From: Convolutriloba macropyga
Taxonomy: Eukaryota
Reading direction: 5' to 3'
Assembly (NCBI RefSeq): GCF_964194025.1
Contig: NC_134478.1
Span: 30,380,001 to 30,444,000, forward strand
Length of the DNA stretch: 64,000 nucleotides
Numbering within the stretch: position 1 is the stretch's first letter; every line of letters starts with the position of its first letter. Below are positions 1 to 64,000 of this stretch, in pieces. Under the pieces are notes generated by a model. It saw only the letters and a list, made by a program, of their open reading frames with translations, ran no database searches and was not told where the DNA came from. The position numbers were made by a program, and so were the translations under genes.

Positions 1-601
1 GTATGTTTTTGTTGCCTCCATTAGCTGCTCTCTACTAACCTTCATTTAGAGTGACACACACCCATTCATCTCTTTGAATAAAAGTAAATAAAAGTCAATT
101 TCAAAGTGCGGAAGTCATTTTTGAGAGTGAGGTAAGTCAAGTGTGACCAAAACATAGCATGACAAGTCCTGACGTACAATTCAAAGAATTTTCATTGACT
201 AAACAAAAACTAGACCTAGAACGGACTATGAATGGATTGGGAGAACCATTTAGAAAAAAAATCCGATCCAAAAAATCAAAACAGTAAAAATCAGAGTGAA
301 ATTGCCGCATGTGAACAAACCACTTGCGAGAAAGCAAATTTTTGTTCAAACACCGTTTTCTCACTCTACTTAAAATTTAGAGCGAAAAAATTTCACGCCG
401 CAAAACCACTCGCTTTTTCACTCCATTTCCTGTTTCGGCGTGACCAAAATCACTACCCAAATTTGACTTCAAAAATCATGAAAATGTGTGAACAGATCTT
501 AAAAAAAGACAGCGCCCCAATACAATTCAAATTCTTTGAATTGTAAAAAAAAACCAAGAGAAGGTCAATAATAGCCCCAGCTATCGCTGTGCGGCTATTA
601 A
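1..601 (-). mobile_element. HINE/DINE-1-like non-autonomous Helentron family A, partial copy (runs off window)
   Basis: Ends in the terminal hairpin AATAGCCCCAGCTATCGCTGTGCGGCTATTA (568-600) shared with copies at 25.2, 28.5 and 30.2 kb; body closely matches 27590-28502. Confidence 0.7.
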
Positions 602-2980
602 AAATACATTTAGCGCCAACCCAACAACTACCAAAAATTGTAACTCCCTTTAAAGTTAAAGACACGCCATGATGAACAAATAACCTTGCACAAACAATGA
701 TCTGATTGAAATATTGAATGGGCCTAACTTTTTAAACAAGTTACATTTTTGTTTTGTTTTTCTTTTTGTTTGTTATAATATTCCTGTCTCTGATTGCTAA
801 TCGAGTAAATTAAATGAGTTCTGCAATTTAGTAAAACTGAACTTATCCCGCGAGAACATATTCTTTGATATTTTAGATTGATGAAAAAGGCAAGTTATTA
901 AGGGCCAAACAAATTCTGGTGTAAAGCTGGCAGCAATGTCTTCTCAATTTTCCAATTGTAAAGCAGTATTTTGATTTGAAGAAACTAGAGGGAAAAATAT
1001 TCAGAATACATTGGAGGTATCGAATCAAATCAAAATTGTGCCAAATACATTTTGCTCTTAACGCCGCACAATTGAGCTGCTTTTCTAAGAACACACATGC
1101 ATTAATTTTTGAACCATTATAAAGTAGGTGTTTTTTTCGCCATGGAAACTCAAGTTACCATCAATTCGAACTCTTCATGATCGGAGTTAAATTTATAAGA
1201 CTTTGTTTCACGAATGACTTTCTTCTGCGTTTCACGAATGACTTTCTTCTGCATTTAACAAATATAAAAAATTAGGTTTTAGAAGTGTTAACATAAGTTG
1301 ATGTTAATTAAAAGACAATAAGGTTATAGGTGTTAATCACGAATTTTATTTTTCTTTTATTCAATGATATATATCAGAAGTTAACATTATATCTCAGCAT
1401 GCTGAATTAAATCAGTTTGCTCGTCTACTCTTGAGGTCATATCATTGCTATACAAATCAAAAACAGAAATGGCCCTTGAACAGTTCCTTGGGGTAACATT
1501 CTTGTAATTGATAATTCGTCTGCTACTGTCCAGGAGGACAAATTCCCGGCAGATTTAAAAACAGGTTAAACTTTATTATGAGCTTTCATCAAAACCAAGA
1601 ACATCTATCTTAAAGTCCCAATTCTTTAATTGAATTGAATTGAAAGCCTTGGAAATGTCTATTAAAGCAGCAGAAAATGGTCCTCTTCAGTTTTGCTTCA
1701 GTTGTATTTAGTAAATTATTAAGGAATCAAATATTAAACATATTACTGAGTAAACTATTGTCGTTTACTGAGTAAACTATTGTCCTCGAGATATTGAGGA
1801 AAATGATTAATTTTAAAAAAAGAAATGCATAGAGCAATTGAAATAGCAAGATAGTTAAATTGGTTTTCACGGGTTCTCCTTTTTATACAAGAGATTAACA
1901 TATGATATTTTTAAATCATCTGAAAAATTGATGAAAGCAAATTGACTTAAAAATATATAGATGCGTAGAAATGACAAGGCTGGCATCTACAAGACCCCAA
2001 CGAGGGATGCACCCTTAGGCCCATTGGATGGTCCACTAGTTGTATTCTTACCGAGCATTTTGAACGCATCGAAGCAATCTGTCACAGGTAAACAAAACTA
2101 AAACGTATATTTGTGAAATTAGATGAGTTTGATAAAGTTGCCAAAGGTCCCTTATAGTCGTCAAATGCTGAAAAGCAGTAGTTTAGAATATTGCAATTTT
2201 CCAGCCTGTTACATAATGCGCAAGTACATTTTTAACGCTAAAAATAATCGCCTTCGGTTTGTCCGGGTTTCGGACTGATTTCATTCATCAATAATCGTTT
2301 CTTCCTATCAGTTTCAACAACCAAGTCTCATTGAAAAAGGCTAAAATCATTACCTTGAACAACTGATTGTTCGTTGATTTCAAAATATCTTCAAAACTCA
2401 TGAAAATTTTTTCGCTATCTATCGTCAGCTGCTTTAAATCAACATCCTTTAGATCAACTTGTCTCATCAAATGTTTTCATCCTTTAACATAACTTTTTAG
2501 TATAATTTAGCAACATATCCAACATGATATCTACACGTTAACAAATTACTCCACTCTTTATAATGAAGGATTCTTTGAATTCAAGAGAACAATCGTTTTC
2601 TTTTCTATCGTTGAAGGTTAACGCAGAAGATTTTGCTCTGTTCTGATATAAAATTTGTGAAAACTAAAACTATACAAAATTATTTTATGTTATCACCTGC
2701 GCGTCTAATATAGAAGACAAACAGATATAGTGTGATCGACCACTTTTGGCATTGTTGGATCTGTTAATGCGTGTGAGATTGCTTTGATTTTTGAATTATA
2801 AGTCATATGCAATAACTATCGTGTCAAGTTTACATCTTTGAAGGTTGTTTCAAAAAACTTGCAGTAATCCCGTACTAGAACAATTTTCTCGTTCTTAATT
2901 ATTGAATTGTCGATATTGATGGCGAGCTGGTAAAAAAATTCTGATTTATTTTGCTTGTTGGGAATATAAGGAACATTCAA

Positions 2981-3220
2981 GGGTGACGAAGTGTTTGGTG
3001 GGAGTGTTAGTCAGAGTTGGGAGTGTTACCCAGATGCTCTAAATTTTTAAAGAAAAAAGTTCATGTTATTGAAAACTCTAAGCGAAAGTACCCTAGGTAT
3101 TAGTGTCATCACTCCACAATCCTTCTGTTTCCATTTTCAAGTTTGGAGCGATTGTTTTTGAAACAAAAGAAGGGCTACTAAAGACTTTGTACGATAAGAA
3201 TAGAGCTGGGTTCGTCACCC
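2981..3220. mobile_element. Possible MITE (240 bp) with 10-bp terminal inverted repeats
   Basis: GGGTGACGAA at 2981-2990 and TTCGTCACCC at 3211-3220; no target-site duplication seen. Confidence 0.35.
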
Positions 3221-3906
3221 ACTAGAAGTAAAAATACCAATACCAGCATTATTTAAACAAACTTTAACTTCGTTCGTGGAAGGCACATGAGGGTCAAAAA
3301 GATCTCGCTTTTGAGGAATTGTTGCTACCGCTAATTTTTTGTTCCTGCTGACGCAACAATGCCCCCGGCCATAAAAAAACAAAAAAAATTGCGTAAGTAC
3401 ATTTTGATTGTTGGGTTGACAAGAAAAATATATGAAAAGACATTAGAAATCGGACCTTATGTTAACAGATCTCATTATCAAAAGTATAACAATATTGCTA
3501 CGATCAAATTAATTGATGCAAAGCGGCTATGCTCGCTTTAGATCAAATTAAACGCTCGTGTTAAACCAATTTACCAACTCAATTTAAATTCAAACGCCCG
3601 CTATAAATCAAATCGAACAGCAGCAGAGATTTGACCTCTCAAATCAAACAGATCAGCACTATAGATAAAAATTGCAACTATAAAGACAAAAATGTTTGAT
3701 GAAAAAGTATTCCTCGCTTTACAAGCAAGATATTTAACAAATTTACCTAAAAACGTACAAATAATCATATAATCATTAGTACAAACAGCCTATAAATTTA
3801 ATCGGGAAAATAATAAATAATTTTATGTTCATTGAACAAGGAATCTTCAAAATGCGCATGCTGTATCTAAAAATTATCACAACTCTTCTGTATCTAAAAA
3901 CTATCA

Positions 3907-4275
3907 CATAGCTGGCAGATTCTCAGAAAAGAGCCTCAATAGCTTTGTAGATTTGCAGTCTCAAAAAAATTTAAAAAAGCAGACCGGAAAAGAAGTTTAC
4001 CTTTTTCAAATTAATCGCTGAGATGTTATTATAAAAACCAGTTCAAGTTATGGCTGCTCTCAAATGATTTTAAATAAGAGTGAAATACACTCAGTAAACT
4101 TTACCTTCTTGAATTAACGTGAGTGAGTGAAGGCACATCTGATACAAAACTAATTCACACAAATGAAAAACAATCGCTCCAGTGAGTGAAAAATGACCTC
4201 ACGCAAGTAATTCAGTCCAAATCGCATAAATGAACAAAGAGCAGATTCGAAGCAATCATGACGCCATATGGTCGC
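3907..4275 (-). mobile_element. HINE family A, diverged 3'-end fragment
   Basis: CATAGCTGGCAGATTCTCAGAAAAGAGCC matches the family A end at 27451 and 24681; the following sequence aligns with 24700-25110. Confidence 0.55.
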
Positions 4276-6698
4276 ACCAAGAACTCTGGAAGCCATTCTA
4301 ATTGCCACACCCTGTCAAAAAAACAGTAATTGCAGCCTTGAACATTATATTGTGTCTGAAAACAACTATTCTTTGCCATACCAAAAATTATTCAGCTTAA
4401 ATATTTTTAAAAAACGTAAACCAACGTCGTAAAAGAAACAGTTCAGAATTGACATGATGTACGGAAGCAAATAAAAAACAATTACCACCTCATTCAGGAA
4501 CCAAATCTAAAAGCCACAAAGCATTAAATCAAATGAAAAAAACTTCACAGCAAAAATACTGAAATCTCGAAACCACAAAATTGTTGTATTAGGAACATCT
4601 GGAAAAGTTGAAAAACAGTTAAACATTTTAAGATGGACGAATACTAACACACTCTAAACTGGCCGGACTACTAAAATTGCCGAAAGAATTGAGGCTGTCC
4701 AATTGACTGTAAGACCCCAAACACACATTGGGAAAGCATGCAGATAGAATTCGTCCAAATTTAACTGAATTATAAAAAAAGAACCAAAATTAAGTTCTCA
4801 AAATAATAACATCTTGGCATCGCATAAATTTAAAAAATATCAAAAACTACTCTGTTGATATCTTTGTCAAAATGAATTCAAACTATTGCAATATATAAAT
4901 TTATCAGAAAAAAATCATGAAGGAAACAAAGGTAAAAAAAAACCCGCTTATTGCCAAAACTTCAACGCCACAAGAAACGCGGCAGATAATGATAAACTGC
5001 AATTTAAATTTTAAAAAAATCTTAAATTAAAAAAAATTAGCGCGGCAAATTGTTAAAGGAAATCAACAGCAAACAAAACTATTGAAAAGAATATAAGCAA
5101 AAGGCTAGTCTTTAATTTCATTCAACAATTCAGAAAGGCAGAGCTAATAATATTGTAGGTTATGCCGACAACTTAGCATATATATTGCATAAAAAAGGTC
5201 CCAAAATCTAGCATGTGGCGGTAACGGATACATTGTAAAAAAACTACAAAGGGCATCTTCATAAGTTTACAACTTGAAAATCCGATTTTAAAAAATTAAC
5301 TAGAACAAGTTGATTTCATTATCTATTATTGAAGGTTCAGAAAAATTGTTTATCCTTCATCCTCATGTCAACATAAAACAATGAAAATAATTTAAAGATG
5401 CCAAACGTCGAAAAATTTGCCAATAATGTCAAAAAAACGGGAAAAAATCAATAATGAAAAAATTAATTAACACAAAGTTCAAATACCTGACGGTGAGTAG
5501 GAAGGATGTTCATATTTAATCTAACAAAATAAACACAAAAAACTGGACAAAATCCTCCAAAATCTAGAATGTGCACTATCTCATATTAAAAAATAACTCA
5601 TGTCAAAAACAGACATTTAAGGTCACCATGTACACTCATTACGAAACGATTGGCTGAAACATTTGAAAAATTAATTAACAAAACTTTAAATGAACTGAAA
5701 AGTTGAGACCAATCAGCCTATTTTGAAATTGAAACGCATTGTTGATCTCTAGAAAAAAAACCCACTAAAATATCAATTACAGACTGTCACACATATTGAT
5801 GCAGCTTCAATTTAAAAACATTACTACAAAAAAACTAAACCAAAAGGAAACAATAGAGCCAACTAGACAAACAAACGGTTCTCTGTATGCAGCATTGATT
5901 AAAAAAACACATTTCAAAGTTGCAAAGTCATTGAATCAACTCAGCGCATCAACAAAAAATAGCTGAGAAGTTACTTCACATGACAATTTCACTCAGTTTC
6001 GCTTTCAGATCAAAACTGGGGCTTAGGATACTAGCCAAGCTCGATTTGTTGAGGCCAATTTTTATAGATATTAGGCAAAAATTTTCACCAAACATTTTGC
6101 GGAAATCCGAAAAAAAACAAGTGAAATACATAGATGTCGCTCAAAATCCGTTTGATGCACCAACGTAAGCGTGTCCCTAACTATTGTCTTTACATGAAAA
6201 TGAGTTTGAAAGCCTGTAAAATGTACTGTTTTTTTTTCAAACTATTGCATTTCTATAACCCTCGTAAACACCATGGAATATAATTTTGGCAATATTTAGA
6301 AGAAAACGAGTGGACAAGATGAAAAATGTTTTGCATTGTTCTAAATAGCTCAGGGCTATGGTATGGAAAAAAAATCGAGAAAAAAGCTGCAAACGCTCAA
6401 TACTTCTAAAACTTTAGACTGTGTTTTTGTAAGTTATTATCATGTAAAGACAATTTTAGAAACAACTTAACACTTTATAGAGTCCAGTATAGTCTGAAGT
6501 ACCATATATAAATGTTTTAATTGTTTTCGCCTAATTTCCACAGAATTTTAATTGGAATTTTTTGCCCAATAGCTACGAAAATTGGGTTCGCCTAATCGAG
6601 CTTTCGCCTTCCAGTTACATCCGGTAAAAATCAACAAACGGCCAATAATAGCCCCAACTTTCTCTTTGAGGCTGTTAATAATGCTGACTTATATTTAC

Positions 6699-6979
6699 CT
6701 CGCATCGACTAATAACTCCGCTAACTCCCCCAGCGGGTTATCAGAATAAACACTTGGTTCTTCATTGATACTCTGCTGTAGAAGAGCTCTCAATTGAAGA
6801 ACATACACAGAACCATCACAAAGAGCTATCTGAATCAAAGAGAGTTTTTCCAGTCTTTCTTGAAGCCACTCCTGTGATGATGAGTCGTTTTTATCATAGC
6901 TCAGAGCTTCGATCCAATCACTTCTGTTAGCAGAATCATTGTTCAAGTTGGATCCCCACTCACAGTCGAATCCGATCAC
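6699..6979 (-). CDS. Exon of a DEDDy 3'-5' exonuclease (EXD2/WRN-exo-like), ExoI motif
   Basis: VIGFDCEW (ExoI D-x-E-W) followed by LSLIQIALCDGSVYVLQL; bounded by acceptor tattAG (6981-6980) and donor GTAAAT (6698). Downstream exons not found in 1-6698. Confidence 0.8.
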
Positions 6980-7168
6980 CTAATATACATAATTAAAATT
7001 AAAAAACGTCGAAAAAGGGTTTACCACCTGCTTTTATCCTAGAGGATCTCAATAGCAAAGATATAACACGTTATAACATATCAAGGATCGCAAAAATAAG
7101 CATCGTTATCTTATCAGCTAACTTGTATCAGTTTAGCCCTAACCAAAGTTTAATTTCGAAATTCTCAC

Positions 7169-7326
7169 AGAAAATTTTTGAGTCTGTTCTCTGATGTGAG
7201 GAATGCATGACTTCAGTTGTAAAATGTCTTGGACCAGAACTGGTTTCAACTCCAACAGCAAAATTTCATGAAACAAAGAACCGCACTTCTTCAGAAACTG
7301 ATACACGCGCACTCCAAAAATCAAAC
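7169..7326 (-). CDS. Preceding exon of the EXD2-like exonuclease
   Basis: Acceptor gtttcAG at ~7327, donor GTGAGA at 7168; phase-0 join gives ...SCIPHIREQTQKFS|VIGFDCEW, like the helix preceding ExoI in EXD2. First exon unresolved (candidate ATG at 7563). Confidence 0.6.
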
Positions 7327-8067
7327 CTGAAACAAAACATCACAACATTACTATTGACTATCTTGAGTGATTTTTATCACCGTTCCTTTCACTAACGCAA
7401 AAGATTGGCTGGCCGTTGAGATAAAATGAAGATAGTTGGTTTGATTATGTAATATGACCCAAAAATCACGCCGAAAACACCGATAATCGACAACTAAAAC
7501 TTCAAAAACAAAAATAGTAACATTAGGACATGTTTAACCACTTGGAGCAACAAGTTTAGCCATAAGCCACAAAAATGCATTTTTATAAAATCTTTTATAC
7601 GCTTTTTGGAACTGTCGCAAAATCTCTCATATTGTCGCAATATAACATTAAATCAATTTTGGCACAGCTTTCTTGATACGGCTTCTGTTGGCCCGAAAAA
7701 TTTCCTAAGCGCCTACAAATGAGTGTCTGCCTAAACTGCGTTTTGATAACCCGCAACATGTATTGTTGACATTGACAGGCACGACTAACAGTACTAAAAA
7801 ATTTTTTATCCCATTTCAACTAATGCCACGATGCCCAATTAAAGGAAAATTGATTGATATTAGGGTTCAGCAATCCGATTACAGAATAACAAAAAGCATA
7901 TCGAAAGCATGCTTTGCCTTACTAATCGCTTTGGTTAATTTGATCACATGAGTCTCAGTAGTCTCACTGGCCACTGCGACATTGCCGCGTTAATCTCGCT
8001 TGGAGACATCTAGGCGAATTATCTATTTCTGAAAACTTTGATTAATGTGTAAAAACACATTGTAAAA

Positions 8068-9150
8068 AACAAAGAGGTTCGGTAATGTCCCGTAACACAT
8101 ATGGACACAATGTTTTGACCCTGCTAATCCATATTTTTGAAATAAATATCTACCAAAAGAAAGACAGAAAACTAAATACTATTCGAAACCAATTGTTTGA
8201 GTTATGATTAACTCTTTTGGAAACCGAAGGGACATGTCATTGGTGGGAATCAGCAATAAAACTACAAAATGAAAACCAATGCAGGAAAAACTCAAAAAGT
8301 TACAAACAACTTACAAAAACAAAGTAATAAAGCCATTCAAATTATTTGCCATTACCTGCAAAAATTATCATTTCCACTTGCGTCTTATCTGATTATCTGT
8401 GCGATATTTCACTAGAAGGACTATTTGAAAATACAGCAAACAGAACCAAAAATATTGACCAGTAACAAAAACTCTGTAAAGAACTAAATTAAAACATCAA
8501 ACAGATAGTTAAATATTTGATTAACAAGAGAGTGGATGGCAATAGTCATTGATAAGACTACGTTTGAAGTTGACAAAAAACAAGATAAAGGGCCAAAAAC
8601 AAGCACTCTGACAACCAAATAAATTCAGAGTCATTCAAGTCAATAGCTATCAATTGAAGCCACTAAAATGGTTCATTTATACCTCAAAAGGAAGCCAATG
8701 ATACCTCTCATCAGCCCGAATAATTTTTTCGACCGCAAACAAATACATGCAAAAACAAATCAATCAAACCTCAATTTTAAAAATGATCAAATGGCCCTCT
8801 TTTCAACGCTAAGGGAACCTGTCATAATTGTGATGAAGTGCAAGACTTCAAAAAACCACATATATTACCAAACAAAATTTTTATGAAAACTCGTATAAAA
8901 ACCACCCAATAGATTAGATTCGTTTCATTTGAAGCAACATGGGACCTCTCATTTGTGCAAACGAGCTACAAGTTGACAGAACTGTGAATGAAACGAGAAA
9001 AAATTAGATATTTTTGTTTAAATAGTTTAGTAATATCAACCATTTAGTAATAACAAGGCATTGAATAGGTTCACTTATTCCTGTTTCGGAAGACCTTTGG
9101 ATTGTTGTTTAATAAGACTAAGTTCATAAGGCACAAAAAAGTGAAACAAA
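8068..9150 (-). mobile_element. HINE family B, old diverged copy
   Basis: 8068-8160 resembles the reverse complement of the family B 3' end (subTIR, hairpin, terminal TTGTT); patchy internal similarity to 17.4 kb. Right boundary approximate. Confidence 0.4.
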
Positions 9151-11236
9151 TGAAGGCAAAACTCTGCGCAAAAATATGCGCAATTCTTCGAAAACAAAAT
9201 ATATGTTTATTGGGATCCATCTGAACGTACATAGAATCTGTTTCTATTTAAGGATTGACATAAAAAATGACTGGCCTGTAATTGACGTGAAAAAAATTGT
9301 GAGAAGATAACACCGATCGGATAGAATGCGACCTCTATTGGTTGTAGAAATCTACGATGAGATAGAACTAGCCTTTCAATTGCTCAGCATCCGTTAAAAG
9401 CACGTAATTATTCCAAATCTTAGCTCAACACATAATTTGAAACATCAGTTTTATACAAAAACCTTCAATTGAACGCTAAAAGTGAACAGAATCAAGTCAA
9501 ATATCAAATGTTTACAAAACATTAAACCTCAATAGCTCCTAGAAAAAAACAAATTCAAAAAAACTTTTAAATTTAAAGCTCGTACGTTCATTTACTGACC
9601 TTTTTTTCGTATATCGGGATATTTTCCAAGTACTTGGGCGCTTTATCGTGACGCCTTATTGGGATCTTATAAATCGGTTGATATCCAAGTTAATTGAAAT
9701 TCCTAGCAAACACTACATCTTAAAGTGTCTGACAAGGCTGTGACATAGAAAACAACAAGGCTCGCATAATTTTGTTCATGCTACAGAAAATCACTAATTC
9801 ATATTTAGCGACAAACCATGGGTCGAATCACTTCATTGGAATTGAAATTGCATCAGTTCAGGAATATCAACTTTTTTGAAAATTTATACCAAGCAAAGAA
9901 TTTGATTGCGTTGGATGCTTATGCTCAATTCTAATCTGATTCTGCCAATCAATGGAAAGATTAATTGTTAATGTAATACTCCTATAAAGTGTTGAAAAAC
10001 ATTTTGTCGCCAATAGTATTGGTTTCGATTCATAATTCATCATCCCTCGTTGCTTATCACTTTTGCCGGCTGCGCTTAAGTTGAAGATTAAAAAAAGATT
10101 TTGACTAAATCTGTTGAGGCAACCAGATTTAAAGATTTTAAAAAATACTAATAAAACAGAAAAATAGTCCATATAGACAAGGTGCCTTCATTTTCTCAAA
10201 ACAACAAAACAAAAATTGTTTTTCGAGTTTTTGATGTCGCTTTCGCAAGCAGAGCACTCTTTTCAAAACATAAGAATATATAACTAAGCTCCGGTAGCAA
10301 GTATATCTTTACAGTTAGTGCAAAACTTTGAAAAAAATAACAAACAACCCACCCTTTCCGCTGCGGGTCAGGATGGCAGAGCGACCTTTATAATAAGAAC
10401 AGAATGCAGTAGGGCGGGGGGCTTTAATTTGATACCCTTCTCGGCTTTCCAAATGCAAAAAAAGGTGCGAATTTCACCGAAAAAAAAGAAACTGGCTTGC
10501 ATATTCCCCCATTTCTAAAGGAATGTTTGAACAATGAAAGAAACCGTTCCATCTACCAATCAGGCCACTATTGAAGTAGAAACATTGCTAGCTCATAAAG
10601 TTCTGAAAAGAAAGGATTCGTCCTGAAGAACGCTTGTGGCGTCAATCAAAAATTCAATTAAGGTCAAGTAAATTAATGCAGATACGTGCATCAAGTGACC
10701 GAAAATATTCAACAAAGTATTTGTGTCGATCTCAGTGAGAACCAAGTTCGGACAACTTAACTAGCGACCATAGAAACTGCGAACAAAAGCAAACTAACCT
10801 AACGCGGAGAAGCCAAAAGTTGCCAATAATTGAGATTGAGTTAAAATCTGGCCTCTACTCATAACTGTCCATACATAGAGAATCTTGACCAACAACGTTA
10901 TCTGAAAAATGTTTAAAATCAAAACAGGATCAGAAAGTAAGACAAACCATAACAAACTTCTTAAAACAAACGAACACAAGCAGAAGTTTTTCAGTTATAT
11001 GTTGGCCAATTTACTGAGCATAAAATCTAAAAAATAAAATCTGTGCATTGCTTATAAAAAACAAATTGAGCAATGAAACAATATTTGTGACAAATTATAA
11101 AGATAGACAAATCTTGGTATTGCATTCCGCTTATATTCTAATCACATTTAATGATTTGATTCAATTGAATCAGTCTTTATGGCGTAGAAAACGGTCACTT
11201 CTTAAAGTTAAGATCAACAGAGCAAATTTATAAATA

Positions 11237-13882
11237 AACAAGGCGGCTCGGTAATGTGCGATGGCACATAAGATTCCGACCCCGCCCATCCACAATTTTG
11301 GCATAATTGTCTACCAAATGAGGAACAGATAGAAAAACCCAAAAATTATTTTTTGCGAATCCCAAAAAAGCCCAAGTCTTTTTCAAAAAATTATGTATGA
11401 ACGATAAGATAGCCTCCAAAGCAAATAACGCAGGGGAGTAAAAATTGATGCATTAGATTGCTGTAATATGTCAATATTAAGAAAGCGAGTCAAGACGAAC
11501 AGCAAAATCAAACAACAACAACAACAAACACTAATTACATCAAAAAAATTATGTCCCTCTTAAAAACTAAAATTAATAACAAAGTCAACATACCGTCAGA
11601 TAAACATAAAACTAAACAAAAATAACTTATAAATCACCAGAAAACATATGCGACAAGTCCATAAAAAGGTTTGGTAACAATTATACAAAAAAGAACAAAA
11701 ACAGTAAAGTAAAATTAACTTTTTTTTGAAACAGTTAACTTCAAAGTAAAAAATACCATTAGGAATCAATTAATATTACCACAAATTTACGATTACCACT
11801 GCTTCTATAGAAGGGCATTAGGACCTGTCTTATTCAGTTTTTAAAGCGGCTAAAAAGAACAACAAAGAACAAACAAAATTTCAATTGAAACTTGCCAGAA
11901 AACGCTGTCAAAACCGTCAAGCCAAATTTTGGCACTCAAAATATATTTGATTGCGCCTTCTTCAAACAGCTATAATGTAGTCCGTGGCCATTCATTAGTA
12001 AGATTAGGTAACAAGTTGACAAAAAAGCGAAGTGCTAAAGTATGTGACACTTTTAATTTTTTTTTTCGAAACAGAATTACATTCAATGTCATGAAAGGCA
12101 TTAATTACAAAAAGAGCTATTTAAATCGTTTATTCATGAAAAAGAAGCCCTCGAGACCTGTAATTATCCAGAATATTTCTTGCATCTACAAAAAGAACGT
12201 CAAATATGACAAAAATCAAATTAATTTACTTTTTTTGCGAAAAACCGGTGTCGAAGCCAGTAAGGTCATAACAAATTCTTTAAAAAGATTTTGGGACACC
12301 AATCCCTCTTATTCCCTTACACCAATATTGTCATATTTGACCTGTAATTAACTAACGAGATTAGGTAACAAAAAGAAACATAAAAAGAACAAAATTGCGA
12401 AGTTAAAAAGTTTTTTTTTTAATTTTGGAAAACGATTGTTTTCAAGGTCATGAAAGCCATCAGCTATCTACTAATATCAGAATATCGGTTCTTCTATTCT
12501 TCCATGAAAAGCCAGTGATAGCTATCACTATACAGGAAATTTCATACGACCGAAACGACAAAGTATAAATGACAGAGACAAAATTAAAAAATTCAATTGA
12601 TTTCTTCAAGAAAGAGGCGTCGAGGCCGTTAAAAGGATGATGTATATCTTTCAGGATTTTAAAATGTTCAATTTTGCCTTATTCTGAATGCTAATAAGGT
12701 GACATGAGAACTGTCAAAAATGTGACAAATTAGAAAACGTGAAAAACTGGCAAATATCAAAACAAACAAAAATCTGAAATATTGTAGTATCAAAGCCAGA
12801 AAACAATAACTTCAGGCTTAAAACTGCAACCGAGAATAAATGTTGAATCAGTAGAAAGAAGAAGCAGTCTTTCTTTGCTGACACTAAGCTGGAAGTTGAA
12901 CAAATTAAGAAAAAAATAGAGGAAAAGTTAATTAAGCCATTATTTATTGAAAAGTCAATTATTTTTAAAAGAAACGACCATAAAATTTTAATTAAAAAAC
13001 TAAATGCATTAGCTTGGAGCTGCTTAGCAAGCGAATTGGTTGGACCTATCACTCCTGAGCTTTGATTTGATATGTTCTGTTCTTTATTATTAAAAAAAAG
13101 TCTTTTTTTTTAAAAAAAAAAAAACCCACTGATTACAACCCGATTTTTTTTGGATTGTAACAGTCCAAGAATGGCCCAAAACTAGACCTGCCATTACTTA
13201 TTGTCCGTTAGGAACAACTGATTTTTCGAATGTTGTAGATATAGATAATTTGTTAGTTGAAAACTCAAAATAAATTCTGCATTTTTGATAATCAACGATT
13301 AAAGTTAGCAAAAAACGGCAACGTTTTAACTACAGTGCACTCTCAGCGGACTCTGAAGTAGAAATAGCCCCCCTCTGAGTCTACAAAGATTGTATGAGTG
13401 TTGTTTGGGGGTGTACTGTCGGCAAATTTAATCAAAGTGGACTAAAGTAGCTTATTTCGTGCTGTTTTTGATGAAAAATGCTAAATTTTGATATGTTTAT
13501 CCAGATTTTTTGACCAAAAAAATTAAATCAAAACAATCAACAATGCTTGTTCGTCTTCAAAAATAAAATCAACGACACTATTCTTAAAAATTATAACAAA
13601 TTTAAGCAAAATTGACGAAAATTTAGGCAAAAATTCCGGAAAATGTGAATAAAAACAACGTGAATTCACTCTTCTTTCCTCAGAAGTTTAAACCTCGATA
13701 ACTCCCTGTAGAAAACGAAAATAAAAAAAATCTTTTTAATTCCATATTCTACGCTGGACGAGCTTTCTAATGATACCAGTCTCGACTCTCTACGATGAAT
13801 ATATCGAGCGGCGAAAATTCACGGAACAAAAAAAAACCCATTTGAGTATATAGTTCCTCCCCCCTCAAGAGGGTCGGAACAA
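11237..13882 (-). mobile_element. HINE/DINE-1-like family B, copy with both termini
   Basis: 5' end at 13850-13882 (reverse complement of TGTTCCGACCC..GGAGGAACTATA); 3' end at 11237-11285 (subTIR TTCCGACCC, hairpin TGTGCGATGGCACA, terminal AACAAG). Confidence 0.7.
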
Positions 13883-16580
13883 TAAGAAAGGTTAACAGAG
13901 TTTGTTAAATAGTTCGAACACGCATTTCAAAACTTTGCCAACATACATTTATCACATCACTTCAGGTTTTGTATTTTTTCATTATATGGCAAACGATTTC
14001 GTGTTCTTTCAGAAAAAAAAATCAACTGCAACTTTCTCTTGGCGTAATTTTGCTACACCTACATCAACTACCCACCTTAATGAGAGCTGTGATGGATCTC
14101 TTTGGCAAACTAAACTAAAATTATTGCAAGGTCTTCTGACATAAAGAGGGCGCTATCATCATAAATTTTAAGAGGATGACTCGTGCGAGTCTGTGCGTTG
14201 CACAGGAAGTTACAATATAGTCAACGAAAAAAAAAAACAGAAATGATCTAAGCCATTGCTGCCAAAAAAGTGCACTATTAGCTTAAAAATGATCTAAGCA
14301 AAAAGTGCAAAGATGAAATAATGAATAAACAAAAGTTCATTCGGAAACTTTTCGGAACACTTTCTTAACCGGTAGCGGAACTTAACGCAATTTTCTTCCA
14401 TATAGTGATTTAAGATGCGCTTACACTTATTCATTTAATGCTATTGGAACTTGAAATGTTCTCTCCACTTTAAATTGGTCCACTTACAGTCAAATTAGGA
14501 TTTCAAAACATCTTTCAACGACTTTAATTCTTTTTCAAGACGAATTTGAAGAAAATTGAACAGGATTTTTTCGACTTTTCTTCAATTTGTCTTCTGATTT
14601 CTGTATAGTTATCTTATTGAAACCACCTGCTTGCAGTTTAGCCAACTTGATGCTCTGAAGTCAAATCGAATAATTCATTGGGCTTAGTTTCTTATAACTG
14701 AAGCTTGTCATCATTTTCAATCATTTATTACCTTTTGTTTATTGTGATAGTTCTCTCCGCTTTGTGTCTCCTTGTAATGAGAAAACATTCAATTTCGAAA
14801 TTTTCATTACAAACTTGTAGCGGAATGTTTGCTTCGTTGGAGTTTGTAGATAGTTCCAAACTAAAATGTTTTAATCTCAAAATTTGAAAAACGTATCTTC
14901 AATTTAGCCGTCTCTAATTTTAATTATTGATCAAAAATATAAATGTGAGACAATCTAATTTTTAAATTAAGATTATATTTTTCAAACGTTTGGTGTCGTC
15001 ATATTGCCTGCACTTTTCGAACGTAAGAGGTAACTAATTTTTATCTTTATCTATTTAGTTTGCTAAAATTAACCCACTGACCCTTCTTGATATTATTCTT
15101 CAATTCTTAATTTGAAAAAATGACCTATTTTTCTCAAAAGACTCTGGGTTCAATTTGTCATTAATGATGCAAATAGCTCCAGCAAGATTTCAAAAAAAAC
15201 ATTAAATGCGCAAGTGTTTCATGATATGTTACCAATGTCAAGGGTAAACAATTTCGTTAAAAAACGAAAAACGCACAACATTGGCAAAACTTCAAAAAAA
15301 CTGACACTCTAGCCTCAAATTACTGCTTTTCTTTCAACTTCACTCGATTTAACACTGCTCTGAGTTACCATTTTGAGTCCTTTAGGCCCAAAGAGAGATG
15401 CAAAGACAAAATCATTAAAAATGAAAATTTTACAACCATTACTTTTAATTTAATTTAAATCTTATTTACTTTTAATTTAAATCTAATTTATTCAAGACCA
15501 ACTATTTCTTGCAACAACTCACAAAAAGGCAGGACAAAAGTCTAGCAGGAAAACAGCTTGTCATATAGGAGATAAAATAAACGACTAGCGACGAGCGAAT
15601 TGCTCTCAAACTTCTATGAAAAGTCAAATGTGCCAGACAAAATATCATTCCAGCGAAAAATTAAAAAGAAAACAGGACCATTATAATTTCTACAAAATGC
15701 GTGTGAGAGCAATCAATCATCACTACACACTCCTTAAACGGTCAATAAACACCTCATCAACGAAACAAAATCAAAGAACTATCGCGGACATTATCAAATT
15801 TATTACATTATTAGCAAAAATATCAAATTTGTTGGAAGAAGCGGTGTTGGTTGTATGTTTATGCAGTGAGAGAGAGAGAGAGGGAGGGGGTAAAATTGGT
15901 AAGTTTTCATGTATTCGAACTTTAAACTAAATAAGCTTTCTTATGATAAAACTCTTTTCTACAAAGCGCAGTTTTTGATTTTGGCTGGGAAAAAATCGGC
16001 CAGCATTATAGTTCCTTATAATTTCATTTAAAATGTTGGGATAACAAGGTGTAGGTTAAGCAATCTTTTACAGAAAGACGGGGGACTAACAATGCCCAAT
16101 ACTTAACGCCCAGTTTTTCAAAGAGCATTTTTCAACTTAACTCCACTTATCTAAAAGCATTGAAATGCACTCTCAAGTTCCACGGAAATCAATACCAGGA
16201 AGCCTGTTCAGTAAGGACAGGAAAACATTCCCCTAAACTTTCTGAATTCAACACTGCAAACAAACTCATGGTTCGAATTATCAATTTTCAGTTATATGAC
16301 CGCAGAGGTTAATACGAGAGAAATCGTAAATGGAACTTATGAAAATCCTAAAACGAGCTTCACTGGAACTTATGATACGAAAACAAATCGTTTGCAACTT
16401 CTCTTGCGTAACGAAAACTTTCTAATGCTCTTATTCTCTGAGTATCACAATAACTTCAGCAAAAAATTGTTTCGCATTAAAATTTGCAAAAATTTCATTT
16501 GCATGAGCTAAACATCATATTTCAGCAGTTTTACAAAATCGAAAAAATTCAGAAATTTTAAGATTTCTCGTGTTGATCAT

Positions 16581-19500
16581 TGTTCCGACCCCACTTGTGG
16601 GGGGAGGAACTATATACTCAAATGGGTTTTTTTGTTCAGACAATTTTGGCCGATCGATATGTTCATTGTAGAGAAATTTGAGTGGTATCATTAAAAAGCT
16701 CGTCCAGTGTAGAATTCAAAACCAAAAAGATTTTTTTGAATTTCGGATTTTTCGAGGAGTTATCGAGGATTGAAGTTTTGTGTGAACACTGGATATTTAG
16801 CATGATGTTTAGTGTAATTTTTCTTCAAATTAAGATCTTTTTTATAAGAAAATTAATTCAAAATTACATTTCACGCCACAAAATGTATCATTTTTGAGGT
16901 TCTTATAGACGAAAAGCGATAAACAGTTTAGTTCTAGTCTCAGAGCGAAGTTCAATATCAAAACAATTCGAATTTAATTGAGAGCTTTTTTTTTAGAAAA
17001 CTTTTCATTTTTTTGTTTTCTTAAATCACCTAGAGACTAGTCACTTTTCATATCGAGGTTCCGTTATTGACAAAATTGATTTACAGTCAAGTGAAGCACA
17101 ATGAACAAAAAAAGTTGTTCTCAAGAAAGCGCTCGTGTTTTTTTTTGCTACGACACTGACTTCGTAATTTTAACGAAATTTTGATTTTCTTTTTGAAGTT
17201 TTACTAATTCTTTGGAGTCTTATGGTATAGACTCGTTGACTAAAATTGCAATAGGTTCCGTAGCGAGCACTAAGTTAACCTATCTGGTGCTTTGAGCGGA
17301 CAGCTAATAACTGTTGAAACTAAAGGCTGCTAATGATTTTTAGAAAAAATTTCAATATTAACATAGAAAAAACTTATTTTCGAGAATTGTAAGTCAATCT
17401 TAGTAATGACAGGAACCCCTTCCTTTCTAATAGAACCAAAATTAAAATGGTTAGCGGTTTTATCTTCTACCTATTGGTTATATGACTTCAATTCCACGAG
17501 ATTTCAAAAAAAAATTTAAAAAAATTTGATATTCACATATTATTGGTACCTCTTGAAATCTTGTCGCATTATCCTGATATTGATAGCTGTGAATGACTTA
17601 GAGAAGACGTTCAGTGGGTTATAGATAAAGTTTTCAGAGAAAAGCTAAGGGTTTAAATGGCTTCGACACTTTCTTGCATTTCTCTACTTCATTTGGTTTT
17701 TGCCTGTATTTGTTGTTGTTTCCATAGTCATAAGACCTATTCTGATGTCTTATTGTTTGCCTACGCATGAAAAATATCCTTTTCTTCACATTGAGGCATA
17801 ACTGAGCTTATTTTTTGATTTCCGTTGAAAACTTTCGAATTTAATGGCTGTTAAGGCTTTAAAAATAATTTTTCGAATTTTTTTTTTTGAAACTTTTCGA
17901 ATTTTTCTTGAAACAAATCTTAAATTTATTTTCGTGAACTGTAAGTCAGTTTCAGTAATGGCTGGACCCCTTCTTTTCTGCTTCAGCCAAAATTAATCTA
18001 GTTAACGGTTTTATCTTCTAACTATTCGTTCTTTGACTTCGATGCACGAGTTTTCATAATTTTTTTTAATTTTTGGAGTTTTTTTCGTAATTTTGTTTCC
18101 CTTTGAAATCTTAAAACATTGTCCTTATAAACATAGTTCCCATTGGTTTAGTGGAGTATTTCAATGGATCAGAGACAAAGTTTTCATGGAAAAACTTATG
18201 TTTTAAATGGCTTCGACACTTTCTTCTCGCACTTTTCTACTGAATGTTTGGATTTTGCCTGTATTTGTTGTTTTCATAGTCATTGACTTTTTGTAATGTT
18301 TTATTGACGATTTATGATTGAAAAACATCTTTGTCGTCTCATAGAGGCATAACTTAGCGAATTTATTAGCTTCCGTTCAAAGCTATTGACGTTAATGTCT
18401 TTGATACTAAGGGTTTTCTCAAAAATTTAGTGATTTTCAATGTATTTGTTCATATTTTGTTGATTTTTTACAGTCAAATTGTCAAAAAAAAACAAAATCC
18501 CATTGCTGTTAAAACATTATTCAACAATGATCATATTTTAACAGCTTCGACACTTTTCTCGCCCACTTTGTTTTTGAATTTGCTGCTTTTGCCTGTTTTT
18601 TATTCTTTAGGGAGCCGTAAAATGCTAACCGGTCTCAGAAGCTTGTAATTGAGAATTGAATGAATTTGTGTTACCCGAAGCACTCCGTTTATAGCGAATA
18701 GTCTTGAAGTGTATGATATTATACGTTTTCAATGATTTTTCAATTTCTTCAGTTTTTGTTCTGTTCGTCAACTTGTAACTTATTCTCATCATTGAGAGGT
18801 ACCATCCAATTCCTTGTATTTTAAAAACTAACATGTTTACTGATATTATGTCGTAATTGATGTTTTGATTGTTGTCTCAGAAGCTTGTAATTGAGGAGTG
18901 ACAGAATGAGGTTACCCAAAGCAGTCAGTTTACAGCGAACAGTATTAAAGTTTATGATAATACACATTTCTTATGATTTTTCAATTTTTTCCGTTTTTGT
19001 TGTTCTTTTCGTCAACTTGTAAATTGTTCTCATCATTGAGAGGTCCTATCCAATCCCGTGTACTTCAAAAATTAACACTTCTACTGGTATCATGTCGTAA
19101 CTGATGTATTGTTTGTTGAACAATATGCGTTTTCATAAAAGTTTTGAGGGTGGTGTATGTGCACTTTTTTTTCTCTTCCTTTACCACATTCGCGTAATAA
19201 CAGATCCCAATGATTTTCAAATGTGACCTAATTGAACTTATTTATTCTTTCAGTATAGTTTCAGTTGGATTAGTATATATACAATTGAACTAAAAATACA
19301 TAATATTCAGATAATAGCTAATGATTTGAAATCATTAGCTATTATCTGAATATCATGTATTTTAATTCAAGTTGTATTTATACTAATCCAGCTGAAACCA
19401 TACAGAAAGAAGAATTAAGTTCAATTGAGCCACATTTTAAAATCATTGGGATCTGTTAACACGCGAATGTGCAAAAACAAGAGAAAAAAAACACAAATAC

Positions 19501-20153
19501 ACAACTCACAAAACTTTTTTTGAAAAATCATATTGTCCAACAGACAAAACATCGGTTTTCGCAATGTTTTTAATTTGTTGTTCGTAATTTTCTGCATCTT
19601 TAGTCCATTCCTAGGTCTTAGTCTAATCAAATACAGGTCCTATTGGGTTCATATTTTTTTAAGTAAATTTATCAAGAATTATTTCGTTAAAAGCTAATGA
19701 TTTTTAAGACATTTGAAATTATTTGGTTGATTGATCTTTGATTTCCCCTCATTATTGCTCCTTTTGGTCGACTTGTTACCTAGTCTCATTAAGGAAAAAT
19801 TCCAACTGTTGTGTAGTTAGGAAAAAGTAAATTCTTGTAGTTAGGGTTATATGTGATTGTAATTTGACGTTGTTACTAGGTGCTTTCAAATTTTAGATAT
19901 TGATTTTTTGCCGTAAAATTTTTGTTTTTGCTTTTTGTTGTTGTTTTTCTTGTAGTCTTTTCAATGGCAGATCTCGCTGTAATGAGGCATGGCATTATGT
20001 AATTCAATTATTAGTTTGGCTGTGTAACAATTTTTTAAAACTCAAATATCTATTTTTGATTATCTCTTCATTTGGTTGACAGTTAACTGAAAAATGTAGA
20101 TGAGAGCGGGTCGGACCATCTTGTGCGAACGCATATTAACGAGCCTCCTTGCT
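16581..20153 (+). mobile_element. HINE/DINE-1-like family B, full-length ~3.6 kb with internal repeats and a long foldback
   Basis: 5' subTIR TGTTCCGACCC with adjacent hairpin closing in GGAAC (16581-16610); 3' subTIR GGGTCGGACCA (20108), hairpin TGTGCGAACGCATA, terminal CTTGCT; no TSD. Confidence 0.75.
19100..19560. repeat. Long imperfect inverted repeat (foldback), ~230-bp arms, centre 19328
   Basis: Perfect core ATATTCAGATAATAGCTAATGATTT-G-AAATCATTAGCTATTATCTGAATAT; arms remain complementary out to AACAATATG../..CATATTGTCC. Confidence 0.9.
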
Positions 20154-21877
20154 AACTTCTCATTTCGTTTAGGTAATTGATGGCCTCATTACGATTCTAC
20201 CACCAAAAATTTATTGCCCGTCTCAACATAGTCTTTGGTCGACCTTCATCTGACAGGCACTTTTCAGAGTAATTCCTGAAAATATTCTGCTCTGTTAACT
20301 GAGGCTGGGTAGTTCATGTATCAATATACTCGCATTTGAATTATTTAGCTGATGCTGATGAGTTAGATAAAAATGTTATTTTTTTTAAAAAATGTGTATA
20401 TCTTCAAAGCACGTAAGCGCACAGCACATATATAATCCGAGAAATTCATAAGTGATATCACGTGACGCCCATTGCATGGAATATAAAGCCAAAATGTTTT
20501 GCAATTTTGCTTTCTATGGAAAGCTATGAGTGAACAAAATATCCGTCGCTCCTAAAATGAAAACAGACTTTCCAAAGTCAATTTTGTTGCAAGAGGATAA
20601 CAGTTTCTGACTCTTTGCCAGTACTTCTGAAGTTTTCTTCTATAAAATGTCTAATTAAAACATCTAAAATTTTACACATCTCCTCATTTAAGATATTAAA
20701 AGTAGCTCGAATTAATTTACATTTCACAGTTGCCTCTCCAATACCATACATTAGTTTAGAGTTAAAAATCTTAACGATGAAAGAACAGAAAATTCTAAAA
20801 TTATTTTGCAAAAATTCTTTTTATCTCGGAGCATTTCGAACAGTTGATGCTTAAAAAAAGAAAAAGTTGCCAACAAATGCTCCAAAAAGATTATCACAAT
20901 TATTAATTAAAATGCTGTAACCTTTCAGTTATAACTGAATTACTTACTGGTTATATCACTTCAATTCCACGAGATTTCAAAAAAAAAATTTTTAAATTTG
21001 ATATTCTCATATTATTGGTACCTCTTGAAATCTTATCGCATTATCCTGATATTGATAGCTGTGAATGACTTAGAGAAGACTTTCAGTGGGTTATAGATAA
21101 AGTTTTCAGAGAAAAGCTAAGGGTTTAAATGGCTTCGACACTTTCTTGCATTTCTCTACTAAATTTGGTTTTTGCCTGTATTTGTTGTTGTTTCCATAGT
21201 CATAAGACCTTTTCTGATGTCTTATTGTTTGCCTACGCATGAAAAATATCCTTTTCTTCACATTGAGGCATAACTGAGCTTATTTTTGATTTCCGTTGAA
21301 AACTCTTGAATTTAATGGCTGTTAAGACTTTAAAAATAATTTTTCGAATTTTTTTTTGAAAATTAAATCTTTTGCTTTTTTTTATTCTTTAGGTAGCCGT
21401 AAAATGCTAACCGGTCTCAGAAGCTTGTAATTGAGGATTGAATGAATTTGTGATACCCGAAGCACTCCGTTTATAGCGAATAGTCTTGAAGTGTATGATA
21501 TTATACATTTTCAATGATTTTTCAATTTCTTCAGTTTTTGTTCTTTTTGTTAACTTGTAATTTATTCTCATCATTGAGAGGTACCATCCAATTCCTTGTA
21601 TTTTAAAAACTAAAATGTTTACTGATATTATGTCGTAATTCATGTTTTGATTGTTGTCTCAGAAGCTTGTAATTGAGGAATGACAGAATGATGTTACCCA
21701 AAGCAGTCAGTTTATAGCGAACAGTCTTAAAGTTTATGATAATACACATTTTTAATGATTTTTCAAACTTTTCGTTTTTGTTGTTCTTTTCGTCAACTTG
21801 TAAATTGTTCATCATTGAGAGGTCCCATCCAATTCCTTGTACTTCAAAACTTAACATTTCTACTGGTATTATGTCGT

Positions 21878-22330
21878 AACTGATGTATTGTTTGTTGAAC
21901 AATATGCGTTTTCATAAAAGTTTTGTGGGTGGTGTATTTGCGCTTCTTTTTCGCTTCCTTTAGCACATTCGCGTAAAAACAGATCCCAATGATTTTCAAA
22001 TGTGGCCTAATTGAACTTATTTTTTCAGTATAGTTTCAGCTGGATTACTATAAATACAATTGAAATGAAAATACATAATATTCAGATAATAGCTAATGAT
22101 TTGAAATCATTAGCTATTATCTGAATATCATGTATTTTAATTCAAGTTGTATTTATACTAATCCAGCTGAAACCATACAGAAAGAAGAATTAAGTTCAAT
22201 TGAGCCACATTTTAAAATCATTGGGATCTGTTAACACGCGAATGTGCTAAAGCAAGAGAAAAAAAACAAATACACCACTCACAAAACCTTTTTTTGAAAA
22301 ATCATATTGTCCAAGAGACAAAACATCGTT
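21878..22330. repeat. Second copy of the long foldback, centre 22103
   Basis: Same palindromic core, offset 2775 bp from the first copy. Confidence 0.9.
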
Positions 22331-24680
22331 TTCCGCAATGTTTTTAATTTGTTGTTCGTAATTTTCTGCATCTGTAGTCCATTCCTAGGTCTTAGTTTAA
22401 CCAAATACAGGTCCTATTGGTTTCATATTTTTTTAGTAAATTTATCAAGAATTATTTCGTTAAAAGCTAATGATTTTTAAGACATTTGAAGTCATTTGCT
22501 TTCAAAAATGTTGATTGATCTTTGATTTCCCCTCATTATTGCTCCTTTTGATCGACTTGTTACCTAGTCTCATTAAGGAAAAATTCCATCTGTTGTGTAG
22601 TTAGGAAAAAGTAAATTCTTGTAGTTAGGGTTATATGTGATTGTAATTTGACATTGTTACTAGGTGCTTTCAAATTTAGATATCGATTTTTTGCCATAAA
22701 ATTTTCGTTTTTGCTTTTTTTGTTGTTGTTGTTTTTCTTGTAGTCTTTTTAATGGCAGATCTCGCTGTAATGAGGCATGCCATTATGTAATTCAATTATT
22801 AGTTTGACTGTGTAACAATTTTTTTAAACTAAAATATCTATTTTTGATTATCTCTTCATTTGGTTGACAGTTAACTCAAAAATGTAGATGAGAGCGGGTC
22901 AGAACATCTTGTGCGAACGCACATTAACGAGCCTCCTTGTTAAATTCTCATTTCGTTTAGGTAATTGATGGCCTCATTACGATTCTACCACCAAAAATTT
23001 ACTGCCCGTCTCAACATAGTCTTTGGTCGACCTTTATCTGACAGGCACTTTTCAGAGTAATTCCTGAAAATATTGTGCTCTGTTAACTGAGGCTGGGTAG
23101 TTCATGTTTCAATATACTCGTATTTGAAAATAATTGTTCATATACGATTGGTATGTTGTTTGAGAAAAATCTTTGAAAAAGTAAGGAAAAATCACTGGAA
23201 ATTCTTAGAACCAAAAAAATTTAAGGCAATTTTCTAATTCTGAAAATTGTCTTAGCTGAAGTAATTACTAACTGAAATTGATTTATTTAGCTGATGCTGA
23301 TGAGTTAGTTAAAAATGTTATTTTTGATTAAAAATGTGTATATCTTCACAGCACGTAAGCGCACAGCACATATATAATCCCAGAAATTCATAAGTGATAT
23401 CACGTGAAGCCCTTTACATGGAATATAAAGCCAAAATGTTTTGCAATTTTGCGTTCTATGGAAAGCTATGAGTGCACAATATATCCGTCGCTCCTAAAAA
23501 TGATAAACAGACTTTCCAAAGTCTATTTCGTTGCAAGAGGATAACAGTTTCTGACTCTTTGCCAGTACTTCTGAAGTTTTCTTCTATAACATGTCTAACT
23601 AAAACATCTAAAATTTTACACATCTCCTCATTTAAGATATTAAAAGTAGCTCGAATTAATTTACATTTCACAGTTGCCACTCCAATACTATACATTAGTT
23701 TAGAGTTAAAAATCTTAACGATGAAAGAACAGAAAAATCTACAATTATTTTGCAAAAATTCTTTTTATCTCGGAGCATTTCGGAACAGTTGATGCTTAAA
23801 AAAACAAGTTGCCAACAAATGCTCCAAAAAGATTATCAAAATTATTAATTAAAATGCTGTAACCTTTCAGTTATAACTGAATTACTTCCAGCTCAGCAAG
23901 TAACATCAGGAGTCTAATTATTTTTACACGTAATAGTATAGGGAGCCTTCGAAGTTAATCGGCCCATACTGACAACTGTCACTTTAGCATTCGGTCAAGT
24001 CGGTGCTAGGAAAACTGACCGACATGGAGTTAAGCCGACAAGGAGCAAATATCATATGAGAAATTTAGCCGACAATTTCTTAATGGTCAAAGCATTTCAT
24101 TGGTGAGTAAATCAATAGCTCAGTGGACCATTATCGTTGTTGTGCGGTCAAGTGGCGCTCCATTCGGTCTCTGTTTTGCCACACCCGCGCCCTCCCCCTG
24201 TCGGGGCGAGAAGGGAGGGTGCAACCTAGGATAGACATTCGTACGCTAGTTGATAAAATCTTGCCGTTTATTTTGTCCGCCTACAAATGCCGTTTTTAAT
24301 TGGTCAGAATGAATCTATTTGATCATATCACGTGAGTTGTCGGCTAAATTAATTTTTTGGCCGGCAGACTCTAACATCAACGAAAATTTGTACAAAAAAA
24401 CGGCGTTAAATTCGTAAATTCAATAAACTATCAATTAAACAGATTATTGTTTGTAAAATCAATTGGACCTGTAATCACTGCATTTAAAAGATGAGACATC
24501 GAAAATCAACAATGCTAAAACAATCATAAACTATCGTCTGGAAACATTAGATAGGATTTCTCCATGTCTCATTAGAAAACCAATGGGAACTGTCAGCAAG
24601 GAGGCTAAGGCAAGACAAAAAAACGTCGAAACTCAATTAAGTGATAAAACCATTAGCTGTCCATTGACGGAATAAAAAAA

Positions 24681-25191
24681 CATAGCTAGCAAATTGCCAG
24701 AAAATAGCCGCAATAGCGTCATATCTCTGTAGTCTCAAAAAGAAGGTAAAAAAGACAGACCAAACAAGAAACTTATTCTTTTCATTAAGCTCTGAGACGT
24801 TAAATTTCGATTTGAAATCTATATAATTTATTGCTGTTTCTATTTGCTGCTCTTAAATAGCCTTCAATTAGAGTGACAAGCACTCATTTGACCTTATCTC
24901 TTTGAATTAAAGCAAAAAAGTCAATTTTAGAGTGAGGAAGTCATTTTTAAGAGTGAGGTAAGTCACGTGTGATCAGAAATTTAATCACGCAAATGAAAAA
25001 ACTCGCTCCACTAAGAGTGAAAAATGACGTCACGCACGCAAATCAGTTGAAATTGTATGCACGAATGAACAAAAAGCAGATTTGACGTGGTTGTGACGTC
25101 ATATGGTCGTAACAAAAATCATGACGACGAAATAAATAAAAAACCAAGAGAAGGCCAATCATAGCCTCAGCTATCGCTTCGCGGCTATTAA
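24681..25191 (-). mobile_element. HINE family A, internally deleted copy with both termini (~510 bp)
   Basis: CATAGCTAGCAAATTGCCAGAAAATAGCCGC at 24681 and ATAGCCTCAGCTATCGCTTCGCGGCTATTAA at 25161-25191 (subTIR AATAGCCGC/GCGGCTATT). Confidence 0.75.
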
Positions 25192-26654
25192 AAATCAGAA
25201 ATGCATCAGCAGAAAAGCATATTAAAATATATAACTTCAACAACATTCACGAAAAAGTGAAAAAACAACAGAGAAATTGGCGCACCTGGCAGCAATTCCC
25301 GCTGAAATACCAAACAAATGTTCAAACGGGAAATTTTCACTCAGTTAGAAGCAGCTTGAAAATTACAGCTAAGAAAATTAGCAGCTCTAAAACACTCACT
25401 TTTTGTTCCCCTAAAACACTCCAGCATGACTGAAATCACCACTCCAATTTATTTGAGTTCTTATTGGCAAATCTTAAAAATATGTGAACAGATATTAAAA
25501 CAGACAGTAAACACAATCAAGCAAATAACAGCCTCGCTATCGTTTCGCTGCTATTAAAGAGAAACATAACCGGAAAACTGGTAAATTGATTGAAATTTCA
25601 CTGCAATTCAAAAGAAAATAATCACTTGAGAAGTTCGATACTCAAAGAAACTGTCCTTTATTATATAATTTTGAATAGAGAATCAAAATTTTAATTATGA
25701 TTCGAGGCCATTTTTCTGACAATAGTCGTGTGACACAGTTGCAGTTCAATCGATGATTTACAACAGGACAAGTAATATAGAAACCGATACATACTAAAAA
25801 CAAATGAGAAAAGAGTAACGGAGAACAAAAAAATATATTCAAGAAACAAGTAGCGAAACAAGTTCACAATTATTTATGATAACCCGTGGTATTATCACTT
25901 CTGATCGATCATTGGTTTTTCAGCAGACATAATACACTCTGGGAAACAACGAAGACCAGAACGTCAACAACAGCCCATACAATGGTTCTAGATAAAAATT
26001 TTCCGAAAAAAATGCTTTAAAAAGCAGGAACAGAAGGCAGAATAGATTTAAAAAAAAGACAAAAAACACCAATTGACTAAAATTTATCACATCCCTGTGA
26101 TTAATCACTTACCCACATACTCCTGGCAGGGTGTCAAAACTTGAGAAAATTGCTATGGAGCGTCTAAAACTTCAAAATACAAAAAGCTAGCTGCATATTG
26201 CACCTTTAGGTCTTGAAAGGTTTAAAATGATCAAAAGGCCAAGTTCAACTTTTGCCGAGGTTATATTAAAAACAAAACCCTACTTTTCTTGCTCTCTCGT
26301 GAAGAAAAAAACGCCGTTTTTCTCGATCTCTTCTCTGCTTTCGACTCGTTTTCGGCAGACTGAACCACTCGTTTTCAAGTGCGGCATTAAATTTAACACC
26401 ATGTTCCGCTGACACTCCATCGATTTAATAAATCTAAGATAACCATCACTTGGAGTCGCAAAAATTTAAGTCGTCAGATTTTTAAAAAGACAGAGCAGCA
26501 ATACATTAAAAAGTTGATTACATTAGGAAAAGCCCTAGCTCTCGTTGCGTGGCTAATATATATAATCGACTAGCTTAGAAAGAATTGCTCTCAAACAAGT
26601 GGTTGCAGGTTCGATTCTATCATAGCCTGCTTCATTTTGGGTTACACGGGGAGC

Positions 26655-26765
26655 TTGCGGCTTCATTAAAGTTCACAAAAGAGCTTCAAATGACGTCAAT
26701 AAATATTGATGATTGTCTATAGTAACACCTAGTGATGTCATTTGAAGCACTTTTGTCAACTTGAG
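26655..26765. repeat. Short foldback (~30-bp arms)
   Basis: AAGTTCACAAAAGAGCTTCAAATGACGTCA ... TGATGTCATTTGAAGCACTTTTGTCAACTT. Confidence 0.7.
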
Positions 26766-26814
26766 TGAACCCGAAAGCTTTCAAACTTAAGTGAACCCGC
26801 AAATTCGCTTTCTC

Positions 26815-27125
26815 GGTTGTAGTTTTCTTTGTTCACATGCGGTAATTGGACTTCGATTTCTATTGGTTGATTTTTCATTTGCAGTTTTTCTAAATATTTT
26901 TTCCAATCCATTCATAGTCCATTCTAGTTTTCCGATTACTCAAGGAAAATTCTTTGAATTGTTTCAAGACTTGTCCTTCTATGTTTCTTTCGTGAATGTT
27001 TGTTAAGACCGTATGACCTCGCGCTGGCTGCAAATCAGGGATCGTTCGTACGTTAATGAAATTTTTCAACTGCTATGCGTGCTTGACGACATTTTTTATT
27101 TCTGTTGGAGGGAGAGCAAACTTAA
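26815..27125 (-). repeat. Inverted copy of the repeat at ~28555-28870 and ~30295-30605 (family A-related core)
   Basis: GGAAAATTCTTTGAATTGTTTCAAGACTTGTCCTTCTATGTTT is the reverse complement of 28697-28740. Confidence 0.8.
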
Positions 27126-27168
27126 AGTGTGAGCTATTGGATAAATCATGGGTCACACGTCACTTTCC

Positions 27169-27452
27169 TGTTTCGAATTTTCGAGCCACTTATGTTCCTC
27201 ACTTTTTGTGTTGAGTGATCTAAGCTGCTCTCAAAATCGCAATTTTAAACAACTAATCCCAATTTGCGGCAGTTTACTTCCAATAATCAAATATTAAGAG
27301 CGACCATTTCATATAATTTTTTCCAACTTGTAGATTCTGATGATGGTCTATAGAAACACCTAAAGTTGCAAAAAATTGCGATTGAGCGAACAGCTTAGAT
27401 CACACAACACAAAAAGTGATGAACGTTAAAGTCGCTCGAAAAATTCGAAACA
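27169..27452. repeat. MITE-like foldback with ~95-bp imperfect arms
   Basis: TGTTTCGAATTTTCGAGC..CACTTTTTGTGTTGAGTGATCTAAGCTG pairs with CAGCTTAGATCACACAACACAAAAAGTG..GCTCGAAAAATTCGAAACA. Confidence 0.75.
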
Positions 27453-28502
27453 TAGCTGGCAGATTGCCAGAAAATAGCCGCAATAGATTCGTAGATCGGT
27501 AGTCTAAAAAACAGTAAAAGAGACAAAATTTGTCTTTTCATTGAAGGCTGATCTGTTATATTTTGGTTAAAAATCTGTATATAAGTTATGACTGCCTCTA
27601 TTAGCTGGTCTCAAATAACCTTCATTTAGAGTGACACACACCCATTTGACCTTATCTCTTTGAATTAAAGTAAATAAAAGTGAATTTCAAAGTGAGGAAG
27701 TCATTTTTGAGAGTGAGGTAAGTCAAGTGTGACCAAAAATTTAATCACGCAAATGAACAAAAAAACTCGCTCCACTAAGAGCGAAAAATGACGTCACGCT
27801 TGCAATTTAGTTGAAATTGCATGAACGAATGAACAAAAAGTGGCTGTGACGTCATATGGTCGTAACAAAAATCATAACGACGAAATAAAAATTATAGCGG
27901 GACAAGTCCTGACGTACAATTCAAAGAATTTTCATTGACTAAACAGAAAAACTAGACCTAGAATTGACTATGAGTGAATTGAGAAAACCATTTTGAAAAA
28001 ATCAGATCAAAAAATAAGAAAAAAAAAACAAAAAAACTATGTCAAAATGCCGCATGTTAACAAAAAAACCACTAGCGGGAAATGAAATTTAATTCAAACA
28101 AAAAATTACGCCTAGAATGAGCTGTGAATGGATTGGGAAAACCATTTAGAAAAAAATCCGATCCAAAAAATCGAAAAAACAGTAAAAATCAGAGTGAATT
28201 TGCCGCATGTGAACAAACAACCACTTCCGAGAAACCGAATTTTTGTTCAAACACCATTTTCGCACTCCACTTTAAAATTAGAGTAAAAAAAATTCACGCC
28301 GCAAAACCACTCGCTTTCTCGCTCCATTTCCTGTTTCGGCGTGATCAAAATCACTACTCCAATTTGACTTCAAAAATCATGAAAATGTGTGAACAGATCT
28401 TTAAAAAAAGACAGCGCCCCAATACAATTCAAATTCTTTGAATTGTAAAAAAAACCAAGAGAAGGCCAATAAAAGCCCCAGCTATCGCTGTGCGGCTATT
28501 AA
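27451..28502 (-). mobile_element. HINE family A, full-length ~1.05 kb
   Basis: On the minus strand: TTAATAGCCGC plus hairpin at the 5' end; GCGGCTATT, hairpin CTGGCA-ATC-TGCCAG and CTATGTT at the 3' end; T-rich insertion site, no TSD. Confidence 0.75.
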
Positions 28503-31033
28503 ACAGAAAAGGACGTGTAACCAATAATTTAACCAATCGCTCACCCTTTCACAAAACTTTGCTCTCCCTCCAATAAAAATAGAAAATGTCATCAAAAATG
28601 CATAGGAGTTGAAAAAATGCATTAATGTATGAACAACCGCTGATTTGAAGCAAGCGCGAGGTCATATGGTCTTAAGAAACATTCACGAAAGAAACAAAAA
28701 CATAGAAGGACAAGTCTTGAAACAATTCAAAGAATTTTCCTTGACTAATCGGAAAACTGGAATGGACTACGAATGAATTGGATAAACCAATTAGACAAAC
28801 ATTAAATAAAAAGTCGAGCAACCAGTAAAAATTGAAGTCCAATTACAGCATGTGAACAAAAAAACTACATGAGCATTTTTTTAAACATTGTTTTCTCACT
28901 GCTTTAGAATTGGAGAGGAACAATTTTATGCCACAAAACCACTCGCTTTTTTGTTCCATTTCCTGTTTTATCGTAACTGAAATCATCACTACAATTTGAC
29001 TTCAAAAATCTATGAAAATGTGCGACCAGAGCTTCCCAATAAAATTCCAATTCTTTAAATTGTAAAAAAACAGCACGAGAACTCTTGAAAAACAATTCAA
29101 AGAACTAAACAAACTCAAGATCTAGCTAACATACTCAAAAGAACTACAGCCAATAATTAAAACAAGGCATCAAAAAAAATCAGATACTAAAAACAAATGA
29201 AAAAATTGAAAATTCCCGTTTTTTTCTTAGAAGCTTGGTGTTATCAAAGTCAATAAAAAAAAACAAAATTTGTCTTTTCATTGAAGGCTGATCTGTTATA
29301 TTTTGGTTAAAAATCTGTATATAAGTTATGACTGCCTCTATTAGCTGGTCTCAAATAACCTTCATTTAGAGTGACACACACCCATTTGACCTTATCTCTT
29401 TGAATTAAAGTAAATAAAAGTGAATTTCAAAGTGGGGAAGTCATTTTTGAGAGTGAGGTAAGTCAAGTGTGACCAAAAATTTAATCACGCAAATGAACAA
29501 AAAAACTCGCTCCACTAAGAGCGAAAAATGACGTCACGCTTGCAATTTAGTTGAAATTGCATGAACGAATGAACAAAAAGTGGCTGTGACGTCATATGGT
29601 CGTAACAAAAATCATAACGACGAAATAAAAATTATAGCGGGACAAGTCCTGACGTACAATTCAAAGAATTTTCATTGACTAAACAGAAAAACTAGACCTA
29701 GAATGGACTATGAGTGAATTGAGAAAACCATTTTGAAAAAATCAGATCAAAAAATAAGAAAAAAAACAAAAAAACTATGTCAAAATGCCGCATGTTAACA
29801 AAAAAACCACTAGCGGGAAATGAAATTTAATTCAAACAAAAAATTACGCCTAGAATGAGCTGTGAATGGATTGGGAAAACCATTTAGAAAAAAATCCGAT
29901 CCAAAAAATCGAAAAAACAGTAAAAATCAGAGTGAAATTGCCGCATGTGAACAAACAACCACTTCCGAGAAACCGAATTTTTGTTCAAACACCATTTTCG
30001 CACTCCACTTTAAAATTAGAGTTAAAAAAATTCACGCCGCAAAACCACTCGCTTTCTCGCTCCATTTCCTGTTTCGGCGTGATCAAAATCACTACTCCAA
30101 TTTGACTTCAAAAATCATGAAAATGTGTGAACAGATCTTTAAAAAAAGACAGCGCCCCAATACAATTCAAATTCTTTGAATTGTAAAAAAAACCAAGAGA
30201 AGGCCAATAAAAGCCCCAGCTATCGCTGTGCGGCTATTAAACAGAAAAGGACGTGTAACCAATAATTTAACCAATCGCTCACCCTTTCACAAAACTTTGC
30301 TCTCCCTCCAATAAAAATAGAAAATGTCATCAAAAATGCATAGGAGTTGAAAAAATGCATTAATGTATGAACAACCGCTGATTTGAAGCAAGCGCGAGGT
30401 CATATGGTCTTAAGAAACATTCACGAAAGAAACAAAAACATAGAAGGACAAGTCTTGAAACAATTCAAAGAATTTTCCTTGACTAATCGGAAAACTGGAA
30501 TGGACTACGAATGAATTGGATAAACCAATTAGACAAACATTAAATAAAAAGTCGAGCAACCAGTAAAAATTGAAGTCCAATTACAGCATGTGAACAAAAA
30601 AACTACATGAGCATTTTTTTAAACATTGTTTTCTCACTGCTTTAGAATTGGAGAGGAACAATTTTACGCCACAAAACCACTCGCTTTTTTGTTCCATTTC
30701 CTGTTTTATCGTGACTGAAATCATCACTACAATTTGACTTCAAAAATCTATGAAAATGTGCGACCAGAGCTTCCCAATAAAATTCCAATTCTTTAAATTG
30801 TAAAAAAAACAGCACGAGAACTCTTGAAATACAATTCAAAGAACTAAACAAACTCAAGATCTAGCTAACATACTACTCAAGATCTAGCTAACATACTCAA
30901 AAGAACTACAGCCAATAATTAAAACAGTGCATCAAAAAAAAATCAGATACTAAAAACAAATGAAAAAATTGAAAATTCCCGTTTTTTTCTTAGAAGCTTG
31001 GTGTTATCAAAGTCAATAAAAAAAACAAAATTT
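27523..31033 (+). repeat. Near-identical tandem duplication, ~1740-bp unit (27523-29262; 29263-31024)
   Basis: Line-for-line identity; ACAAAATTT at 27523, 29263 and 31025; duplicated ORFs 28124/29862. Confidence 0.95.
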
Positions 31034-33532
31034 TGATCAAATTTTAACACTGTGGACCTTGATCATTAATTCCAATTATGTAGAACAGAACTGAGACAAA
31101 GAAAACGGACCACAGATAAAAAAAAGAATGGTCAAACTCAAAATTTTAATCAGGATTTCAAAAACGCCAACAAAGTCATTGAAATTCGTAATTTAAAAAA
31201 AAACTAAAATTCAGACCACAAAATTACTGATGATTAGAAACTACAAAAAACATTTTTAAAAAAATAACGCAATTAACGCAACAAGACCGCGCAGCGAAAA
31301 GAACCAACGAAGCAACAATCAAAAACTAATCTACTTTTTTTGTTCAAAAACAATGGTCTCAATATCAAAAAACCAAAAGCTATAAAATGGAATCAATGAA
31401 TAGATGAGCATTAATTGCAAAAAAACAAAAAGATATGCCAAAACTCAAACAGAAAGGCTATTGATCAAATAGATCAGCAAGCACGTTCAAAACTAAAAAA
31501 AAACAAGTGCAATTATTTTAACACAAATTCAATTATTTCAAGTGCAATTATTTTAACAAAAAAAATTTATCTACATAAAAACATAAAACAGATCCATTTT
31601 CATTAAATCAGAAACTATATGACATCTGTCTATTAAGACTACTCAAACTTACTGTCAATCAGGAACAACAAGCAAGCAAAACCCGAAAAAAAACACGAAC
31701 AAAGCATGCCGAAGTGGTTATAGCATCTCTCTGTTCACGAACTGAAAACAAGAAGCATACCTTTTCAAACCAAATTGGACAGAGAAGGAGAACTATTATT
31801 AACAAGATATAAAAAAAGCAAAAAGTTTTTAGAAAAGATTAATAAACTTAAAAAATCACTGAGTTGTTCGAAACAAGTATTTTCATATTTGTTAAAATCG
31901 TTAGATATATATTCAACCATTGAAATGGAAATCAATTACACCTCATCAGAGATAAATTTTGAAATACGTGACGTCAAATACGTTAGAGAAGATTTTAAAC
32001 GTTAAACTAGCTTCAAGAACTCCTTTTCAGAGCGCCAGTGATAGATAGGTTAACACTACTAACTAAAAAACGAGCAAAAAAATAAGTTACAATTTTTGAA
32101 AATAAGTAATGCCATAGTTATTACGACCGTTAGATAAATAATTAGCGTAAATAACCTCAATAAAGCCCATCATAGTATTAATGAGTCTTGACATTAAAAA
32201 CATTTAACGATAGGACAATAGAAGAATGGAAACGGGCAAAATTAAAAAAAAAATATTGATAATTCCTGAAAACAAGTGAAGTCCAAGTCGTTAAATGAAA
32301 CCATTTAATAGCTTCAATTATGCCTTTTTAGAGTGCCAATGAGCTAGGTCATTAGGAGTACAAGAGACAGCACAATCAAAAGGGATAGAGAAACTGTTAA
32401 AACTTTAATTAAAACTTCACAAAAAAATAACAAGTTTGTTCACTGTTCTTGCACTCCATTTAGAAATCCATGCCTTAAAAATACCCGCTTTTTGCTCCTT
32501 CTACTACTCCAGCGTAAGTAATTGTAATAAGCATGCGCAGATGTTTTTAAAAAGACAGCGCACCAATAAATTCGAACTCTTCGAAAAACCGAGAAGGCCA
32601 ATAATTGCTCCGTTCAACTATCCCAGCTATTAATGAAAATAGAAACGTATACTCAATGTAGGGGAAAATTACCCAATATTTTGAGATAAGTTTACATTAG
32701 ATTTGCTTTGTGCAGGTAAATGATGCAGGACTACATGCATTCAAATACAAGCTTACCTGAAAGATTGCAGGTACGTTCATGTACTGCACAGGCACAGTTC
32801 AGTGAAATTCACCTGCAACATGCTTAAAAATTTGGGCTTACTCTGGCTGTTTCTGAGAATTTTGGTTCAACGATTGATTTTTGGCGTGGTTCTGGCTTTG
32901 GTTGTTGCCTGCTTAAGATAAGGAATGCTCTAGAATCAAACATTGGTTGGACATAAACACCGGGGCCGTGTTCCAAACAAATACACCAATGAATAACGCA
33001 TCTTCTAGGCAATTTCGGTGGAATATACAGTCAGGCACTAGTAAAGGGTACTTAGTGTCGTCGAGCTTTGCAAGAAACCATTACTTAACCAAATCACGAA
33101 TTATGCTCAAGTTATGCACGACAAACATTTTTTCAAACTTCATTTTTCAAAAAAGATGTAAAAGTGAAAACACGCAGTCAAGGAATACAAGAAATCTTCA
33201 ATCATTTTTTTCTTTGAAGCCAACTAGGAAATTGAGCTTCGCATAAAAACTACTTCAGTTCGCTTTTATTTACGAATCTCCGAGAGTCTGACTAGGCGTA
33301 ATTTAAGAAACAAACCCTGAAGATAGCGATATTAATTTTTTAATTAAACAAACGAACAACCTCGGGCAAAACGACCAGCGGGCGGTTGGCGTGGGTAGGA
33401 GCCAGCTGAGGCTTAGGGATGTTAGCATTGGGGGGGGGGGGTGTAGTGGGTGAGCCGAGTTGGGACAAGGGGGGGGGGTTGTGGTGGAGGAGCAGAGTTG
33501 GGGGGGGGGGTGGTCAAACGAGAGGAGGGTCC

Positions 33533-36500
33533 AAATCGCCAGGTGGATGAGGGTGAACGGGCGAGTGTTTGTGGGTTGGTGTAAATCGCCAGGTGGATGA
33601 GGGTGAACGGGGGAGTGTTTGTGGGTGTATATCGCCAGGTGGATGAGGGTGAACGGGGGAGTGTTTGTGGGTTGGGGGTGTAAATCGCCAGGTGGATGAG
33701 GGTGAACGGGGGGGGGGGGGAGTGTTTAAGGGTTGGGTGTGTAAATCGCCAGGTGGATGAGGGTGAACGGGCGAGTGTTTGTGGGTTGGGGGTGTAAATC
33801 GGCAGGTGGATGAGGGTCAACGGGTGAGTGTTTGTGGGTGTATATCGCCAGGTGGATGAGGGTCACGGGGGAGTGTTTGTGGGTTGGGGGTGGAAATCGC
33901 CAGGTGGATGAGGGTGAGTGGGGGAGTGTTTGTGGGTTGGGGGTGTAAATCACCAGGTGGATGAGGGTGAACGGGGGAGTGTTTGTGGGTTGGGGTGTAA
34001 ATCGCCAGGTGGATGAGGGTGAACGGGCGAGTGTTTGTGGGTTGGGGGTCCAAATCGCCAGGTGGATGAGGGTGAACGGGCGAGTGTTTGTGGTTTGGTG
34101 GGGTAAATCGCCAGGTGGATGAGGGTGAACGGAGGATTGTTTGTGGGTTGGGGGTGTATATCGCCAGGTGAATGATAGTGAACGGGGGAGTGTTTGTGGG
34201 TTGGGGTGTAAATCGCCAGGTGGATGAAGGTGAACGGGCGAGTGTTTGTGGGTTGGGGGTCCAAATCACCAGGTGGATGAGGGTGAACGGGCGAGTGTTT
34301 GTGGGCTGGGGGTGTAAATCGCTAGGTGGATGAGGGTGAACGGGGGAGTGTTTTTGAGTTGGGGGTGTAAATCGCCAGGTGGATGAGGGTGAACGGGGGA
34401 GTGTTTGTGGGTTGAGGGTGTAAATCGCCAGGTGGATGATGGTGAACGGGCGAGTGTTTGTGGGTTGGGGGTCCAAATCGCCAGGTGGATGAGGGGGAAC
34501 GGGCGAGTGTTTGTGGAATGGGGGTGTAAATTGCCAGGTGGATGAGGGTGAACGGGGGAGTGTTTGTGGGTTGTGGGTGTAAATCGCCAGGTGGATGAGG
34601 GTGAACGGGCGAGTGTTTGTGCGTTGGAGGTGTAAATCGCCAGGTGGATGAGGGTGAGTGGGGGAGTGTTTGTGGGTTGGGGTGTAAATCGCCAGGTGGA
34701 TGAGGGTGAACGGGCGAGTGTTTGTGGGTTGGGGGTCCAAATCGCCAGGTGGATGAGGGTGAACGGGCGAGTGTTTGTGGTTTGGGGGTGTAAATCGCCA
34801 GGTGGATGAGGGTGAACGGAGGAGTGTTTGTGGGTTGGGGGTGTATATCGCCAGGTAAAAGATAGTGAACGGGGGAGTGTTTGTGGGTTGGGGGTGTAAA
34901 TCGCCAGGTGGATGAGGGTGAACGGGGGGGAGTGTTTAAGGGTTGGGTGTGTAAATCGCCAGGTGGATGAGGGTGAACGGGGGAGTGTTTGGGTTGGGGG
35001 TCCAAATCGCCAGGTGGATGAGGGTGAACGGGCGAGTGTTTGTGGGTTGGGGGTGTAAATCGCCAGGTGGATGAGGGTGAACGGGTGAGTGTTTGTGGGT
35101 GTATATCGCCAGGTGGATGAGGGTCACGGGGGAGTGTTTGTGGGTTGGGGGTGTAAATCGCCAGGTGGATGAGGGTGAGTGTTTGTGGGTTGGGGGTGTA
35201 AATCACCAGGTGGATGAGGGTGAACGGGGGAGTGTTTGTGGGTTGGGGTGTAAATCGCCAGGTGGATGAGGGTGAACGGGCGAGTGTTTGTGGGTCCAAA
35301 TCGCCAGGTGGATGAGGGTGAACGGGCGAGTGTTTGTGGTTTGGTGGTGTAAATCGCCAGGTGGATGAGGGTGAACGGAGGAGTGTTTGTGGGTTGGGGG
35401 TTTATATCGCCAGGTGAATGATAGTGAACGGGGGAGTGTTTGTGGGTTGGGGTGTAAATCGCCAGGTGGATGAAGGTGAACGGGCGAGTGTTTGTGGGTT
35501 GGGGTCCAAATCACCAGGTGGATGAGGGTGAACGGGCGAGTGTTTGTGGGCTGGGGGTGTAAATCGCTAGGTGGATGAGGGTGAACGGGGGAGTGTTTTT
35601 GAGTTGGGGGTGTAAATCGCCAGGTGGATGAGGGTGAACGGGGGAGTGTTTGTGGGTTGGGGGTGTAAATCGCCAGGTGGATGAGGGTGAACGGGCGAGT
35701 GTTTGTGGGTTGGGGGTCCAAATCGCCAGGTGGATGAGGGGGAACGGGCGAGTGTTTGTGGAATGGGGGTGTAAATCGCTAGGTGGATGAGGGTGAAAGG
35801 GGGAGTGTTTGTGGGTTGTGGGTGTAAATCGCCAGGTGGATGAGGGTGAACGGGCGAGTGTTTGTGGGTTGGAGGGTTAAATCGCCAGGTGGATGAGGGT
35901 GAGTGGGGGAGTGTTTGTGGGTTGGGGGTGTAAATCACCAGGTGGATGAGGGTGAACGGGGGAGTGTTTGTGGGTTGGGGTGTAAATCGCCAGGTGGATG
36001 AGGGTGAACGGGCGAGTGTTTGTGGGTTGGGGGTCCAAATCGCCAGGTGGATGAGGGTGAACGGGCGAGTGTTTGTGGTTTGGGGGTGTAAATCGCCAGG
36101 TGGATGAGGGTGAACGGAGGAGTGTTTGTGGGTTGGGGGTGTATATCGCCAGGTGAAAGATAGTGAACGGGGGAGTGTTTGTGGGTTGGGGGTGTAAATC
36201 GCCAGGTGGATGAGGGTGAGTGGGGGAGTGTTTGTGGGTTGGGGGTCCAAATCACCAGGTGGATGAGGGTGAACGGGCGAGTGTTTGTGGGTTGGGGGTG
36301 TAAATCGCTAGGTGGATGAGGGTGAAGGGGGGGAGTGTTTGTGGGTTGGGGGTGTAAATCGCCAGTTGGATGAGGGTGAACGGGCGAGTGTTTGTGGGTT
36401 GGGGGTGTAAATCGCCAGGTGCATGAGGGTGAAAGGGGGAGTGTTTGTGAGTTGGGGGTGTAAATCGCCAGGTGGATGAGGGTGAACTGGGGAGTGTTTG

Positions 36501-36637
36501 TGGGTTGGGGGTGTAAATCGCCAGGTGGATGAGGGTGAACGGGCGAGTGTTTGTGGGTGTAAATCGCCAGATGGATGAGGGTGAACGGGGGAGTGTTTGT
36601 GGGTTGGGGGTGTAAATCGCCAGGTGGATGAGGGTGC
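33533..36637 (+). repeat. G-rich minisatellite, ~52-53-bp unit, ~60 copies
   Basis: Consensus AAATCGCCAGGTGGATGAGGGTGAACGGG(C/G)GAGTGTTTGTGGGTTGGGGGTGT; flanked by poly-G runs at ~33430-33510 and ~36666-36692. Confidence 0.97.
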
Positions 36638-38040
36638 TAGACGTGGAGTGGATGAGTGTGTTTGTGGGGGGGGGGGGGGTGAGTGGTGGGGGCTCAAACT
36701 TTTAAGATTAAAAACTGTTCTTCACACCACGAAATTATCTGCTCACAGTTTCGGTGAATCGCATACTTAGAGACTAGTAAGGCTTGAGTCTCTCAGAGAG
36801 CTGCTTAGCCACTTATTGCCCTCGGGGCATTACCTGTTTATCCTGTCTTTAAGGTCGAAAAGTCAAATGGGTCAGACGAAAAATCGGACAAGCGAAAAAT
36901 AGCATAAAAAAGACTGCAGGACTAATATAATTGCTAAACTTTGTTTGAGCGCAGTTAATAAAGTACCTTAAGAAATCTTAGTACCAAAACGCCCAATTTT
37001 CGTGAAGTTTCACTTTGTTTTTTTTTGCAATAACAGCTTGAGAGGAAACATTAAATTTATTCTGAAATGATTTAAAAATAAAGGCATTCAATAATTTATA
37101 AATCAATAACCAAAATAGAAACGATACTCATTCATCCATTTTGCATTATTCGAGTTTTCAACAGCGTCACATGCGTACAAGAGCAGCAGCACAAACTTCG
37201 TCAGCAATTTTAAGAAACCAATATTAGCTGTGCTGCTCCTCGTTAATATTAATGAATTAAAAAAGAAGCGAGCAATTTAAGACTTATAATTTTCATGTAG
37301 TAATATAATTGATATCTGCTGTGCAAAAGAATAGGAATTAAAGCTTTTACAAAATGAGATACAACCAACCAAAGGAAGAGTGGGGGGACTTATATTACTG
37401 CAAGGATAGAAACTTTAAATCCTACCCAGTCTAATCCCCAAAATTGCCTCTCGCCCTTCCAAACAACATGAGGGCCATATTTTTTTAATCAAAGGGCAGG
37501 CGGAACAAGCACCCAATAGATAACATTAACTGGAAACCGTGTTCCAAATTTAACTGCAAATATAAACATACAACAGGAGCAAAAGTTTTTACCGTTTTGT
37601 TTCTTCGCAATCGTGACGTTCGCAGGGGACAATGATTGTATTCCACCAGAACTCGATTTGAGACAAATAGCAGCGTCTGAATTAAGCTATTACGTAACTG
37701 TATAGAAAAGCAAAGTAATATCATAAGTTACTCTAATTTATGCAGTATTATTACGCATGATCTCCAGATCTGGCGATTTCTGGTCAAATCTTTGAGAACG
37801 CAAAGCAAAACCCGAAGTTCTTTCGAAAAAAATCAGTGCTTGAAAACTTGAAATAGCTCTGAATAACGTAGAAGCTATCGTGGTTAGGCTAAGGACATGA
37901 TACCATGCTACAGATATGTCCCATAAAATGTTCAAGCGAGGACTCAAGCTGAATGATCAGTTAAAATACCCAGAATAAAATTCATAACCACCGGATCTGA
38001 GATATTTGGGTCCTAAATAGAAGGGGGAATTATTTAGTCT

Positions 38041-41000
38041 CTAAGGGAAATGACGTCGAGCTCCGTGCGTGTGGGGTGCGTCAAATATCAGAACACGTCT
38101 GCTAAGAGCAGTCTTAATGCGACTGAACTCGGATGCCGGAACTGGAATCCTGGAGATCAATTGGTCCAGCAATTTGTAATCGCTATCTCCATCTGAACAC
38201 AGGGTATTACCTGTATCTGGATACAGCAAGTAGCCGTTTATGTACATGCAGTTGGCCAGGAATTCTGCCCTCATTTTGACTGTGCTGTAATCGTAACTTG
38301 AGTTGTTTATTATTTGTTTCAACAGGTAATTTCCGTCTGGTGTGTCAGCGTACACAAGAAGTCCTTCACATGCGACCGATATGTAGTCTTTGAGACGTCG
38401 AGATTTGCTAAAAAGATCGAATTCTAGTAAATTTAGAAATAAATATTGCTTAAATTACAGATAAATATTTGATAGAGGCTAACAAAAATACAAAGCAAGC
38501 ACTTCATTCAATATTGCCTCTTAAAAAAATCTTTCGAAGACTAGGCAAAAATTCATGGAAGCCCATATACATCATAGGGAAATTCTTTTTTGCTCAATTT
38601 TGTAAAATCACTGCCCAATTTTGCTGTTTCTTGAGGCATAGGAAGACATTATGTTAAAATTGGTTAACTATAATGCAACAATAATACAATCTTACAGCGG
38701 TTTACTTTGTTGAATTGCATCTCCGCGCTTGAAAAATTCGTGCAATGCGTTTTGTAGGGTCAGTTATAGTTTTAAAGTCTTCTCGCGAGGTGGTTTTACA
38801 GTATTGAGCAAAAGAGAATTTTACAAAGCTGTAATTGCAATTCCACAAATTGTTCCAAGAAGCTTGCCTTAAGGCTAAGGAGGTCTCCAAGAAGTTTGCT
38901 CAACTTATTTTACAACACAGTATTCTATGTTTTTAAATAAACCGCGAAAATATGTGTGAAGAGGTGCATCGTAAGGTCAAACAATGCACTGACTTCTTGA
39001 GAGTAAACCTTGAGAGAGTAAATTAGAGGTCTTGTTAAGCTAAAATGTTTTTCATAGGAAAAATTGGGTTGTAATTGCCGTAGGCTTACCAAAATTATAT
39101 TCGAGCATATATTTAAGCATTAGTGGTCTATGAAATGTCAAAAATTTCCGAATTACGAAGGTAAAAGACTATTGAGCTGTTTAAAATTCTTATCACCAGT
39201 CAACTCGCAACGGTGCAACTATTTACATGCTATATTTGGCAAAAACAAGTTGAAGTTTTAGGAAATTGTTTAAATGAATAAGTACAATAGATATTATTAT
39301 TGTTCCGACCCCACTTGTGAGGGGAGGAACTATAACTCAAATGGGTTTTTTTTGTTCAGACAACATTGGCCGATCGATATATTCCTCGTAGAGAAATGTG
39401 AGTGGTATCATTGAAAAGCTTGTCCAGCGCAGAATTCAAAATAAAAAAAAGTTTTTTTTGAATTTCGTATTTTTCGAGGAGTTATCGAGGTTTAAATTTT
39501 TTTGTTTAGCGTAATTTTTTTGTTCAAATTAAGGCTTTTCTATGAAAAAAATTATACATTTCACGATAGAAAAGGAATCAATTTTGTGTTACCAATAGAG
39601 CAATAAAAAGGCTAGTTCTGGTCTCTTGAGGAATTTTACCATAAAAAACTCGAATTCAATTTCAGTTGTTTTTTTAGAAAACTTTTTCCTATTTATTGCT
39701 TTAGTCACTTAAAGACTAGCCACTTTTCAGATCGACGTTTGGTTAATGACAAACCTCATTTACAGTCATGATACCCAATGAACAAAAAATTCGACTTCAA
39801 GGAATCGCTCATGTTTCTTTTGTCTCCGACTCGAGTTTTCACAACTTTTAATGAGACTTTGATTTTCTTTTTCAGATTTTACTAAAAGTTTGGAGTCCTA
39901 TAGCATAGACTCGCTAACTAAAAGTACAATCAACTTCCTTATTTGCATTAGGTAAACCTATAGAGTGCTTTGAGTGAGAGCTAAGGGCTTTTAGGACTTC
40001 AAAAAATAATATTTCGATATAATTTTCGAAGATTAACCGACACTAAGCTTTTTTTCAAGAACAGTAAGTCAGTCTCAGTAATTCCAAGACTCCCTTCCTT
40101 TTTACTGCAACCAAAATTAATCTACTAAGTGGTTTTATCTGCTAAACATTGGTTGTATGACTTCGATAACACGAGTTTTCATAATTTCAAAATTTCTTAA
40201 ATTTTGGTTCCGTTTAAAAAAGAACCTCATTGCTTTTTTAAAAATTATATGAGATCAGAAAAAGTTTTACCAATTTTTTAATTGGCATTGACACTTTTCT
40301 AGCTTTTTTTAATTTGCTGTATGCTGCCTTTAAAATTCTTCGTGTGATCGTAAAATGCTGACTGGTCTCATACTTTTCTAATTGAGGATTGAATGAGTAA
40401 TGTTACTCAATGCAGTCAGTTCATAGCGAAAAGTATTAAAGTCTATAAAAATGTTCGTTTTAAAAGATTTCTTTATACTTTTCAGTTTTTTTCGTCAACT
40501 TGTAACTTATTCTCATCATTGAGAGGTTCCGTCCAATTCATTGTAATTCCAAAACTATTTTTCCATTGATATCATGTCGTAACTGACGTTTTGTTTGTTG
40601 CACAGTATGCGTTTTCTTAAAAGTTTTGTGAGTGCGTCAATATTTGTGCTTCCTTTTCTCTTCTTTTAGCACATTTGCTTAAAAAATTTTGTTTTTGCTT
40701 ATTTTGTTGTTTGTTTTCTTCTCGTAGTCTTTCTAATGGCAGATCTTGTGATCGCTGTAATGAGGCATGGTATTATGTAATTCAATTAGTAGTTCGGTTG
40801 TGTTACGATTTTTTTTTAAACTCAAACATCTATTTTCAATTATCTCATCATTAGGTTGACAATTAAGTCAAAAATGTAGATGAGCTCGGGCCGGAAATCA
40901 TGTGCAAACGCACATTAACGAGCATCCTTGTTATTATTATTAAATTGAATTGGTACCCGCGATACGGGAATCACTTTGTTAATTACAAAAACTTGTCATA

Positions 41001-42028
41001 TATAAGCTTGGCATACATCTCCGGGTCGTTGCTTGTCTCAAGCGGCAGCTTAATCACAGTCACGGCCAAATCCGTCATTTTGGATGCAAACTCCATCGCA
41101 CCCTCCACATTAGTGTAGTAACTGATGCCAATGAAGAACTCATAGCCAGTGAACAAAACATCACCCCCAACAATTCTCTTGGGTTCCTTCTCCACTCCAT
41201 TTTCCATTTCATCACCAGCAGCAGCACCACCGTTCAGTTCCATCGGGTTATGGGGAATAGCTGAGGCGTACTCTTCCATAAAAAGGATTTCGATCCCGTA
41301 GTCTTTCAAGGCAATTTTGAGTGACTTGATTTCTAGCTCACGAGGGTCGCCCGATTTTAGACCTCGAGTAAGCAGTGCTTTGCCATTGAACACGACAGCT
41401 AAAGTAAAGACAAGGTTTAGATCCCGTTCTACAGTTAGTAAACGATAATCGCGCAGCTGTCAAAATTTCTGCTCTCGAAGTTCAAGCTAAATCCAAGTTC
41501 TTTCAATGACAAGAAAGTTGTACCAAAGATGATTCAGTATTAACTAAAAAGATGACATTATTTTAAAATCTCAGACTAGAATGAAAAATCATTTAAGAGC
41601 TGCCTTTTAACGGATGTGACATTTTAAGTACTCCATGGCACAATGCAAACATTAAAAGAGACATAAAAAGTTCCAACTACCCAGAAACAAATGACATCAA
41701 CAGAAATGTTTTAATGAAACCACCTGAACGAATATTCTCATTTTGAATTGTACTCGAAACAAAGTAGTGTAGCATAAAATGAGGGCCTCTTACCAAGGTC
41801 CTCCACGAAGCAACAGAGGGGCGTCTTTTCTTCGGGCACCAACTCAGTCACATCCAAGTGCATCTTCTCTCTCAGAATGTGTAGCAGATCCAGTTGTTCT
41901 CTCTTAAGCAATTCACGGTTGGGTCTAGCCTTTTGGTACTCCGGGTACTTCTCAATGGAGTTGGGCACTCGGCTGCCAATAGCAGCGTTGAACTGTCCAA
42001 ATTTAGGATACCTACTTGCCACTGACAT
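38041..42028 (-). CDS. DDAH: DDAH (dimethylarginine dimethylaminohydrolase)-like protein, 3 exons (42028-41794, 41398-41017, 38407-38041), ~327 aa, catalytic residues replaced
   Basis: Motifs FVEDLAVV..ALLTR, GGDVLFTGYEFFIGIS..TN..GA, ANCMYING and IPVPASEF align with DDAH1; GT-AG junctions in compatible phases give 984 nt (328 codons). Confidence 0.85.
39301..40932 (+). mobile_element. HINE family B copy in DDAH intron 2
   Basis: 5' TGTTCCGACCCCACTTGTGAGGGGAGGAAC; 3' GGGCCGGAAA, hairpin TGTGCAAACGCACA, CTTGTT; colinear with 16581-20153 but with internal deletions. Confidence 0.8.
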
Positions 42029-42215
42029 TATACTTCTGAAGTTATACTCTCCATGTTACACTCAGCTTTCAAAATGATAAAATTTAATAGGTACGGTCGC
42101 AAAAAATTTCTAGAAAAAGTCACGCGTTCATTCTTTGCTAAACCACATGAAAGACGTTTTATTGTACAATATTTGGAAGAGGAATTCAAAACTAGATCAA
42201 TATTTAAATTTTTTG

Positions 42216-42782
42216 TTATTTTGAACGATCAACGACCTCTTGCACAGCTGTAACTATCGTATCAATATCTGCCATATTACCGTCACCAACTTCGCCACAA
42301 ATCAGAGTTTTTGATATTGTTGGAACCATTGTGAACTTTAAAGTTTCAGTCAATGTTTTCAAATGGTCTCGAGTTAAAGGATGCTCATACATCTGAGTAT
42401 TCATAGCAGGACAAAATAAAACTGGTTTATTTCCCGGCTGACAGGCTCTGATTATACAAGTCAGTAGATTGTCGCACATCCCCTGGGCTATTTTGGCCAG
42501 TGTGTTAGCGCACAGAGGCGCAATCAGAATTATATCAGCCCAGTTGCGCAATTCGATATGTTTTACAGGGTCACCTCGCTTAGACCATGAATTCCACTCA
42601 TCCTGGTTGGTAAAAATTTCGCATTTTTTCAAACTTTCATGCTCTGCATCGAAAAAATGACGGCCGTTTTCGGTGGTAACTATTCTTATTCTAACATGAC
42701 CCAACTGAGACTCAAGTTTGCTAACTAAATCGTATATTTTAATAGTCGCAACACTTCCAGTGACGCAAAGAAGTAAATTCAT
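42216..42782 (-). CDS. PPCDC: Phosphopantothenoylcysteine decarboxylase (HFCD flavoprotein), intronless, ~188 aa
   Basis: TGSVA, HIELRNWAD, APLCANTLAKIAQGMCDNLLTC, PAMNTQM and LICGEVGDG motifs; the track start at 42824 is GTG, first ATG is 42782. Confidence 0.93.
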   Translation of the reverse strand: MNLLLCVTGSVATIKIYDLVSKLESQLGHVRIRIVTTENGRHFFDAEHESLKKCEIFTNQDEWNSWSKRGDPVKHIELRNWADIILIAPLCANTLAKIAQGMCDNLLTCIIRACQPGNKPVLFCPAMNTQMYEHPLTRDHLKTLTETLKFTMVPTISKTLICGEVGDGNMADIDTIVTAVQEVVDRSK

Positions 42783-42992
42783 TCTTTGGGCATTAAGAAT
42801 CTTAAATACAACAAACTGAAACACATGCTCTATTCTATGCTCCAGCTAGACAAAAGTAGCAAACAATTATCTTTTACAACAGAAAACTCGCCTTTTACAG
42901 AGACCAGCAACACCACACACGCACATTTACCTAACGTAAGAACTTTCAGATTTAAGATGAAAAGAGATCATCGTAGCCAGATGCTATTATTT

Positions 42993-44455
42993 TCAGTGTT
43001 GATCAGTATAATGCGCATAACTGGCTTCGTTTCTCTCATCATACATAGGTTTAACGTCTTGTTGCCACGACCACTGGTCTATGACCTTCAAACTCCTCAT
43101 TGGCTGCACAACCCCGGTCACTTTGGCCACTTTCTTGATAGGAATCGGCTCTTCACCATGTTTGGCCCTCGGCTCGTTAACAGCCTTCACTGCACTCAAT
43201 GGTCGAACTCTTTTATCTTGATTATATTTGATATCTTCGTCAAGCTTTGGCCGCTTCGCTTCAATGAATGACCAGTTGAGCGTTTGCCGCTTGTTGTCAA
43301 ATTCCCTACTTGGATCAATCTCAAAATCAGAAGCATCTGATTTTTCTTCAGCCTGTTCAGGTATCTCAAAATTTTGATTAGCAATTTCAAAGTCATGTGA
43401 ACTCTGGCGACTACTTGATGAATGCGGACTTCCGTTGCTTTAAAAATCAGATGTCACAAGAAACTCCGGACAACTATTTGTTAATTTAGTGAAACCAAAC
43501 TAAGAAACTTTTTCTTAACTATTGGTTTAGTTTTCAAAGAATGGTAAAAAAATTAAATATTCGCATATATACAGACCTTGCCAACATGGATAAAGCAATG
43601 AATTTCTCTGCATAGCACGAAAGAACATAACTTCTGCTCGAGAATAGATCAAATGCTGAGAATGCGTTATGTTTAAAGTATGTCCAACATTATTTACTTC
43701 TGTACTGAAACCATATTTGTTGGCCATAATAAGCCTTGGGTCGGAACAAAATGAAGCTCGCTTAATTTCTTATGATCATTATATTTAAAGCTCCCATTAT
43801 TTCCTCTCGATGCCAATTGATTAGCGCAATTTTGCTTTACCTCAATTTTGACCTTATACTTACAGCTCAAACTGGCCTTTTTCTCGCTGAAAATCAGCAC
43901 TTCGATTTCCAGAATGGTTGAGTTTTCGCAATTCAAGACGGCTCATCGAACAATTGTAAGCGGCTTGCGCCTCTTCCATTCGAAGCTCTTTAATCCTGCA
44001 AAATAGCATATAAAACAAAATCTACGCAGAAAAAGAAAGACAATATGCTGTCAATACTTTGGTTTTAAAACTTTTGCAGCCTCAAAAGAAGTGCATCGCA
44101 TAGCGTCCGTTATGCGTATAATGTTATTCTCGAGCTCATTCCATTCCGTTCGAAAGGCGTCCGTGTCCATTTTGTTCGACTTCTCCTGCATGTCAACCTG
44201 ACGCTCCATATTTGAGATTGCATTTAGAGAAGAAATCTTGGCGTCTTCAAGAGTCTTTAGAGTTACTTGATTCTCATAAATACGCCGCTTTTTGGAGTCA
44301 CAATCTGCCTTCAGTCGGCATGTTTCGGCTTCAGAAATCGCTCTTTCGTCGACAAATGATTTTGATTTTTGGTTTTCGTTTTCTAATTTTTGTTTCAAAT
44401 TATCAATTTGATCTTTCCACCTACCAGCGATACTACGGATGTTCTCGTGATACAT
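42993..44455 (-). CDS. Uncharacterised coiled-coil protein, exons 44455-44058, 43995-43864, 43437-42993 (>=324 aa)
   Basis: GT-AG junctions (AA|GTATTG..ttgcAG; CT|GTAAGT..taaAG) join into a 975-nt open frame; heptad-rich N half and disordered-looking C half. Further upstream exons are possible. Confidence 0.7.
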
Positions 44456-44500
44456 GGCAACAATCTCTTTGAACCCTCAAACAGAAACTAGAATTCAATT

Positions 44501-44700
44501 TGTTCCGACCGAAGTTGTGGGAAGAACTATATGCTCAGCTGGTTTCTTTTGTTTAGTCAATTTTGGCCAATTGATATATTTATAGTACAGAGTTGCGTGC
44601 TATCACTAGACAACCCGTCAAGCGTAGAGGGTAAAATTAAGATTTTTGAAAACTTTGTCTTTTTGAGGAGTTAATTAAAAGTTTTTCTGAACATTTCATT
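44501..44700 (+). mobile_element. HINE family B 5' fragment
   Basis: TGTTCCGACCGAAGTTGTGGGAAGAACTATATGCTCA and the following ~180 bp match the family B 5' end. Confidence 0.6.
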
Positions 44701-44859
44701 TTTCACTGATTTTGTTGACAATTTTAGCCATTTTTCCCACACTTTGGCCAACTATGATACTATTTTCAAAAAAGAACCGACAAACGTCGAAAAAAATTAC
44801 TCTCGAATGACAGGCGGGGCGTAAATTTTTCTTTATGGATGCAAAACATCAGACGAAGT

Positions 44860-44934
44860 TAGGGTTAGAACCCCGACCTCCTGAGTCCGGTTCCTTCCTC
44901 GACAGAGGCATTAACCACAACACTATCAGGGCCT
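44860..44934 (-). mobile_element. Possible tRNA-derived SINE head
   Basis: Minus strand GGCCCTGA-TAGTGTTGTGG (A-box-like) ... GGGGTTCTAACCC (B-box-like); no full cloverleaf. Confidence 0.3.
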
Positions 44935-45049
44935 TGTCCTCGTTTCTCTAAAATTTGCTTCTCTTTTGCAAAACTATTTCAGAGTGAAATGTTGTTGTTG
45001 TTGGGGATTTACAGTTTTCACTGAAGGGATTTTCGTCCCAGTCGTCGTC

Positions 45050-47856
45050 TTAGAAAATTGTCCTATTATTTCTGCAGATCTGACAGTCACAGCATAGATG
45101 CCAGCTACAGATGTTATTTTCGTCGAATCGCTCGTTTACAAACTTCCACGTGAAAATTAAAACTCGATTTTTAGGGCCTTTTTTCGTATTAAATTCAATG
45201 TATTTTTCTATTCGATTTGCTAGTCTGAATGTACGGAAAAAGAAATAATTTTTAGCCTTTTCAGTTCTGGTTTTCGGGAGCTTGAATAAATCATTTGTTC
45301 TCCCTTTTTCTGAATTTTGTTTCAGCATTGGTAAAAAGCTATCGTCTTCTGTCAATTTCGATAAAAGTAGAATGTCATTTAGTTGCATGAACATTGGTAG
45401 TGGTAGTATGTTAAGAAGTCTCAGTTGATTTGGATACGGTATGACTTTTTGTCCAAGGACCCATTTGACTACTTTCTTTTGAAATCTTTCAAGCTGTTGT
45501 AGCTCACCTCGGTTCGGATTTGTGCATGCAGAGCCATATAAGAGTACTGGCAAAATTAGTGACTTGTAGAGTCCGAGCTTGATCTCCTGTCTTACTTGAA
45601 GAGCTGTGTTTCGTCGAAGTAGGTAGAGTACTTTGTTCGCTTTTTTCAGTCGCTCTTCGATGTGTGTCTTCCACGTCAGGTCATGGGAAACATAGATGCC
45701 GAGATCTTTGATGACTTTGGATGACTCTAGTTTAGTGCCCATAAGCTCGTAATTTTCTGTTTGACCTCTTATGCTCAGCTTTGCACATTTGTCCATGGCT
45801 ATTTTCATTTTATTTTTGTTAACACACTGTTCAATACCAATGAGATCGTTTTGAACTTGCCAAAACGTTTTCTTCACTGCAAGAATTTTTACGTCATCCG
45901 CGAAGATAAATGGGTCAGAGAAAACTAACACATCAGGTAGGTCATTGATGAATATGCAAAACAGGAGTGGTCCGAGAAGAGAACCTTGGGGTACCCCACT
46001 TGTTACATCTAAAGTTTCCGATCTTGTGTTGTCTACCCGAATGAATTGTTTCCTATTGTCTAAGTAGTCAATGATAATTTCTAATAGGCAACCTCCCACT
46101 CTAATATTTGCAAGTTTTTGTACAAGCTCAAAATGCGGCACTTTGTCGAAAGCTTTGGAGAAATCTGTGTAGAATGCTACAATTTCGGTGCTTGATTCGT
46201 TATCGAGTGCGTCGTGAATTGATTTCAAGAGGGATAGCATATTTGTATTAACTGTTCGCTTTTTAACAAATCCATGTTGGTGTTCTGTTAGGAATTTTTC
46301 GAAGTTAGCGTATAAAGCTGAACAAACGCATTTCTCAAAAACTTTAGTGTCAATGTCTAAAAGAGACTGGTCGGTAATTTTCTACTTTCTGTCTGTCATC
46401 TTTTTTGTAGATTGGTGTCACAGCTGCAATTTTCCAGGAGTTTGGGATTTTTCTCAGTCGTTTTATCTGCTTGAAAAATACGTTTAAATTCTTACTTGTT
46501 TCGCGTGCTGTACGTTGGAAAAATGCAGGCGGTATGCCATTTGGGCCTCGCGACTTTGTGGCATCTAGCGAAAGAAGTATTTCTTAGATTGCTTTCTTTG
46601 AGATTTCGAAGTTTGTAATTTCAGGATTTCTCAATTTTACATCTTGTATACTGAAAGGAATTTTGGGTGAGAACACTGAGTGACTTGCTCTTGCATTTTT
46701 GTGCTCTGTTGATTTTCTTTGATTAGTAATTTTGGAAGGCTGGGTGATTTTTTCAGGCTTTTCAAGTGTTTGAAGATTGTACCGGTATTTCTTGCACGCA
46801 TGATTTTCTCCTGATATTCAATCCTGTCCAGTTCCGATGATTCTATCAATTGGTTTTCAAGTTTAAGAACTTCTTGTTTTTGATAACTAGTGGGTTTTTC
46901 GGATAAGAGTCGTTTTTGGGTTTAGAGTCTCTTCATGTTGTAAGAAGTGAAACTTGATATCCAGGGAGGTAGACTTTGTCGGTGTCTAGTTCTTTTGGGG
47001 ACGTGGACCTCGAATATTTGATCCATGTTCTGGTAAAATTCTTCGCACATGTTGTTTATGTTAGTGAAGCAAACTGGTTTGAAGGGTTCAGTACTTAAAA
47101 TATTATTTATGCTTTCGTAGTCAGCGTTTCCGAAACTTCTAAAATTTTCAAGAGTTTCTTTGGCGTCTTGGCGTGGACATTCTAATGTTAACTGGATTGA
47201 TTTATGATCCGAGCAGTTGTAAATTGAGGAAAATTTCTTGTCGAGATGTGCCACCAAATTACAATTTTTGTAAAATGCTACATCTAGAGTGTTCTGCACA
47301 GAGGTGGGAAGTTTATGATTTGTCTGTATAGGGATTCCTCAAACAATTCAATGACTTCGTGTTCTTCTTCATTTGTACTTGCTAGAGTTTTCCAGTTAAC
47401 ATCAGGACAGTTTATATCCCCACATATAATGGTCATTTTTGATTTAGGAATGATTTTAAGGAGTTTTGGGAAATCGTTAGCCTCGTAACGGTACGGGCTA
47501 GTTCTTGGGGGGTTGTAAAAGGCACAAATAAAAATTTAGTTCTCAGCTAATTGTATTTTGCAGACAAGACTAGAATCCGGTTGATCAGAAATGACTCTTT
47601 CGGAGATGAAGGAGTTCTTTATTGCTATGAGGGCGCCTCCGTGGGTATTTTTGTCTTGATCCATTTGTCTGTCTTGTCGGTAGATATAATAGTCATTTAA
47701 AAATAGTTCAGATGATGGAATGTTATCATTGAGCCAAGTTTCACAGAGACATATAACGTTGTAGTCTGAGTTTATTACAGCATTTGCAAACTTAATTCTC
47801 CTCTCTACGTTCACAAGGCTCCTTACGTTTAGTTGCAGAATGTTAACAAAACCTAG
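45050..47856 (-). pseudogene. LINE copy 1 ORF2: AP endonuclease + reverse transcriptase, interrupted
   Basis: ILQLNVRSL, CLCETWL, HGGALIA, SDH (APE); YTDFSKAFDKV, GVPQGSLLGP, FADD (RT); C-terminal CSWHLCCDCQIC. Confidence 0.95.
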
Positions 47857-48745
47857 TCAGTTTGACTTGGTTCCTACGGAGGCAATCTCCACTTTCGCAC
47901 CATCGTTGAATAGTTCTAAATTTCGAATTTTTAGTTTATCTCGAGGAACTCCCTCTGTCAACAGTTCTCTTCTCTTTTTCAGAATCAGGTTTTCTTTGAG
48001 GGCATCTTCTTTGCTGAGAGCTGGTAGCAAGTAAATATTTCTCTTTGCTAATTCCTCTCGATGTTCAATACTTTTGGCTAAGGCTAGCCTGGCTTCGTGT
48101 TCGTTAGCAACCGTTACTAAAAGAGTTCTTGGTTTCTTCCGTTCTCTCTTGAATTCACCTAGTCGTTTGAGTTCCTTCACTTCAGGCCTAACGCCTATTT
48201 CACTCAGTATTTCATTTACTTCGTCAGTTGTGGGGACAAGATTTTCAGCTTCTGTTTTGTTATGATCTTCAGGGATCCCTTGTATTCTGAAAATTTGTTT
48301 GATGTTGTCGACGCCTTTCTCTATCTTAATTAACTTTCCAAGTTTCCTATCTGTCTCCTGTGTGGATTCCACGGAGACCACGCAGCATACGTTTCATCAA
48401 CTTTTTCACAAGTTGTTTTGATGGCGGTTTCTATTTTTCTGTCTACAAGCTCATTCAATCTCTTTTCCATGTTTTTGAGTTGATTGCTAAAGTCCAATTT
48501 TTCTATCTTCTCAGTCATGTTCGCCATTGTTCTGCATCTTATGAATTTATCTCGCTCGTTTTTGTCCACGCATTTATTGCAGAGAAGCATAATGTTGTTT
48601 CCGAGATCTATTATCCCGTTGAGGGAGGCCACGGAAAGTCCTGTGCAAATTGTCGTCATGTGTATATGACAGTTGCAGGCAACACATGTATATGTTTTCT
48701 CTTGTGCCTGTATTGGCTTGTTACAGGTCTTACAATTTTTCCCAT
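47857..48745 (-). pseudogene. LINE copy 1 ORF1: PHD finger, coiled coil and RRM-like C-terminal region; two frameshifts
   Basis: CKTC..CVAC..H..C..CNKC; FRIQGIPE..KRLG..KPRTLLV; ATG at 48745 inferred from homology to copy 2 (MGRNCKTC). Confidence 0.85.
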
Positions 48746-49021
48746 TTGTTTCATAAGCTATGATCAATTCCAATTGAACTTAATCAGCAGGAATCTCACA
48801 GAACTTACTACGTTGACTTAAAATTTTGATCAAGACCAATTGTACTTAATCAACAGGAATTTCACAAAATAATTTGATGAAGACTTAAATTTTTGATCGA
48901 CTCCAACTGAACTGAATCAATAGGATTTGCACAAAAATTTGGAATAAAAATTGCGATAGGGCTTAACAAAAGCTAAACGATTTTGCTTAAATTGACGATT
49001 GGGACTGAAAACTGGTTTTGA

Positions 49022-49672
49022 TCAATTCCAATTGAATTCAATCAATAGGAATTTACAAAACCAACCTAGTGCTAGATTTACTAAAATTTTGGCTGCGTTT
49101 CGTTTCTTTTGCTTTTTCTTTCGTTGCTGTTGAGACGGGCTGTGTTTCTTTTTGATAAACGCTTTTAGATTGTCGCCGTGATTTCGTACAATAGTTAGGG
49201 TTTTGATTTCGAGGTGTGGTGCAAGATGTAGTTGGCTGTAGCTGCGAACAAGTTCTTTGTCCTTTTGCTTTCGCCTCGAGAGAAGGTCCTTTACGATGTG
49301 TAGAACAGGTATTCCTGTTCCCTTCAGCTCTTTGTAAACGTCTGGTGCCCCTTCTTTTACGCAGTAAACTATTCCAACTACTTTATGCTTGATATTCTTG
49401 ATTTCGTTCACAAGTTGTTCTGGGGTAAGTGGCTTTCTGGGGTCTTTGCGGGGGCTTGCCACAGAGTTATTGACTAGATCGTGCCAAATAATCAACTGCT
49501 CGTTTTTCGGTATCAATCGAAGTCGTTTTTGAATAATTTTAGACTTATCTTGAGCTCCTCGGTGAAGATTGTATCCTGGCTTCTTGATCACTTGTCTGGA
49601 TAATCGCTTCTTGATGTTTGTCCACCTCTCCAAGGAATGGTGAAGAGAACTTGCTCCAATAACAATTACCAT
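49022..49672 (-). CDS. LINE copy 1 ORF0: SGNH/GDSL-hydrolase-like protein with basic C-terminal tail, 216 aa, open
   Basis: VIVIGASSL (block I-like), PG (II), IIWHDLVNNS (III-like), SQLHL (V-like); homologous frames occupy the same position in copies 2 and 3. Confidence 0.7.
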   Translation of the reverse strand: MVIVIGASSLHHSLERWTNIKKRLSRQVIKKPGYNLHRGAQDKSKIIQKRLRLIPKNEQLIIWHDLVNNSVASPRKDPRKPLTPEQLVNEIKNIKHKVVGIVYCVKEGAPDVYKELKGTGIPVLHIVKDLLSRRKQKDKELVRSYSQLHLAPHLEIKTLTIVRNHGDNLKAFIKKKHSPSQQQRKKKQKKRNAAKILVNLALGWFCKFLLIEFNWN

Positions 49673-50906
49673 TTACAAACAAGGGCCACCACAGCTGCCC
49701 TGAACAAACATTATAACCTATTTAAAGCACTCGAAAGCACTCAAAATTCAAGATTAAATGCGTGAAAAAGTCACTCTAGAAGTCAAAGATTATTCTAGAA
49801 AAACGCAAAAATGGTCAAGCAAAAATTTTGCATGGAAAAGACACACGTTTACGATAATTGCTTCTTATTCGAGAGCAATCAATAATAAAGGGCTTCAGTA
49901 AACCTGAAACGATGTCAAGGTTATTTTTTGTCTCATCGTGGAGTTTCAGATAATAATATATTTGGATATAGATTTTTCGCTCTTGACATTCTGACTGACG
50001 AAGTATAATAATTGCGACGCATTTAATTTAATGGTGGATATATGTCGTTATCAAAGTTGGTCGGTGGGCAACTAATTATTTTGGTGACATTCTCAAAGTA
50101 GTCATTACAAATTAAAAAATTATCAATTAGAGGTTGTTTTGTTACGGAGTTCAAAACAACATCATTTTGTCGACTCGTAACTTAATCTTATCCCGACATC
50201 TGGTTTTATAGCTTGGGAATCCCCGATTTGCCCTCTTAATTGAGATTCAAAAGTGAGCGCAAAGGTGATTTGTTTTAAACTTCTGTGCTCACTCAGGAGT
50301 TTAAAATCTAATCGAAAGTAAATAGAGCCCACTTGTTACCTCAAAGACATTACAAATTGAGATTTTGCTTGAAAACGGGATAGATAATCATTTTTTGGTG
50401 AAATTAGTTGTTCACTTAAGTTTTTTCACACTTAATAAATTGCATTAGAGTTGATCTCGTGTCTGTCATATCTTTTGTTTGAGTGTTAGTTTTACTTAAA
50501 TGAAACCGTTTGATCTCATAGGTATAAACCCCGTTTTTGTAAAGACATCTGTCCTTTTAAAAGAATCCATAGAGGTTATATAACAATATAAACTATTCTT
50601 TAAAAGCAATATATCTGTGCAGTAATTGGTAGTCCATTGACATAAGATTGCGGAAAAACGGTTTCGGAACATTAGGTGTCATTGCACATTAGCGAGCAGT
50701 CTTGTTTCAACTGCTCACGTTTCAGTTCAAGAATAATGATGCTCAAGTTGATAAACGCATCTAAACAGCAGATTACCTAACTCAGACACTTGTCCATTGT
50801 AGGCTCAAAGGATAATATATAGCTTCAATAATGCTACAAAATACAGTATTGCAAAAATTATTTTTTGGTGGGTAGCGGGGGTCTATCCCAATATACCAAT
50901 AGCTTA

Positions 50907-53900
50907 GTTGTTGTTGTTGTTGTTGGGGATTCGCAGCGGGTTTGCTGCAGGGCTGATTTATGCCCAGTCGTCAGTTGTTAAAATAAAGTCCATTTATTTC
51001 TGCATACATGGCAGTCGCAAAAGGTTTGCCAAGTGCAGAATCGTTTATTGACAAACTCCCACATTAGGTTTATCAGTCTCTTCTTGAGTCTGTAAGGTCT
51101 ACTGAATTCAATATAATTCTCTAATCGGTTTGCGAGTCTGCAGTTTCGGAAGGTGAATTCACTTCTGGCTTTTCCGTTCTTTTTTTTTGTAGCCGAAAGA
51201 CTTCCTTTGTGCGTCCATTGGCGCTGGTGAGGTCAGGTAGTTCAATGCAGTATGAGCTTTCATTCATGACTTTCGCAAGAAGAAGTAGGTCGTTCACTTG
51301 GAGAAACATAGGTAAGGGGAGAATGTTGAGCAGCCAAAGTTGGCTGATATAATTCACTCCTTTGTTTCCCGTGATCCATTTCACTGCTTTCTTCTGAAAG
51401 CGTTCGTGGTTTTGTAGCTCGTTTCGTGATGGGTTTATGCACGTGAAGCCGTACAGCAAAACGGGTAGGCTTAGTGATTTGTAAAGCCCAAGTTTGATGA
51501 GTGGTTTAACTTGTACTGCGACGTTTTGTCTTGGGAGGTACAGTACTTTGGTAGCTTTCCCGAGTCGCTCTTCTATATGTTTACTCCAGCTCAGGTCATC
51601 TTTGATGAGAATTCCCAAGTCTTTTACTGTATCTGCATTTGCCAAATCTTCACCCATAATATCGAAATTTCGTTTTTTCCCTCGAAATGTTATCTGAGCA
51701 CATTTGTCCAGTGCCAACTTCATCTTGTTTGATCTGACCCACATTGCAATGCTGTCTAGGTCTTCCTGGATGGTCCAATGATCTTTTCCAATCGCGAGGA
51801 TTTTCAGGTCGTCTGCGAAGATGAATGGGTCTGAGAACTTCAGCGCGTCGGGTAAGTCGTTGATGAAGATGCAAAACAGGAGCGGGCCTAGTAGTGAGCC
51901 CTGAGGCACTCCACTAGTAAAGTCTCAAACACCGGAAAATGTATTATCGATTCTGACGAACTGTTTCCGGTTGCTTAGGTAGTCCATGAGAACTTGTAGG
52001 AGACATCCTCCTACCCTAATATATTTGCAACCTTTTTTAATAGCTCGAAATGAGGTACTTTATCGAAGGCTTTCGAGAAGTTCGTGTAGAATGCAATAAC
52101 TTCTGAGTTTGGATCGTTATCGAGTGCGTCTTGGATTTTTTTCAGGAAAATAATCATGTTTGTGAAAACAAACCGATTTTTAACAAATCCATGCTGGTGC
52201 TTTGTCAAGAAAGAGGCAAAGTGGTCGTAAAGAGCCATGTAGATGCATTTTTTCAGGATTTTACTTTCAATGTCCAGTAGGGACAGTGGACGGTAGTTTT
52301 GTACGTAGCGTCTGTCTCCCTTCTTCTGGATTGGGGTCACAGCGGCTGTCTTTAATGTGTCAGGTATCCTTCTTTGCTTCTTTATCACCTTTAGAAGCTT
52401 ATTTAGGACGACCGAAATTTGTCGTGACGTGAAGAAGGCCGGAGGGAGTCCATTTGGGTCCCTGGATTTAGTAATGTCCAATTCGGACACGAAGGAATGT
52501 ATGGTTTTAAACGATATGTTGAAGTTTGTCAATGTAGGCTTTTTCGTTCCGATGTCAGAAAAGCTGAATGGTTGTTTTGGAGAGAAAACTGAATGGAAGA
52601 ACTCGTTTATAATGTCGACTTGTTCGTGGACAATGGTGCTCACTTTATCGCCACTCACGACTTGCATCGGAAGGGTGGGAGATTTATTGAGACTTTTCAG
52701 ATGTTTGAATATAACGTCGGTGTTTCTTGTGGACAGTAAATTCTCCTGGTAGTCTTTCCCTTCTCCCTCTGCTGACTCGGTCACCAAGTTCTCCAGCTTC
52801 ATGACTGCTGCTTTCCGATAACTCGTTGGTTTCCTTTCAAGGAGCCTTTTCTGCGTTTTCAGTCTTTTCATAAGATTTGACGTGAATGCAGAGATCCATC
52901 GAGGGAGGCTTTGGCGATGTCTGGTTCTTCGAGATACATATGTCTCAACCACTTTGTCGACATATTGGTAGAACTTTTCACACATTTTGTTGACGTTTGT
53001 ATGGCAAATAAGTTGGAATGAGTTCTCTTTAAGAAAGTTATTCATTCCATCGTAGTCAGCTTTCCCAAAACTCCTGAGTGATTGGAGTACGGGTTTCGGT
53101 TAAGTTACTGGGCATTCGATCGAAAGATGGATTGCATCGTGATCAGTGTAGTCGTATGTCCTAGGGAAGTACTGATCCTTTTCGGCAAAGAGAAAACAGT
53201 TGCGATAGAAGGCCACTTCAAGGTTGTTATTTGAACAGGTCGGAAAGTCAATGGCTTGTCTGAACAGAGCTTCGTCTAAGATTTCGATGATTTCGATTTC
53301 TTCTTCATTAGAGCTGCTCGTTGTTTTCCAGTTTGCATCCGGGAAATTCAGGTCGCCACAGATTAGGACCGGTTTTGACTTTGGGATGGTTTTCAGGAGT
53401 TTTTGGAAATCGTTGATATTATATCGTATGCACTGCCTTTTGGTGGGTTTTAGATTGAACAGATTATCACTTCAGATCTGTCTAGTTGAAGTTTGCAGGC
53501 TAGGCATGAGTCGGGAAGATCCGCATTGATCTTCTCAGAGTTTAGAGAGTTTTTCCACTTCTATGAGGCTACCGCCGTGGGCAATTTTATCTCCCAAGAG
53601 TGTACGGTCGCTTCAATATATGTTGTAGTCATTTATATGTAGTTCGGGGTCGCTGATCAATTCGTTCAGCCAGGTTTTGCAGAGACATATGACAGTGTAG
53701 TCCGCTATTTGGACTGCATTGGCAAGTTTTGCTCTTCGTTCGATGTTTACTTCGTGTGTTGAGGAAGAATGTTGAGGAAACCTAGTCATGTAGACTCGGT
53801 TTTCTCAGATTCTAAGTGAACTTTCTTCCCGTCATTAAACAGCTCCAAATTTCGAATTCGCAACTTCTCTCGAGGAACGTCTTGATCGAGTAGTTGACGT

Positions 53901-55470
53901 CTTGTTTTCAGAATGAGGTTTTCCTTCATTGCATCTTCTCGCGAGAGAGCAGGCAGGAAGTAAATGTTTCGCTTAGTGAGATCTTCCCTGTGTTCATGAC
54001 TTTTCGCCACGGTCAGGCGTGCATGATGTTCGTTCGCTACCATGACCAGAAGGGGTCTAGGTTTCTTTCGCTCGGGTTCGAATTTGCCAAGTCTTTTGAA
54101 CTCGAGAACATGTGGTTCAGCTCCAATCGTAAACAGTATTTCGTTCAGTTCAGAGTTCGTTGGGACAAAATTTTTGGATTTAGATTTCGATGGGTCTTCT
54201 TTTAACCCTTGGATTCTGAAACTTGGGTTGATATTGTGATTTGACTTTTGGGCCTCCGCATTTTGTGCTCTTTTGGTTTTCCCGCTCGTGGTTTTGTCCA
54301 CGGCGACGACAGCTGCGTATTTTTTCTCCCCTTTGTCGCAAGTGGTCGTCATTGCTTCTCCAATTTTAGAATCGACTAGTTCCGTTAGTCGCTTTTCCAT
54401 GTTCGTTAACTTCTCACCTACGTCAAGGCTTTCCAGTTTCTCAGAGACACTTTCTAGCGCGCGTCCTCTGATGAAATTATCTCACTCGTTGTTTTCTATG
54501 CAGGTGTTGCACAGTAGCATCGCATTCATTCCCAATTCTATTATTCCATTAATAGCAGCAGGTGAAAGGGCGGTACATTCAGTGGTTAGATGCATGTGGG
54601 TGTTACAAGATACGCAGAAGTAAGTTTTCTCTTGGTTCGGTATACCTCGCTTGCATGTTTTGCAGTTTCTACCCATGACGTGAGATGTTCTATTTCAGTT
54701 GCTAGGTTCATTTTGATGTGTACCAATAAAATTAATTACTAGGTACTTACAAAAAAAACTTAGAACTGACGACTGGTATGAAGTTGTAGACTGGTTTTGA
54801 TCAGTGCCAAGGAACTTAATCACTAGGACCTCACAAAACCAGGAACAACTTCAAAAATGAAGCACTTACTTAGTACTTCTTCGCTTGCTCTTTCTTCTTC
54901 CTTCGTTGGGATTGCGACGGGCTTTGTCGTTTCTTGTTGATTGCTGACAAATTGCTGTCGTGTTTCTCGACAATAGAGCGGGTTTTAATTCCAAGGACTG
55001 GTTTTTGATGGAGTTTTCTGTATTCGGTTATCAGTTGTCGATCTTTCTGTTTTTGTCTCGACAGAAGGTCACGAACGACGTTTAGGGTGGGAATTTCTGT
55101 TGCCTTTAGCTCCTTGTAAACGTTGGGAGCTCCCGCTTGTTCACAAAAAACTATTCCAACAACTTTTCAATTTAACTTCTTTATTTTGGTGACTAGCTGT
55201 TCCGCAGTTAGGGGGCTTCTGGGGTCAGACTTCGGATTGGTCGTGGAGTTGTTTATCAAATCGTGCCAGAGGACGACTTCCGCCGATTTGGGAAGTCGAT
55301 TGATTTGATGAGAAACAATCTTCAACTTATCTTTCGCTTGAGGATGCAGGTTTTAGCCACACTTCGTGATGACTTCTGGAAGTTGTCGTCTCTCTCGGAT
55401 ATTTCTTCCCAGGGCTAGCTCCAAAGATATATACCATTTAGAAAGGGCTACCACGGCTGCCCTGATGAGA
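50907..55470 (-). mobile_element. LINE copy 2 (related family), near full length, degenerate
   Basis: (AAC)n tail 50907-50925; ORF2 50978-53785 (FSKAFDKV, PQGSLLGP, FADD, CTWQTFCDCHVC); ORF1 53786-54676 (PHD); ORF0 remnant ~54870-55437. Confidence 0.92.
54870..55437 (-). pseudogene. LINE copy 2 ORF0 remnant
   Basis: MVYIFGAS.., VVLWHDLINNS, KVVGIVFC..GAPNVYKELK, DLLSRQKQKD, KLH and basic tail; colinear with copy 1 ORF0, with stops. Confidence 0.8.
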
Positions 55471-55500
55471 CATTTAACCTGAAACTATTTAATAATATTA

Positions 55501-55688
55501 AGTGGTAATATAACGTTCAGCCTGAACTCTAGTGGTAATATAACGTTCAGCCTGAACCCCCATCATGGTCAACTTACCATAACGGGGCTTCACTTTCGTG
55601 GCGTGGGCATAACTGTAAAGACCCTGATTGCCTCTAGTCGCTCGATGCTGTCTACGATGGGAAAGACCACCCCAACAACAAACAAACA
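55501..55688 (+). mobile_element. Short retroposed fragment (SINE or heavily truncated LINE) with a 30-bp tandem duplication and LINE-type tail
   Basis: AGTGGTAATATAACGTTCAGCCTGAAC twice; TGGGCATAA..CCCTG and terminal CCCCAACAACAAACAAACA resemble the LINE 3' ends. Confidence 0.4.
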
Positions 55689-55699
55689 CAAGTAATTTG

Positions 55700-56380
55700 C
55701 CCAAAAAAATCTCGGAGTCGTAATGTCTCGAAATCTCTCTTGGAGCGCAAACTGCCAACGTAGAACCAAAGCGTGGAAAGCCTTCTACACACTCAAACGA
55801 AATGTTTCGAGCAGAACCTCAATGGAAACGAAACTGAACGTGTACATAGGATACGTAGTACCCGTACTCACTTACGCCTCCCAAGTCTGGTACCCTTCGA
55901 AGACGGACATGAAATCGATCGAGAATATCCAGCACAAGGCCACGAAGTGGATATGCGGTGGAAAGGACGAATACAATCAAAGACTCGAAACACTGAAAAT
56001 GCTCCCACTCTCCATGTACATGGAAATGCACGACGTCCTCTATCTCCTTTCAATCCTAGAAGGCAATTATTACGTCCCCGAAGACAAACTGCCAAAGCGA
56101 AACGAAAATAAAAACAAGACAAAAGCAGGAATTTGAACTCCCCAAACACCGACTACAGAAATCAGAAATTCAGAGCCGCAAAGGTATACAACCTCATCAG
56201 AAGAACAACGGAGAAGCCAATGACGAAGAAATTTCTGACACAGATGTACCAAAACTACTTCCACAGAAGCTACAACGAACTCGACAGCTGCACCAGGAGA
56301 CTTCTATGCAACTGTGAAATCTGCAATCCAATGAAAAAACTCGTGCCAAACGAAAACTGAAGGGTTCTACACCCATGGGC
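55700..56380 (+). mobile_element. 5'-truncated LINE (ORF2 C-terminus + start of 3' UTR), runs into a gap
   Basis: VVPVLTYASQVW..IENIQHKATKWI..LKMLPL..HDVL; C-terminal CNCEIC; 3' hairpin GGGT-TCTAC-ACCC. Confidence 0.85.
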
Positions 56381-56521
56381 NNNNNNNNNNNNNNNNNNNN
56401 NNNNNNNNNNNNNNNNNNNNNNNNNNNNNNNNNNNNNNNNNNNNNNNNNNNNNNNNNNNNNNNNNNNNNNNNNNNNNNNNNNNNNNNNNNNNNNNNNNNN
56501 NNNNNNNNNNNNNNNNNNNNN
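56381..56521. other. Assembly gap
   Basis: N run. Confidence 1.
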
Positions 56522-56699
56522 TAATCCAGAAAATCTTTTCAGTAGAGAAAGAAAATTAACAAGAGCAAGTTTTGGCCAAAACAGCTTTCTGGACTGTGAT
56601 GGCATCTGTCTCCTTGCTTACTGTTAAGAATTGTTGTTTGGAAGCCCTAAATCTGAGTATTAAAGTAGCTTTAAATTAACTTCCTGACACTGGTCAACA

Positions 56700-59600
56700 G
56701 CAAGCGCATCATATGCAAATTACAAAAAGGGACGTTTTTTCATGTTCGCGCAACCATACGCATAAAAAACATCTTCATTGTAATATCAATCAGAGCATAC
56801 GAGTTATGGCAAGTTCATCCGGAGTCAAGAACAGAACTCCTGATTTTAAATACTGTTCTGAGAAACGGTCACAACCTGCTACAACTCGTCAAAAAGGTTC
56901 ACAGAAGCCAAACAAAAGGCAGAAGGATAGGATCAAGAAACGTCAACTCGCCGAATCGGAACCCTAACTGTAAGTTTTATTTATTAATGAATCCGAAGGT
57001 TTACCTCGTAACTGCAAAAGTATTCAGTTTTTTGGAAAAAACTGAATACTTCTGTTCTCTCTCTCAAAGTTCACTTATCTAGTGAATCCGGAGGCATCGT
57101 CTCGGAATCGCAGAGCACTGAACACAAATGAGAGACCAATTGTCCCCCTACTCGCCATCCCGTCTCGCATCCATATACAAAAAATGCCACCACGCGAAAC
57201 TATCTGCTCAGGCTGTGACTGCGAAATCAGCAACAGGGAAGCTGTTTTCAATTGCATTGGGCGCAGAAACTCAATGCATACGAAACCCGATTGTGTGGGA
57301 ATCTGCGAAAAAGCCATCTTTGGTTTAATGGAAATTAGTCAAAATCTTCTGAAATTCTGCAACATTTGTGTCAGATATAATCAAAAATACAAGACCCTCT
57401 ATAAAACTGTCAGCAACCAAGATCCTGTGGGAGCCGACACCTTCGCTGAAAAAGTGAAACAGGGTATGGAGTCAATCGAAGAAAAACGCAGAGAGAAGAT
57501 AAGCTGTTCTTAGCGTTGTCGATGAAATTAGGGAAAAGCTGCCTGCCTTTGGATCGGAAATGAAGAAGACACCGGTTGCAGAAGAAGTCCCTCACATGAA
57601 ACAGAAAGAGGTTGTCAAAAAGCCAACCGCTAAGGAATTGTTCGACGGCATTCGACTCAGTGGAATCCCGGAATCGGAATCAGAAAACGCAAGAAAGAGA
57701 CTGGAACACGACTCATAAGAAGAAAAAGCTCTCCTAAGCTTTCTTCAACAGGACTGCCCAATCACTGATCTGGTGGGAAAAGGTACTTTTGACAAAGAGG
57801 AAACAATAAACCCTTATTATCAAACGGACAAATGAACAACAAAAGAGACCTGTCTTACTTTCAGCTCGAAAGCCAGCTACCTACGAACATAAGGTCTATT
57901 TGAGCCGGGAGCCGAGCCAGGAGGAACAACTTCTAGAGAATGCCGCATTGAAAATGAAACGTCAGCTGCTGGACAAAGGAAAGCAACCCATCGTGCTACG
58001 AATACGAAACTTGCAGTTGCAAGAAAAAAGGCACTGAGTGGAAAATTGTAGAAATCGAAGAGGGCACCAGCTCCCAATGACTACGATCAACACAGACAAA
58101 ACAACCTACTCACGTTCAACAACAGAAGCCTAGTTGACTTTAAGTTGAAGCCTAGTAAACCCGATGATGACCTATTTCGTCCCAATTTTGTAATCTACAG
58201 GAAAAACAAGCGCAGCGACAACAACCACAAACGTGGTGGTGTCTTAATAGCAGTAAAAAATCACATAAACAGCAGTATTTTTAAATTGGAGTCCGACGCG
58301 GAAAGTATTACTGTTAACCTCAACACCGTGACTGGGTCAGTCTTGATCAACTGCACCTAAAATCCCCTCGAAAACAGTTTTATCGTTTTTCGTTTAACTG
58401 CCTCAAAACTTTCCTTAAAAAACGCAACGAGCAAAATGTGACTGCTTCGGCAATTACCGGGGACATCATTTTCCAACATACGAATTGGGAAAGTTTGACA
58501 TCAGAAAACACTAATGAAACGACCATACTTGACTTCCTAGAACATTCCAACTTTGAACAAATTCTCCCATGCCAAAATTCACGTAGTCTCGACGTTCTAC
58601 TAACGCAAGATGGTGAACGGACGGAACACTCGGCTATCGACAAAAAATTGGAAGGATTCTACTCCTTGTCTGATCATCATCTGTTGAAGACAAAAATGCG
58701 GGACTACTGCTAAATTTTATTTCACCTTACACAAAATAGAATAGAACTCCATTAACAAGCTGATTGACGAAATTGATTTCAACCCCTACTGCTATAGTAA
58801 TGTTGATGAGCTCGTGCGACAGTGGTATGTCTGGATACGCGAAATAATCGACAAATGTGTCCCTCGCATAACTAAGCGTAGATCAACTCTTTCCGCGTGG
58901 ATCTCGCCAAGCACATCTCATCACATGAAAGTTTTAGTGACGACCAAGAAAAATTATGAAGACAAACCAAACCTTCCTTTTCTGTTAAAAACTAAACGCA
59001 AAGAAACAGCACTGAAAACTGAGATTGAAAATGAACCAGCCTGTTTTGAAGAAAATTTCTTTCGCAGCAGGTGAAAGTCAGATATACAGAAATATCTCAA
59101 GTCCCTACACAAAATCAAAGTACTCCCTCAAGATATATATCTCGCAATTGTTGATGATCATAACCAAATCAAAGTCGCCTGCACATCTGGAGATCAAAAA
59201 AAGTGAACTATTCAATAATTTCTTTTCCAACGTTCTCAACGTGGAAGGTCAAATGTCTCTGGACCCAGTGTACAAGAAAAAAAAACTAATTTTTATCAAA
59301 CTCTCGGAGGATGAAATCAAGGAAGCTATTTCAAATCTGGATGCAGACAAAATTTGTGGACCAGATAATTTTTGTAACAGCTTCCTGAAAAAACTCTTGA
59401 ACCTCTCAAAAACGCTTCTCCTTGTCTTTCAAGCGTGAACCAACAAAGGATCTTTCCCATCCCAATAGAAAATTATCGAAGTGACACCCATCTATAAGGA
59501 GAATGACAAAACCGATAAAAGTCAGTACAAGCCGATTCGCCTGCTCACAAACGTGTCCAAAGCTTTTGAAAGAGTCATTTTCCAGCACTTGTATCCAATC

Positions 59601-60843
59601 ATTGAAGCACAGCTTGATAAAAGACAATTTGGTTTTCGACAGAGACGCTCGGCAGTTCTGCAGCTCCTTCTGTACATAGAAGAAGTGGATGAAGTCTTTG
59701 ACGCAGCAAAGAGTGAACGCATATATGCCCTCTATGTGGAATTCAAAAAAACTTTCGACAAAGTTGCCCATGAAAACCACTCGAAAAGCTACAAGAACTC
59801 AGCCTTGTTGGAAAACTGTTCAATCTTTTAAGCACCTACGTTATAGAACATAAACAATGTGCCAAGGTAGACAACTACAGGTCAAGTTTTAGGAATGTGA
59901 CCAGTGGTGCTTCCCAAGGGCTCATCCTAGGGCCTCTCCTCCTCCTTGCCTACGTTAACAACGTTTTCAGAGCCGTTGATAATTACTCACGGTATGGCTA
60001 TGCTGACGACTTTAAAGTCATCATGGAGAGCAGAACTGACGCAAATTGGCTTGTTGAAAAGGTTCAAATCTGGAGTAAAGACAACCACATGTCCACTAAC
60101 GTCAAGAAAAGCAAAATTTTTTGTCTGAAAGGAAGCTTCTCATGCGAATTCGGCGATTCACTCGAAATGGTGCCGCAACAAAAAGACCCTGGAGTAATCC
60201 AATCTAGAAATCTCTCCTATAGTGATAATTGCTCTCGAAAAATAACCAAGGCCTGGCAATCCTTTTGGTTATTGAAAAGAAACTGTTGACTTAAAGCCAA
60301 TCCCGTCACAAAACTGAATGCGTACGATGATTACGTAATTGCCTGTTTTGACCTACAATTCTCAGGTCTGGTAAGCAAAACCGCTGCATGGATATGCGGA
60401 AAAGATGCCGACTACAAACAGCGACTACTAAAACTCAAGATACTGCCTGTATCGTTGTATGTCGAACTTCACGATATTCTACTCTTCAACACAATATGCC
60501 AAGACAAAAATGCTTTATATTCGAACGCTTAACCTAAATCCAGATCAACAGAAATTTGGCAAAACTGAATCTCAGAAGGTCCTTTTAACAGGTTGAAGAA
60601 GACCGATACAATTTTTTGGACACGGACTGCGCGACTTATGAACATCTTAAACTAGCACATATGTGAGAATGAGTTAAAAAATCAAGACTAACTAAGATGT
60701 ATCACGAATTCTTTGATAGGAGCTACGATGAGATGGAACTCTTTACCTCGCGAAATCTCTGTCTCTCTGTGGCTCCTGTAACTCTGCCAAGAAAATCGTG
60801 CCAGCTGAAAACTGAAGGGTGAAATTTCACCCCTGGTCTTGTC
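56700..60843 (+). mobile_element. LINE copy 3 (more distant family), heavily degenerate; ORF0 remnant, ORF1 57184-58080, ORF2 58081-~60815
   Basis: PHD CSGC..C..H..C..CNIC; GIRLSGIPES; RGGVLIAVK, LSDH, QFGFRQRRS, FKKTFDKV, SGASQGLILGP, YADD. Confidence 0.9.
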
Positions 60844-61007
60844 NNNNNNNNNNNNNNNNNNNNNNNNNNNNNNNNNNNNNNNNNNNNNNNNNNNNNNNNN
60901 NNNNNNNNNNNNNNNNNNNNNNNNNNNNNNNNNNNNNNNNNNNNNNNNNNNNNNNNNNNNNNNNNNNNNNNNNNNNNNNNNNNNNNNNNNNNNNNNNNNN
61001 NNNNNNN
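60844..61007. other. Assembly gap
   Basis: N run. Confidence 1.
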
Positions 61008-62825
61008 TGGGGTAAGCGATCCGCGGATTACGGTTTTGCTCGGAGATTTCCCATTTCTGTTCCCAGGGCTCAGATAAAGCTTGTTTTCGTTAGCCAAGAT
61101 GTTAATCTAGCCAAAACTAAAAATGGCCCCCTTTGAAAAGCATTTCTTTGGTTTTTATTAGGTTTCAAAAAATTAATTAATTTTTGAAAAAACTGCACTT
61201 TTCTCTCAATTTTACATAAATAAAGTTACTTTTTCTCATCGTAGATTGATAGTCACGCTTGAGAGCTTTCCGGAACAATTTTTTTAATCATTCTAGCTCT
61301 CTTATTTGTTGTTTTATTGACCGAGCGGAGTAGGGTGACTTCCGCGGCCAAACAGTAAGGGAAATTGAAAACTCTGTTTCTTCATCAAAAATTAATATTT
61401 TTGATTTTTTCTTTCAATTTCGGTGCTGTATGACTAAGTTCTGGCATTTTTGGTCTTGTAGTGCAGTTGCGTTTAGTGCCTGGAAACGACCTAATTTTTA
61501 TGTCATAAAATGAGAGTGACCCAAACGAGTGACCACTGAACTGCAAGAAAAGTGGAATGAGGCAAAAACTCAAAAATGAGTCCTGGAGTCTGAAATTTCG
61601 CATGTCGACTAAAAATAGTCATACAAGACAGGTAACTTTTTGCTGGATTCTAATATCTATTAAAAACCGAAAAAAAAGTTTTTAAAATTCTCGACTTGAA
61701 TTTGGGTACGAATTTTTTATAATTTTTGGCCGGATGCGAATATCTGGAAGACGGCTAATTTTAATGAGCTCAGCAAAATATTTATGGAACCTCAATTTCA
61801 GAACGCTATCCGGGTTTAAAAGGGCCGATTTTTCGATTCAAATAGCATAAGAAAAAATGAACAACTATTTCGAACACCAGAAGCAATTTCCGACGAGACG
61901 CAGCAAAAATAAGGCCATTCGAAATTTATGCTACTGAGGATTAGGCTTCAAAATGTTTTGAAATAAACATGTTAAGAGTCAGCGATCTCGATATTTTCAG
62001 CTCCCAAATCTAAAAATAGAGTTCTGAAATTTATGTCAAACTCTTGTCAAGCAGCAGAAAATTATTAAAGTTGATAGGTCGTTTTTGCAACTTTTTTTTT
62101 CTTTCTAATGTTTTCAGTTTGCTTGTTGGGTCACAAGGCTTACCGAAAACAATTTTTATACACAACTTTTCACTAAAAAAACCGTTTTGTTGTTGTTTTC
62201 AGTTGATTTTGATTTTTTGTGAAAAACTTGAATTTGGGTACATCGCAGTTTGTTGAAGTCAAACTGAAGAAGATGAGATCCATTGAAGGAGAACAACATA
62301 AACAAAAATGATCATTTTCATGCAAGAAAGTTTTTCAGTACCTTTGCAATATGGTTGTTTTCCCCCAGTTTATTTTTTGAAGCAGAAAGAACAATAACTT
62401 CGAAAAAAAAAGGAAGCAAAAAAATCTGAAACAAAAAAAAATAAGAGTTCAAGGTACAGAAAAACGAATTTGAGAACGGTTTCTGATGTCATTTCTGGAA
62501 CACTGTTTATTGTTACAATTCAGTTTTATGGAGAAAAAAAGACTTACGTTGATGAAACTGCACATATCTTAATAATACAAGGGGAAATCTTTGAAAAACC
62601 AAAAAACTAGAATTTGGGTTCGAAAAATAAATGCCAAAGTGGCCCTATTGGTCTGGTCGCCAGGTTTTTCTATTAAACATAAAAATAATTGTCATACCAA
62701 TTCCTCGAACTCATCATGGATGTTCGTACGGAAAAATCCAGCCTAAATTATTTAAAGACATTAAAAATTAGCCCAAAATTTTGGTATGAGTAGAAAGCTT
62801 TTGAGTGCTTTCAAATTTTTTTCGA

Positions 62826-64000
62826 AGTCCATTGCCTTATAAGGGATCAATTACAGGGGAAAAAGTGGTCTAAAATAACGGACATACGTTTTGTTTGATA
62901 CAGGGGTAAGAAAAAATGATTTCTACGGGGCCAGAGCCTTCAAATCGAGACGAACCCCTATTTTTTATTTCAAATTGATCTTTTTTGCTTTAAGTCAAAG
63001 CCTTTGGCCCCTCCATTTTTTTCAAAACAACTCCTCATCCACGGGATAATTAACAATTCTGCCTGTGAACGGCTTGGAGAAGATTGTTATCACAATATAA
63101 TAAAAATTAAGTGATTTAGAGTTGCAAAATCCGGAGTTTTTTTAAAAAAATTTTGCGGATTTCTCTAATTCCATCGCCTGTTTAGGGATTAATTACCGGA
63201 AACAAACATGGGTTTAAAATAACGGACACAAAATGAGATTTCTCGGGGGGTCAAAAAAATAGGGGATCATCCCGAGTTGAAGGCCAGAGCCCTCAACTCG
63301 AGATGATCTCCTGTTTTTTTTTTTCAAATTGATTTTTTTGCTTAAAGTCAAAGTCTTTGGCCGCTCCATTTTTTTCAAAACACCTCTTCATCCTTGCGAT
63401 AGTTAAAAAATCTGTCTGTGAACGGCTTGGAGAAGATTGGTATCACAATATAATAAAAATTAAGTGTTTTAGAGTTGCGAAATCCGGACTTTTTGAAAAA
63501 TTTTTTGCGGATTTCAATTTTCTCTTAGTCCATCGCCTGTTTTGGGATTAATTACCGGAAACAAACATGCGCTTAAAAAAACGGACATAAAGTGGGATTT
63601 CTCGCGGGGTCAAATAAAAATAAGGGATCATTCCGAGTTGAGGGCCAGAGCCCTCAACTCGAGATGACCCCCTATTTTTTTTTCAAATTGATTTTTTTTG
63701 CTTAAAGTCAAAGTCTTTGGCCGCTCCATTTTTTTCAAAACAACTCCTCATCCACGGGTTAGTTAACAATTCTGCCTGTGAACGGCTTGGAGAAGATTGT
63801 TATCACAATATAATAAAAAATAAGTGATTTAGAGTTGCAAAATCCGGAGTTTTTTTTAAAAAAATTTGCGGATTTCAATTTTCTCTAATTCCATCGCCTG
63901 TTTAAGATTAATTACCGGAAACAAACATGGGTTTAAAATAACGGACACAAAATGAGATTTCTCGGGGGGTCAAAAAAATAGGGGATCATCCCGAGTTGAA
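62826..64000 (+). repeat. ~360-bp tandem satellite (>=3.3 units, continues past window)
   Basis: CCAT(C/T)GCCT unit marker at 62829, 63171, 63530 and 63891. Confidence 0.93.

Follow-up and report, generated by a model that had tools for sequence, protein, structure and literature searches.

An in-frame UGA-CUA junction conserved in a clade of CR1-like LINEs suggests expression of ORF2 by stop codon readthrough

In a clade of LINE retrotransposons that is represented by three families in Convolutriloba macropyga, ORF1 and ORF2 form one reading frame that is split solely by a leaky UGA-CUA, so that the endonuclease and reverse transcriptase are probably obtained through readthrough. We think it likely that the ORF2 protein of these elements is made by programmed readthrough of UGA-CUA, as an ORF1-ORF2 fusion. 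The original prediction of a gag-pol-like fusion is thus supported on comparative grounds, namely the kept in-frame UGA-CUA, the coding character of the sequence that follows the stop and the missing AUG in 5 of 11 lineages. A wider reading, which we find somewhat probable, is that the whole deep animal LINE clade expresses its endonuclease and reverse transcriptase only as a UGA-CUA readthrough fusion, in which case animal non-LTR retrotransposons would have a first example of gag-pol-type recoding. The occurrence and the efficiency of readthrough, and the fusion as the active form, are what we infer from the sequences.

UGA-CUA is a type II readthrough context (PMC3542737). In the mechanism proposed, the majority of ribosomes translating ORF1 would terminate at the UGA and free the ORF1 protein, while a small fraction would decode the UGA with a near-cognate tRNA, aided by the 3' CUA, and carry on in frame to produce the fusion. 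The fusion would enter the particle via its ORF1 part, like the gammaretroviral Gag-Pol. A junction-spanning peptide is predicted, running from the ORF1 tail through Trp, Arg or Cys into LGFVNILQLNVR.

Structure of the elements

The window is the whole stretch of DNA analyzed, 64,000 nucleotides of contig NC_134478.1, and contains one copy of each family (Table 1). In all three the ORF1 stop is TGA and the next codon is CTA. The junction of copy 1 reads AAC TGA CTA GGT, followed by LGFVNILQLNVRSL. Copy 2 has TGA at 53788-53786, then CTA GGT TTC CTC AAC ATT, and copy 3 has CAA TGA CTA C, with TGA at 58078-58080. The TGA CTA G junctions noted earlier in copies 1 and 2 were found in place. Also as noted earlier, the first in-frame ATG of ORF2 in copy 1 lies beyond the endonuclease motifs, at codon 65 (47664-47662), after Asn10 and Glu39. 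The 1-nt shift of the downstream frame noted earlier in copy 3 is present, but it is not the state of the family, as it comes from a private 2-nt deletion; of the 12 family 3 copies, the majority keep the frame. All three copies in the window are decayed, and the in-frame state was verified on other genomic copies.

Table 1. Coordinates of the three LINE copies and their junctions in the window
Feature	Position	Strand	Remarks
Copy 1 (family 1), ORF1 stop TGA	47857..47859	-	In frame with ORF2
Copy 1, CTA directly after the stop	47854..47856	-	Next base G at 47853, variable among lineages
Copy 1, codons 3-10 after the stop (FVNILQLN)	47827..47850	-	Predicted first beta-strand of the AP-endonuclease fold, ending with catalytic Asn10 (AlphaFold2)
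Copy 1, ORF1	47860..48779	-	Decayed, frameshift near 48381
Copy 1, ORF2 (AP endonuclease and reverse transcriptase)	45050..47856	-	Disrupted by an internal stop and frameshifts
Copy 1, short 3' UTR	44991..45049	-	GGGA...TCCC hairpin-like element and (CAA)n tail
Copy 1, conserved upstream ORF (ORF0), 216 codons	49022..49672	-	Weak similarity to SGNH/GDSL esterases
Copy 2 (family 2), TGA CTA junction	53783..53788	-	Private deletions just 3' in the window copy
Copy 2, decayed ORF1 (53789-54400) and ORF2 (about 51121-53785)	51121..54400	-	
Copy 3 (family 3), TGA CTA junction	58078..58083	+	Frame of the window copy shifted by the loss of 2 nt some 28 nt downstream
Copy 3, heavily decayed ORF1 and ORF2 remnants	57082..60700	+	Deletion of about 68 nt across the endonuclease ETW region

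ORF2 matches Exo_endo_phos, Exo_endo_phos_2 and RVT_1 in Pfam, which corresponds to an AP endonuclease and, downstream of it, a reverse transcriptase. In ORF1, a PHD-like Cys/His finger is accompanied by a helical region and by an RRM-like part; its Pfam match (C1_2) is below the cut-off, and its nearest Atlas clusters carry PHD domains. No Pfam match was obtained for ORF0, whose AlphaFold2 model has a pLDDT of 80.5 and gave weak Foldseek matches to PAF acetylhydrolase and GDSL lipases, which have the SGNH/GDSL fold (E 4e-3, TM 0.45). The short 3' UTR is followed by a (CAA)n tail, and the layout of this region in copy 1, with its hairpin-like element and tail, recurs in copy 2 and in three lineages from elsewhere (L082, L084 and L085). 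The sole named distant match is annotated as 'X-element'. By their domains and layout, the elements are classed as CR1-like, APE-type LINEs.

Conservation of the junction

The junctions were compared copy by copy, with no copy singled out as active. In family 1, the TGA is kept in 30 of 30 genomic copies. Copies of the family have 302 open codons up to the TGA and, in the same frame, 530 to 792 beyond it. The 302 codons, counted from stop to stop, make up ORF1 in the better-preserved copies, with a Met at codon 7. TGA CTA G is found in 19 of the 22 copies of family 2. In both families the commonest state is an ORF2 in the frame of ORF1 with no further stop, and the majority of the 12 copies of the older family 3 are also in frame with no further stop. 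A PF14529 search of this genome gave 150 places among the matches listed. Element sequence was also present in four sequencing runs, as contigs of unknown kind with a depth profile like that of genomic DNA, and in these the high-copy majority sequence retains TGA-CTA. Contig depth increases 15 to 25-fold toward the 3' end of the element, a 5'-truncation profile, and extra bases in the high-depth contigs expose the ORF1 frameshifts of copy 1 as private to the window copy.

Outside this genome, in-frame elements with a single stop are L082-L087, L091 and L092; L094, a 5'-truncated copy that is uninformative at the junction, was left out. Seven other public assemblies yielded eight further junctions; each has its TGA in frame, followed by CTA in seven of them and by TTA in one visibly decayed copy. 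The junction, noted earlier as conserved in three divergent elements, is kept throughout a deep LINE clade to which the three families belong. ORF1 and ORF2 are in frame across a TGA in all 12 informative junctions of the clade, although the lineages share ancestry and such counts are not fully independent.

TGACTA is invariant in 10 of 10 aligned lineages, while the 30-nt flanks are only 31% and 38% identical, and an eleventh lineage found later (L092) also has TGA-CTA. The stop itself is UGA in all 10 aligned lineages, in L092 and in L093. The last sense codon before it varies among the aligned lineages, and so does the base after the hexamer (G in five, C in two, T in two and A in one; G in L092). 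The motif is therefore UGA-CUA and not CUAG; the first six bases of the predicted UGA-CUAG context were conserved, but its final G occurs in just half of the aligned lineages. The UGA-CUA lineages group together in a single clade (support 100/99), in which branches are long, reaching 1.5 changes per site, and ORF2 identity falls as low as 32%. One lineage outside the clade has UAG, out of frame. CTA accounts for 16.7% of the Leu codons in these ORF2s, and nearby Leu codons vary.

Coding sequence after the stop and the start of ORF2

The sequence directly 3' of the stop is integral to the endonuclease fold in the AlphaFold2 model, and it evolves as coding sequence. The first 10 residues after the stop, which include beta-strand 1, have a pLDDT of 91, the Pfam Exo_endo_phos match begins at residue 8, and the top Foldseek matches of the endonuclease model are human L1 endonuclease (TM 0.74). 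Among codons +4 to +8, 21 differences are synonymous and 6 non-synonymous.

These data bear on the possibility that ORF2 is translated by termination-reinitiation or AUG-independent initiation, the main rival reading, which we consider unlikely though worth keeping in mind. In this case the 40S subunit would remain on the RNA after termination at the UGA and restart within a few codons, using an AUG in those lineages that have one and a non-AUG codon in the others, and ORF2 would be a separate protein, as has been shown for SART1 and proposed for human L1. An AUG is in fact found 3 to 10 codons past the stop in 6 of the 11 lineages, with the short stop-start spacing typical of coupled reinitiation; in L086 and L091 a start at this AUG would leave the endonuclease whole, and reinitiation could operate in these two. 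For L1, ORF2 translation that does not depend on AUG has been reported, and UAAUG is used by SART1 (PMC5972666, PMC5009743). In the other four of the six lineages, however, the AUG lies inside beta-strand 1 and a start there would drop this strand, and 5 of the 11 lineages have no AUG ahead of the catalytic Asn. An in-frame AUG supplying the ORF2 start, which would count against the original prediction, would be usable in two lineages and is missing in five. The codons upstream of the AUG are conserved as protein, and no AUG overlaps the stop or lies close to it in all members. Reinitiation has no need for a shared frame, yet the frame is shared at every informative junction; it predicts neither UGA over other stops nor an invariant CUA, which is not a near-cognate start codon, and no conserved structure was found at the flanks of the junction. 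Readthrough of UGA-CUA is the reading that we prefer.

Alternative explanations and other signals

It could also be supposed that TGA-CTA has no dedicated function and was inherited without a role, ORF2 being reached via internal entry or leaky scanning. All lineages have a common ancestor, and decayed genomic copies carry the motif by descent alone. However, the six bases are invariant next to positions that are saturated, and the ORF1 tails upstream of the stop, which are hydrophilic, linker-like and variable in length, are unalignable among lineages. The lineage comparison also reveals indels on both sides of the stop that always preserve the frame. In decaying copies the junction hexamer is free to mutate (ATA, CTT, GTA, CAA, TCA, TGG and TTA were observed), and its constancy at the level of lineages therefore reflects selection. 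We regard a junction without a role as very improbable.

Searches for other signals were negative. For the majority of viral type II sites, an extended stem-loop has been proposed that begins about 8 nt downstream of the stop; no RNA structure was found 3' of the stop in 10 lineages, where the 90-nt minimum free energy compared with shuffles gave z values of -0.6 to +1.3. The 2A motif NPGP is absent from all six frames of 8 elements, and UAAUG is absent from every junction examined. A splice acceptor at CTAG/G, another way in which the start of ORF2 might have been supplied, was rejected because the AG varies among lineages. An Rfam scan of six elements (E <= 1) returned just two chance-level matches and no SECIS.

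The remaining explanation, that UGA is read as sense by rule, as selenocysteine through a SECIS or under a variant nuclear code of the host, would agree with a stop that is always UGA, but it is hardly credible given the lack of SECIS in the scan above, the absence of any further in-frame TGA, or of any other additional stop, in about 6,500 ORF2 codons, and the varied terminal stops of ORF2 (TGA in 4 of 7, otherwise TAA or TAG), which make UGA an ordinary stop in this host.

Biological significance

The way in which ORF2 is translated from bicistronic LINE RNA is a long-standing open question, which to our knowledge has been studied only in SART1 (UAAUG), L1 (undefined reinitiation) and 2A elements. 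The clade described here supplies a conserved, easily mutated signal of six bases, and the mechanism is therefore directly testable with simple reporters. If readthrough is true, the logic of retroviral gag-pol reaches non-LTR elements, ORF2p works fused to ORF1p, and the UGA-CUA context is active in an early-branching bilaterian. The leakiness of six bases would then set the ORF1p:ORF2p ratio and tether ORF2p to the ORF1p particle. Annotators could also call ORF2 by rule in families of this kind, where gene callers currently start it at an internal AUG, GTG or TTG and the endonuclease is consequently truncated.

Comparison with known systems

CR1-like LINEs with ORF1 types III and IV have PHD and esterase domains (PMC4120745, PMC3905857), to which the PHD-like finger of ORF1 and the weakly matched esterase-like upstream ORF of the present elements may correspond. 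CR1-like LINEs also share with them the APE and reverse transcriptase of ORF2, the short 3' UTR and the microsatellite tail (PMC4120745, PMC3905857). Where other CR1-like LINEs have an esterase domain in ORF1, the esterase-like part here is a separate ORF0. The paper on ORF1 types (PMC4120745) has nothing on the ORF1-ORF2 junction.

In characterised LINEs, ORF2p is a separate protein, and against a fusion it has been argued that the functions of ORF1 require separation from ORF2p (PMC3708506). SART1 and human and mouse L1 (PMC5972666) have a bicistronic RNA in which ORF2 translation needs the ribosomes that translate ORF1. They differ from our clade in that their ORFs are out of frame or divided by a stop-containing spacer, with UAAUG coupling in SART1 and unconventional termination-reinitiation in L1, and in that ORF2p is separate; UAAUG is missing in our clade. 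Another recoding solution, in which ORF2 shares its frame with the functions encoded upstream, is known from the 2A (StopGo) LINEs, such as L1Tc, Ingi and the sea-urchin and other CR1/L2/Rex1 elements (PMC3708506), but these require D(V/I)ExNPGP, which is missing from the elements examined here.

The only precedent found for readthrough in a LINE is a suggestion, made from consensus sequences, for the Group 3 germline LINEs of Paramecium, which according to the available passages of PMC5405496 also have ORF1 and ORF2 in the same frame. These elements belong to a LINE clade confined to ciliates, and UGA is the sole stop codon of their host; the passages contain neither a conserved 3' context nor a comparative test. 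Our clade, in contrast, comes from animals and marine samples and has a defined motif.

A parallel in layout is gag-pol of MLV, where one stop codon alone separates an ORF for a structural or RNA-binding protein from a polymerase ORF in the same frame, and where, as would be expected here, a minor fusion sets the ratio of the two proteins. MLV uses UAG-G with a compact 3' pseudoknot (PMC3542737), while our elements have UGA-CUA with no detectable 3' structure; they are, moreover, non-LTR retrotransposons without a protease to cleave the fusion. The same hexamer occurs in alphavirus nsP3/nsP4 (UGA-CUA/UGA-CGG) and in the vertebrate genes OPRL1, OPRK1, AQP4, MAPK10 and MDH1 (UGA-CUAG), and in the vertebrate genes, as in our lineages, the six bases are invariant and the seventh is often but not always G (PMC4132726). 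Readthrough in these viral and vertebrate cases extends a replicase or adds short C-terminal tails to cellular proteins, whereas the putative extension in this LINE clade is a whole endonuclease and reverse transcriptase of about 945 residues.

ORF1-ORF2 junctions in the three families

TGA-CTA follows ORF1 in all three window copies (copies 1, 2 and 3, one each of families 1, 2 and 3), as the original prediction had it, and the same-frame translation of copy 1 reads across the stop as ...VGTKSN*LGFVNILQLNVRSL... All three copies have decayed and carry internal stops and frameshifts, and the proposal that ORF1 and ORF2 share one frame was therefore checked on other copies. It holds for the better-preserved family 1 copies, the commonest state of family 2 and most family 3 copies. 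Family 1 is young (n=30 copies, 96-99% identical over the junction), with TGA in 30/30 copies and TGA-CTA-G in 27/30; its better-preserved copies have an ORF1 of 302 open codons (Met at codon 7), then TGA and a same-frame ORF2 of 530 to 792 open codons. In family 2 (copies 84-94% identical) TGA-CTA-G is present in 19 of 22, and the most frequent state, ...TCA TGA CTA GGT TTC CTC AAC ATT CTT CAA CTC AAC ACA CGA AGT..., is in frame. Family 3 is old (copies 79-87% identical) and its majority sequence, TCC CAA TGA CTA CGA TCA ACC CAG ACA AAA CTC AAC CTA CTC ACG TTC AAC GTC AGA, is also in frame. The 1-nt shift described for copy 3 is present but private to that copy, because it lacks 2 nt found in most family 3 copies. 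TGA CAA replaces TGA CTA in three old family 3 copies (L070, L077 and L080); the upstream sequence of L077 and L080 differs too, and these may be a subfamily.

The source assembly is eukaryotic (1.18 Gb), and the closest named homologue in a protein search with ORF2 is a protein of the acoel Convolutriloba macropyga (85% identity); the host is thus this acoel or one closely related to it. The three related, distinct families adjoin within 16 kb (window 44900-60700); families 1 and 2 run on the minus strand and family 3 on the plus strand. Compared with the window, high-depth contigs of public runs contain additional bases (AG at 46361, 22 nt at 46680, G at 47305, G at 48381 and T at 48735), which mark private frameshifts of copy 1. 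Toward the LINE 3' end contig depth increases 15 to 25-fold, as is typical of LINE copies truncated at the 5' end. N stretches (masked or gap) occupy 56381-56521 and 60844-61007, and at about 62800-64000 six-frame translation gives identical peptide strings every few hundred bases, in what looks like a tandemly repeated unit.

Junctions and other LINE features with their coordinates
Feature	Position	Strand	Sequence or placement
Copy 1 junction	TGA 47859-47857	minus	AAC TGA CTA GGT TTT GTT AAC ATT CTG CAA CTA AAC GTA AGG
Copy 2 junction	TGA 53788-53786	minus	TGA CTA GGT TTC CTC AAC ATT
Copy 3 junction	TGA 58078-58080	plus	CAA TGA CTA C
ORF0, conserved, ~200 codons	window 49022-49672; L083:1397-1999; L084:2-496; L092:853-1479	minus (window copy)	upstream of ORF1
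Short 3' UTR	window 44991-45049	minus	GGGA...TCCC hairpin-like element, then AAATCC, then (CAA)n tail

Conservation of the junction in other lineages

An ORF2 protein search, followed by look-up of the encoding contigs, gave eight further junctions. They come from seven independent public assemblies, among them a Tara Oceans marine metagenome, four assemblies from ENA and two Logan run assemblies. In each of the eight a single TGA stands in frame, and seven have TGA-CTA. The elements reading TGA-CTA are L082, L083, L084, L085, L086, L087 and L091, plus L092, while L093, an obviously decayed copy, has TGA-TTA. The TGACTA hexamer is invariant in 10/10 aligned lineages, between 30-nt flanks of only 31% and 38% identity; variation is seen at the last sense codon before the stop and at the 7th base, which makes UGA-CUA, and not UGA-CUAG as first proposed, the conserved motif. 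CTA accounts for 16.7% of the Leu codons of these ORF2s.

The ORF2 tree places the UGA-CUA lineages in one clade (support 100/99) with long branches. Outside it, an in-frame UGA is followed by GAU in one lineage, and a second has a UAG that is out of frame. The first of these, L090 (763-925), is a more distant LINE lineage (26% ORF2 identity); 34 AUG-free codons precede its endonuclease start, and the sequence 3' of its stop showed no stable structure (z +1.3). Stops in frame may have arisen before the CUA motif or be spread more widely than it.

Proposed translation past the stop codon

Counting from the first codon after UGA, the Pfam Exo_endo_phos match begins at residue 8. When the first 240 residues are modelled with AlphaFold2 (mean pLDDT 90.8), residues 3-10 (FVNILQLN) form the first beta-strand, and the model most closely matches structures of the human L1 endonuclease (TM 0.74). 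Asn10, Glu39, Asp147, Asn149, Asp217 and His218 are invariant, and codons +4 to +8 show 21 synonymous vs 6 non-synonymous differences between lineages. The Pfam start, the modelled strand, the invariant residues and the synonymous bias together argue that the sequence immediately 3' of UGA is translated in the ORF1 frame and belongs to the endonuclease.

No AUG precedes the catalytic Asn in families 1, 2 and 3, L085 and L087. In family 1 the first in-frame ATG lies past the early endonuclease motifs, as originally noted, at codon 65, after Asn10 and Glu39. An AUG is found at codon 9 or 10, within beta-strand 1, in L082, L083, L084 and L092, and at codon 3 or 4 in L086 and L091, where a start would leave the domain complete. 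CUA itself is not known as a near-cognate start codon.

The conserved in-frame UGA, the invariant CUA, the immediate coding continuation and the dispensable AUG form the pattern expected of programmed readthrough, which is the probable mechanism. A 3' CUA or CGG places UGA in the type II readthrough context (PMC3542737); on its own UGA-CUA allows about 1.5% readthrough, a figure that favourable flanks raise (PMC4132726). ORF2 may instead be produced by termination-reinitiation or by initiation that needs no AUG, mechanisms proposed for L1 and SART1 (PMC5972666, PMC5009743), especially in those lineages where an AUG comes soon after the stop. Reinitiation, however, leaves unexplained the constant ORF1-ORF2 frame, UGA as the stop of choice, the invariant CUA and the protein-level conservation upstream of AUG. 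Retention of TGA-CTA by pure descent, without function, is unlikely: in decaying genomic copies the hexamer is as free to mutate as the rest of the sequence, so its constancy across lineages indicates selection. A general rule by which UGA is read as sense is also unlikely, given that ORF2 has no other in-frame stop in ~6,500 codons and that an Rfam scan of six elements found no SECIS element. ORF2's own terminator varies (TGA, TAA or TAG). Neither RNA structure 3' of the stop nor a 2A motif was found.

Element architecture and comparison with known systems

The element is an APE-type LINE with ORF0, a putatively PHD-type ORF1, an APE-RT ORF2 and a short 3' UTR. ORF0 contains the motifs IGASSL and WHDLINNS, and Pfam gives no match for it. 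Its AlphaFold2 model (pLDDT 80.5) has only weak fold matches of the SGNH/GDSL-esterase type, to PAF acetylhydrolase and to lipases of the GDSL family (E 4e-3, TM 0.45). ORF0 may represent, as an ORF of its own, the esterase module of CR1-like LINEs. The same 3' UTR layout follows the ORF2 stop in L082, L084 and L085, whose ORF2s share only 51-62% identity with that of family 1, and its conserved hairpin-like element may be the RT recognition element. In ORF and domain layout, the LINE probably corresponds to the CR1-like group that carries PHD and esterase domains (PMC4120745, PMC3905857).

Within the open full-text literature searched, no report of readthrough in animal LINEs was found. The one precedent there concerns Paramecium Group 3 LINEs, for which readthrough was suggested from consensus sequences (PMC5405496). 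Two distant LINE relatives (P0025 and P0027, 26% identity) carry an N-terminal PHD-like finger and APE-RT within a single ORF, and thus PHD-to-ORF2 fusions occur in nature. The ORF1 tails before the stop are variable and hydrophilic, and look like linkers. Readthrough of a few per cent would yield much ORF1 protein and little ORF1-ORF2 fusion, an arrangement that would resemble retroviral Gag and Gag-Pol.

Follow-up and report, generated by a model that had tools for sequence, protein, structure and literature searches.

We found that ORF0, an open reading frame carried by LINEs of Convolutriloba macropyga, is under purifying selection and is a real, selected accessory gene. The account of it that we favour, and that we hold to be probable, is that ORF0 is a gene of about 196 codons with an SGNH-hydrolase fold, that it is the first of the three cistrons of a CR1-like LINE and that its product is a Ser-His esterase or a lipid-handling enzyme.

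Three LINE copies with ORF0 in the window

The window analysed here is a stretch of 64,000 nucleotides of the C. macropyga genome (contig NC_134478.1, positions 30,380,001 to 30,444,000), in which protein matches located three LINE copies within 44.5-61 kb. Copy 1 (44547..49719, minus strand) spans 5.2 kb and is full length but dead, with a 5' UTR, ORF0, a spacer, ORF1, ORF2 and a short A-rich 3' end. Its 5' end at 49719 is shared to the nucleotide with at least 20 sister copies from other parts of the genome, its 3' end at 44547 is the point where contigs of DNA runs diverge, and no target-site duplication was recognised for this copy. The 5' UTR (49673..49719, minus strand) is 47 nt long and contains an inverted repeat, rich in G+C, shortly ahead of the ORF0 start codon. 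ORF0 proper (49085..49672, minus strand) consists of 196 codons. In its product, the predicted SGNH-hydrolase fold (residues 1 to about 150) leads into a long helix and then into a tail rich in K and R. ORF0 is followed by a spacer (48757..49060, minus strand), by ORF1 (47857..48754, minus strand, with ATGs at 48754 and 48745), encoding a Cys-rich PHD-like zinc finger and a C-terminal domain, and by ORF2 (45050..47817, minus strand), encoding an AP-endonuclease and a reverse transcriptase and lying in pieces in this copy. The ORF1 of copy 1 is frameshifted just after its ATG and again near 48381; the A-run that follows this ATG is one base shorter than in 20 of 21 sister copies. Compared with the collapsed contigs of its family, copy 1 has indels near 48381, 47305, 46680 and 46361. 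Contig depth in the DNA runs suggests some 15 copies of full length in the family, besides a few hundred that are truncated at their 5' end.

The original prediction had placed an intact ORF of 216 aa (49672..49022, minus strand) 5' of ORF1 in copy 1, and this ORF is indeed found ahead of ORF1 and ORF2. Its length, however, is not that of the family: a stop after codon 196 (C-terminus ...NAAKI) is present in 14 of 24 sister copies, and since TTA replaces this stop at 49084-49082 in the window copy only, its last 20 residues (49022..49084, minus strand) are a read-through into the spacer repeat that ends at the next stop (49024-49022). The family length is 196 aa and the excess results from the loss of a stop codon in a dead copy.

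The other two copies carry ORF0 as well, as had been proposed from the same stretch. Copy 2 has a colinear but degraded homologue with stops and frameshifts (54837..55454, minus strand; tblastn 55454-54837, 49% identity), followed on the same strand by spacer motifs at 54794-54838 and 54710-54754, by ORF1 at 54673-53792 and then by ORF2. Copy 3 retains a C-terminal remnant that includes the conserved His (56801..56947, plus strand) and that was matched by the family HMM with an E value of 5e-10; a run of Ns lies upstream of this remnant and ORF1 lies downstream of it, from about 57205.

Several features were seen at the ends of the element. The inverted repeat of the 5' UTR (CAGGGYAGC..GGTKGCCC, window 49680-49702, minus strand) stands 8-10 nt before the ORF0 ATG and occupies the same position in L040-L042 and L033, being conserved though the leaders otherwise differ. 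We also considered a shared spliced leader at the LINE 5' ends and ruled it out, because the 5' leader differs between families. The DNA directly upstream of the LINE 5' end (window 49720-49800) is a very high-copy repeat. At the opposite end, the contig word depth of the last ~120 nt of the LINE (window 44548-44667) is several hundred times that of the single-copy flank and far above that of the rest of the element, a possible sign of a SINE partner or of massive 5' truncation.

ORF0 lies upstream of ORF1 and ORF2 in all LINE loci examined

The proposal that ORF0 belongs to the element rather than to flanking DNA was confirmed by its position upstream of homologous ORF1 and ORF2 in all LINE loci examined. 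The loci with the order ORF0-ORF1-ORF2 are copies 1-3 of the window, L040-L045 of this genome and L033, L034, L060, L062, L064 and L065 of other assemblies, minus-strand BEL and LINE loci having been judged from partial loci. Among L040-L045, every readable locus with a 45-62% identical ORF0 has a PHD-like ORF1 and an APE/RT ORF2 downstream, and L034 is intact, its three ORFs being 211, 333 and 942 aa long. Some of the other assemblies belong to this species itself or to a sister species, with proteins that are 93-95% identical. A fragment in this genome (L048:4-189) has 93% identity with ORF0 from the ENA locus L034, so that at least one 'other' assembly comes from the same or a very close species.

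The ORF2 of L034 gave only Exo_endo_phos and RVT_1 matches in Pfam, with no RNase H, and the ORF2 pieces of the window match RVT_1. We class the carrier by this domain content of ORF2, which identifies it as a putative CR1-like (CR1-group/Jockey-superfamily) LINE. The description of ORF1 as a PHD protein holds in part: ORF1 is Cys-rich and PHD-like, but its Pfam matches all stay below threshold (PHD, E 0.0056; zf-RRPl_C4, E 1.5e-5; C1_2, E 7.6e-5). A comparison of ORF1 with the PDB by sequence gave no match.

ORF0 is found far beyond what chance would produce. A first-look search returned at least 2724 ORF0 candidates in the C. macropyga genome, and a public protein library contains 892 ORF0 clusters at 50% identity, nearly all of them of about 190-215 aa. 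The public gene calls begin at the first beta-strand, the longer ones resulting from upstream read-in.

Some LINE copies carry ORF0 units in head-to-tail arrays at their 5' end. Eight intact ORF0 genes of 198-202 aa, with a period of about 1124 bp, precede a single ORF1 and ORF2 in an ENA assembly (L033:3382-11874), and two or three units were found at L041:1954-5090 and at several loci of the C. macropyga genome itself (e.g. C11:23810033-23815591 and C2:64508079-64511110). These arrays recall the monomers repeated at the 5' end of other LINEs, except that the unit repeated here is a gene.

ORF0 in BEL/Pao elements and a canonical GDSL gene at its position in related LINEs

In BEL/Pao LTR retrotransposons, a 40%-identical branch of ORF0 precedes gag, as seen at L036-38 in this genome and at L031, L032 and L063 in other assemblies; in this genome the branch is represented by many intact ORFs of 215 aa. 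In L031, 299-bp TG..CA LTRs at 5963-6261 and 15383-15681 enclose ORF0, gag (DUF1759) and pol (Pao_retrotransp, integrase), and the same BEL/Pao arrangement was recognised by Pfam or tblastn in L032, L063 and L036-38. On maximum-likelihood trees of ORF0, the LINE and BEL labels need 2-3 changes, and an AU test does not reject a single BEL clade (p 0.22). In L031, moreover, a 48-nt tandem repeat with at least 11 units (L031:6275-6987) stands between the 5' LTR and the ORF0-like gene.

The ORF0 slot of a LINE can also hold another gene. At L059:1429-3396 (C3:39961131-39964526 in the C. macropyga genome) and at L066:8001-12525 (elsewhere), a canonical GDSL gene, which matches PF13472 above cut-off and has the motifs (G/A)DS, GGND and DxVH, is located upstream of homologous PHD-like ORF1 and APE/RT ORF2. 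Either the two genes descend from one ancestral ORF0 and have become unrecognisable as relatives, or the slot was filled on two occasions. Further multi-copy ORF families matching Lipase_GDSL_2, mostly intact and with open frames of 177, 205, 228 and 168 aa, were also encountered at many loci of the C. macropyga genome (e.g. L058:1408-1938 and L056:1324-1947).

The spacer between ORF0 and ORF1

ORF0 had been proposed to be a cistron separate from ORF1, and in every LINE family checked it was found to have its own stop codon and to be separated from ORF1 by a spacer of 140-335 nt, which measures about 335 nt in copy 1. This spacer is free of AUGs in four of the six LINE families measured, namely those of copy 1 (327 nt, up to the start of ORF1), L034 (308 nt), L042 (141 nt) and L043 (146 nt), in which about 6, 6, 2.6 and 2.1 AUGs, respectively, would be expected. 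The AUG-free spacers of the LINEs suggest that ORF1 is reached by resumed scanning or by reinitiation. The BEL copies of this genome have long spacers with many AUGs, so that reinitiation cannot be a general rule.

The spacer also contains a conserved 46-nt motif, of which copy 1 has four copies on the minus strand (49015-49060, 48890-48936, 48823-48869 and 48757-48803); two to four copies lie directly 3' of ORF0 in copy 1 and in related LINE families. Its mean column identity between families is 83%, while the ORF0 proteins of these families are only about 50-57% identical. RNAalifold gave weak support for a hairpin in this motif, with covariation at 3 of 11 pairs and a consensus energy of -3.4 kcal/mol, and a covariance model of the motif found no match in the BEL loci or in the more distant LINE families. 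We had also considered that one and the same gene-plus-hairpin cassette might be present across LINE and BEL elements, which is unsupported at the sequence level, the motif being absent from BEL.

ORF0 is predicted to have an SGNH-hydrolase fold

The likeness of ORF0 to SGNH esterases, initially proposed from the letters of the sequence, was well supported by comparing a predicted model with known structures. The AlphaFold2 model of ORF0, built from an 18-sequence alignment, has a mean pLDDT of 86 and a pTM of 0.75 and displays the three-layer alpha/beta/alpha architecture of SGNH proteins over residues 1 to about 150. When this model was compared with 48,161 PDB representatives using VIA-align, SGNH/GDSL proteins occupied 48 of the 50 top rows (Z 11.2-7.1), with 137-164 residues aligned in the top matches. 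A second look at the Foldseek candidates showed SGNH/GDSL entries in each of the 50 top rows, with Z up to 11.3 and 156 of about 170 residues aligned. Foldseek searches of the PDB and AFDB agree with this fold, and the neighbours of ORF0 in the ESM Atlas partly carry PF13472.

Sequence methods did not reveal this relationship. Pfam, including Lipase_GDSL and Lipase_GDSL_2, gave no match to ORF0 and 116 relatives at E <= 0.1, and searches of the PDB, by sequence and with the 18- and 116-sequence profiles at E <= 10, returned chance matches only, the CR1/L2 esterases (e.g. 4c1b) being absent from them. Using hhalign, the ORF0 family gave non-significant scores with each of three partners, namely TesA of E. 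coli, five canonical GDSL ORFs carried by TEs of this genome, and the L059 family in an alignment of 10 sequences, and an hmmsearch of the TE-borne canonical GDSL ORFs with the ORF0 family HMM found nothing. Altogether, the model indicates that ORF0 has an SGNH-hydrolase fold that is visible to structure comparison but to no sequence method.

The putative active site of ORF0 keeps Ser, Gly, Asn and His

Conservation was assessed on an alignment of 116 ORF0 representatives with a mutual identity of at most 50%. The residues S8 (105 of 116), G33 (103), N68 (97), N69 (108) and H149 (108) are conserved in this alignment, W63 (111), H64 (108), D65 (107) and E155 (101) are also kept, and R106 is likewise among the best-kept polar residues. 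G6-A7-S8 directly follows strand 2-6, where the block I nucleophile is positioned in SGNH proteins, and G33 and N68 come after strands 2 and 3 with an SGNH-like spacing. The placement of N68 on the Asn of GGND by hhalign had a low probability, and block III may work in another way, given the higher conservation of W63-H64-D65 compared with Asn68. Counted from the Ser, the Gly, Asn and His of ORF0 stand at +25, +60 and +141, compared with +22, +52 and +139 in ZfL2-1 (S143, G165, N195 and H282).

The structural alignments begin with residue 1 of the ORF0 model on residue 3 of TesA and residue 40 of PAF-AH, so that Ser8 falls on Ser10 and Ser47, which we take to be the respective nucleophiles; they end with model residues 171 and 170 on TesA 179 and PAF-AH 216, so that His149 falls on His157 and His195, presumably the active-site His of these enzymes. 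This mapping assumes that there are no gaps at the ends of the alignments.

Both canonical Asp residues are missing. The Asp of GDS is an Ala in ORF0 and the Asp of DxxH is absent, the residue three before His149 being variable (S/K/R/E/L), so that at best a Ser-His dyad is left. The original prediction had described the motifs as altered (GAS for GDS and SQLH for DxxH), which is correct for the two Asp positions, but they are not simply degenerate, considering that Ser, Gly, Asn and His are kept. This combination points to a Ser-His enzyme more than to a purely binding protein, as judged from the model and the alignment. The earlier preference for a lipid- or RNA-binding accessory protein over an esterase must then be revised: because only the two Asp positions are lost and Ser8 and His149 are conserved, a Ser-His esterase is at least as likely as a pure binder.

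A different possibility, which we consider rather unlikely, is that ORF0p is not an enzyme but an RNA- or lipid-binding adaptor resembling OSK, whose basic tail, and perhaps the spacer motif, would serve to mark the RNA of the element. The OSK domain of Drosophila Oskar (5a4a) was among the fold matches of ORF0, with a Z of 8.6, and it shares with ORF0p an SGNH-like fold, a connection to RNP biology and the lack of the canonical Asp residues. The K/R-rich tail that had been noticed in the window copy is a conserved feature, with R184 present in 92 of 116 relatives, and the 46-nt motif, which related LINE families repeat two to four times immediately downstream of ORF0, would also suit such an adaptor. 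The OSK domain is not known to carry the catalytic Ser and His, whereas more than 90% of the ORF0 members, for all their divergence, retain Ser8 and His149, which would be unexpected if catalysis had been abandoned. The spacer motif, moreover, is found neither in BEL copies nor in the more distant LINE families in which ORF0 is retained, and support from covariation for its hairpin is weak. Another argument in favour of a non-enzymatic role comes from ZfL2, whose retrotransposition is reported, in a 2026 review that refers to Kajikawa et al. 2012, to be apparently independent of esterase activity.

ORF0 is a separate gene under purifying selection

If ORF0 were joined to ORF1 by splicing, frameshifting or read-through of its stop, the product would be an esterase-PHD ORF1p comparable to type IV proteins. 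The ATGs of the two ORFs are in the same frame in copy 1, 927 nt apart, and esterase domains are otherwise known inside ORF1p, but we regard this possibility as very improbable: a stop codon and a spacer stand between the two ORFs in every family examined, nearly all public gene calls have a length of about 200 aa and begin with the first beta-strand, BEL/Pao elements have this gene ahead of gag and not of a PHD protein, and no joined form was present in the contigs of four DNA runs, a search for RNA runs with this stretch having found none.

Between families, the synonymous sites of ORF0 are saturated and dN ranges from 0.37 to 0.8. The omega values are 0.15-0.22 among young BEL copies and 0.53-0.59 among L040-42, and they reach about 0.7 among sister copies of the window family, as expected for decay after insertion. 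That ORF0 might be a hitch-hiking or decaying passenger without a present function is hardly credible, for although the window copy and many sister copies are broken and the latter show this higher omega, intact ORFs persist across families with saturated synonymous sites, the 892 clusters share conserved motifs, the fold is predicted with confidence and the gene takes the same position in two retroelement classes.

Discussion

Esterase-type ORF1p of CR1, L2 and RTEX LINEs were reportedly recognised by Kapitonov and Jurka in 2003. SGNH esterases are found inside the ORF1p of these LINEs, in most cases after a coiled coil or zinc finger, and the structure of that of ZfL2-1 is available (PDB 4c1b; Schneider et al. 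2013, PMC3905857). In the literature that we surveyed, esterase-type ORF1 is known within the Jockey superfamily from vertebrate groups only; the PHD-type ORF1 is classified as type III, its PHD+RRM subtype being reported from the CR1 clade only. ORF0 resembles the type IV ORF1p of ZfL2-1 in being an SGNH module 5' of the APE/RT ORF of a putative Jockey-superfamily LINE, with a similar Ser-Gly-Asn-His spacing and a presumed role in lipid- or membrane-linked RNP biology. Unlike type IV ORF1p, it is a separate first cistron with its own stop, its product has neither coiled coil nor zinc finger at the N-terminus, and a PHD-like ORF1 is present beside it; it also lacks the catalytic Asp and is invisible to Pfam and to sequence searches of the PDB.

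A stand-alone accessory ORF of the SGNH/GDSL kind that is common to unrelated retroelement classes has a precedent in the GDSL esterase ORF3 shared between bdelloid Vesta LTR elements and Athena/Penelope-like elements (Rodriguez et al. 2017, PMC5408684). That ORF3 lies 3' of pol, has canonical catalytic residues and belongs to LTR and Penelope-like classes, whereas ORF0 forms a highly divergent family that lies 5' of ORF1 or gag in LINEs and BEL/Pao elements. The closest parallel in position is the GDSL gene of L059 and L066, which shares with ORF0 the slot, a similar length (about 180-200 aa) and the fold class, but which keeps GDS/ADS, GGND and DxVH; neither sequence nor profile comparison detects a similarity between it and the ORF0 family. 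In the literature searched, we came across no report in which a gene of the esterase fold stands as a first cistron of its own before a PHD-like ORF1, or before a BEL/Pao gag.

If ORF0p is a Ser-His esterase or a lipid-handling enzyme, as we favour, its role could be that of the esterase domain inside the ORF1p of CR1, L2 and RTEX LINEs, meaning that it would contribute to a membrane- or lipid-linked assembly or transport of the RNP. Its basic tail may then hold the protein on RNA or direct it to the nucleus. ORF1, in turn, would be translated by ribosomes that resume scanning after ORF0 and cross the AUG-free spacer.

We put forward more tentatively, and would not yet bet on it, that in this animal lineage ORF0 is a portable esterase-fold cassette that has been exchanged between LINEs and BEL/Pao elements, and that the slot in related LINEs was filled by two SGNH families without detectable similarity to each other.

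The esterase domains of LINE ORF1 proteins are among the least understood parts of retrotransposons, their role in lipid or membrane biology having been inferred from a single structure. ORF0 offers an unusually clean object of study in this respect, since it encodes a small protein of its own, is retained by many families that look active, also occurs in an LTR class and has a counterpart in the canonical GDSL gene of the same slot. Surveys of ORF1 types that are based on Pfam overlook this esterase-fold family of about 900 clusters. The tricistronic LINE layout with its AUG-free spacer also bears on how the downstream ORFs of LINEs are translated. If the exchange of a portable cassette proved true, the LINE mRNAs of this genome would be truly tricistronic, and a lipid- or ester-directed activity would be strongly and repeatedly selected for retrotransposition in this lineage, for example for the assembly of membrane-bound RNPs or for entry into germ cells.
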